In this document: positions 1 through 64,000 of the stretch, piece by piece
Numbering within the stretch: the stretch's first letter is position 1
Layout: every line of letters starts with the position of its first letter
DNA from: Macrostomum lignano
Lineage: Eukaryota
Direction: 5' to 3'
Assembly (NCBI GenBank): GCA_002269645.1
Contig: NIVC01001638.1
Coordinates: 1-64,000 of the forward strand
Length of the DNA: 64,000 bases
The notes under the pieces: model-generated
Seen by the model: only the letters and a program-made list of their open reading frames with translations
Databases searched by the model: none
What the model was told of the DNA's origin: nothing
Position numbers and translations under genes: made by a program

Positions 1-2028
1 ATGGACGCAGCGAAAGAAGAAAAAATCCTCTGAAACAGTCAAGTTGTTGATCAGCGAGTTCAACGACTACGGGCATCGAACCACGGTACACGGCCTGGGC
101 CACATGTACCAGTCCACAGATGTCAGACGAAAGTTATTTTGGCTCCTCATCACTATCGTTGGATGCTTTGCCTGCGGCATTCACATCTACTTCATTGTGG
201 CCAACTAACAACAGAAACTCCAGTTAATTCCGTCATTCTAAACGGTGGAGTCCACGTGAATTTTCCAGACGTGACCCTCTGCAACATGTACCCGATCTCG
301 GAGTCGGTGCAGAACGCACGGAGCGCGGTGAGATCAGGGGTCACATTAGAAAATACTGGAGATTCTTTCGCGGCTTCATCAAAGCCTCAGCCGGAATGGA
401 CAACAGCACCAAGGATAGATTTAAAATGGCCAGGAAGTTCTTCAAAATTTTCTGGCATCCGAGGACACAAGAGACCTGGCTCACGACGACGACCTATTTC
501 TAGTCTACTGCAGGTATAAAAGTCGTCCCTGCTCTAACAAGCAGTTCAAAATGGTTCAAAAACATCGACTACTGGAACTGCTACACATTCACGCCAAAAT
601 TCGACGGAGAGGAGGAGGAAGACAGGCGCGTGTACAGCGGCAACGAAGACGAGGGCTTGAACCTCATCATGTACACCAATTCACACCTCAGAAATATTCA
701 CGCTAGTAACGCATTGACAACGACAAAGGGCTTCTACGATGAGGAAAATAACGGTAAAGACAGTTCAAACGGTGATAAGTCAAACTATTTAGAGCGCTAC
801 CTGGTGAACTACAATCTGTCTCTGAACCAGCTGCTGGCAGGCGATAAAATGGAGCCCGATGGAATTCGGGTCATTCTCCACGAGAAAGGAACTTACCCCC
901 ACATGGACATGAACAGCGTGATCGTTGGCAACGGAGACTACTCCAAAGTCGTCTTCTCAATGGAGCGCAAGATTTCCAAGAACCGGCCGATTTCCCGTGC
1001 CGAGAAACCTCCGAGGACGCCGCCGATGAGGAGGTGGAGTACGTTTCCTACTACCCTGGCGTCGATGTGAGGTACACCACAAGAGACCGCCACCGAACTT
1101 CAAGAAGTTCAAGCGCGATCGACTCGACTACGTAGTGACTCGAGTCCAGGACCTGTTCTGGTCGAGCTGCAGCTGCTACACCCACGTGGTCCCGTTCTCG
1201 CACTTCAACTCGAAGCTGTGCTACTTTTGCAGAAACGGCACGGACCCAGTGGAGATCCGACGCACTCTCGAGCGAGTCCACTGCCACGACAGAGTCTACC
1301 AGAACCAGCTGAAGAAGAACATCCTCACCTACTTCAGCGACTCGCAGCGCTTCCAGCCGTGCACTGGCGACGAATACGACGTGAAGATGGGCAGCTCAGC
1401 GTGGCCCAGCCAGCGCGACATCATGTTCCTCGTCGACCAGTACGTGATTCCCGCCTTCCTGCACGAGAGCGTCGGCAACCGGTCCTACAACAGCATCCTG
1501 AAGAACACGAGAGTCTACCCGATCCGCGACATCGTCGGGACGACGCCCGAGCAGGCGATCGGCTCAAAGACTATCAAGTCGTTCAACTGGACCGTGGACG
1601 AGTTCCTCATTCGCAAGAGCTTCCTCAAGGTGGCCATCCACGCCGACAGCCCGACGGGAACGCTCAACGAAGAGGTCGAGAGCTACTCGTTCGCCGAGGC
1701 GCTGTCGGAGATCGGCGGCATCTTCGGCCTCTACGCCGGCGTCTCGCTGCTCACCTTCTTCGAGTTCGTCGAGCTCGCCTACCTGATGGCCACGAAGCCG
1801 AAGGAGGTGACGCGGCATGAGAAGGACGGCAAGTCGAAGTTCGCCATGCTGCAGCAAACCATGGAGGACGGAGAGCTGCCAGCCAGCGAGGTGCTCAAGT
1901 ACAAGCAGCTGTTCGACCGCGGCAACTGCTGCGCCCTGCCAACGGCCAGCGCCTCCCAGCAGAGCAGGAGCTTCATCATGCAAGCTGAGAGGGAGGGTTC
2001 AGTTCGACGTCCGGTGATTGTTTCTTGA
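1..2028 (+). CDS. DEG/ENaC-family (FaNaC/ASIC-like) amiloride-sensitive cation channel, copy A; intronless, 5'-truncated by the window, with several 1-nt indels
   Basis: Frame from nt 2 reads SETVKLLISEFNDYGHRTTVHGLGHMY (HG motif) then RKLFWLL (TM1). Later pieces give FPDVTLCN, YWNCYTF, GIRVILHE, WPS and TM2 SEIGGIFGLYAGVSLLTFFEFVE; stop at 2026-2028. Frame breaks near ~205, ~335, ~395, ~560, ~988 and ~1080 relative to copy B; sequencing error versus pseudogene is unresolved. Confidence 0.9.
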
Positions 2029-3239
2029 CCCGAATAATTTTGGCCGCAATTTTTCACGCATTCAGAAGGCTGAGTTCCCCGTTCATTGTATTATTGGTGT
2101 TGACTTTGAAGCAGAATAGCTTCATCGGTGCACATGTGCGCGGCTTGTACATGCCTTGCGAAGAGAAAGTCAGGTGCGCGTTGTTAGAGGTCAGTAACTC
2201 GTATGATGGGCCTAACGGATTGCAAGTTGACTATTGCCTTGCTCTGAATAATTTTGCAAGTGTATCCGTGAACTAAATATAAATATCTTACCGAACGACG
2301 TTTCAGCAAAAATATGCAGCTTGGTATGTTTTTGTATTATCCCTTGATATATTGTACATTACTGTTCTATAAAGTGCTGCCATTTTTACTTTCGCGTTTT
2401 CGTTTGGGCGTCGGTTTTTAACTTTTTGGTACCCTGTAAATGGGATTAATGCGAACTCTTTTGATCCTTTGACTCACGTTGATACCATTTTTACCGCTAT
2501 TTGGACAGATAAAACCTTAACAGTATTGCTCATTTAATTGTCTATTAATAAATTTTAGTATGTTTCCTTACATATAAAAGTTATTGTTTTTGCAATCATT
2601 TAATTGATAGTTTGTTATACTTTGCTAAGAGAGCAGCAAACCGGCTTCAAAAAAAAAGAAAAGCAGTGAAAGGCCCACGCAGCGAGAGCACTGCATGCGA
2701 GTGGCTCACAGATGGACTGCAGCTAAAAAGAAGATCTTCGGCACGGTCAGAATGATTGATCGGATTGGCCTAAATAATGTGTGCTTCCAGCGAGGCTGGG
2801 GCAGAGGGCATGTAGGCAATGTGAATCCCTGTGCACCCCTTAGCTGGAATAATACCTTACAGCTATATGCATGTACAGCATATGGTGGAACTGCTGCAGT
2901 ATGAAGGGCGGCATTTCAAGAGAGCAAAAATTACTTCAAGAGCCGCCTTAATACACTGCCTTGCTGTTAGACAGAAATTTCCTTACCTCTGGACGAATAT
3001 GTTGAGGAATAGTGATCTATAGAAGGATGTTACTAAGCCAAAATGCGTTTATATGTACCTTGGTATTTTGCTTTCCTAAAACTGAAATTCAAGAAATAGC
3101 TTGTAAGCCTTATAGTACGTTATTGATGCAGAAAGTTGCAATTTGTAATCGCCTGTCAGATAAAGATCAAGAACTACTAAAGTAGAAGAACGCAACACTC
3201 GAAATCTATGGAAACTGTTTTAAAGGCCTTTTGACTTAC

Positions 3240-3452
3240 TTGACTTAGCTGCAGGGCGGTCCGAAGACTCAGCGGGGAGGCGAGCGTCGCCCATTCCGCT
3301 AATCCCTGAGAGACCCGCATAGGCTAGGGCGAGGGGCCGGTCTGGGAGGTCTGCCGGTCCTGTCTGCAGCGTTGTCCTCGGTGGGGAAGACGGAGGCTCG
3401 TTTGGTGGCCCGGAGGAACCGGATGAGCCGTGGGACGTAGAAAGAAACAACA
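3240..3452 (-). other. Candidate orphan coding exon (213 nt, phase 1-1) in the spacer between the ENaC genes
   Basis: GC-rich island in AT-rich DNA, with acceptor ttcctatttccgtAG and donor GTaagt, open throughout (LFLSTSHGSSGSSGPPNEPP...SSDRPAAKS). Parent gene not identified. Confidence 0.4.
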
Positions 3453-4374
3453 CTACGGAAATAGGAAGTTTTCACTTTTTACATATTACAATTGTTATTG
3501 CTTTCGATAAGAGGCAGACCCAATGTTTATCTTTTGATATGTTGTGCCTTTCCTATAGCCCTATTGATAATTATATAGCTTTTGTTTAGAAAATTAGGAT
3601 TCTATATGTTATTTTTGCATTCTACGTACATTACCTGCACCTAAAAATGCTAAAAAATGCTACACATACTGCTACACAGTCAGCTATAAGAATGACAAAA
3701 TAGATTCATAAAACCAATAAGCCGAGCTGTGCCACTTTAATCGTTTTTAGACACAGGACATGTGCAGTTGTACGTAGAATAAAAATTAACACAGAATCAT
3801 AGTTTTCTGAACAAAAAGCTTTACAAACGTCAATAGAGCTGTAAAAAAGGCACAACATATCAAAAGATGAACATTGGGTCTGCCTACTACCAAAAGCAAA
3901 TACAATTTTAATAATGAAAAAGTGAAAATTTCTTATCCCCGTAGTGTATTTTTCGACGAAAAGTGGCCTTCAAAACTTTTTTTCCATGAAACGTGAGTTT
4001 CGCGTCCTGTATATACGTTGCTTTAGTTGTCCATGCTAAAGATACGCTTGAAACAATAGTCTTAAATCTACATGTATTGTAGTTGTGACACTGAGCGATT
4101 ATAGATTCCAGATTGTCTCCCCTGGCTCACTGCGCGAATAAGTATATATTTGGTCAAGACCCTTTAATCCGCAGTGCACCGACCCGCAACCGCCATAAGC
4201 AGCCGGCCAATCAGGGCAAGCTTAGGGTAGAGAGGTACCTGATATGCTAGGAGGTGACACTGCAGGGGACTGCACGTAAAACGGCTAACAACAATGTAGT
4301 GCGGCAGCCAATTAGAATTTGACTGCCAGGGGCCGGGGCAGTCAGGGTGGGGTGGTGGGTTTAGCAAACGCAGT

Positions 4375-4880
4375 GGGAGAGGCAGGGGGATCAGCAGAGG
4401 CAGAGTGGGGAGCAGAGGCAGAGGGGGAGCAGAGGCAGAGTGGGGAGCAGAGGCAGAGGGGGAGCAGAGGCAGAGTGGGGAGCAGAGGCAGAGGGGGAGC
4501 AGAGGCAAAGTGGGGAGCAGAGGCAGAGTGGGGAACAGAGGCAGAGGGGGGCAGAGGCAGAGGGGGGCAGAGGCAGAGGGGGCAGAGGCAGAGTGGGGAG
4601 CAGAGGCAGAGGGGGGCAGAGGCAGAGGGGGGCAGAGGCAGAGTGGGGAGCAGAGGCAGAGGGGGGGGGCAGAGGCAGAGGGGGGCAGAGGCAGAGTGGG
4701 GGCAGAGGCAGAGTGGGGAGCAGAGGCAGAGGGGGGCAGAGGCAGAGGGGGGCAGAGGCAGAGTGGGGGCAGAGGCAGAGTGGGGGCAGAGGCAGAGTGG
4801 GGAGCAGAGGCAGAGGGGGGCAGAGGCAGAGGGGGCAGAGGCAGAGTGGGGGCAGAGGCAGAGTGGGGAGCAGAGGCAGA
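4375..4880. repeat. G-rich minisatellite, ~15-16-bp unit (GGGGCAGAGGCAGAG / GGGGAGCAGAGGCAGAGT)
   Basis: Direct inspection; produces the spurious ORFs 4164..5009. Confidence 0.95.
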
Positions 4881-5750
4881 AGAGGAAGGCAGAGAAGGAT
4901 TTTAACAAACTCTGAATCACTTCGTTTTCAATGCTTAGGGCAGAGGCTGAAACTTAGCTTCCGATATGTATATATCAGAAATTTTTTTTCGCTGTTAACT
5001 TCTAATTAAAATTAGTAAAATAATTTTGTTGAAACAAAATCTCTATTATTTGGATTTCTAATCAGTTCCAAAAATGTATCGTTTTTTCTGTCTATTCAGC
5101 ATCCACAAAATCCACGAAACTTCATTGATAACGGAGTTACGAGTAGACAGCATATTGACTGGTACAGACAACCGATGCACTGACATATATTTGCATTTAT
5201 TACAGGAAATTAGTATAGAATTCAATAAGTATTCTGTGATTTATGTGTGACATGAAAGTGCAATAACTTAGGCGTAAATTCAATGAAAGTCAACAGTTAA
5301 AAACTCCTGCTAGGGATAACAAAAACACAACACAACTACAACTATTTAAGTTGTCTTTAATTTCTGCAAAAAATTATACATTTATAATACATCAAGTTTT
5401 ACATAGCATTTTATTGAATAATGAACAACTTCCAACGCTCTGAAACTTCTTGGATGCTGCAGTTCGACAAACTAGAGACTTTATTTATTGCTTTTTCTAC
5501 TGAACCTTACGTCGAATCAATCTGCTGTACTACTAGACAGTAGTGCTATGTGGGTAATTTATTGAAGCCAGCCTGTTTTTCTCCGTTAATCTAGCATCAG
5601 CTGTACCTAAATTGCTGTTGAAGTCTGAAGACGGTGGTCTGGTTATGCTCAATGAAACTTATTTTGTTTTTTGCACTTTACATCAGTTGCTACTGACAAG
5701 TAGTTTAAATGATTAACGAAATAAGCACTTATAAATAATTCAGCGATAAC

Positions 5751-7848
5751 TCAAGCAAGGAAAAGAGAGTCCTCCCTCTCAGCTTGCATGATGAAGCTCC
5801 TGCTCTGCTGGGAGGCGCTGGCCGTTGGCAGGGCGCAGCAGTTGCCGCGGTCGAACAGCTGCTTGTACTTGAGCACCTCGCTGGCTGGCAGCTCTCCGTC
5901 CTCCATGGTTTGCTGCAGCATGGCGAACTTCGACTTGCCGTCCTTCTCATGCCGCGTCACCTCCTTCGGCTTCGTGCCATCAGGTAGGCGAGCTCGACGA
6001 ACTCGAAGAAGGTGAGCAGCGAGACGCCGGCGTAGAGGCCGAAGATGCCGCCGATCTCCGACAGCGCCTCGGCGAACGAGTAGCTCTCGACCTCTTCGTT
6101 GAGCGTTCCCGTCGGGCTGTCGGCGTGGATGGCCACCTTGAGGAAGCTCTTGCGAATGAGGAACTCGTCCACGGTCCAGTTGAACGACTTGATAGTCTTT
6201 GAGCCGATCGCCTGCTCGGGCGTCGTCCCGATGATGTCGCGGATCGGGTAGACTCTCGTGTTCTTCAAGATGCTGTTGTAGGACCGGTTGCCGACGCTCT
6301 CGTGCAGGAAGGCGGGAATCACGTACTGGTCGACGAGGAACATGATGTCGCGCTGGCTGGGCCACGCTGAGCTGCCCATCTTCACGTCGTATTCGTCGCC
6401 AGTGCACGGCTGGAAGCGCTGCGAGTCGCTGAAGTAGGTGAGGATGTTCTTCTTCAGCTGGTTCTGGTAGACTCTGTCGTGGCAGTGGACTCGCTCGAGA
6501 GTGCGTCGGATCTCCACTGGGTCCGTGCCGTTTCTGCAAAAGTAGCACAGCTTCGAGTTGAAGTGCGAGAACGGGACCACGTGGGTGTAGCAGCTGCAGC
6601 TCGACCAGAACAGGTCCTGGACTCGAGTCACCACGTAGTCGAGTCGATCGCGCTTGAACTTCTTGAAGTTCGGTGGCGGTCTCTTGGTGGTGTACCTCAC
6701 ATCGACGCCAGGGTAGTAGGAAACGTACTCCACCTCCTCATCGGCGGCGTCCTCGGAGGTTTCTCGGCACGGGAAATCCGGCCGGTTCTTGGAAATCTTG
6801 CGCTCCATTGAGAAGACGACTTTGGAGTAGTCTCCGTTGCCAACGATCACGCTGTTCATGTCCATGTGGGGTAAGTTCCTTTCTCGTGGAGAATGACCCG
6901 AATTCCATCGGGCTCCAACCTGTCTCCGGCTAGCAGCTGGTTCAAAGAAAGACTGTAATTCACCAGGTAGCGTTCGAGAAAATTAGACTGATCTCGACGC
7001 AACCCCTGTTTTGCTTCGCTTCGTGTCAGATTTATAATTCCGTCTACAGTCGTGAGGCTGTTGTTCGCATGGATATTTCTGAGGTGCGAATTGGTGTACA
7101 GAATCATGTTGAGACCGTCGTCTTCATTTCCACTGTACACGCGCCTGTCCTCATCTTCCTCTCCATCGAACTTTGGCGTGAATGTGTAACAGTTCCAGTA
7201 GACAATGTTCTGCACCATTTTGAAATGCTTGCTAGTGCACTTACGGTTTTTGTATCTGCAGTAAACTAGAAATAGGTCGTCGTCGTGAGCCAGGTCTCTT
7301 GTGTCCTCGGATGCCCAGAAAATTTGAAAGAACTTCCTGGCCATTTGAAATCGATTCCTGGTGCTATTTTCATATCCCGTCGAAGCTTTGATGAAGCCGC
7401 GAAAGAATCTCCAGTATTTTCTAATGTGACCCCGGATCTCACCGGCTCCGTGGTTCTGCACCGACTCCGAGATCGGGTACATGTTGCAGAGGGTCACGTC
7501 TGGAAAGGTCACTCGAATCCCACCGTTGAGAATGACGGAATTAACTGGAGTCTCGTTGTAGTTTTCTACAATGAAGTAGATGTGAACTCCACAGGCTATT
7601 GAGCCAATAACGGTGAGCGCTAGCCAGAACAGTTTGCGTCTCATGTCTGTAGACTGGTACATGTGGCCCAGGCCGTGCACCGTGGTTCGATGCCCGTAGT
7701 CGTTGAACTCGCTGATCAACATTTGCGCCGTTTCGGCCGCTGATTTTGGTCGATTCTGACTGCGCGGATAGTTTTGAGGAGGTGCTGGTGGAAGGTCCGG
7801 CTTCCATGGTCTTTTCTGTGGCTCCGCCATCTCTTTAGGGCCTTGCAT
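5751..7848 (-). CDS. DEG/ENaC-family (FaNaC/ASIC-like) channel, copy B; intronless, ~700 aa after correcting two 1-nt deletions
   Basis: ORFs 6856..7848, 5957..6865 and 5751..6548 join if one C is restored at ~6870 (TACCCC[C]ACATG) and at ~5977 (GATGG[C]CACG); both bases are present in copy A. HG motif, TM1, Cys-rich extracellular domain and TM2 with a GVS filter are all present. Confidence 0.93.
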
Positions 7849-8218
7849 ACTTAGTCCAAACTACTGACAAAGCCTAGTTTAGGATTTCTAGAACCCGAGT
7901 CTGTTTAATCTTAATCTCACTGATGATGCACATGGCAACGGAAAGGAAGAATTTGCGGTCATTGCTGCAAACGAATGTAATTGGTGAAGAAATTTTGTAC
8001 GAATAGTTGCTAGGATGCAGATTTATCCCGCAACCTATGGTTTTGGACCTCTACAGTGCGTGTACTTGTAAATTTTTCGAATTGGAAATTCTGTCTAGAA
8101 ATTTGCACTAAAAAGCCGCGTTGAAAGTTCGTGAAACTAAGTTTACAGTTTACTTGTTCCAATAAACACAGAGACCTAGAGAAAATGTTAATTAAAGTAA
8201 AAAGTACAGGTAATTCTT

Positions 8219-8338
8219 CTTGATCCTTAGACATTTCAGGGATTCCCCTTGATCCTTAGACATCTCAGCAATTCCCCTTGATCCTTAGACATCTCAGCGA
8301 TTCTCCTTGATCCTTAGACATCTCAGCAATTCCCCTTG
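8219..8338. repeat. 29-bp tandem repeat, 4 copies (TGATCCTTAGACATCTCAGCAATTCCCCT)
   Basis: Unit starts at 8221, 8250, 8279 and 8308. Confidence 0.9.
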
Positions 8339-8792
8339 GTCTTGAGTCATTTCAACAGTTCACTTTGAGCCATGTCTTGACTTTCGCGTAATTCTCCATG
8401 AGCCTTTTGCCCCATATCTATCTATGACTTAGACACCTGACAAGCTCCTCATGAAACTGAGGCCTTATTTCGTAAAATGTACAATAGCTTTGCTGTCTCT
8501 CTCTTGTAGAAGCCACCGCAACTTGGCTGCAGATTAGCAAAACAGCACTCTAACCTACCTTGATTCGCATGCTTTTAACCGAAGCCCTTGTGATTTACAA
8601 GTACCATAGCTATTATTTGAAAGTTCTTTCCTACCGACAGGAGCAACAGAAAGTTATTGATTACAAGCATTGTAAGGTTGGCATTTAGGTGGCCGAATCA
8701 TTCAGCATGTATTCGGGTAGCCAAACATTGCTGTGTGGCAGTGCAGACAGCAGACACTGGAATCGACTTCGTTGTGAATTCAGTAATGTTTC

Positions 8793-9479
8793 GGCACCCC
8801 TTGGTGCTGGCGCCCCTTGGTGCTGGCGCCCCTTGGTGCTGGCGCCCCTTGGTGCTGGCGCCCCTTGGTGCTGGCGCCCCTTGGTGCTGGCGCCCCTTGG
8901 TGCTGGCGCCCCTTGGTGCTGGCGCCCCTTGGTGCTGGCGCCCCTTGGTGCTGGCGCCCCTTGGTGCTGGCGCCCCTTGGTGCTGGTGCCCCTTGGTGCT
9001 GGCGCCCCTTGGTGCTGGCGCCCCTTGGTGCTGGCGCCCCTTGGTGCTGGCGCCCCTTGGTGCTGGCGCCCCTTGGTGCTGGCGCCCCTTGGTGCTGGCG
9101 CCCCTTGGTGCTGGCGCCCCTTGGTGCTGGCGCCCTTGGTGCTGGCGCCCCTTGGTGCTGGCGCCCCTTGGTGCTGGCGCCCTTGGTGCTGGCGCCCTTG
9201 GTGCTGGCGCCCCTTGGTGCTGGCGCCCTTGGTGCTGGCGCCCCTTGGTGCTGGCGCCCCTTGGTGCTGGCGCCCCTTGGTGCTGGCGCCCCTTGGTGCT
9301 GGCGCCCCTTGGTGCTGGCGCCCCTTGGTGCTGGCGCCCCTTGGTGCTGGCGCCCCTTGGTGCTGGCGCCCCTTGGTGCTGGCGCCCCTTGGTGCTGGCG
9401 CCCCTTGGTGCTGGCGCCCCTTGGTGCTGGCGCCCCTTGGTGCTAAAGCCCCTTGGTGCTAAAGCCCCTTGGTGCTGGC
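8793..9479. repeat. 16-bp GC-rich minisatellite (TTGGTGCTGGCGCCCC)n
   Basis: Near-perfect array of about 40 units with a few 15-bp variants. Confidence 0.97.
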
Positions 9480-9793
9480 GAGGCGAGGCAAAAGAATAAA
9501 AGTTGCATTCGAGCTACGATGTCTTGAAAGTGCACCAGTTCGTAAGGCTTTTGGGTCTGCGGCACCGATGGCTGGTTGTTTACCGGGCACGCAGGGGGGG
9601 GGGGGCTGCGCAGACCTGTCGGGGAAATGACTAATGAAGGAAGGCTCTCCTCCTCATCAGCTTGGCTACTTCTGTTTTCAAGGTTTCCAGTTGTAGGCCT
9701 CGACAGCGCAATTCACCTACTAATAATGCACTTTTGGATATCAGGTTGAAAGCATTTGATGCAGATGTATACTTTAATAGAAGTGAAGTCCTG

Positions 9794-10300
<507 letters not shown>

Positions 10301-10557
10301 GTGAAGCGACTTAATTAGTCTCGGCCATAGTTCTATATATAGTTGTAAATATTGACATATTTTACCATAGACAATAATTATTTGAAGTGCCTGAATGCTA
10401 AGAAGTTTCAGTAAGTCTCACATTTTATATTAATAAGTAGCAACTTGATCTTAAATTACATTATGACAGCTTAACTACTCTTTTTTTCCAATCTAGAATC
10501 CTTCTAGAGTCTTTAAAATGATGATTAAGCCAAATGATTAGCCAATCTGACGTTTAG

Positions 10558-12981
10558 CTTTAAGGTCTGCCTTGACGCCAGGATGCAACTGTTAAATCAA
10601 ACGTTTTCCAAACTGGTAAGTTACTGTATTTGTTATCGGAACCACGCTGACTAATAAAAATTTATGCCTGTAAAATCTGTAGTGACTTAAAATGCTAATT
10701 CTTTCAGTGCAAAACGGAAAGTAGTGCAAGTTTCTAGGAAATCATTTGAAATTGTTTACATTAATACTGATAAACCGGTTTAACGTGGTTTAATGTCTCC
10801 ACCGATAAGAATATCGTAGTTTAGACCAACTTTATTTCAAGTCAACAACACGGATGCACTAACTAAGTAATCTGTTTGAAGTGTCCTAAATTTTCAAATC
10901 TACATTAGAGGAAAAACTTCAATTCCTTATATAATCTCATTCAAAATGTCAGTTTCAGTTTAGGATATTTAAGGACTTTATTTGTTCAGGTAGACTTCCG
11001 GCTCCTCTTCAATGTAAGTTTATTGCTTGCAGGGTTAATTCCTTTTTCGCTTGTGTCTCTAGCTCATCCCAACGATAATTTCCCTCATTGATCCCTCCTG
11101 GCTAATCCCTCCTCTCTAATCCCTCCTCTCTAATCCCTCCTCTCTAATCCCTCCTCGCTAATCCCTCCTCTCTAATCCCTCCTCTCTAATCCCTCCTCAC
11201 TAATCCCTCCTCTCTAATCCCTCCTCTCTAATCCCTCCTCGCTAATCCCTCCTCTCTAATCCCTCCTCTCTTATCTCTCCTCGTTAATCCCTTCTCGCTA
11301 ATCCCTCCTCTCTAATCCCTCCTCTCTAATCCCTCCTCACTAATCCCTCCTCACTAATCCCTCCTCTCTAATCCCTCCTCTCTAATCCCTCCTCGCTAAT
11401 CCCTCCTCTCTAATCCCTCCTCTCTAATCCCTCCTCGCTAATCCCTTCTCGCTAATCCCTCCTCTTTAATCCCTCCTCTCTAATCCCTCCTCTCTAATCC
11501 CTCCTCTCTAATCCCTCCTCTCTAATCCCTCCTCTCTAATCCCTCCTCTCTTATCTCTCCTCGTTAATCCCTTCTCGCTAATCCGTCCTCTATAATCCCT
11601 CCTCGCTAATCCCTCCTCTCTAATCCCTCCTCTCTAATCCCTCCTCTCTAATCCCTCCTTGCTAATCCCTCCTGACTAATCCGTCCTCGCTAATCTTGCA
11701 TCGCTAATCCCTCCTCGCTAATCCCTCCTCGCTAATCCCTCCCCGCTAATTCCTCCTCACTAATCCCTCCTCGCTAATCCCTTCTCGCTAATCCCTCCTC
11801 TTTAATCCCTCCTCTCTAATCCCTCCTCTCTAATCCCTCCTCTCTAATCCCTCCTCTCTAATCCCTCCTCTCTAATCCCTCCTCTCTTATCTCTCCTCGT
11901 TAATCCCTTCTCGCTAATCCGTCCTCTATAATCCCTCCTCGCTAATCCCTCCTCTCTAATCCCTCCTCTCTAATCCCTCCTCTCTAATCCCTCCTTGCTA
12001 ATCCCTCCTGACTAATCCGTCCTCGCTAATCTTGCATCGCTAATCCCTCCTCGCTAATCCCTCCTCGCTAATCCCTCCCCGCTAATTCCTCCTCACTAAT
12101 CCCTTCTCGCTAATCCCTCCTCTTTAATCCCTCCTCTCTAATCCCTCCTCGCTAATCCCTCCTTGCTAATCCCTCCTCTCTAATCCCTCCTCTCTAATCC
12201 CTCCTATCTAATCCCTCCTCTCTAATCCCTCCTCTCTAATCCCTCCTCTCTAATCCCTCCTCGCTAATCCCTCCTTGCTAATCCCTCCTCTCTAATCCCT
12301 CCTCTCTAATCCCTCCTCACTAATCCCTCCTCTCTAATCCCTCCTCTCTAATCCCTCCTCGCTAATCCCTCCTCTCTAATCCCTCCTCTCTTATCTCTCC
12401 TCGTTAATCCCTTCTCGCTAATCCGTCCTCTATAATCCCTCCTCGCTAATCCCTCCTCTCTAATCCCTCCTTGCTAATCCCTCCTGACTAATCCGTCCTC
12501 GCTAATCTTGCATCGCTAATCCTTCCTCGCTAATCCCTCCTCGCTAATCCCTCCCCGCTAATTCCTCCTCACTAATCCCTCCTCGCTAATCTCTCGCTAA
12601 ACTAATAAAGTGACTAACCAGTTGAAAGCTACCTGTCTTTCAATCTTTCATCTGACCCTAGAAAGTTTTTAATCTTATTTGAGCAGGTATATTTGAGCAT
12701 ATTTTATATTTTTTGTTTGAAGAGACCACTGTCTACCCAGATTAAAATCAATTGGCTACACTGTACCTATAGAAATAAATAGCCCCTGACTAGCTACCCT
12801 GCAGCAGAGCTACGTGTATAAAGTTGTGTATCAAGCTCTACAATGTGCATTTTCGATTTTAGCAAAATCTTTCTCCAATACGGATAGCAATGTTCCACAG
12901 TGTTCAAAGCTTATTGAGATCAAGTACCGTACATACACAAGTGCCTACGAAGGGAATTTTTGGGACAAAGCCTTGACTTGA
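10558..12981 (+). CDS. Candidate 3' part of an unidentified gene: exons ~10558/10565-10615, 10990-11013 and 12901-12981 (possibly also 9661-9744)
   Basis: Two micro-exons have AG acceptors and strong GTAAGTT donors; the terminal exon follows ttccacAG. They join in frame as ..FKVCLDARMQLLNQTFSKL/VDFRLLFN/CSKLIEIKYRTYTSAYEGNFWDKALT*. No family recognised. Confidence 0.3.
11092..12598. repeat. 14-bp C-rich minisatellite (TAATCCCTCCTCTC)n with higher-order duplications
   Basis: About 105 units; the variant marker TAATCTTGCATCGC recurs at ~11691, ~12027 and ~12504. Confidence 0.97.
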
Positions 12982-13096
12982 AAAAATTAACCGATTGCAA
13001 AGGTTGGAACAGGGGTAGACAGCTGCAGCTAAACTGACAGTGCAACTCGATCCGTCCCTCTCCGGGGGGTCCTGGACTCGCGCACAGTTACTCAAC

Positions 13097-15148
13097 TCGT
13101 GGATAGAATCTCAGTGACACACAATCCGTGGATAGAGTCCCACTGACACAATCAGTGGATAGAGTCCCACTGACACACAATCTGTGGATAGAGTCTCACT
13201 GACACACAATCCGTGGATAGAGTCCCACTGACACAATCCGTGGATAGAGTCCCACTGACACACAATCCGTGGATAGAGTCCCACTGACACACAATCTGTG
13301 GATAGAGTCCCACTGACACACAATCCATGGATAGAGTCCCACTGACACACAATCTGTGGATAGAGTCCCACTGACACACAATCTGTGGATAGAGTCTCAC
13401 TGACACACAATCCGTGGATAGAGTCTCACTGACACACAATCCGTGGATAGAGTCCCACTGACACACAATCCATGGATAGAGTCCCACTGATATACAATCC
13501 GTGGATAGAGTCCCACTGACACACAATCCGTGGATAGAGTCCCACTGACACACAATCCGTGGATAGAGTCCCACTGACACACAATCCGTGGATAGAGTCC
13601 CACAGACACACAATCCGTGGATAGAGTCCCACTGACACACAATCCGTGGATAGAGTCCCACTGACACACAATCCGTGGATAGAGTCCCACTGACACACAA
13701 TCCGTGGATAGAGTCCCACTGACACACAATCCGTGGATAGAGTCCCACTGACACAATCCGTGGATAGAGTCCCACTGACACACAATCCGTGGATAGAGTC
13801 CCACTGACACACAATCCGTGGATAGAGTCCCACTGACACACAATCCGTGGATAGAGTCCCACTGACACAATCTGTGGATAGAGTCCCACTGACACACAAT
13901 CCGTGGATAGAGTCCCACTGACACACAATCCGTGGATAGAGTCCCACTGACACACAATCCGTGGATAGAGTCCCACTGACACACAATCCGTGGATAGAGT
14001 CCCACTGACACACAATCCGTGGATAGAGTCCCACTGACACAATCCGTGGATAGAGTCCCACTGACACACAATCCGTGGATAGAGTCCCACTGACACACAA
14101 TCCGTGGATAGAGTCCCACTGACACACAATCCGTGGATAGAGTCCCACTGACACACAATCCGTGGATAGAGTCCCACTGACACACAATCCGTGGATAGAG
14201 TCCCACTGACACACAATCCGTGGATAGAGTCCCACTGACACACAATCCGTGGATAGAGTCCCACTGACACACAATCCGTGGATAGAGTCCCACTGACACA
14301 CAATCCGTGGATAGAGTCCCACTGACACAATCCGTGGATAGAGTCCAACTGACACAATCCGTGGATAGAGTCCCACTGACACACAATCCGTGGATAGAGT
14401 CCCACTGACACAATCCGTGGATTGAGTCCCACTGACACAATCCGTGGATAGAGTCCCACTGACATACAATCCGTGGATAGAGTCCCACTGACACACAATC
14501 CGTGGATAGAGTCCCACTGGCACACAATCCGTGGATAAAGTCCCACTGACACACAATCCGTGGATAGAGTCCCACTGACACACAACCCGTGGATAGAGTC
14601 CCACTGACACACAATCCGTGGATAGAGTCCCACTGACACACAATCCGTGGATAGAGTCCCACTGACACACAATCCGTGGATTGAGTCCCACTGACACAAT
14701 CCGTGGATAGAGTCCCACTGACACAATCCGTGGATTGAGTCCCACTGACACAATCCGTGGATTGAGTCCCACTGACACAATCCGTGGATTGAGTCCCACT
14801 GACACACAATCCGTGGATAGAGTCCCACTGACACAATCCGTGGATTGAGTCCCACTGACACAATCCGTGGATAGAGTCCCACTGACACAATCCGTGGATA
14901 GAGTCCCACTGACACACAATCCGTGGATAGGGTCCCACTGACACACAATCCGTGGATTGAGTCCCACTGACACACAATCCGTGGATAGAGTCCCACTGGC
15001 ACACAATCCGTGGATAGAGTCCCACTGACACAATCCGTGGATAGAGTCCCACTGACACAATCCGTGGATAGAGTCCCACTGACACACAATCCGTGGATAG
15101 AGTCCCACTGACACACAATCCGTGGATAGAGTCCCACTGACACAATCC
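13097..15148. repeat. 29/27-bp minisatellite (CCGTGGATAGAGTCCCACTGACA[CA]CAAT)n
   Basis: About 70 units; explains the 574-690 aa periodic minus-strand ORFs. Confidence 0.98.
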
Positions 15149-15482
15149 AATGTCCGCCAACCAGATGTACACTCTTAGATAGGCTGACTATAACCGAGTT
15201 CCCACACTGCAGCAAACTCTGCATTTCTCAAATAAGCTATTGATTTTTTAAGAAACTCCAACTCAATTCTAACGTATAAAGTTTGAAGACGCAGTAAGGA
15301 AAGATTCCAACGCCAACTCACACGGCATATGAGTTTGAGCTTGCCTGCTCTCCCCCAAAATCCTTAAAACAGGCCAACGCAAGACTCAAACCTACCCCAA
15401 AAGACTCAAAGCTCCAATATTGGTAATCATATATATTGGTCTCGAATTCTCAACTCTGAATGCAAGTTTGTCAGTTATAGAG

Positions 15483-15545
15483 TCAGGAGAGAGAGAGAAA
15501 GAGAGAGAGGAGAGAGAGGGAGAGAGAGAGAGTCAGTCAGTCAGT
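15483..15545. repeat. (GA)n plus (CAGT)n microsatellite
   Basis: Direct inspection. Confidence 0.85.
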
Positions 15546-16974
15546 TGACTTCAAGGCTATACAAGACAGCTGCTCGTGACTGCAAGTTGCAACAACACCC
15601 GGCCAACCCCCCCCCCCTTTGCCTGTAGGTTTTAAGCCACGAGACAAACGTTCTATAGAAAGGGGTCGAGTCAGCCAGAGTGAACAAGTGAGCGCGGTGT
15701 GGTGAGCAACTCTGCCTATGGGAGGTTTGGGGGGGGGTGTTTGAGAGTGTGGAGGAAATTTCTAATCGAAGGAAAATATGAGAAATTTCATACATGGATA
15801 TTATATATATGCATATGGCCTTCAACGGTAGCTCGTTGAGAACACATTTGTTCTTAACCTAGGGTATTTTCCTATTTTCTAATTTAACTGTATTGTTTAC
15901 ATTTTCTCTGGTAATTTTTTAGACATCTCTTCTCATTCGGTTCATTCGGCATTCAGGGTAGCAACTAGAATCGCGTCCTGATCTACCGACCTAATTGGAG
16001 CTTTTGGAACAGCACATAACTTTAGCTATGCCAGTTTCTGTTGCAATGTAAGTCTCATGAGTTTTATGTTTTTAACTTGCATGTGTTTCTTTGAATTGCT
16101 TTGTTTTACTGTAAAAATTGTGTACGCAGCAGAAGCTGAATCCCAACCTCAATAACTCGTGGCAATGTAAAGTAATGTCATAATTAACACCAAGGGGCTT
16201 TAGCAAAAATATGCTAGCATGCTAGCAAAAATAATATTTGTAACTTGTGATCAAGTCATCAAGTTGCTTAACTGTCTACGTCGTATGAAAAATACGCAAC
16301 ATTGGAGCGTATACTGTATACATACGGTAGTGTACTTACTAGCTCGTGTGTATTATAAGAAAGGTTGCTAAGGCCTTAGCTACAAACTACAGTACACAGT
16401 TTCCTTTCTGCTAAGGAATGGTTAAAAATGCTGTGCACAATTGTGCAGATGGCAGCTCTCAGTGTAGTACGAGTCAGCTCTGTACAAACAGCAGTATTCA
16501 TGTGAGTCTTCCGAAAGCTCGAATGAAGAAATAAGTTTTAAATATACGTCATTAAGGTAGAGAGAAGAGAATGGAAGCTGTATTCTCTAGATTAGGCATT
16601 TAGAGCTACTTATTAATGTACATCTCCTATTGTAGTTTGAAGCTCGAGCGAGTACAGAGTGATGAAGAATGAGAGAGGGGGGCAGACTGTTTATAAGACG
16701 CATGTGAGGCGGACAAAACTGGAGAAAATATTGTTGCCTGAGATCTAACAAAACAGTTTCTAGAAATATTTTGGTTAAAATAGAGTTGCTGTTGAAGTGA
16801 ATTTCATGAAACAAGCATGCCGAAGCGGAGCTGATTTACAAGAAAATCGGTAAGCATTGTATAGGATAATTATTGGTTAGTTGAAAATAAATCTCTTTGA
16901 TAATTGTTACTCATATATGTGAGTTTTGAAAATACCTTTTTGAACTTGGCACCCCTATCTTCTAATGAGCAGCC

Positions 16975-17740
16975 ATGTGTTATGGTGAGGCACTCCTGTT
17001 TTCTTATAGTGAGGCACTCCTGTTTTCTTATAGTGAGGCACTCCTGTCTTCTTATAGTGAGGCACTCCTGTCTTCTTAGTAAGGCACTCCAATCTTCTTA
17101 TAGTGAGGCACTCCTGTCTTCTTAGTGAGGCACTCCTGTCTTCTTATAGTGAGGCACTCCTGTCTTCTTATAGTAAGGCACTCCTGTCTTCTTAGTGAGG
17201 CACTCCTGTCTTCTTATAGTGAGGCACTCCAATCTTCTTATAGTGAGGCACTCCAATCTTCTTATAGTGAGGCACTCCTGTCTTCTTATAGTGAGGCACT
17301 CCAATCTTCTTATAGTGAGGCACTCCAATCTTCTTATAGTGAGGCACTCCTGTCTTCTTAGTGAGGCACTCCTGTCTTCTTATAGTGAGGCACTCCTGTC
17401 TTCTTATAGTAAGGCACTCCTGTCTTCTTAGTGAGGCACTCCTGTCTTCTTATAGTGAGGCACTCCAATCTTCTTATAGTGAGGCACTCCAATCTTCTTA
17501 TAGTGAGGCACTCCTGTCTTCTTATAGTGAGGCACTCCTGTCTTCTTATAGTGAGGCACTCCAATCTTCTTATAGTGAGGCACTCCTGTCTTCTTATAGT
17601 GAGGCACTCCTGTCTTCTTAGTGAGGCACTCCTGTCTTCTTAGTGAGGCACTCCTTTCTTCTTAGTGAGGCACTCCTGTCTTCTTAGTGAGGCACTCCTG
17701 TCTTCTTAGTGAGGCAATCTTGTCTTCGAGTGAGGCACCC
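16975..17740. repeat. 24/22-bp minisatellite (GTGAGGCACTCCTGTCTTCTTATA)n
   Basis: About 32 units; the identical ORFs 17122..17328 and 17358..17564 reveal an internal 236-bp duplication. Confidence 0.97.
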
Positions 17741-17896
17741 ATGTCTTCAGATGTACATTTACACCCTGTCTTTGAGGGAGTAGGGTTTCCTTTATTAGGT
17801 AATGAATTTGGTAGCTACATTGAATAGGACATACATGTACATTGCACTTTTGTGAGCCAAAATGGTTTTAAAATTATCTAAACAGCAGTCATTCTC

Positions 17897-19291
17897 GTGC
17901 CACCGTCCAGCCCGCAGAGACCCCAGCAGACCTGGGCATGGCTAATCCTGGCGTTCGCCGCCATCAATGTCATCTTTCTGGGCGGCAAACGGCGCGCATT
18001 CGGCGTCTTCGTAGCCCAACTGCACGTCGAATTCAATCAAACCATCACGCTGGCCGAGCTAAACTGGATCGGCGACTCGTACGCCGCATTCGGCTACATG
18101 ACCACCACGCTGAGCACGTCGACCATTTTAGCCTACGGCCGCAGATTCCAGCTGTTCCAACTGCTCGGCACTCTTGCAATCCTGCTGGCCTGCGTCACCA
18201 GCGCGTTCGTACCAAATCCGCACTGGCTGTTTCTCACGCACACTCTGTTTCACGGCATTGGATCGTCGCTAATCCTCAGCGTAGTTGGTCTGGTTGTCAA
18301 CGAACACTTCGATAAGCAGCATCCGTACCACATTCTGGCTACGACACTAGTCAGTGGAGGCTCCATAGCGTCCATATTGTTTGTGCAACTGTACGCCTAT
18401 CTGATAGAGGTTTACAACTGGAGAAATGCCTTCCTAATTCTTGGCGTTATCTACTTCTTTGTCACTCTGACTGGCAGTTGTTTTTTTACGAAACGCGAAG
18501 ATTTGCCACCGTACGCTAACGATAAGAAATGCCTGGGCGCTATTTGGGATGTTGAACGGGATAAAGTTCCCTATTTAGTGCTTTGGTTCTTCGATCGAAT
18601 TATGACTAGTATTGTTACGTACGGTATGCTGCTGAACCTAGCTGACTATGTCAGGCGCAGGGAGGCTTCGCTGACTAAGAGCTCCCATCTGACGCTGCTG
18701 TTCGCATCCGGAGAAGCGTCCACCTACGCCATTGCAGCGGTGATCGCCGTGCTCACAAAGAACCTGTTGAAAAATCGACTCAAATATATTCTGAGCTCCA
18801 CAACCTTCGTGATGTCCTGCTCGCTAATCTACTGGGAAGTTGTCGCCTCGAACGAGACGTTGAGCTATTTCTTGGCCTACCTGTCCGGATTCTGCATGGG
18901 TCCGAGTATAACGTTTCTGTTCCCGGCCGGTGAGGAGATGACGATGCTGCCGGGACACCTGGCCTATCCGTTTAGCCTGGCCGGCATGGGTGTCGGCATG
19001 GCGCTGTCGCCGTCCGTCACCGCCATGATAGCCGAACGCTACGAGTATCGTTACTTTTTCGTCATCCAGGGCTTTCTGATGTTCTTCAAATTCCTGGCCC
19101 TACTAACCGCCATCATAATGCAACGCCTGGCGGCTAGAAGTGCGGCCGGGGTGGGCGGTCACAAATATGAGCTGGTGAAACAGCTGGACTTGCCTATGCC
19201 TGACGAGGTGGAGCCAGGCACTGCCGTTGCTGCGGCTGATGCGCTTCGCGAAAGGGGATCCTCAATTAACTCGAGTACTAGGAACTATTAA
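17897..19291 (+). CDS. MFS transporter, monocarboxylate transporter (SLC16/MCT)-like; one large exon, probably spliced to an upstream exon
   Basis: 464-aa ORF with about 12 hydrophobic segments and MCT-like motifs: WAWLILAFA..GKRRAFGVF, LNWIG, FHGIGSSL..VNEHFDK..LATTLVSGG, WRNAFLILG. Candidate acceptor AG at 17885 or 17888; true start not determined. Confidence 0.88.
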   Translation: MPPSSPQRPQQTWAWLILAFAAINVIFLGGKRRAFGVFVAQLHVEFNQTITLAELNWIGDSYAAFGYMTTTLSTSTILAYGRRFQLFQLLGTLAILLACVTSAFVPNPHWLFLTHTLFHGIGSSLILSVVGLVVNEHFDKQHPYHILATTLVSGGSIASILFVQLYAYLIEVYNWRNAFLILGVIYFFVTLTGSCFFTKREDLPPYANDKKCLGAIWDVERDKVPYLVLWFFDRIMTSIVTYGMLLNLADYVRRREASLTKSSHLTLLFASGEASTYAIAAVIAVLTKNLLKNRLKYILSSTTFVMSCSLIYWEVVASNETLSYFLAYLSGFCMGPSITFLFPAGEEMTMLPGHLAYPFSLAGMGVGMALSPSVTAMIAERYEYRYFFVIQGFLMFFKFLALLTAIIMQRLAARSAAGVGGHKYELVKQLDLPMPDEVEPGTAVAAADALRERGSSINSSTRNY

Positions 19292-21110
19292 TATTAAAGA
19301 TTGCAAGTATAACTAAATTAAATGGGGGGGGGGCAGATTTTTCGTTGTAAGGTTTCTTCCGTACGGGTATGTTTAGCTACATGTTACTTAAATACTTATA
19401 AGTAGTGTAGTAGCTTATGTTGATAATGCAACGACGAGCTGTGCTATTTTTCCCTTTGAGTTTGAAATCCCTTTGGATTTAGTCAAGTTCACCTTTTCAG
19501 TAGTCAAACTAACAGAAGTATAGGCTTCTCTTTGAGGATACCTATAACAAAATTGATTTTTAGAAGTCAGATTATTTAATCGGGACGAAAATCTGTTTTA
19601 TTTTCTCTGGGGAAACTTTGAAATTTATATTCAAAAGCTCATTAAAACACATACTCAACTGATAGGACTCACTGCTCAAGTGAACGCGATTTTGTAATGC
19701 CATTTTGATGATGAAGAAGTTTCGATTTTTGCTGACAAAATTATTCAAATGCTAAATTTTTTTTTAAACACTTGTTTTTGTTTGTTAGTAAATGTCTTAT
19801 TGTTTGAAAGGCATATATAACATAATTTATCATCACTTATTTTCTTATTTGTTAAAATTTTTGTGGTTCAATTCACGAATTTCAGAAGCGTGTTGGTGCC
19901 TTTCGCATAAATGAAATGAATGCTTTATTAAACTACCATTTTTGTGGATAAATTGCTCCGGATTTATCTTATTCTTTAATCTTTTTCCATGCATAGTTTC
20001 TGATCCACTTTGAAATTTAAAATACCTATTCTTCCGTATGCCGGTAGTTTAATTTAAGACATCTCTGAAGCTTTTAATTCACTGAAAATAGTTGCCAACC
20101 TCAACAATAATATTACTGCTAGTATTTTGCTTGAAAATGTTCAAATATTTAGTTGTGATTCGAGTTTTTGTTGGTAAGAATATGCAATACTCTATAAGAG
20201 TTTCTTGTCACTTGCTATTTGTTTTAATGATTTTCATCCTCGAAATCCCACTAAATTTCAGCCGCATATTCGAATGCTTGCTCCAGATGCGCTCTGACTA
20301 TATATAAAAGTAATTCTTTCATATTAGTTTTTTTTCCGGAACTTTATCGTCCTTGCTAATTGCTCTTGTACTGTTTGTTGCAATTTTTGTTTGCGATTTA
20401 TAAGCCAATGTTCTCGTGTGACGTGTCAATTTCCATCGGATATTATGGAAAACCCATAGATGAATCTGTTGTAACTTTTTTGTGCTTTTGTCCGTCGCTT
20501 GTGATTCTGTTCCTTCAAAAAATTCTTCAGGCGGAGCAGCTCTGCTAATGCGACTTTCTTCAAATTCGGTTGTTCCTAATTCTCATTGGTTGCTATCCAA
20601 CAAATCGTGTCCCATTTCCCGCCCTATTTTATCTCCAAATACGGCATATCAGAGTTCGTGTGTAGTATTTCATCTTCCTACTTATAATTTAAACTTTAAT
20701 TTGTTACTAACGGTGATTTGGAAAATAAAAAATACACTAGTATAACAAAAATTAATAAAAATCAAAAGAAATTCTTTGGAGAGTCACACAGATCTGATTT
20801 GCGTGATAAGGTTAACATGGTTCTGATTTGTTTGTTTTCTGATTAGCTGGGATGACAGAACCCCCAGTGGATAAAAAGTTAACCATATCTGCATTTCCTG
20901 TGTGCTGTTGTGATTAGAAATTGTAAAGCAGGGCTTTTTCATCTTTGTAACCGACGGACCCAGTGTTGGGGCTGAGCTCAGCTGTCTTTCGAAAGTAATC
21001 ACTACATTCGACTCGAATTCATGCCTTTATCCCTGCATAAGTTGGCAGTTTAATTTGACTGGCTAATTATTATATAATTTGCCTGGTAACAGAGTGGACC
21101 AATACGCACA

Positions 21111-21160
21111 GGGCCATTCCAAGGACAACTGAAGTAACTTCAGTTGTCCTTGGGCCATTC
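21111..21160. repeat. Perfect hairpin palindrome flanked by 9-bp direct repeats
   Basis: CCAAGGACAACTGAAG-TAA-CTTCAGTTGTCCTTGG at 21119-21153; GGGCCATTC at 21111-21119 and 21152-21160. Confidence 0.8.
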
Positions 21161-21754
21161 ATCACAATTACATGTACATCGATTTGGTAGATTGATCTAC
21201 ATGTGTATACCTATCGCAATATCAACGCCACTTCCTCCTCTCAACACCGAGTCTTCTGATCGATCTTCTGTCGCTCTTGGATCTCTTCTCTTGTCGCAGG
21301 CATAGCAGCCTACCGCGCCTTCGAGAAATCGATTCGCCAACCACAGACCATACACTCTTTTGCTGCTGAAGCACATCGGACGTCTTGGCACATTGGCAGT
21401 TCTCTTCGAAACTGCCAAGTACCTCCCATCGGTCCCATTCGATGCACAGACGGTTGGATCAGCCTAGTGTGTCACCTCTAAAGCCGCAATAGCGCCATAG
21501 TCCCATTGAAGCGGCCAGGTCGTAAATTACAATTTATCCTTTCTTACCTTCGATATCCCATGAGAACACATGTGAGGGAGCTGCATGAATGGAGCTGTCT
21601 GAGCGTTTTTAGTCACCTAGTAGGGCCGAGGAAGCTATCGACTGGACAGACAGAAATTATACACAGAAAGAATGCCGAATCAAGCAGTTTTCGTGATTCT
21701 GAACTAAAATTCGTGCGCACTACTTTTGTTGCGAACTGCTCAGTAGTATCAATA

Positions 21755-21788
21755 TAGATGGATAGATAGATAGATGGATAGATAGATG

Positions 21789-21845
<57 letters not shown>

Positions 21846-21962
21846 GTAGATAGTAGATAGCGAGAAAGAGCGAGTGAAGCGAGCTCTTTCGAGCTTGCTT
21901 GCCGCAGCCAATCAAGCTGAATGCACGCACACAAGATCACCGGAAACGATTAAGGCAGGTTC

Positions 21963-22024
<62 letters not shown>
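21755..22024. repeat. Two (GATA)n microsatellites (~21755-21860 and ~21963-22024)
   Basis: Direct inspection. Confidence 0.95.
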
Positions 22025-22025
<1 letters not shown>

Positions 22026-23184
22026 GGCGAAATGAAACCACGCACACAGTTGAAGCAAATTCACAATTTCTTTAATTCTAAGAAAAAAATTTCGACCCGA
22101 ACCGGGACTTCGTCAGGGTATATTGTAAATAAAAATCAGTCGTATAGTGCTTATGTAGAGCGAAATTTACACGTACATATCTATGTACATGTACGAGCCT
22201 ATGTAGATCGAAAAAGCGATTTTTGGGTAAATTCATTCGTATGAAAACCGATCCTACTGTCGCTACCATGAACACTGCGTGGTCAAGACTCAAATCTCTT
22301 ATGGTTGGCGGAATCATATCGATCTCGATTTCTTTGTTAATCAAGTAAACTTTACATGATTAATTTGTTTCACTAGGCTGATAAAAGCGGAAATTGTAAA
22401 ATGCCTAAATTTGATGGACAGCTGCATAGATTTGAATGGGTGCATGTCTGAAAACATTTTTCTGCGCTATGCTATATTGCGCACCTGCAGGATAAGGAAA
22501 TGAAACTGATGCTGGAATTGACTATAAGTAAGACCCGTTTAAGGCATTGTAATCGATCCTAAGCTTCAAAGCTCTAAAATATTGAATGTACCAGTACACA
22601 CGGATCGCACCTTACATGCGTGTATATTTAATTTGATTTCTATTCCAGAAAGCTGCACTGTTAATTAGAAAGTTTATTCATAGACTTATAAAATAAAATT
22701 AGTTACGATGGCTATTACTATCGACCTGTTTCATCTTGACATTATCTACACCTTAAATAGTCATCAGTTTCAACAATTAGTCCAGAAGCTATTTAAGCAG
22801 CTATTTCTGCGCATTGCTTCTACTGCTGCATGCAGTCGTTACTGTTGACTATGTAACAGAACTGACTCGACTGGCCTGGCAGTATCTTATCGCAGTCTGA
22901 CTTCAAAGTTGCTCTTTTTTGCAGAAAAATGATTAGTTAGCAAATAACGCAGGAAGATCGAGAGAGCTTGTTGGCTCATTACCCCTGGTTTTTGTCTTTA
23001 AAAAAAGTCGTCCGCCCGCTCTTATCACTGTTGCTTGCAGCCTGGACAGAAATTTAATTTGCTGAATAATTTTATTCCTATTGTAAAAGTTTGCCATTTT
23101 GGTAAGTTTTTGTAGTTTCTGTAATAATTTTAATAAGCGCCAGATTGTCTGCACCACCAACTACATCTGCCCCATTTCCAGATC

Positions 23185-33156
<9,972 letters not shown>

Positions 33157-34708
33157 GAGCGATTCCAAATTCGAATATTTTACTAACGAATAAAAATTTT
33201 TGATTAAACGTCTTATTTGATAATTTAAGTCGTCGTGAGTTAGATGAAAAGTTCACTGTTAGAATGCTAGCTATGCACCTACTTCTTCCACACAAATAAC
33301 TTAAAGTCCTTAGACAGCATACGCTCGTATGAATGTTTCTTGGAAAATTAAGACTAGAATCGCGCATTGCGCTTTGGTACGTACATGCACGAGTACATAA
33401 ATTTAACCCTGGTAATCTCATCGAAGTCAAGTAGTTTTTTAATTGTGTAAGTACTTAATAAAACTCTCGAATTACATTCATTTTCAGTTCTGATTTAAAT
33501 TTTCACTGATTACCAGTTGTAAAACTACATAAACTTAATTGGCATTTTGATTTAAACCAGTTAACAAAAGAGCGATTGAAGCTACAGCATCGAGTGTGCG
33601 TCAAACAAAATGTTAGTTTGAGCCTAAAATTTTTTTCATTTAAATTGGTTTTTGTCTGTATTTCATAAGAATCCATATAAATATATTATTTGTGACTAAG
33701 TATTTCAGAAATAGAAATTAAATAGTACATCACAAATATAGTTTAATTAAATTGTTTTACTTCGTATTAAAATCGTTTATACTAATAAAACCTTTAAAAT
33801 ATATTACACATGCATGCCAAAATGGCAAAGTACTTATTGTCCTAATTTAGTAAATTGTCTCAATTATTGTATTGTAGTTTTATTATTTTGTTCAATTTAT
33901 TGTCGCGTCAATTACATTAAATGCATTTAGTGCAAAAACACTATGGTTCATGAATGGTTCAATCATATGAAACCGCGAGTCCTTTTTGGCGTGTTCCTGA
34001 CTGGATTAGCGTTGCATAAAAGTGAATTAAGTTATATTATGGATTCATGTACGCATATAGACATCTGTACATATGATATCAGACTTTCTATAAAGTTAAT
34101 CTATGCTAAAAGTAAGAAACTCTGCTAAAGGTAGGAAGCAAAAAGGTCCGGGATTAGCTAGCAACTGGTGAGTCAAGCAGGAGGAAATCGGAAGGATCGA
34201 TCGATTGAGGGGATCGATCGACAAAGCGGTGTAGTACAGAAGAGTGGAGAGAATGAAAGGCAGGGACAGGTTAATTACCGGTACCTTGATAATTGAACAT
34301 GAAATAATATGAAGGGTAAGCAGCACCTGAGATTTCTAATTCAGAAACAGGCTTTAGCCAGCATTGAGTTTTGAAAAAGTGCGGGAGATTTCGCGCAATA
34401 TTAAAATAACAATCGTATACGCGATTGTTTTTTATTCTTGAATCCTAGAAATTGCTTATCTAGTATATATAGTGCAAACTTCTGATTTTATAAAATTATT
34501 TTGTACAATATTTTAGAACATTTTAGAACTCAGTAATAATTATTTAACTTTCATTTCTACACGTGCAGGTCCGCGGACCGCTGCGCCTTGCCTGCTCGAC
34601 CATCGTTGGAGTTATACATTCGACTAGGCTGGATATCTCTTAGTATCACTATTGGATGCTTGATACGAACATCGTTGCAAATCAATAATTTGAAGCTATA
34701 ATTTCATA

Positions 34709-37700
34709 ATGCCTGTCGCACAGAAAACAAAGCACGCCATAACACTAAAAGGATCTACAAAGACGGTTTCTGAATTTTTCTGTAAGTCCATAACATGTTA
34801 AGACTTCACTTAGTTTTATATAGCCTAATTAAAGGGTTTTTGTAGTTTAGTGTCTAATAAATTGATACTAAAAAGTAAAAATGTAAATTTACAATAAAAA
34901 ATACATTAATGATAGATAGCCAAGGCCTGTTAGAAGATGATGGGCAATGGCTTATATAGGCCATAGGACTAGTTCTAGGTTTGATCCTTCTATTTAACTA
35001 GGTCAATTTATCATGTCAAAAAATAAGTTATTAGTACTTTTGTTATTGTTATCCAAGAAAACAAGTTATAATTAATATTCCATAATTTTTAAGCTAATTA
35101 ATACTAAAAATTAAAAATATTTTAATAATTATTTGACAAAGCAGAATATATCAAGCCAAGAAATTACATTTCTGGGAGAGTTCTAGTTTTTTGCATTAAA
35201 TTATTTTGATTATAACATTAAAAAAAGAGTTTTAATTTTAATAAAGTTTTTAGCATTGAAGAGCTTGCGTGCACGGCCGCCGTTCACGTAAGCTCAGAAT
35301 TGCGTGCACGGCAGAGCTATATCTTATAGGCTTATACAGTAAGTCATATACTATTCAAATTAATATTCAAGTTAACAAAAAAACAATGAATTAAGAATAC
35401 ATTTGCAGTCCATGGTGTACGGGGGATAAAACATTATAAAACAATATAGTAAAAATATTTTTTAATTAGGTTTGTTAATGCCAATGCGTGGATTTAAGGG
35501 CCCCAGTCCCGGCCAATTGCCGGCTGCCGTGCACGCAATTACAACACTAGGTGTACGGCTGCATACATGCAAATAAAGCACTAGGTAGATAGCCGCCGTG
35601 CACGCAATTCTGAGCTTACGTGAACGGCTGCCGTGCACGCAAGCTCTTCGTTTTAGCATTGGGCTAGTTAACAATCAATAATAGGGCCTAATGTGCAATT
35701 TTTCCACAAGAAGAGACAGTACTAGAGACAAAGGCCAATTAGGCCATATATCTTATATATAGGCCTACCAGAAAATTTGGATCTAGGTAAACTTGTCAAT
35801 TTTTTATTTGTCAACTGTGTTGATAAGTTTACCATGGTTTGTATAGTGCATAACTAATATGCAATATAACAAAGTGTATAAAAGTAAGAGATATAAATGG
35901 AAGCAAAAGCAATAAAATGTTTTAATTTATTCATGCATAAAAAGTTAATTAAGTAATATTTTTTGTTAAATTACATTTATTAAAACTGATTGAAATTAAA
36001 ATTGATTAGGATTGGGATCTTGAAAACAGCTATGCACAAAGATAGCTGCACATACTGTACTATGCTGAGGGATAAATACCAAATGAATACTTTTTATTTG
36101 CTAAAAAATGAGAAAAACAAGTTTTTTAGGGCAGAAACTTCTAAATAGGGACTCCAATGAGGTTACCGTAAAGCTGATAATTATACGAAAAATCGTAAAA
36201 TAATGTTTTTAAAAAATGAAATTGCCATGCATAGAAAATATTTATAGTAAAAACAAAATATACATGTTAAAGAAGAGTTTCTATTCTTTTTAATGAGATA
36301 TAGAAACAAAAAATATATACATTGTATGCCGAGTAATGTCCCACTGAACTTCGTCTTTTTTTTAATACACTCGTTTTGTTGCCAAAAAAAGTGACTTTCG
36401 AAAGTTTGTTTTTTTGTTGGAAAGCAATTATTTTAACAAAATATAACTATTTATTGATACAAACAACTATATTTACAAACATTTTTTGACATTTTGAGAA
36501 GAATTTTTTTTTCTTTTCTCCCTATTTAGACAGTATAAAAAAATTAAAGTTGAATAAAAATCGTACCCGTATTTCCGAAGCTTAGTAAAACCCGGAAATG
36601 AATGCTACTCCATAATATGATTACATTAAAAAAAACTGCACATGTCTATCTACATCTGCCAAAAAGTTATTGAAGCCTGTTTTTTGCCTATCTCTTCAGT
36701 GTAAAATAGACGGATAAAACAGAAAATTTAAATTTTTTTCTAGCAGTAATTTCCGAAGACTATTCTTCTACTGCATTTAATAGAAGAACTTATAGGAATT
36801 TTTCACAGCACTTTTATATCTTTCCACATACATCCGCCAAGGAGCAGCAGCAATGTTTGCTTTTTAGTAGAGATACTACTTACATACTACTTATATAAAA
36901 AGTGGCTTATTATGGCTTTTCTTAACCAAAAAGAAGACGTTTTACCATTGCAAATTAGTTTTGAAGGCAAAATAATACAAATAAATGTATGCTTTAGCTT
37001 ATTGAGCTATAGCAATTGCAATCCCAATAAATGACCCCTTGAATGCACGTAACCTTGGTCTGCAATTCAAACTCCCATAAAAATGAACTGAATTTCATAA
37101 GAAATTGTGTTTATTCCATTTGTAAGTTTAATAAGCAACTTCACAATATACAATTTTAAGTACAATATATTTTTAAATACTTCTTTACACTTGTTTACAG
37201 AAATGTTCATCGGTAACTTTATTCACAATATACAATTTTACAATAAGGATAGGCTCAATCAAAAAATATACAAGACAATAGTATCAACAATTATTTACCT
37301 ATATGTTTTACAGTTAAAAAGCAAAGCAGACAATATACATTATGTGTGTAAAGACAATAAGCATTAAATATATGCTAACTTCAGTCTTCAGTTGCAGCTA
37401 CTCAACAAGCAATAATATTGGAAAAAAAGAACAAGAGCTTTTAAATAAACCAAAGTACACAAAAAAAACATTTTCATATGTTTTTCATTAAAAAAACAAA
37501 TCAAACTTTATATATATTCATTAGTATAAAAAATATAATCATTCAAAGTTGAAAAATGTGCAATTTTAAGATATGCTATCAAGTTCCAGTAGCAAAAAAG
37601 TCACAAAATTGGTGAATTTTTTAACCTTTGTCAATATATAGGAAAAAATGGTATAAAAATATATACTTTTATATGTTGTGGAGTAAACAAATAAAAAAGA

Positions 37701-40700
37701 TTTCAGAAAAAGCAATTAACTTTTAAATAATAGTCATTTGAAATTTAAATTTTGCTCCATTTTTGATGTGCATTTTTCACTTTAAAAAAATTCAAATGCA
37801 AACCCCAAGAAAGATACATTAGAAAGAATAAAAACAATTTGTTAATCTTATGTAGAACTGCTTGGTCTTTAAAATGATACCAGACTCAATATTGTATGTT
37901 GAATAGCAAAAAAGATATGACAACAAAAAGTGAAAAATTTTGTTTTCGTACATCTAATGGCAACAATCTATAATGTATTTTTCCTATCTAAAAAACGTAA
38001 TTTTTTGGGCACAAAAAATGCTATAACTTTTTTATTACTCAACCAAATTTAATAAGTGAAGCCATTTTGTGATGCTGTTATTGTCCTCTATCAGATACAT
38101 ATCTAAAAATATATAAATTTTAAAGTTTCAAAATCTCACTGGAGTCCCTATTCTAAATTGTTTTTTATTATTCCTTTTCCATAAGGACAATGTAAATTTT
38201 CCATTATTTTATAGTACGCTGGGATATAGGCTGATGTGTGCTGAAAATGGCAAGTACCCATGTCAACTTCCAAACTATAGGTTTTATAGTAGCCTTTTTG
38301 GTAAAAATTCTTAGGCACATAGACAGAAGATTACATAGTAGAAAGGTCCTTTACTGTTGCAATGCCTCATAGCCCTAGGTATAAAGCATAACTACTAGCC
38401 GCATGCCAGATATAACTTCTAAGACAGCCAAAAAATGTTTCCATATGGCCAGCATGTCCACGAGACTATAGTCTATCATATGCAGCTATGTCCTATACTG
38501 ATGCCCCATAATACACATTGCATGCCAATTATGCATGCTGACAACTACATTTCCTTTCAGTTGCACAACATGTACGCTGATATTTTCAATTCATATTATG
38601 CATGTAGATATTTTCAAATGCATGCCAGGATTTTATAGCATATACTAGATCTTCCAGAGATAGGTAATACAAGGAAGGGTCTTCTATTGCCTTTTGTCAG
38701 GAAGGTGTCTAGTTTATGTCAGAGTTTTTTAGGCAAAATTGAGCAAAAATTTTTGTTGCACTGCCTTTCTGATAATGTCTAGCATATATATCATGAGTAA
38801 ATTTGTTTTTTTCTGGCATAAACTTGAATTTATAGTGTAAGGGATCACTTTTTCTAATGTACCATGTAACTTATTTGAGAGTTTAGGCCAGAGATACTCA
38901 TTTAGGTGAGTTTGGAACAGTATACCACTTGTGCCACATATCCTCTAGAATTTGTCCTCCACATGTGCTTACAGCCCCTCAATGGTATATTAGTATACAT
39001 TGTGGGATCATTAGGGTAGCCTTAGATTGGCTGCTAATATGATTGTTGTAAGTGCCCTGGGTCTGCCAACAATTGTAGGTTTAGCAGATAGGCTGAAAAG
39101 TGAAATAAGATTATTAAATATGTAATAGGCTTTGTTTTTAGTAAACACACTTTTAAATTTCTTAGAAATTTGTAAAATTCGAAAACTACTAGAAATATTT
39201 TGTATATTTTGTATATTTCTATACAATGATTTGTTTAAAACTGTAATGAAATTTTATTATAAATAGGGGCCATCTGGGGGCCTAACCAAAAAACTTTTTC
39301 TTTACCTTTGGGTTCAAGCTTTGATTGTGCTTACCTGCTTATTTTGCAGATAAAATCCAATCAGCTTTGGGCTTGTAATCACTCGTGTTACTTATTTCAA
39401 GTAGTAGATAGTTATAGTGACTTAGGAATAACCTAAGATTGGGAGAGTTCAGACCATTCTCAGAAGAACAAGATATCCAGATCAGAATCTGAGAAATTGC
39501 CTTTAGAAGGCAGAGATCCTACCACAGGGTAGAGAAGTCCAGGCTCAGAGTCTGAGAAACCCACCTCAGGGCAGAATACCCAGCAAGTAAGATTTGACCC
39601 TTTGATCCCAGGAATGCCTAGGACTGAGAAAAACCCACCTAAAGGAGAGAACTGGGGGACATATAGATTTAGAGATATAGTGCCATCAGACCACTCAGGC
39701 CAGAAAGTACAATAGAAGTACATACACTACCAATAGAAGTACATGCGCTACTAGTAGAAAGACAATTAATAACCAGTAAGATCAGTAAGAAGAAATAAAC
39801 CCTGTTACAACTTTGGCGGCAGCTTTAACAATAAGAAATAGAAAAGTAGCCCTACAACAGCTGGTGACTCAATGGGGGGATAATTTCAGTGAGAGCAATC
39901 ACCCCTACAACAGCTAGTGACTCAGCAGGAGGGGTTAATTTCAGTGAGAGCAATCACTCCTACAACAGCTGGTGACTCAGTGGGGGGATAATTTCAGTGC
40001 GAGCATCACCCCTACAACAGCTGGTGACTCAGCGGGAGGGGAGGGGATAATTTCAGTGAGAGCAATCACTCCTACAACAGCTGGTGACTCAGTGGGGGGA
40101 TAATTTCAGTGAGAGCATCACCCCTACAACAGCTGGTGACTTAGCGGGAGGGGGAGGATAATTTCAGTGAGAGCAATCACTCCTACAACAGCTGGTGACT
40201 CAGTGGGGGGATAATTTCAGTGAGAGCATCACCCCTACAACAGCTGGTGACTCAGCGGGAGGGGGGGGATAATTTCAGTGAGAGCAATCACCCCTACAAC
40301 AGCTGGTGACTCAGCGGGGGGATAATTTCAGTGAGAGCAATCACCCCTACAACAGCTGGTGACTCAGCGGGGGGATAATTTCAGTGAGAGCAATCATCCC
40401 TACAACAGCTGGTGGCATAATGGTAGGATTGAAATATATAGAGTAAGAAGAAATTAGACCTACAACAAATAATTAAATGCAGCAAACAAGAATTATGCCA
40501 CATTTCTATATGTTTTCAATCAGTTGCAACTCTTGCCTCTACTAGGGGTATATTGAAAATATATTACATATAGCACAGATACTATAAGTATCTATAAGTT
40601 ATTATCTATTCTATAAACATTAATTAATAAAAACAAATGGAAAATTGGGTCCATTACTGATCAATGAACAAAAATCATTCATTAGGCGTTTTTTCTTACA

Positions 40701-43021
40701 TTTAATTCTTCCTATTGCTTGTATCTATCCATGAATGAAAATAAAATCTTTGTGTTTATCTGTTTATATACAAATTTGTTCACTAGGCATATAGACTTCT
40801 ATAAACTGTTTAACCAAGTAATACCAAATTTTGAACTTACCCTAAACCCACTAACAGAGGTTTCAGGCTACTCTAAAATTTTCTACTTTAAACTCTGCCT
40901 ATCTAAAAGTGCCTAGCAAAAAACTACTAAAAATGTGATTTCTTTTACTAAATCCTCCATAGCATTGCTCCAATTTTCCATATCCTATTCAAAACTGACA
41001 GAAACAATATAAATTTTTATTATCTTTCTGCATCTAAATTTCATTTGTTGAGGCTGGGACTCAAGCTAGAGCTGCTTGTTTTTTTGCTTTTTGCTTCTTC
41101 CATCTGCTTTTACTCTCATTCAACTTCTGTGTAGCATTTCATAGCCTTGAGAAATTTCTTATAACTTGGTATTTAACTGCTGAAAATAAGAATCTGCTAA
41201 TCAGACTAAATGAACTTTCAAGCATTGTTGTGGGATGGGTATTGAAGCAGATGTCTATAGCCTATTCTTGTGTGTAGAGTAATCATATTTCTTTTGCTCA
41301 TAATGTTTAACTTTTAAAGAAGATTTTTGAATTTGATGCAAAAATGTCAATAAATATTGCATCCTTGCCCAAACTTTCTTAAATCATTTTAGATTATGCA
41401 GTGAATTCCATCCTTTACCAACGTGGCATTTATCCAAGCGAATCCTTTTCGTTTGAGCAGAAGTATGGCCTCACTGTTCTTGTGACATCGGATGAGAAGC
41501 TTAAGGCCTATTTGATCAAGATATTGGAACAAGTGAAGCGTGAGTTACTTCTAGCTGTATCGAATAGATCAACTGTCACCCCAAGTTTTGTTGTTGAGCA
41601 CCCCCACCCTAGATCCTCAGTTGCTGCGCCAGCCTCCCAGATCCTGTTGCTGTTCTAGCCTCCCAGATCCTCAGTTACTAGGACAGCCTCCCAGATCCTC
41701 AGTTGCTGGGCCAGCCTGCCAGATCCTCAGTTGCTGGGCCAGCCTCCCAGATCCTCAGCTGCTGGGCCAGTCTCCCAGAGTGTCAGTTGCTGGGCCAGCC
41801 TCCCCGATCCTCAGTTGCTGGGCCAGCCTCCCAGATCCTCAGCTGCTGGGCCAGCCTCCCAGAGTGTCAGTTGCTGGGCCAGCCTCCCCGATCCTCAGTT
41901 GCTGGGCAGACAGCCTGCCAGATCCTCAGTTGCTGGGCCAGCCTCCCAGATCCTCAGTTGCTGGGCAGACAGCCTGCCAGATCCTCAGTTGCTGGGCCAG
42001 CCTCCCAGATCCTCAGTTGCTGGGCCAGCCTCCCAGATCCTCAGTTGCTGGGCCAGCCTCCCAGATCCTCAGTTGCTGGGCCAGCCTCCCAGATCCTCAG
42101 TTGCTGGGCCAGCCTCCCAGATCCTCAGTTGCTGGGCCAGCCTCCCAGATCCCCAGTTGCTAAGCCAGCCTCCCAGATCCGCAGTTGCTGGGCCAGCCTC
42201 CCAGATCCTCAGTTGCTGGGCCAGCCTCCCAGATCCCCAGTTGCTAAGCCAGCCTCCCAGATCCGCAGTTGCTGGGCCAGCCTCCCAGCTCCTCAGTTGC
42301 TGGGCCAGTCTCCCAGATCCTAAAAACTCCAGAGATGACTGTACATGTTTCCGTCCTTCACGCCTGAAATAAACACCTAAAGATTTGATTGTAAAAAACC
42401 ACTCAGAATGGCTCAGCGACCTGGTGATTGAGAAGCTGGTGCTTGTTATTCGTCGAGTGTCCACCCAGGAAGTGGTCGAACGCTGGCAGTTCGACATTAA
42501 ATGCGACAAATCTGCTAAGTCCGATGAACCGTGAGTATTGAGGTTGTCTTTTATACTACTTTCAGTAAGCCGGTGTGATTTTTTCAATCAAAAATCCTAT
42601 ATTTTTACTTATCCACTATAAGTAGTTTGAACCAATTTTTCATAAAACAGAATGGTGGCAGAGAAAGACGAGAAGCAAGTGAAGAAAGACATCGCCGATG
42701 TTATCCGCCAAATTGTGGCCAGCGTCACCTTTCTACCGGCTCTGGATTTCCAGTGTAAGTTTGTCGTTTTTTTAATTTGCTTTGTTGTCTCGGAGTTTAA
42801 CTAAATAGTTTGTTAAGCTGAAGGATTTTTTTTTGAAAATTACAGGCAGTTTTGAACTGCTAATTTACTGCGACAAGAACACGGAATTGCCCAGCGGCGA
42901 ATGGGCCGATACTGGACCTCAGCTGGTGTCCAATTCTGTCGAAGTGAAATTGAAATCGTTTACCACCTCAATTCACAAGGTGGACTCTTTGGTGGCTTAT
43001 AAACTCAATCCAAACGAATGA
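34709..43021 (+). CDS. MAD2L1: Mitotic spindle assembly checkpoint protein MAD2 (HORMA domain). Exons 34709-34781, 41393-41539, 42407-42530, 42651-42754, 42846-43021
   Basis: Spliced product: MPVAQKTKHAITLKGSTKTVSEFFY/YAVNSILYQRGIYPSESF..QKYGLTVLVT../QWL..EKLVLVI..EVVERWQFDIKCDK../..VIRQIVASVTFLP../CSFELLIYCDK..GPQLVSNSVEVKLKSFTTSIHKVDSLVAYK. All phases consistent with canonical GT-AG; intron 1 is 6.6 kb. Confidence 0.97.
35258..35650. mobile_element. MITE (~393 bp) with ~57-bp TIRs and a 9-10-bp TSD (Mutator-like)
   Basis: The left end GAAGAGCTTGCGTGCACGGCCGCCGTTCACGTAAGCTCAGAATTGCGTGCACGG is inverted at ~35595-35649; TTTTAGCATT lies at 35248-35257 and 35651-35660. Confidence 0.85.
36144..38152. 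mobile_element. Possible decayed non-autonomous DNA transposon in MAD2 intron 1
   Basis: 17/18 inverted repeat AATAGGGACTCCAATGAG (36144-36161) / CTCACTGGAGTCCCTATT (38135-38152) around AT-rich non-coding DNA; no clear TSD. Confidence 0.3.
39849..40414. repeat. ~53-58-bp minisatellite, about 10 copies (CCTACAACAGCTGGTGACTCAG-Gn-ATAATTTCAGTGAGAGCAATCAC)
   Basis: Length variation is confined to the G-run; no unique spacers. Confidence 0.93.
41610..42320. repeat. 28-bp minisatellite in MAD2 intron 2 (CTGGGCCAGCCTCCCAGATCCTCAGTTG)n
   Basis: About 25 units. Confidence 0.96.
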
Positions 43022-43377
43022 AGTCTGCTATAAAAATATGCTATTTAGATACAATAATATTAACTATAACTTTCAAGTTCTGCTTCAATGCTTACAGTAG
43101 TACTTCTAGTAGTAGTTTTTGTATTTTTTGTAATTTTTCTACATTTTGTTTGACGCATTTCCGATTATTTTTTGTTATATTTGCAAGCGAACTCGTACTG
43201 AAAGTTTACAAATCAAACAGTTTTTCCGTATTTCAATTTGAAAATTTAATATTTGTATGATTTTTATACCTGATACTTCCTATAAACTGATGTGAATTGC
43301 TGGTATGCAATGAATAACTTAGTCTGCGCGATTCTAATAGGATCTTACTTGTTGAAGTTGAATGGGAAGGGAATGGT

Positions 43378-44035
43378 GAATGGGATTCTATCCTCTGTGA
43401 ATGGGATTCTATCCTGTGTGAATGGGATTCTATCCTGTGTGAATGGGATTCTATCCCCTGTGAATGGGGTTCTATTCCCTGTAAATGGGGTTCTATCCTG
43501 TGTGAATATGATTCTATCCCGGGCCCTGTGAATGGGGATCTATTTCCTGTGAATAGGATTCTATCCCCTGTGAATGGGATTCTTTCCTTGCGAATGGTAT
43601 TATGTCCTCTGTGAATGGGATTCTATCCCCTGTGAATGGGATTATATCCTCTGTGAATGGGATTCTATCCCCGTGAATGGGGTTCTATCACCTGTGAATG
43701 GGATCATATCCTCTGTGAAATGGGATTCTATCTCCTGTGAATGGAATTCTATCTCCTGTGAATGGAATTCTATCTCCTGTGAATGGAATTCTATCTCCTG
43801 TGAATGGAATTCTATCTCCTGTTAATGGAATTCTATCTCCTGTGAATGGAATTCTTTCCCCTGTGAATGAAATTCTTCCCGTGAATGGGATTCTATCCCT
43901 CGTGAATTGGATTCTATCCTCTGTGGATGAAGTTCTATCCAGTGTGAATGGAATTCTATCCCCTGTGAATGGAATTCTTTCCCCGTGAATGGGAATCTAT
44001 CCTCTGTGAATGGGTTTCTATCCCCCGTGAACGGC
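43378..44035. repeat. 21-bp minisatellite (GTGAATGGRATTCTATCYCCT)n downstream of MAD2
   Basis: About 31 degenerate units with a homogeneous core at 43737-43850. Confidence 0.93.
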
Positions 44036-45319
44036 ATTCTATCACCCTGTCAATGTTATTTTATTTGCCACTTATTTCAAATTGTATTTCAAACTTATTT
44101 GTTTCAGCTACCACGTGCAATAAGCATTTGAATTTACGAGTAAGTGCATTGATCGGCATTGCAGTGCAGTGCATGCAGTGCAAGAATCTTGCTAAAATTA
44201 ATTTTATACTCTTTCTATTAACTATCTATACATACCGGTAAATGCTTAATCAAATGAAATTTTCAAATCGTCTAAAAAGTCTCCAAATAAATACAAAGCA
44301 ATCGACAATTCTATTTTCGTAATAATTTAAATTATTATAAAGAAATAAGTCAATTCTATTCAATAGACTGAAAATTTGCTTCATTCAATGCCAATAGCAA
44401 CTGGCAATCTAAAATATGATATATTTGTATTTTGATAATCTAAAGGGTTGCTATGCATCACAAGGAGAACACTAATATTATTAATAAGCAATAATATTGC
44501 ACCAAAATACCTGAACAAAAATATAAATATGGGAGACAATGCAACTAAGCTAAGCTAATTACTTTCAAGCTAAGAAAAAATCTACAGACACGCAATAAAA
44601 ATGAAAGACCGACTCAATTTCGACTGCAGGTTAACAAACAAATATTTCACTGACTGACTGAGGCAGTTAATGTTAATTACTATTAGTAGGATAATAAAAA
44701 CACCAGTTGAAAATCTGGCAAAAAAGTGCAAAGGATGTAGGAAGAGCTGAGGTATTCGACTGTGTACTTTTGTTTCAATAAAGTAAGTATTACTAATAGT
44801 ATTATATATAAAGGAAAACCAAACAACTGCTGAATCTGAGAGCTTATCATATCAGAAAAAAATGATTGAAAATGCTGGACCCCCAAAGCTTGGTGAATAA
44901 GCAAGAACTAAGAGATAATTATCTTATGGCCAGTGAGGTAGTATGAGTATTAATAACTACAGCTGTGTAATCTCTAAATGACTAGTTTTAAACAGTAAAA
45001 ATTGAATAAAAACACAGGAACGGACAGGCATTTGAATAATTAATCTATTATTACCATTAATCTTTTTATAGAAATTTGAAAGTATCGTTTTTACTACACT
45101 ACAAATATTATACTTGTAAAAATAGTACACAACATTAATAAGCTATTAAGGTGTTAATAAAATGTTGACCTTCATGTTTAAAAAAATAAAAATTCATTTT
45201 TAATAATTAGGCCAAACTAGCAGGTATGTTAATGAAAGTGAGATTAATTTAAAAGAAATAAAATCTTTTAAATACTCGGATCATTAATTCTAAATATTCA
45301 ATTTCGTGATGATCCTAAA

Positions 45320-46770
45320 CATTCAGGTCCTTGATGCTGAATACTCAGATCCCTAATCCCAAATACTCAGATCCCCAATCCTAAATACTCAGATCCCCAA
45401 TCCTAAATACTCAGATACCTAATCCCAAATACTCAGATCCCTGATCCCAAATACTCAGATCCCTGATCCCAAATACTCAGATCCCTGATCCCAAATACTC
45501 AGATCTCTGATCCCAAATACTCAGATCTCTGATCCCAAATACTCAGATCCCTGATCCTAAAATACTCAGATTCACAATCCCAAATACTCAGGTCCCTAAT
45601 CCCAAATACTCAGATCCCTAATCCCAAATACTCAGATCCCCAATCCCAAATACTCAGATCCCCAATCCCAAATACTCAGATCCCCAATCCCAAATACTCA
45701 GATCCCTAATCCCAAATACTCAGATCCCCAATCCTAAATACTCAGATCCCTAATCCCAAATACTCAGATACCTAATCCCAAATACTCAGATCCCTAATCC
45801 CAAATACTCAGATCCCTGATCCCAAATACTCAGATCCCCAATCCTAAATACTCAGATCCCTAATCCCAAATACTCAGATCCCTGATCCCAAATACTCAGA
45901 TACCTAATCCTAAATACTCAGATCCCTAATCCCAAATACTCAGATCCCTAATCCCAAATACTCAGATCCCCAATCCCAAATACTCAGATTCCTGATCTCA
46001 AATACTCAGATCCCCAATCCTAAATACTCAGATCCCTGATCCCAAATACTCAGATCCCTGATCCCAAATACTCAGATCCCTGATCCCAAATACTCAGGTC
46101 CCTGATCCTAAAATACTCAGATTTACAATCCCAAAAACTCAGGTCCCTGATCCCCAATACTCAGATCCCTAATCCCAAATACTCAGATCCCCAATCCCAA
46201 ATACTCAGATCCCCAATCCCAAATACTCAGATTCCTGATCCCAAATACTCAGATCCCCAATCCTAAATACTCAGATCCCCAATCCTAAATACTCAGATCC
46301 CTAATCCCAAATACTCAGATCCCTGATCCCAAATACTCAGATCCCCAATCCTAAATACTCAGATCCCTAATCCCAAATACTCAGATCCCTGATCCCAAAT
46401 ACTCAGATACCTAATCCTAAATACTCAGATCCCTAATCCCAAATACTCAGATCCCTAATCCCAAATACTCAGATCCCCAATCCCAAATACTCAGATTCCT
46501 GATCCCAAATACTCAGATACCTAATCCCAAATACTCAGATCCCTAATCCCAAATACTCAGATCCCTGATCCCAAATACTCAGATCCCTAATCCCAAATAC
46601 TCAGATCCCCAATCCTAAATACTCAGATCCCTGATCCCAAATACTCAGATCCCTGATCCCAAATACTCAGATCCCTGATCCCAAATACTCAGGTCCCTGA
46701 TCCTAAAATACTCAGATTTACAATCCCAAAAACTCAGGTCCCTGATTTCCAATACTCAGATTCACAATCC
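45320..46770. repeat. 22-bp minisatellite (CCCAAATACTCAGATCCCTAAT)n
   Basis: About 65 units; the variant marker AAAATACTCAGATTTACAATCCCAAAAACTCAGG occurs at ~46110 and ~46706. Confidence 0.97.
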
Positions 46771-47082
46771 TTAGCAACTCAAAACGCCCTAATTATCTGT
46801 AACAAAATTTTATTAAATTTAGAAAATAATCAGCCAAACTAACACAAACAAAACAGATGCACGTGATACTTGATATAAACATTAGCAGTACCCTGAACAC
46901 TAAGCGCAATCGTGGAAGCAAGAGTTGATTTAATTTCTCACACTGACAGACACACGGACATTGATATGACTATAAAAAATCAATATAAATTCGCTATGCA
47001 CAAGTAGCTAGCAACCTTAATCCGATATTTGATAGTACAACCGCAACTTGACATACTGATAGTAGTAAGTGACCTCATTAAT

Positions 47083-49250
47083 TCACTTAACAGCCCATTC
47101 TGGAGCGTCGCTTGGAGGCAGTCGTTGACTAACAACAGAAGACTCTGGAGGCGCTAGAGATACAGTTGATGAAGAAAATGAAGCCTCCAGCTGGTGTCCG
47201 GCGGTCCCAATCAGGCACTGTTGAGACGCGTAAAACTCGGCATCGAGCTGACGTTTTAAACTGCGCAATTCGTCCGACTCCCAGGCTAAACGACGAACTC
47301 GAACTGTGCTCAAGCCGGCACTAGTTGCCGAGCATTCCTCATCGCTAGACATGTAATCTCTAGTCAGTACGCTTTGAAATTTGTTCATCGATTCGGCTGG
47401 CAAACGGTCTGATAATAATTCTAGGCCTTTTTGGCGTCGGCTGAGCTTCTGAAAAAAAATTAAACAAAAAATTCAAGTTAAACTACTTATAAGTAGAAAT
47501 ATAAAGATTTTTATGAAAAAATTCACACTTACGCTTAATTGATTTTTGCGCTTAATTTTGCACCGAAAATCGAAGAACATTGCGTTGATCTTGTACTGGT
47601 TGGGTATCTCTGAATAGGGGAAGCAAGTTCAAATAGGATTTATTAATGAAAGTTTCAAACTGATAACTCTTAGGTACATTAGTAACAAAGTAACAAACTC
47701 ACTTTTCCATACATCGACTGGCCAATCTTTGCCAATAGCCATCTCCTGGGCCTTTTTTAACACCTGACTGGCCACCTTTTGATTGAACGGCGATACAAAC
47801 CTGTAAATCATTTTAGAATAGTTGTTAAACAAATTCAGTCTATCACATAGCCAATTAGATGGATGACTAGCGTCAATGATCAGGTAAAATAAGATATAAG
47901 TGACCGGAAACGACTCTAAAACGACGAGACATCAAGTCGGTAACATTCGCCTAAGAATCGTATCTCTGAGGCGTGCTAGAGTCGCTTAAGAATTACTGAG
48001 TCACTTTTATTAATTAGAATTGCATTTCGCATTTATCACTAAAAACACTACTTAGTCTACTTGAATTAGTAGAAAGTTAAGCTTATAGCCAAAACAAAAA
48101 CAACTCTTCTTACGGTTTAGAAAAGTCGAACAAATGCGCGCCGCCACCTTTCAGCGCTTTGTAGGCCCGACGAAAAATTGTTTTACACTCGATCGGGTAG
48201 CTGCTGCTGCTGCTACTGCTGGCGGTTGCGGCCATAGACAGTCCAGCTGCACTGGCTTGCCTACGCCGGCTCTGCCGTTGACTCTCAGTTTTGATATTGC
48301 CGAATTTGAACAGTAAATCGGAGCCGGCACCGTCAGACGGGCCAGCTCTGAGGTCTTCGGGTGGCGGCGTAGCGGTTGCCGAGGCCGTCTCGTGTGACTG
48401 AATGGATTTCGGATTGGTTTTGAAGGCTTTATGCGAAAAAAAACGGTGTTGATATCAAAACATGCGCAACCCCTCTGAAATTATTGGGGCTAAATACCTC
48501 GGCATCTAATTAGTACTATGTCTAATTTTTTAGGTAGAAAAAATTCTACTTTCTTAAATTTGAACAGAAATACATATTGTACTTCATCAAAATCAAAAGA
48601 ATTGGTCTCTTACCTCATCGCAATCTTCCACTGAGGTGACACCATTGTTGCTGTTACTGCTGTTATTATTATTATTATTAGTAGTAGTAGTAGTAATGGT
48701 ACTGGACTGCTTAGTACCAATTCGAGCCCTATCAGTATTACTAGCAGTAGTAGACCCTAGTTTAGCAGCTAATCGGCTAGCTTGAGTCTGACGCCTACGA
48801 TTCCGCCTCTGATTCTGCTGCTGCTGTCGGGTGGCTTCAGTTGTATCTACATCAACATTTGGATGCTGATCGGTGTTTGATGTCGACTCCTCAGTATTGG
48901 GTGCGGCTGATGCAGCAGCGGCAGCGGCAGCAGCTGAGGCAGCATCGCCAAGCCGGCAGAGTCGATCATATCGCGGATCCATGACGTCAACAACGCGACT
49001 GTGCAGCGCTGCTACAATTCTTAAAGCGTGCAGCAGGTCGCGATCGGGCATTGACTCCACTAGCAGGCTGGCATTGGATAAAGTGCATTCGAATAAAATC
49101 AATGGCGAGAATTGAGCAGCTGCTGCTGCTGCGGCTGCTGCTGCTGCAGAAGATGAGGAAGACACAGCAGCTGAGGTGGCATCAGCGAATGATGGCAGGG
49201 CAATGCAGCTGGCAGTCATGGATGCAGCGGTAACTTGGTAGCTATTGAGG
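47083..49250 (-). CDS. Uncharacterised protein with a C14orf93-like C-terminal region. Exons 49250-48614, 48397-48114, 47800-47703, 47609-47533, 47448-47083; possible ATG at 49219
   Basis: Consistent phases (2/0/2/1/0) with GT-AG sites. N-terminus has poly-Ala, Asn/Thr and Ser tracts, followed by FRRAYKALK..FDFSKPFVSPFNQKV, KLSRRQKG, DYMSSDEE, VRRLAWESDELRSLKRQLD and RLPPSDAPEWAV, which resemble C14orf93-type domains from memory. Family not verified. Confidence 0.72.
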
Positions 49251-51798
49251 CTGACAGCAAACAAAAGCCATTTGATAGATTTTTAAGTGTCATCTGCCAT
49301 GCCATATAAAAATTATAGTAATAGTTTGACATCAATATCCTTATAACAACATATTATATACTTGGTAGGTTCATGGCTGCTGCTAATCATATTTGTGGAA
49401 TTTTGAGCACACGCAAGTATGCAGACATGCACTCAAACACATGCTTAATACATGGCATATAGTTGCTACATGTGTAAAACTTAATAGATTTTGATTGACT
49501 AAAACAATATAGTTGTATCTAATGAGTCTTTTTCCAATCTAGCTTTGCTTCCATGTCCCTATTAAAATACTGTTAAAAAACCTATGAATATATACTAAGA
49601 GCTTTTAGAAAACCCATAGACATAAATAGAGACCTCCTATGTTGTGCTACAATCATCTGCCAAAAAATTTTCTATACTAGTATATGTGCACTAGACTTCT
49701 TATGCCATGCCAGAACTAAAATTTAAAACTGAGTTAGATAGCATCCACAAAAGGCTATATGCAACTTAAAACCATTTTTCTAATTGGCATTAAATAGCTA
49801 AAGTTTTTTCTCTTTTGATATGGTTATTTTGATCATTTATATAGGTTTCTTTTTATTCTTTTTCTTTTTTCAAAATATTTTTTGTGTATTCTTATATCTA
49901 CTATATAACAGTGTTAGCAATTATATTACCTAAAGGCTATATATATAGTGTTTAGTGCATTCTTGCAGGCCAAAAGAGAAATAAAAGAGAAAAGACAAGG
50001 TAAACAAAGGCAAAGAAAAAGATTGCTAGAGAAATGTGTTAAGAAAAGACAAATCTTTTGAGCAAGCTAGATTGCTATTGTAAAGTTCCAAAAGACTTAC
50101 AAGTTGGATAAAAAGACTTTGTAGTTCACATGTGACCCATATAGACTAGTTTATTAATTCTTTTTACAGGGTATATAGATTTATCTATACAATTTTTAAG
50201 CTTAGTTGATTGGTTTTTTTAGACCTACTTTTGCTATCTTGTGAACTAGTTAGATTAATTAGGTCTAGTCTAAGCCCTAGTCAAAATATTATATATTAGT
50301 TATATAAATAAATCTTTTTATTGTTTTTAGCTAGGCCTATAAATAAATCCCTTATAACACTATTTAATTTTTTAGACTTAGACCTAGATTATGGCCTAGA
50401 AGTACAATAATGATAACAATGGTCTACAACATGCAAGTCACTAAGACTTGGTCACCAAGTATTGGCTTTTAAATATTTAGGTTAGGGCTTGATGATTTCA
50501 TAAATCAAGTATATAGAACAAAGATTTTTTAGAAAGAAGGGCACTTAGAACAATAGATTTTTTGCCCAAAAGTATATATATTATACTTATGGATGTAAAT
50601 ATAGCAATAGAGAATGGTAACTTTATTATAATATTAATTTATTAAAGCTCCCTTAGACTAGAAAGACTTAGACTTAGACAAAAAAACAATTATTGAAGTT
50701 TTGCATGCATACATATTTATTTTTATGCCTTACTTTTTGCATAGAATGCATTAGGATAAGGCCTATGTCTATTAATTTTGGATAAATTTCACTTTGGTAG
50801 GCTTAGGTTAGGCCTAGCCATACATGCGCAACAGTTGGCCGAGTCAGCTGATTTGGCTGACTAATTTGGCGGCCAACCAAGGAAGTCGCAAAAATGCCCA
50901 TCTGAAAAAACACCCAAGTAGTAGAATTAAATAGCTGATGAGGCATTTTTGCTTAATAAGACAGTTGTAGTTACTCTTGCCATTTACCTAAAGTTGCACT
51001 AATTTTGCTTTAGGGTTTTTGTATATGTAATTTGCATTTTTTATTAAAAACTATGTCACATTTTTGTTAAAACTAAGTTGCATAGCCAACTGAATATTAA
51101 AGGTTGCGCATATATGGGCCTAGCTATAATTTAGAAGGTAATATGCATACCTAGAAATCCTAGTGCAAAACAAGGGTCCTACCATTTTTCAATATACATT
51201 AAGCCCTAGGGAATATCCTGGCATACATGACATAGTAGATAGGCCAACATAGTGTCAAATGACAAATTTTTATATAAGCATATAGCTTAAACTAGGCATA
51301 CAAACAAAAATTTACCACTTTCTTGATTTTGGCCTAAGCATCCAACCCTAATGTGCTAAACAAAAAGTTATTATAGGAAATAGAGGTTAGAACCTGGCCT
51401 AGTGTAGGGCTGTTGGCCTACACTTTTCTAAAAGTAGGCTTTAGATTAGAAGGAAAAAAAATTAATACAGGCCTAAAAATAATAAAGCCAATTAAAAAAA
51501 AATAAAGTAGTATCCCTCAGGTCTATGTGCAATTAAAGTAATTTTTCTATGGGTCTCTAACATTTATTTATTTATTCAACTGGTAGCTGGACAGTACAAG
51601 TCTGCTATCTCTGAGACTAAACTATTCAAAACATAAAATAGTCAGTAGTCATAGACCATAGGCCTAGACCTACTAGCTAATGCCAAGGTGATAGGCCCGA
51701 AGAAAAATAACATTAACTGCAAAACACTACCAGTACCAACACAAGAAATAAGCCTAAATGAGATAAATATTTAAATAATTGTGATGTAAGATGCGAAA

Positions 51799-52561
51799 CA
51801 AGGGCGTAGCCAGGAATTTCCTATGGGGGAGATACACCAAGGAGGTTTCCATGCATTTTGGTGCCCGTGATTTTCGGTGCCCAATATTTTGGTGCCCTAG
51901 ATTGCCGGGCACCAAAAAGCACAGGCACCAAAAAGCGTGGATACCCCCAAGCCACAGCCAGGAAGACGGTAGAATCCTCGGAATTTTCCGGCGCAAATCA
52001 GCAATTTGCCGGCGCACGGCGCACACTTCACTGCGCCGCGCGCATGGGCTCGGCGCATCGGCGCATGGCTCGGTGCATAGGTGCATGGCTCGGCGCATGG
52101 CGCACAAGGTACGTCAGTGTACGTGACAATATAATAATGAATAATAAAAAAACGTATATTAAATGTCAATCAATCAATAAAATAAACGATAGTCGATACG
52201 ATAGTCGTTATTTCCAATGTTGTTTCTATTTCAAATTTCATTAATCGACTTAACAAACTTAACAAATTTGCGCCTTTCGCGGCTTTTGTTGCGTCTTTTT
52301 GCTTATATTTTGCAAATAAAAGCCATGATTGAACTGCTTGAACTTCCATTGATATTGATTTAATTTAGATACTTAATACTTGATGGTGCTTTTTCAAGTG
52401 TATTTTTCTCGGCGCATGGCGCACAAGTAATTTTTTTTTCTCGGCGCACGCGGCGCACAGCAAAAATTTTGATGGATGTTTTTCCGGCGCACACGCTGCA
52501 CCTTCCTGACCATGGCCCCCAAGGACGTCCAAGGTGAAGTTTCTATGGGGGACACACCAAG
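51799..52561. mobile_element. Probable non-autonomous hAT-like element (decayed)
   Basis: GC-rich island starting CAAGGGCGTAGCCAGG (hAT-type end), with many internal CGGCGCA(TGG) subterminal repeats and a degenerate inverted end at ~52503-52519; no TSD found. Confidence 0.4.
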
Positions 52562-52639
52562 ATAAATGTGACAGAGTCACATGGTAGTATGTATAACAAC
52601 AAAGAGCAACAAAAAAGTTTTGGTCAGGCTCTTCGGGGG

Positions 52640-53590
52640 GTAGTAGTAGTAGTAAGTTGGCTCAGGCAAGAAGCCTGTTTGGCCAGTATATTTCTGTGTA
52701 TTTAAGTTATTTTAGCATTAGTTGTTTAATTACGATTAAGTTCAAAAGGTTAAATTTGTTCAAAAGGTTAAATTTTTTCACGAGTTACGATATTTGTAAA
52801 ATTATTAAGGTATTTGAAAGAGCGTTTTTTGTAAAAAGATGTAGTATTTTGCAAGCGCACAATATTTCAGAGCGTGAAAAACGAACATGAACATACTTCA
52901 AAAGAACTTTACGTTTAACGAATAACGACGATTTAAATAGGTATTATTAGATAGGAAACTAATTAAATTCTAATTAAATGCTAATTAAATAGGAAATTAA
53001 AAAGACAGTAAATGAATAAACAAATGAAAAGCGGATTTATTACACTGCTGATATGTCTGTTTCAGTTTGCATAACTGTTTTAGCTATTCATGACTTCATA
53101 TATTTTAGCTACACCAGTGAGCTCTTTTCTTACTCTTTTTTCATTTGTAGCATATCCTAACTTGTGTACTTGCTTGTCATTTAAGAGGTACTGACAGAAG
53201 TATTTTTTTCTGATCTTTTCAGTTTGTGGACATTCGGTCAAGTAGTGTAGGATATCGGAACCATTTCTCGCTCCACACAGTCTACATGCTTCATGAGAGA
53301 AAATATTGGGTGTAATTTCGCATTTCAGTTTTAGGAGGGTTGTTAGGAATTTTTTGTTTCTAAAAGTGCATGGAAAGTAATCTGAAAGGTCGGGCCTGCA
53401 GATTTTTTTGTAGAGATAGGCGTTTTTGTAGAGTTTAATATATTGCTGATTTTCTAGCTTTTGGCTAAGTTCTCTTTCTCTGTGTATCTTGAGGTGCTTT
53501 TTCACTAGGTATTTCTCGTTATTAAAGCTTTGGGAAAGTTTATCTTCAGTTAGTGCTTTTAAGTCTATACTTACCAGTTTCTTTAGTACA
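52640..53590 (-). mobile_element. 3' end of a non-LTR retrotransposon (LINE) ORF2 with C-terminal CCHC zinc knuckle, 3' UTR and (TAC)n-like tail; interrupted at 53590
   Basis: ORF 53080..53664 contains CRLCG..DILHYLTECP..IRKKY. Its first ~25 codons are really the TIR of the inserted element. The frame continues about 30 codons beyond the right TSD (57016 onward). Confidence 0.75.
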
Positions 53591-54429
53591 ATGACCGGTT
53601 TTTCAGTTCCAGTTCCCAAATCGTACTTTAAAATCCCGCCGTAACGGAATATGTTACAATACATATTAAAACAAATGTTTACTGCTTTAAGAATAAAGTT
53701 GACATTAATATTTTTTTAAAATGAATAAAATACAATATTATTCAAACGTTTTCTTGTTTTATTTAAATTTTTTATTAAATAAGTACTATTATGGAGACGA
53801 ATATTCAAAAAACCACGGTTCGATCTCGGAGCAGCTCGATCTATCATTATCGTTGTATGTGATAATGTGACGATAACAATATGAAGTAAGAACTCTTCTA
53901 AATATGATAAAAATTAAAAATTAATATGTAGAATGAATAAACAAAGAAACTAGTAGACATTTATAAAAAAACGTTTCGTTCTTTTTACACTAGATAAAGA
54001 CAGTAGTTAACTACAATTAAGTTAACTACAATTACTTTGAACTCAAAAATATTGTGGTAAATTAATAAATTAACTAATAGCAATTCAAATAATGGTTTCA
54101 ATTGACGCTAAAAAATTCGTAAAAGTTAAAGGTCCTTATAAAACATGGGTTTTGAATATTACATATGAAATAAAAATATTGAGATAAAATATAAGATATG
54201 ATACATGTAATTTATAAGATTATGATGTTACTTCTCCAGAAGAATGCATGTAATTGTCGTAAAAATTCTATCAATAACTTAATACAGTCAATACGTAAAT
54301 TAATCCAACAGTGCACCTTGAATTGATGAATTGTGATTTCTCTATAGACCTTACAAATCTAATTGATCAAATATTAAACATGTGTAAATATGTTGCACAA
54401 TTAGATGTAATTCTTAACTTGCATGTGAT

Positions 54430-54666
54430 CAGGGGCGTGAGCGCGTCGCTATGGATTTTATGGTGGGGGATCGGGACAAAGTCAAGAATTCTAAGTGACG
54501 AAATTCCTACATTATTTTTTATATCGGTGTTTTTAACACTCAATTTTATTGCCAAACAGACACTCATTTTGTTCGCTTTTTCATAGCTTTCACTCAGACC
54601 AGGGGGGGGACATTGCACAGTTGTCCCGATGTCAGCCCCTGTCCCGCGTGGTGACGCGGGCCCTTG
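54430..54666. mobile_element. 237-bp hAT-type MITE
   Basis: Ends CAGGGGC...GCCCTTG; exact 8-bp TSD CATGTGAT at 54422-54429 and 54667-54674. Confidence 0.8.
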
Positions 54667-54949
54667 CATGTGATTATGCATTTAAAGGTACAATTTCGTA
54701 AAATGAAACAATGTACAAGCTGGAAGCAATTGCATATGAATTCAGTCTGTACGCGCCAGCATGAACCTCGGAAAAATAGGAAATTAAAGGAGTTACAACT
54801 CCGAGGGGCCAAGACCTTTCACGACTCTGTGAAAGGTCTCGGCCTTTACTCGGCATTTTTTAGGGTTTTTAATTATTATGGCTTTTGATTCAGTGCTAAG
54901 AGTAACACTTTCTTTTGTCCTACGAACCTGTCGAGTCCCCTGCAGCTAG

Positions 54950-56260
54950 TTGACGCCATCATATCGCTGTATGGTGATATGTCAGCTCCGCTGGGATATC
55001 GGCTCGCTGGTCATGCCAGCGCCTCGGTCTTTCAGCGTGTCGACAAATAGGCCGACGCTTTGATGCCACCTCGACCAACCTTAATCTAGCGCTGTGCGCC
55101 ATCAACAGTTGAGGACAGGAGTGTGAGGTCGTCGGCGTAGCCCAGAACCGCTCAGGCGCTTCTCGTTGTGGCGGCGACCGATGTGTCTGCGCAGCAGGAA
55201 GCGCCGTCGCCTGCTGAAGGGGGTCCGTTCCGAAGCTGCACAATCCATGCCAGGAGCAGCACGAAGAGGAACGGCGCTAGAATGTGTCGCTCTGTGTAGC
55301 ACTCCTAAACGAAGTTTCAAACAGGTCAGACAAGCCGTCTGCCGTCACCACAGCGTAATGCCGCGGCGCAGACGGGCAGACGACCAACCTCGCGCGCTGT
55401 CAGCGGTTCACCTCAACGGTCTGATGCCCAACGTTGAGGACAAAATTCGGCGACGCAGATCTAGATCGAGAGGACTTGCCTGGACGGCCTACCGGTCGAT
55501 TCGCGCCATCCTTCAGTCCAAAGCGCTGCCCGATCGTCAGAGGGCTCGGCTGTTGAGACCGTGTTGCTCGACAACGCTGCAGAGACGTGGATGTTCAAGG
55601 GACGCTAGAATTCGCGCTACTGGATTTTGCGCTAATTGTCTTCTGCGCACCAGGATTTTGCGCGAATCGGATGATTTTAGGCGACTTGAAATTGAATTCG
55701 ACTGCATCATTTCTCGCGACGTACATGTACTTCAAGCGACTAGATTTCGCGCGACTGAATTTCGCGCAACCGGATTTAGATCGACTGGATTTAAATCCAG
55801 TCGTGTGAAATCCAGTCGCTAGAAAGAAGCCGCGCCCTTTAATTCCAGGTCGTTCGATTTCCAGTCGCGCAAATGCAGTCGCTCGAATGCCAGATCGCGC
55901 GAAATCCAGTCGCACGAATTCTAGCGTCCCGATGTTAACGGCCACACTGGAGCAACAGCTAAATAAACAATTGGATCACTCGGCCCGCGGGGCTGCTCCA
56001 TGCGTTCAGGCTGACAAAAGCGTCCTGTCCAAGGATGTACCATCCTGCAGCGAGACGGCGACTCCAACTGACAGGCGCTACGTGATCCGGGCGATTGCCC
56101 TAGCCTGTCCAGGGCATCCTGCCGCTCACTTTGCTAGAACAGTTCAGGCGGGCTCAAGCGACCGAGGACACGGAGATACGTGGACTGCATCCTGAGCAAC
56201 GTTGGGGCGCCCGACACTGTCGATCAATGGGCCAGACAATTGATTATTCGCCTGCTGGCG
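54950..56260 (+). mobile_element. Degenerate RTE-clade non-LTR retrotransposon fragment (RT C-terminus and downstream region)
   Basis: Frameshifted peptides RGLAWTAYRSIRAILQSKALPDRQRARL, NAAETW/MLTATLEQQ (rejoined across the MITE) and RRYVDCILSNVGAPDT are typical of the RTE post-RT region. Confidence 0.75.
55599..55930. mobile_element. 332-bp MITE with ~33-bp TIRs inserted in the RTE fragment
   Basis: GGGACGCTAGAATTCGCGCTACTGGATTTTGCGC / GCGCGAAATCCAGTCGCACGAATTCTAGCGTCCC, with internal GCGACTGGATTTCGC-type repeats and an imperfect TSD GATGTTCAA/GATGTTAAC. Removing it restores the RTE frame. Confidence 0.85.
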
Positions 56261-56408
56261 CTTCGACATGTCATCTGACGCTCCCTCCACTGACTGCTGG
56301 GGCGACTGCGTATTTTTTGTTGCTGTTGTTCTATAATTACCGACGAGTATAAGCTGGTTATTTTACAAATTCAAAGTTACAAACCCTTAGTTACGAAATC
56401 GTACATTT

Positions 56409-56932
56409 CTGACGTTTCAACATCACGCTATGCAAGATTGAAGACCTGCACTGAAGCAACAGTAAGGTCGGTGCAGAAGCTGATTTTTGATATAAACGCA
56501 GATTTCAGATGGTAAATTGCAAAAATAAAATTGGTTAACAGTCGCTGTTTAGTATTTCGTAGTTCTAGGGGTAGAATGATTTAGCCTGTATGCGAAATTC
56601 TGCAGTTACTGACGTTTCAACATCACGCTATGCAAGATTGGAGACCTGCACTGAAGCAACAGTAAGGTCTGTGAAGCTGATTTTTTATATAAACGCAGAT
56701 TTCAGATGGTAAATTGCAAAAATAAAATTGGTTATCAGTTGTTGTTGGGTATTTCGTAGTTCTAGGGGTAGATTTATTTAGCCTGTATGAGAAATCCTGC
56801 AGTTACTTACGTTTCAACATCACGCTATGCAAGATTGGAGACCTGCACTGAAGCAACAGTAAGGTCTGTGAAGCTGATTTTTTACATATACACAGATTTC
56901 AGATGGTAAATTTGAGTTTCGACTAAAAAATC
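56409..56932. repeat. ~200-bp tandem repeat, about 2.6 copies
   Basis: ACGTTTCAACATCACGCTATGCAAGATTG recurs at ~56412, ~56612 and ~56809. Confidence 0.9.
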
Positions 56933-57444
56933 GTTTTACATTCAAGTGTTTTCTGCTAAATCGATCTTTTTGTTATTTTTATCTTATCGGGAACTGGAAC
57001 TGAAAAACCGGTCATTTAGTACATTCGTTTTCCATACCTAACACTATTTCTTTTAAAAAAAGTTGTTATTCTTAGAAAAAAGCTTCTTTCGAAGAAAACT
57101 GTTTAAAGCAAAGGCAATAGTTTTTTAATTGCGAGCTAGGTTGTTTCTTATAATTAAAAATATTTTGCAACATTAAAATAAAAAACTTTTATAAGGACAA
57201 CAGTTTTAACTTTGTATTATGGAAAAATGTTGTTTTAATTTTTAAATTTAAGACTATAGTTAGTAAGTTCAAGTGGGAAATCACGGACATGCAGTAACTT
57301 GACTACTTGCTGGGTATATGCGCGTCGCCTATGAAATTTAAAATTTTAATGTACAATATGTTAGTTAGCTTGGCCTTAGGGAAATTAGGCAACAAGGCTT
57401 ATAAATTGCTAGCTAGGCGCTAGGCCTATCCGCCTAGGTTAAAA

Positions 57445-57573
57445 GGTAATCTTTCCTTCCTAGGGCTTAATTTTTTGCCAGCCATGTAAGCCCGTAAAAA
57501 TATTTGCATTTTAAATATAAAAAATTCGAAAAAACTTAGAAAATAATTTACGGTCGGGTAAGGAAAGATTACC
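57445..57573. mobile_element. Possible tiny MITE remnant (14-bp perfect inverted repeat)
   Basis: GGTAATCTTTCCTT at 57445-57458 / AAGGAAAGATTACC at 57560-57573; no TSD. Confidence 0.3.
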
Positions 57574-58339
57574 GCTGCATCACTCTTTCCAATGCAGTCT
57601 GCTGATGCTGAGTTATTTTTAGGGGCCTAGTCTTAGGACTTAGTGATTACTGATAAGTGACATGGCATTTAAGATTTAAGGGTGCAAGCCTCTATTATAG
57701 CTAATATTAATAATACAAGGCAGACTAACTTTTATGGATATTATATAGCAGTGTCTATGAAATCCATGTATCTTAGGTAGGCCTAACTAATGTCTAGGCC
57801 TAATCTAATGCAGCCCATTGCCAACAATAGGTTAGGGACCCCTAATCTAGAGTGGTAGGCCTAGGTAGATAGAATGGAGCCTAGTGTCATGATTTTATTT
57901 TATAATAGAAATATTATACTTTCATTTTTATTTGTTTTAATTCATAAAAGTCCATTCATCGTAGAATGTAGACTGCAAAAATTCTAGGACCCACGTCTGA
58001 TTTGTCTGCCAGAAAAAGTTGTTTCATCTGCCCATAGACAAAAAGGCAGCAGACAAAATCACTGCACATGTACACTATTATTATAGTAGGCTAGCCTATT
58101 ACAAGTGGACATCTTCTATTAAGAAAATGAGGTTTGAACTCCTATTGCCAAAATTCTATTATCTAAATCTAAAATTGATTAGCTAAATTCTGTGACCTAA
58201 ATCTTACCTTTCAAATCCTCTAGGCCTATAAAACTTTTTAAATATCATAGCTAAGAAATAAAACTTAACCATTTAGTACTTAACTATTTTATTAGACAAT
58301 ATAATCAAAAGCAACCTATCAATAAAGAAAAAAGATATC

Positions 58340-59005
58340 TTATCAACCTTTCCTTTCCTTTTTAATTTCTTAGTTTCCTCTTTTCTCCTATCTTCTCTTT
58401 TTTCTCTTATCTTTTATTTTTTTCTTTTCTCTTGTTTCTTCTCTCCCATTTCTTTTTTATTTTCTTTTCTCTCATCTTCTCTGTCTTTATTCTCTCCTCT
58501 CTTTGTTCTCTTCCCTTTTCTCTTTGCTCTTTCTTCTTTTCTCTCATTTTTGCTCTCTCACCCCTTTTTTCTCTCTTATCTCTGCTCTATCATATTTCCT
58601 TTCTTAGCATTCATTTTTGCTTTCTCATCTTTCCTCTTTCATTTACTTCTCTCTTCTTTTTTCTTTCTCTTCTCTTTTTTTTCTTTCTTTTCTACCCTTT
58701 TTTTCTCTCTTCTTTCCACTATTCTTTCTTTTCTCTTTTTTCTTTTTTTATTCCCTTCCTTTTCTCCCTCTCTTCTCTCTTCTTTCTCTTCTATACTTAT
58801 ATCTATCCTCTTTTCTCTTTTCTCATTTTTTTCTTCCTACTTTATACTTTCTCTTTTCTATCTGATCTCTTCTTTTTTCTTTTTCCTTTTTCTCTCTCCT
58901 TTTTTCTTCTTTATTCCCACTTTACTCCCCTTTATTTTCTCTCTATCATATCCTATTTCCACTTTCTTTTTTATCATAATTGCTTTCTTTTTCCTCTCTA
59001 CTTTT
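58340..59005. repeat. Pyrimidine-rich (CT/T) low-complexity tract
   Basis: Almost purely C/T on the + strand; yields spurious F/S/L ORFs. Confidence 0.9.
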
Positions 59006-60029
59006 TACTAATAAATTTATCTATACATTGGCCCTAGACTTAAGTACTAGTTACCCAAGGCAATATATTTCAATCTTCAGACTTGAGTTTTGCTCTTAGA
59101 TCTAAACATTATTAGGATCACATGGTCATGGCTTGTTTAATTAAATATTTCTATTTAATCTAAATTTTTATTAATAAATCAATATTTTTAAGGTATTTAG
59201 ATAACTAAAAATGTTAAAAAATCATATAAATATTAAATAATGGTTTTAGATTATCATCAAAAATAAAAAGCAATGGAAGAAGATGACAACCTTGCATCTT
59301 AAGTGTTTCTTATGTGTTAACTATATATAATATCAAATTATCAATGGCCATTTCTCCAAAGTGGCAAGTGATTGTTGATATGGATAGGCTAATGCTAATG
59401 AAGATATCTGCTTTTTCTAGGTAGACCTCTATTATAGCCATCATATAGACATGCTTCTCATAATTTACCTATTAGTAAAGTACTTTAGTTGGATTTAGTT
59501 AGTTAGTTTAGTTAGTTTACTTTAGTTAGTTATGCAACCTTGGTGATTACTGATAAAGTAGCTAGTTTGTATATTGTAGAATATTGCATGGTTTACTGGC
59601 CTTTTAAAATGGTGTGCAAAATAGTGGCATAAGAAAAGCCAACCTCTAGCTAAGCAAACTATGTTAGACTGAGTGCACCTATCCCAATATAGTAGGTCAA
59701 ATACTTTAGTTTTAGTGCAAGTGCATCTTCTAAACTGGCTGCACACTGATTAGGTTGCCACAATGTACTTTTATTTTTAAAGCATATTTACTTATTTTAG
59801 TCTTAATAATCATTTATTAACAAGCCAAGCTAAGCATATGTTTTGTGAAGTAAATAATATTTTTTGTTTTCCTAGTTTTAGTTGGAGAAGTTTTCATTTT
59901 TAGTATTATTAGTTGGAGATTCTAGGCTACAGATTAGTTAATGCAAAATATATATGAAATTGAGCAAATATTAAATGTGTTGGCTTGTTTAAGATACAAA
60001 AGATAGTTATACCCTAGTGCACTTAAAGC

Positions 60030-60266
60030 AGCATTGTTTCATCGCCAGTGAGAGGCATTACTGCCTACTCTGTCAACACCCCTAAGCAGACACAAAAGTG
60101 TACACTTCATTGTGCCTTGAGTGGGTTGACCCTCAAGGGCAGTAATTACACAAGCAGACCCAAGATGAGATTCCAATTTAGCCTCAATTAACACGACTGC
60201 ACTTGGGAATTGAGTCTAGGCTGCTGGCACATTAGAGCACTCCTCTAGACCACTAGGTTATGGCTC
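60030..60266 (-). mobile_element. Decayed tRNA-derived SINE-like sequence
   Basis: Minus strand reads GAGCCA-TAACCTAGTGG (A-box-like) ... GACTCAATTCC (B-box GGTTCGATTCC with transitions); no foldable cloverleaf. Confidence 0.3.
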
Positions 60267-60369
60267 TCTTCATAAATTAGGTCTTTTATTTTTCTCTTGC
60301 ATTTAAAGAATATTATTTAACTATTGCAGCCAAATTATAGAAAAATCAAAACACTGAACCCAAGAAAAC

Positions 60370-63300
60370 ATGTCAAGCTGTCCATCAGAGTTGATTGTCT
60401 CAGCAGCCCAGCAGGCAGTTGAATCTCTTGCTGATCCGTCCGCAGTGTCTCGACCTCCATTTCAATGCTTCGCCGATGCTCATTCTGCTCAATGCTATTT
60501 TGCTAAACAAATTCTAGACTTATTGACGCCCTACCTATTGCAAGTAGTGCAATCCGATGCCAATAATGATTTAACAATGGGTTGGAGAGCTCAAGCTAAG
60601 CTAATGCAATATTTGCTTGGATCTCAGTTCACTAATCGCTTTATTAGCCAAGATAATGAAACTGCTAAGCCTGAGTATCGAGCTGTTCAGAGATTAGTTG
60701 GCGAAGTTGTTCGCGAGCTGGCCGACTGTGATGCCAAAAAGAAATTACGCAGTTGCCTTGGAGACATGGAAGAAAGAAACATTAGTAGCAATGATGATGA
60801 TAATGGCGATAAGGCAACGCCCAGACATGATAGTGTTGATGCGCCAACAGTGGTTAGGCGTGGCTGCGCTCGGCTTGTGTCTCATGTGAGCCTTCGGTTT
60901 TGTGCGTTGGTAATATTAATTAGAGAGCTGTAGAACAGAATATCTGTAAACAAGCGATTGGATATGGAAAAATATAGAATGGATCTATGATCGATAACAT
61001 ATTAAAATGGGGAAAACAGATGATCAAATCGGGGTACAACAGATGACCAAAATAGGGTAGAACAGATGATCAAATTGGGGTAGAACAGAGTATCGAATTG
61101 GGGTAGAACAGAGTATCGAATTGGGGTAGAACAGAGTATCGAATTGGGGTAGAACAGGTGATCGAATTGGGGTAGAACAGAGTATCGAATTGGGGTAGAA
61201 CAGGTGATCGAATTGGGGTAGAACAGATGATCAAATTGGGGTAGAACAGAGGATCAAATTGGGGTAGAACAGATGATCAAATTGGGGTAGAACAGGTGAT
61301 CAAATTGGGGTAGAACAGAGTATCGAATTGGGGTAGAACAGAGTAACGAATTGGGGTAGAACAGAGTATCGAATTGGGGTAGAACAGGTGATCAAATTGG
61401 GGTAGAACAGAGTATCGAATTGGGGTAGAACAGAGGATCAAATTGGGGTAGAACAGATGACCAAAATAGGGTAGAACAGATGATCAAATTGGGGTAGAAC
61501 AGAGTATCGAATTGGGGTAGAACAGAGTATCGAATTGGGGTAGAACAGAGTATCGAATTGGGGTAGAACAGAGTATCGAATTGGGGTAGAACAGGTGATC
61601 GAATTGGGGTAGAACAGATGATCAAATTGGGGTAGAACAGAGGATCAAATTGGGGTAGAACAGATGACCAAAATAGGGTAGAACAGATGATCAAATTGGG
61701 GTAGAACAGAGTATCGAATTGGGGTAGAACAGAGTATCGAATTGGGGTAGAACAGAGTATCAAATTGGGGTAGAACAGATGATCGAATTGGGGTAGAACA
61801 GATGATCAAATTGGGGTAGAACAGATGATCGAATTGGGGTAGAACAGAGGATCAAATTGGGGTAGAACAGATGATCGAATTGGGGTAGAACAGATGATCG
61901 AATTGGGGTAGAACAGATGATCAAATTGGGGTAGAACAGATGATCAAATTGGGGTAGAACAGATGATCGAATTGGGGTAGAACAGAGGATCAAATTGGGG
62001 TAGAACAGAGGATCAAATTGGGGTAGAACAGATGATCAAATTGGGGTAGAACAGATGATCGAATTGGGGTAGAACAGAGGATCAAATTGGGGTAGAACAG
62101 ATGATCAAATTGGGGTAGAACAGATGATCAAATTGGGGTAGAACAGAGGATCAAATTGGGGTAGAACAGATGATCAAATTGGGGTAGAACAGAGGTTCAG
62201 ACAGTATCCCAAACAAGCATAAGAATTGGACTAGAGATTAAATTATGAAAGAAAAGTCTCTCAAACTCGTCAAACAAACAGGCAAGCGCAAAAAAATCGC
62301 GGCCGACGCAATGAAGATCGCCTATTGGTGTCGGCATTCTCGCCGGACGCCAATAGCCAGGCGAATTTCTTGGCCGTTCTGGACGGTCACGGCGGCAGCG
62401 ACGGAGCCGACTTGGCCGCTTCCTATCTGCTGCCATTGTTCCTGTCTTATTCTTTTCATAGCGACTCTGATAGCAAGTCAGAATTGGTTGAAAAACTTCG
62501 TCGAACGTTTGTCGATGCCGACGCGAAATTGGGCGAAGCCGCTAGCCAATGCGGAGCATCGGGCGGAGCCACTTGCACGGTTTGTTCGGGGCATGAAAAT
62601 TTTATTTGTGTCCCAACTGTGGGGAAATACTTCAGTGTTTTTCTTATGGTAATCTCCGATATCCCGATATTCATCCTGATCCCAAATATCCCTACAAATC
62701 CCTATCAAATCCCAAATATCCCTACAATCCCTATCTTATCCCCGATATCCATCCTAATCCCAAATATCCCTACAAATCCGTATCTAATCCCAAATATCCC
62801 CACAAATCCCTGTCTAATCCTAATTATATTCTAGAAATCCCCTAATCTCAAATGTCCTCACAAATTCCTATCTAATCCCAAATATCCCTACAATCCCTAT
62901 CTTATCCCCGATATCCATCCTAATCCCAAAAATCCCTAAAAATCCGTATCTAATCCCAAATATCCCTACAATTCCTATCTTATCCCCGATATCCATCCTA
63001 ATCCCAAAAATCCCTAAAAATCCGTATCTAATCCCAAATATCCCTACAATCCCTATCTTATCCCCGATATCCATCCTAATCCCAAAAATCCCTACAAATC
63101 CGTATCTAATGCCAAATATCCTAAGAATCCCTATCTAACCCCAAATATCCCATCCCATCTACTTCCAAACATCCCTACAAATCCCTATCTAATCCCAAAT
63201 GTCCCCCAAAATCCGTATGTAATCCCAGATATCCCTAAAAATCCCTTTATAATGCCAAGCGTCCCTACGTAATCTCAGATATCCATACAAATGGTTATAT

Positions 63301-63915
63301 AATCCCAAATATCCCCGCAAATCCTTTTCTGTTTGAAATGTTGCATCCTAAGTTGGGATGCCTAACTGCTGGTAGCGGATTAAACATGTAAGTATAATGT
63401 CTTCACTCTTAAAAAAACAGGTGTGCATCTTATCCGGTGATCAGTTAACTGTAGCCTGGGCTGGCGACTCGGAAGCCTGGCTAGTGCATAGCAACGGCCT
63501 AGCAACCCAGCTGACAGCGCCGCCGCATAGGCCCAGCATCCCGGCTGAGCGTAGCCGAGTGGAATCTGCTGGCGGCTTCGTGATGGACGGCAACCCGCCA
63601 AGACTGAATGGCGTGCTGGCTGTCACTCGCAGTCTGGGCGATCGCGGAGTTACAGGATCAACACCTGAACCGGAAGTCGTGCATCGGCAATTGAAACTCA
63701 GCGAAGATGCAGACGGAAGTAAAGATGTCTGCGTAGTGCTGGCTAGCGATGGGCTGTGGGACGCTGTGGCGCCTAACGATGCAGCCGCCGCGCTAGTTGC
63801 TATGCAAGCTGATGACTCAACTAAGAGCGAAGCTGCAGCTGCTAATGCTCTGATTGATATGGCTGTGGCTGCCGGGTCAACCGATAATGTGACCGTTGTT
63901 GTAGCTTGGTTGTGA
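60370..63915 (+). CDS. PP2C/PPM-family Ser/Thr phosphatase (PPM1E/PPM1F-like). Exons 60370-60885, 62282-62579, 63421-63915
   Basis: Motifs KNRGRRNEDR, DGHGG, GGAT, AWAGDS, LAVTRSLGD, LASDGLWD and GSTDNVTV, with GT-AG junctions. The exon 1/2 phase fits only if the A7 run at 62290-62296 is A6 (LVSH/ASAKNRGRRNEDR). Confidence 0.9.
61005..62193. repeat. 23-bp minisatellite in PP2C intron 1 (AATTGGGGTAGAACAGATGATCA)n
   Basis: Period 23, about 51 units. Confidence 0.97.
62660..63320. repeat. Degenerate ~30-bp minisatellite in PP2C intron 2 (ATCCCAAATATCCCTACAAATCCCTATCTA)n
   Basis: Direct inspection; higher-order 88-bp repeats at ~62870-63080. Confidence 0.9.
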
Positions 63916-64000
63916 CTGCTTGCAGTCTGCTGAAGTGCGTGTCAATACTGATTAGTTCATGTACACCCGAAAAGTTCGTTGAAAACAACTGAAGTTTAAA

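What the first reader, a model, noticed from the sequence alone, without database searches (positions are those of the whole stretch)
850..6917. Inverted DEG/ENaC pair sharing a near-identical 1147-bp 3' half but diverged 5' halves
Seen: +850..1996 and -6917..5771 are the same length and differ only by three substitutions I could find plus 1-nt indels. Identity begins abruptly at TGGAGCCCGAT and ends at GAGAGGGAGG, just before two unrelated C-tails (GSVRRPVIVS vs DSLFLA). Upstream of 850/6917 the copies differ at many synonymous and replacement sites. Known: inverted paralogues can be homogenised by intrachromosomal gene conversion, and DEG/ENaCs assemble as trimers. Inference: a recent conversion tract keeps the distal extracellular domain, TM2 and pore identical, while the N-terminus, TM1 and proximal ectodomain diverge. 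This would give two subunits with one pore design but different sensing regions.
Basis: partly seen in the sequence, partly recalled or inferred. Interest (0 to 1): 0.72.

Follow-up and report, generated by a model that had tools for sequence, protein, structure and literature searches.

The report
Gene-converted inverted flatworm ion-channel gene pair
Two neighbouring, oppositely oriented sodium-channel (DEG/ENaC) genes of the flatworm Macrostomum lignano have had their 3' halves made nearly identical by gene conversion while their 5' halves stayed about 19% different; this is a real but ordinary kind of paralogue evolution, and the one-base indels in the window are assembly errors.

Summary
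Window +850..1996 and -6917..5771 differ by 3 substitutions and 4 one-base indels, while the homologous 5' halves differ at 19.6% of sites. A maximum chi-square test puts the breakpoint at position 850.

Both copies are single-exon DEG/ENaC genes (Pfam ASC) of Macrostomum lignano. Copy A is Mlig030741. Copy B is unannotated.

The same convergent pair, with identical tract borders, occurs at the two other homeologous loci of assembly Mlig_3_7. Across 7 sequences there are 146 fixed A/B differences in the 5' half and none in the 1147-bp tract. dS falls from 0.78 to about 0.01, so selection alone cannot explain the identity. Gene conversion is the best explanation. The main event predates the split of the three subgenomes, and four-gamete incompatibilities hint at later internal exchanges.

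All four indels in the tract, and six more in copy A's 5' half, are private to the window. The window's first 5.5 kb is the same DNA as the end of contig NIVC01003962.1 (no true substitutions, 24 one-base indels), where gene A is intact. So the frameshifts in A are consensus errors, not pseudogene decay.

The functional idea, a shared gating and pore module with divergent finger and sensing modules, is plausible but untested. This is a new instance of a well-known process, of low to moderate interest.

The parts
1..2028 (+). Copy A (Mlig030741-type DEG/ENaC gene). The CDS is cut by the window start (its first 195 coding nt are missing) and the stop codon is at 2026-2028. In the window its frame is broken by consensus-error indels at 7, 207, 213, 316, 325, 454, 558, 989 and 1080.
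   Evidence: Pfam ASC hits. Intact 739-aa counterparts are P0001 and P0003. Window 1-5515 matches L004 with no true substitutions and 24 one-base indels.
32..849 (+). Copy A, diverged 5' half. It holds the pre-TM1 HG motif (80-103), TM1 (134-199), the post-TM1 FPDVTLCN motif (262-300), the finger region, and a beta6-like strand (654-680).
   Evidence: 19.6% nucleotide difference from B. dS 0.78, dN 0.12, omega 0.155. Motif coordinates.
705..800 (+). Hypervariable patch of copy A. It is inferred to be the beta6-beta7 loop and lies just 5' of the tract border.
   Evidence: 48 mismatches per 100 columns plus codon indels. dN 0.42-0.46 in sliding windows.
850..1996 (+). Copy A arm of the near-identical conversion tract. 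It runs from the beta7-like strand (852-893) through the Cys-rich middle ectodomain and TM2 (1711-1788) into most of the cytoplasmic C-terminus.
   Evidence: TM2 and beta7 coordinates.
1997..2028 (+). Copy A private C-terminal tail (GSVRRPVIVS) and stop codon. Homology with B ends at 1996.
2029..5750 (.). Spacer of 3.7 kb between the convergent genes, with no gene found. It contains its own inverted repeat and a 17/18-nt minisatellite.
   Evidence: The ORF list shows only repeat-derived ORFs. The spacer is collinear in L001, L003 and L004, so there is no inversion between homeologues.
3444..3954 (.). Spacer-internal inverted repeat: arms 3444-3630 and 3769-3954, 81.6% identical, with a 138-nt loop. 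It lies near the centre of symmetry of the gene pair.
   Evidence: No further residual inverted homology was found in the spacer.
4378..4880 (.). Minisatellite (AGCAGAGGCAGAGGGGG)n in the spacer.
5751..5770 (-). Copy B private C-terminal tail (DSLFLA) and stop codon.
5771..6917 (-). Copy B arm of the conversion tract (TM2 at 6055-5978). In the window its frame is broken by private one-base deletions at ~6868-6871 and ~5976.
   Evidence: Both deletions are absent from L001 B, L003 B and every A copy.
6918..7734 (-). Copy B, diverged 5' half: HG motif 7686-7663, TM1 7632-7567, finger region, beta6-like strand 7116-7090, hypervariable patch ~7065-6967.
7735..7848 (-). Copy B N-terminal region, essentially unalignable with A's longer N-terminus. 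The start codon is at 7848-7846.
   Evidence: protein alignment.

Best explanation
Two convergent, single-exon DEG/ENaC paralogues of Macrostomum lignano arose by an old inverted duplication (dS about 0.8). Copy A is Mlig030741 (739 aa) and copy B is an unannotated 699-aa gene. Non-reciprocal recombination between the two inverted copies on one chromosome (interlocus gene conversion) later overwrote, and probably repeatedly overwrites, the 3' 1147 bp of one copy with the other. The tract runs from the start of the beta7-like strand to the point where homology ends altogether, 6-10 codons before the stop codons. Its left edge sits just 3' of a hypervariable, indel-bearing loop. I infer that this loop, together with the accumulated divergence upstream, blocks heteroduplex extension, so the 5' half (N-terminus, TM1, finger) has escaped concerted evolution while the 3' half (middle and lower ectodomain, TM2, C-terminus) has not. 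Both genes are under purifying selection and are probably functional. The one-base indels that break both reading frames in this window are consensus errors of a PacBio CLR assembly, concentrated near a contig end. Shown: the tract, its sharp borders, its replication at three homeologous loci, the dS collapse, the GC3 excess, selection on both copies, and the error origin of the indels in copy A. Inferred: the molecular mechanism, recurrence of conversion, the barrier role of the hypervariable patch, and any functional consequence.
For: Both assemblies place the breakpoint at window 850: chi2 224 and 233, against permutation maxima of 23-30. dS is 0.78 in the 5' half and about 0.01 in the tract, with omega 0.155 in the 5' half. 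The loci L001 (NIVC01001178.1), L003 (NIVC01000293.1) and L004 (NIVC01003962.1) of Mlig_3_7 carry the same arrangement. In a 7-sequence alignment, 146 columns are fixed A/B differences in the 5' half and 0 in the tract, and the first fixed differences resume at 849 and 1997 in every copy. GC3 is 0.86 in the tract, 0.61-0.65 in the 5' halves, and 0.51-0.66 in two other window genes; the 5' halves show 57 S>W against 29 W>S changes. These GC patterns are as expected under GC-biased conversion with decay after escape. Older fragments appear in the 5' half: a run of 17 outgroup-informative sites with A=B at ~332-378 (P=0.0004), and pS(AB) of 0.22-0.28 at codons 141-220 without a matching dip against the outgroup. 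Later exchange is suggested by tract sites 1534 and 1551 being four-gamete-incompatible with 929 and 1959. B is constrained: window B against L001 B shows 16 synonymous and 5 non-synonymous changes, pN/pS 0.086, and B is an intact 699-aa ORF in L001. On the indels: window 1-5515 against L004 has no true substitutions and 24 one-base indels, clustered at the two contig ends. A is intact in L001, L003 and L004, and all four tract indels are private to window sequences.
Against: All the assemblies derive from one PacBio CLR data set. Canu read correction and Pilon short-read polishing (PMC5730564) can blur sparse differences among six near-identical tract copies. The 0.26-0.44% A/B divergence is therefore a lower bound, and the single-site 'concerted' patterns (1534, 1551) could be polishing artefacts. 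No raw spanning reads, PCR or transcripts were available. The two deletions in window copy B cannot be checked against a second assembly of the same homeologue, so a real lesion there is not excluded. High GC3 is also seen in the unpaired outgroup paralogue (0.80), so GC3 is not specific evidence for conversion within this pair. The direction of conversion and its donor are unknown.
Confidence: 0.85

Rival explanations
1. Assembly artefact. The near-identity of the two 3' halves was created by collapse, by read correction across repeats, or by mis-polishing, and in the real genome only one copy has this 3' half or the copies are much more diverged.
For: The region was hard to assemble. Contig NIVC01003962.1 ends inside the spacer, and the window's contig appears to begin inside gene A, with degraded consensus at both ends. 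The genome holds six near-identical tract copies. The assembly used Canu correction and Pilon polishing with multi-mapping short reads (PMC10733133 reports that 93% of read pairs map to multiple loci).
Against: Three separate contigs (the window, L001, L003) each span A-specific 5' sequence, tract, unique spacer, tract and B-specific 5' sequence, with identical borders. Correction or polishing cannot turn ~19% divergence into 0.3% over exactly 1147 bp while leaving 27% divergence in the adjacent 41 nt. Each copy keeps private singleton variants. The structure is only 7.8 kb, within reach of single PacBio reads.
Confidence: 0.05
2. The reverse history. A and B are a young duplication, which explains the identical 3' halves, and the 5' half of one copy was later replaced by ectopic conversion from a third, diverged paralogue.
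For: The right border of identity coincides with the end of all homology, as a duplication breakpoint would. Copy B is itself unannotated, so unannotated donors could exist elsewhere in the genome.
Against: No protein with a closer 5' half was found; the only other relative is 66% identical. Sequence 5' of the homologous core and the whole spacer are unrelated between A and B, which is unlike a young duplication. Divergence along the 5' half is itself a mosaic, with dS 0.27 to above 1 and short identical fragments, which fits a long shared history of A and B.
Confidence: 0.06
3. In this homeologue, one or both copies are real pseudogenes, meaning the frameshifts in the window are genuine mutations.
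For: The indels are present in the window sequence. L003's B copy carries an apparent lesion with in-frame stops, so loss of B in one subgenome is conceivable after whole-genome duplication.
Against: For A, the same DNA assembled in L004 is intact, with no true substitutions in 5.5 kb. The ratio of indels to substitutions is far too high for real evolution: 9 indels and no substitutions in A's first 1.1 kb. The indels sit in short homopolymers and cluster at contig ends. For B, two deletions in 2.1 kb match the background of about 1 indel per kb, and pN/pS is 0.086.
Confidence: 0.05
4. Purifying selection alone, without conversion, keeps the 3' halves identical.
For: The 3' half encodes TM2 and conserved ectodomain strands.
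Against: Synonymous divergence is about 0.01 in the tract and 0.78 next to it. Against the outgroup paralogue, the same codons show pS of 0.26-0.65. The cytoplasmic C-terminus, usually poorly conserved, is also identical.
Confidence: 0.01

Closest known systems
Interlocus (ectopic) gene conversion between closely spaced inverted paralogues, with partial escape from concerted evolution. Textbook cases recalled from my own knowledge and not tested here: arm-to-arm conversion in human Y-chromosome palindromes, and the primate gamma-globin HBG1/HBG2 conversion tract with a sharp border.
   Same: Mosaic identity with abrupt borders. Synonymous differences are erased inside the tract. Paralogue-specific differences are kept outside it. 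GC content is raised in the converted part. The copies lie a few kb apart on one chromosome. The tract is bounded by loss of homology.
   Different: Here the tract covers only the 3' 55% of a single-exon coding sequence of a convergent ion-channel pair in a flatworm. It is replicated in three homeologous subgenomes. Its left border falls at a structural domain boundary of the protein. No inversion of the spacer, which is the crossover outcome, is seen among the homeologues.
FMRFamide-gated sodium channels (FaNaC; Aplysia 7yvb/7yvc, Malacoceros FaNaC1 8on7)
   Same: Best-scoring solved structure (E 2.5e-23). Shared features are the DEG/ENaC topology, the HG motif, post-TM1 FPxVTxCN, the Cys pattern around CYTF, and TM2 GxS. 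In FaNaC1 the ligand pocket is built from finger helices alpha1-alpha3 and the beta6-beta7 loop (PMC11026163), which correspond to the parts that lie in the diverged half here.
   Different: Only aa ~30-256 and ~460-627 align, and the middle ectodomain is not alignable. Three other M. lignano channels from the clade next to FaNaCs gave no FMRFamide currents, and Mlig030741 was not among them (PMC9234716). Ligand and gating for this pair are unknown.
Heteromeric DEG/ENaC assemblies from paralogous subunits (ENaC alpha/beta/gamma; ASIC1a/2a heteromers), from my own knowledge of the family
   Same: Paralogous subunits with a common fold co-assemble as trimers, and different ectodomains tune gating.
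   Different: ENaC and ASIC subunits are diverged along their whole length and are not kept identical in one half by conversion. Co-assembly of A and B is untested.

Membership tests
DEG/ENaC superfamily (Pfam ASC, PF00858) | Significant match to the ASC profile above the curated threshold | tested here: met
   B N-terminal ORF: E 3.7e-29, 102.5 bits (cut-off 23.6). The 3' ORFs of B and A: E 2.9e-16 and 2.4e-16. The database annotates P0001 and P0002 with PF00858.
DEG/ENaC superfamily (Pfam ASC, PF00858) | Two transmembrane helices flanking a large Cys-rich ectodomain, a pre-TM1 HG motif, and a TM2 G-x-S motif | tested here: met
   HG motif in TTVHGLGH (A 80-103, B 7686-7663). TM1 at A 134-199 and B 7632-7567. 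TM2 IGGIFGLYAGVSLLTFFEFVELAYLM at A 1711-1788 and B 6055-5978. G-V-S aligns with G-I-S of Aplysia FaNaC TM2.
DEG/ENaC superfamily (Pfam ASC, PF00858) | Trimeric, amiloride-sensitive Na+-selective channel activity | not testable with these tools
   This needs heterologous expression and electrophysiology.
FaNaC (FMRFamide-gated Na+ channel) family | Activation by FMRFamide or related peptides through the finger pocket | not testable with these tools
   The top hit among solved structures is only a local match. Other M. lignano channels near the FaNaC clade did not respond to FMRFamide (PMC9234716). I do not file this pair as FaNaC.
Interlocus gene conversion tract | Mosaic similarity with statistically supported, abrupt breakpoints | tested here: met
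   The maximum chi-square breakpoint is at 850 in two paralogue pairs: chi2 224 and 233, against permutation maxima of 23-30. The longest identical run is 717 nt, against a null maximum of 132.
Interlocus gene conversion tract | Synonymous divergence collapses inside the tract, so constraint is not the cause | tested here: met
   dS is 0.78 in the 5' half and about 0.01 in the tract. pS to the outgroup over the same codons is 0.26-0.65.
Interlocus gene conversion tract | The pattern is reproduced in independent copies or assemblies, with paralogue-specific differences outside the tract only | tested here: met
   Three homeologous loci: 146 fixed A/B columns in the 5' half and 0 in the tract. 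Caveat: all contigs come from one read set.
Interlocus gene conversion tract | Phylogenetic incongruence: tract sequences group by locus rather than by paralogue | tested here: inconclusive
   There are only 4 informative sites. 1551 groups L001 A with L001 B, 929 and 1959 group L001 B with L003 B, and the four-gamete test is violated. Polishing artefacts cannot be excluded.
Interlocus gene conversion tract | GC enrichment of the converted segment (GC-biased gene conversion) | tested here: inconclusive
   GC3 is 0.86 in the tract and 0.61-0.65 in the 5' halves, and substitution in the 5' halves is AT-biased (57 S>W, 29 W>S). However, the unpaired outgroup paralogue also has GC3 of 0.80.
Interlocus gene conversion tract | Physical confirmation of both copies by spanning reads or PCR | not testable with these tools

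The most novel reading that the evidence does not exclude
The conversion domain is not just a mechanical leftover but is held in place by selection. The border at the beta6-beta7 loop/beta7 junction is conserved in all three subgenomes. This keeps the gating, thumb, palm and TM2 module of the two subunits interchangeable, favouring co-assembly into heterotrimers with a uniform pore, while the finger and beta6-beta7 ligand-sensing module is free to diverge. That would be modular concerted evolution of a ligand-gated channel pair.
Probability: 0.12. Interest if true: 0.55.

Novelty: new member of a known kind. Interest (0 to 1): 0.3.

Why it matters
For genome annotation, there are three practical results. 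The pair includes a constrained, apparently functional DEG/ENaC gene (copy B) that is missing from the Mlig_3_7 gene set at all three homeologous loci. The window's frameshifts should not be read as pseudogenes. And two contigs overlap unmerged at this inverted repeat. For evolutionary genetics, this is a clean, triply replicated example of domain-bounded concerted evolution in a neopolyploid flatworm. It could be used to study how conversion tracts end at divergent patches, and how conversion interacts with homeologues after whole-genome duplication. For channel biology, nature has in effect made a chimera pair with the same thumb, palm, TM2 and C-terminus and a different N-terminus, TM1 and finger. 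This could be used to map gating determinants once a stimulus for these orphan channels is known. None of this is surprising in kind, because partial gene conversion between nearby inverted paralogues is well established.

Tried and rejected
(1) I looked for further ASC genes in the window and for an inverted partner of the 66% paralogue in L002. There were none, so the arrangement is not a general family feature within reach of the data.

(2) I tried using L002 to decide which C-terminal tail is ancestral. The L002 gene is degenerate or frameshifted before TM2 and does not reach the tail.

(3) I tested whether the spacer keeps residual inverted homology, which would show one large ancestral palindrome centred on the 3444-3954 inverted repeat. 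The local alignment score was 21.5 against a shuffle maximum of 21.5, so this is not supported.

(4) I tried to map the tract border onto solved structures by sequence and by a 3-sequence profile. Residues ~256-460 do not align to any PDB chain. The beta6 / beta6-beta7 loop / beta7 assignment therefore rests on motif-level comparison and the Pfam coordinate (about model position 225 of 455). It is an inference.

(5) I did not run structure prediction. Only three close homologues were available for an alignment, a single-sequence model would be unreliable, and the main conclusion does not depend on it.

(6) The literature has no paper mentioning Mlig030741. The three M. lignano channels tested by Dandamudi et al. 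are other genes.

(7) My first 7-sequence alignment used wrong coordinates for L003 B, because that copy's ORF stops after 144 aa. I redid it.

(8) I could not place the window on a named contig directly. The exact protein look-up needs an annotated product, and the window's other genes are multi-exon or lack an ATG start. That the window begins at a contig end is inferred from the bimodal indel distribution.

Full report
WHAT IS IN THE SEQUENCE. The window's first 8 kb holds a long inverted repeat. A gapped alignment of +1..2400 against the reverse complement of 5301..7800 shows homology from about 32/7734 to 1996/5771. Inside +850..1996 and -6917..5771 there are exactly three substitutions (1134, 1498, 1534) and four one-base indels (896, 989/6779, 1080/6687, 1790). 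Both arms are 1147 nt. Upstream, 159 of 813 aligned sites differ. Identity starts at TGGAGCCCGAT and ends at GAGAGGGAGG, and the sequences are unrelated beyond that point, giving the two tails GSVRRPVIVS and DSLFLA. The maximum chi-square breakpoint is at position 850 (chi2 233, against a maximum of 29.8 in 2000 permutations). The 41 nt before it carry 11 differences.

WHAT THE GENES ARE. All the ORF pieces match Pfam ASC (PF00858; E 3.7e-29 and ~3e-16). The frame-corrected copy B is 699 aa. Its best database relatives are Macrostomum lignano BOX15_Mlig030741g1 (P0001, 739 aa, 90%) and Mlig031565g1 (P0002, 66%). P0001 carries every A-specific residue and A's tail, so copy A is Mlig030741. Both genes are single-exon and convergent, 3.7 kb apart. 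They have the HG motif, TM1, the FPDVTLCN motif, a Cys-rich ectodomain, and a TM2 with G-V-S. The nearest solved structure is Aplysia FaNaC (E 2.5e-23), but only the N-terminal third and the TM2-proximal part align. No paper mentions Mlig030741. The three M. lignano channels that failed to respond to FMRFamide in PMC9234716 are other genes.

THE ONE-BASE INDELS ARE ASSEMBLY ERRORS. Each of the four tract indels is a deletion in a short homopolymer that breaks the frame of the copy lacking the base. Copy A has six more frame-breaking indels in its 5' half. M. lignano has three homeologous subgenomes that differ by 1.4-2.4% in SNPs, and all three are present in assembly Mlig_3_7 (PMC10733133). 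Accordingly there are three annotated Mlig030741 genes (g1-g3), on contigs NIVC01001178.1 (L001), NIVC01000293.1 (L003) and NIVC01003962.1 (L004). Window 1-5515 matches the last 5.5 kb of NIVC01003962.1 with no true substitutions but 24 one-base indels. These cluster in the window's first 1.1 kb (9 indels) and in the last 1.3 kb before that contig's end (13 or more), with about 1 per kb in between. This is what two overlapping, unmerged contig ends look like when each has degraded consensus at its own end. Gene A is an intact 739-aa ORF in L001, L003 and L004. All four tract indels are private to window sequences. Mlig_3_7 is a Canu assembly of PacBio CLR reads polished with Pilon (PMC5730564), so residual homopolymer errors in multi-mapping regions are expected. 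Window copy B's two deletions cannot be checked against a second assembly of the same homeologue. They do fit the background rate, and B is an intact ORF in L001.

THE TRACT IS REPLICATED. L001 and L003 are collinear with the window and carry the same convergent pair. In the 7-sequence alignment (A from the window, L004, L001 and L003; B from the window, L001 and L003), 146 columns in the 5' half are fixed A/B differences and none of the 1147 tract columns is. Fixed differences stop at 849 and resume at 1997 in every copy. The ten variable tract columns are six singletons plus four informative sites.

WHY GENE CONVERSION. Between the clean L001 copies, dS is 0.78 and dN 0.12 (omega 0.155) over the 266 homologous 5' codons, against dS of about 0.01 over the 384 tract codons. 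The same tract codons show pS of 0.26-0.65 against the outgroup paralogue, so neither constraint nor a low mutation rate explains the identity. The duplication is old, both copies have been under purifying selection, and the 3' part was homogenised later.

GC3 is 0.86 in the tract, 0.61-0.65 in the 5' halves, and 0.51-0.66 in two unrelated window genes. Polarised changes in the 5' halves are AT-biased (57 S>W, 29 W>S). This fits GC-biased conversion followed by decay after escape. It is not decisive, because the unpaired outgroup also has GC3 of 0.80.

TIMING AND RECURRENCE. The same borders occur in all three subgenomes, so the main homogenisation predates their divergence. 'Recent' is true only relative to the duplication.

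Within the 5' half, pS(AB) drops to 0.22-0.28 at A codons 141-220 without a matching drop against the outgroup. A GENECONV-style run test finds 17 consecutive informative sites with A=B at window ~332-378 (P=0.0004) and 12 at ~421-480 (P=0.023). These look like older, shorter conversion fragments.

Within the tract, sites 1534 and 1551 (shared by both paralogues of L001) are four-gamete-incompatible with 929 and 1959 (shared by the B copies of L001 and L003). This implies at least one internal exchange after the subgenomes split, unless short-read polishing produced the pattern.

Taken together, the picture is a conversion domain that has shrunk over time. It is now bounded on the right by the end of homology, and on the left by a hypervariable, indel-bearing patch (A 705-800; 48% mismatches; dN ~0.45). 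That the patch acts as a barrier to heteroduplex extension is my inference.

FUNCTION. Copy B is not called as a gene at any Mlig_3_7 locus. Even so, window B against L001 B shows 16 synonymous and 5 non-synonymous differences (pN/pS 0.086), so B is a constrained and presumably functional gene.

By Pfam coordinates the tract begins near model position 225 of 455. By motif comparison it begins at the beta7-like strand EPDGIRVILHEKGT, after a beta6-like strand and a long loop (inference). In FaNaC1 the peptide pocket is formed by finger helices alpha1-alpha3 and the beta6-beta7 loop, with the neighbouring subunit's alpha6 (PMC11026163). The corresponding regions fall in the diverged half here, while the thumb, palm, knuckle, TM2 and C-terminus fall in the tract. 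But TM1 and the HG re-entrant region, which also shape the pore, are in the diverged half, and expression, co-assembly and gating are all untested.

RIVALS. An assembly artefact is unlikely (0.05). Three contigs span all the junctions with identical borders, and polishing cannot produce a step from 27% to 0.3% divergence. The reverse history, a young duplication with a replaced 5' half, lacks a donor and conflicts with the unrelated flanks and the mosaic 5' half (0.06). Real pseudogenisation is excluded for A and unlikely for B (0.05). Selection alone is refuted by the synonymous sites.

VERDICT. This is a real, well-replicated partial gene-conversion tract between inverted DEG/ENaC paralogues of M. 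lignano. It is a new example of a known process, with useful annotation consequences and modest general interest (0.3).

Noticed in passing
window 5751-7848 (-); L001 15608-17707 (-): Copy B is a 699-aa DEG/ENaC ORF, intact in L001 and under strong purifying selection (pN/pS 0.086). It is absent from the called genes at every Mlig_3_7 locus examined, and its exact sequence is not in the protein collection.
   Followed up: yes
L003 17408-17432 (-): The B copy on contig NIVC01000293.1 has a scrambled 25-nt patch (AAAATAATTCAAA----TTCAAAGCTTCA against AAAATACTGGAGATTCTTTCGCGGCTTCA) with a 4-nt deletion and in-frame stops after aa 144. This is either loss of B in one subgenome or a local misassembly.
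   Followed up: partly
window 1-5515 = L004 10196-15695 (NIVC01003962.1, positions 1-5500, reversed): These are two unmerged overlapping contig ends. NIVC01003962.1 stops inside the spacer, 256 bp before B's stop codon, and the window appears to start inside gene A. One-base indels pile up at each contig's own end.
   Followed up: yes
window 3444-3630 and 3769-3954: A 187-nt inverted repeat (81.6% identity, 138-nt loop) in the spacer, found nowhere else in the window. It lies roughly equidistant from the two stop codons once the minisatellite is discounted (1416 against 1294 nt). It may be a remnant of the original palindrome centre or a foldback element.
   Followed up: partly
L001 A, at window-equivalent positions 599 and 620: The A copy of one homeologue carries the B-specific base at two sites 21 nt apart inside the diverged 5' half. 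This could be a very short B-to-A conversion patch.
   Followed up: no
L002 10001-11756 (NIVC01001503.1): The gene model for the 66% paralogue Mlig031565g1 (565 aa) ends in an out-of-frame tail before TM2. tblastn picks up the TM2-proximal region in another frame at 11625-11756. Its synonymous distance to the A/B tract drops to 0.26-0.42 at A codons 485-560, while pN stays at 0.17-0.33.
   Followed up: no
window 4378-63258 (about 21 arrays): About 18 kb of the 64-kb window (28%) is mini- or microsatellite arrays. Examples: a 29-mer x72 at 13098-15144, a 35-mer x75 at 23535-26119, a 14-mer x107 at 11091-12595, (ATCT)n at 9794-10300 with its complement (ATAG)n at 27530-28782, a 22-mer x64 at 45340-46761, and a 23-mer x52 at 61004-62193.
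   Followed up: no
window 17897-19291 (+); 63397-63915 (+): Other coding sequence in the window: a 464-aa open frame matching Major Facilitator Superfamily MFS_1 (E 2.5e-19) with no in-frame ATG near its start, and an exon matching the C-terminal part of protein phosphatase 2C (E 3.1e-33).
   Followed up: partly
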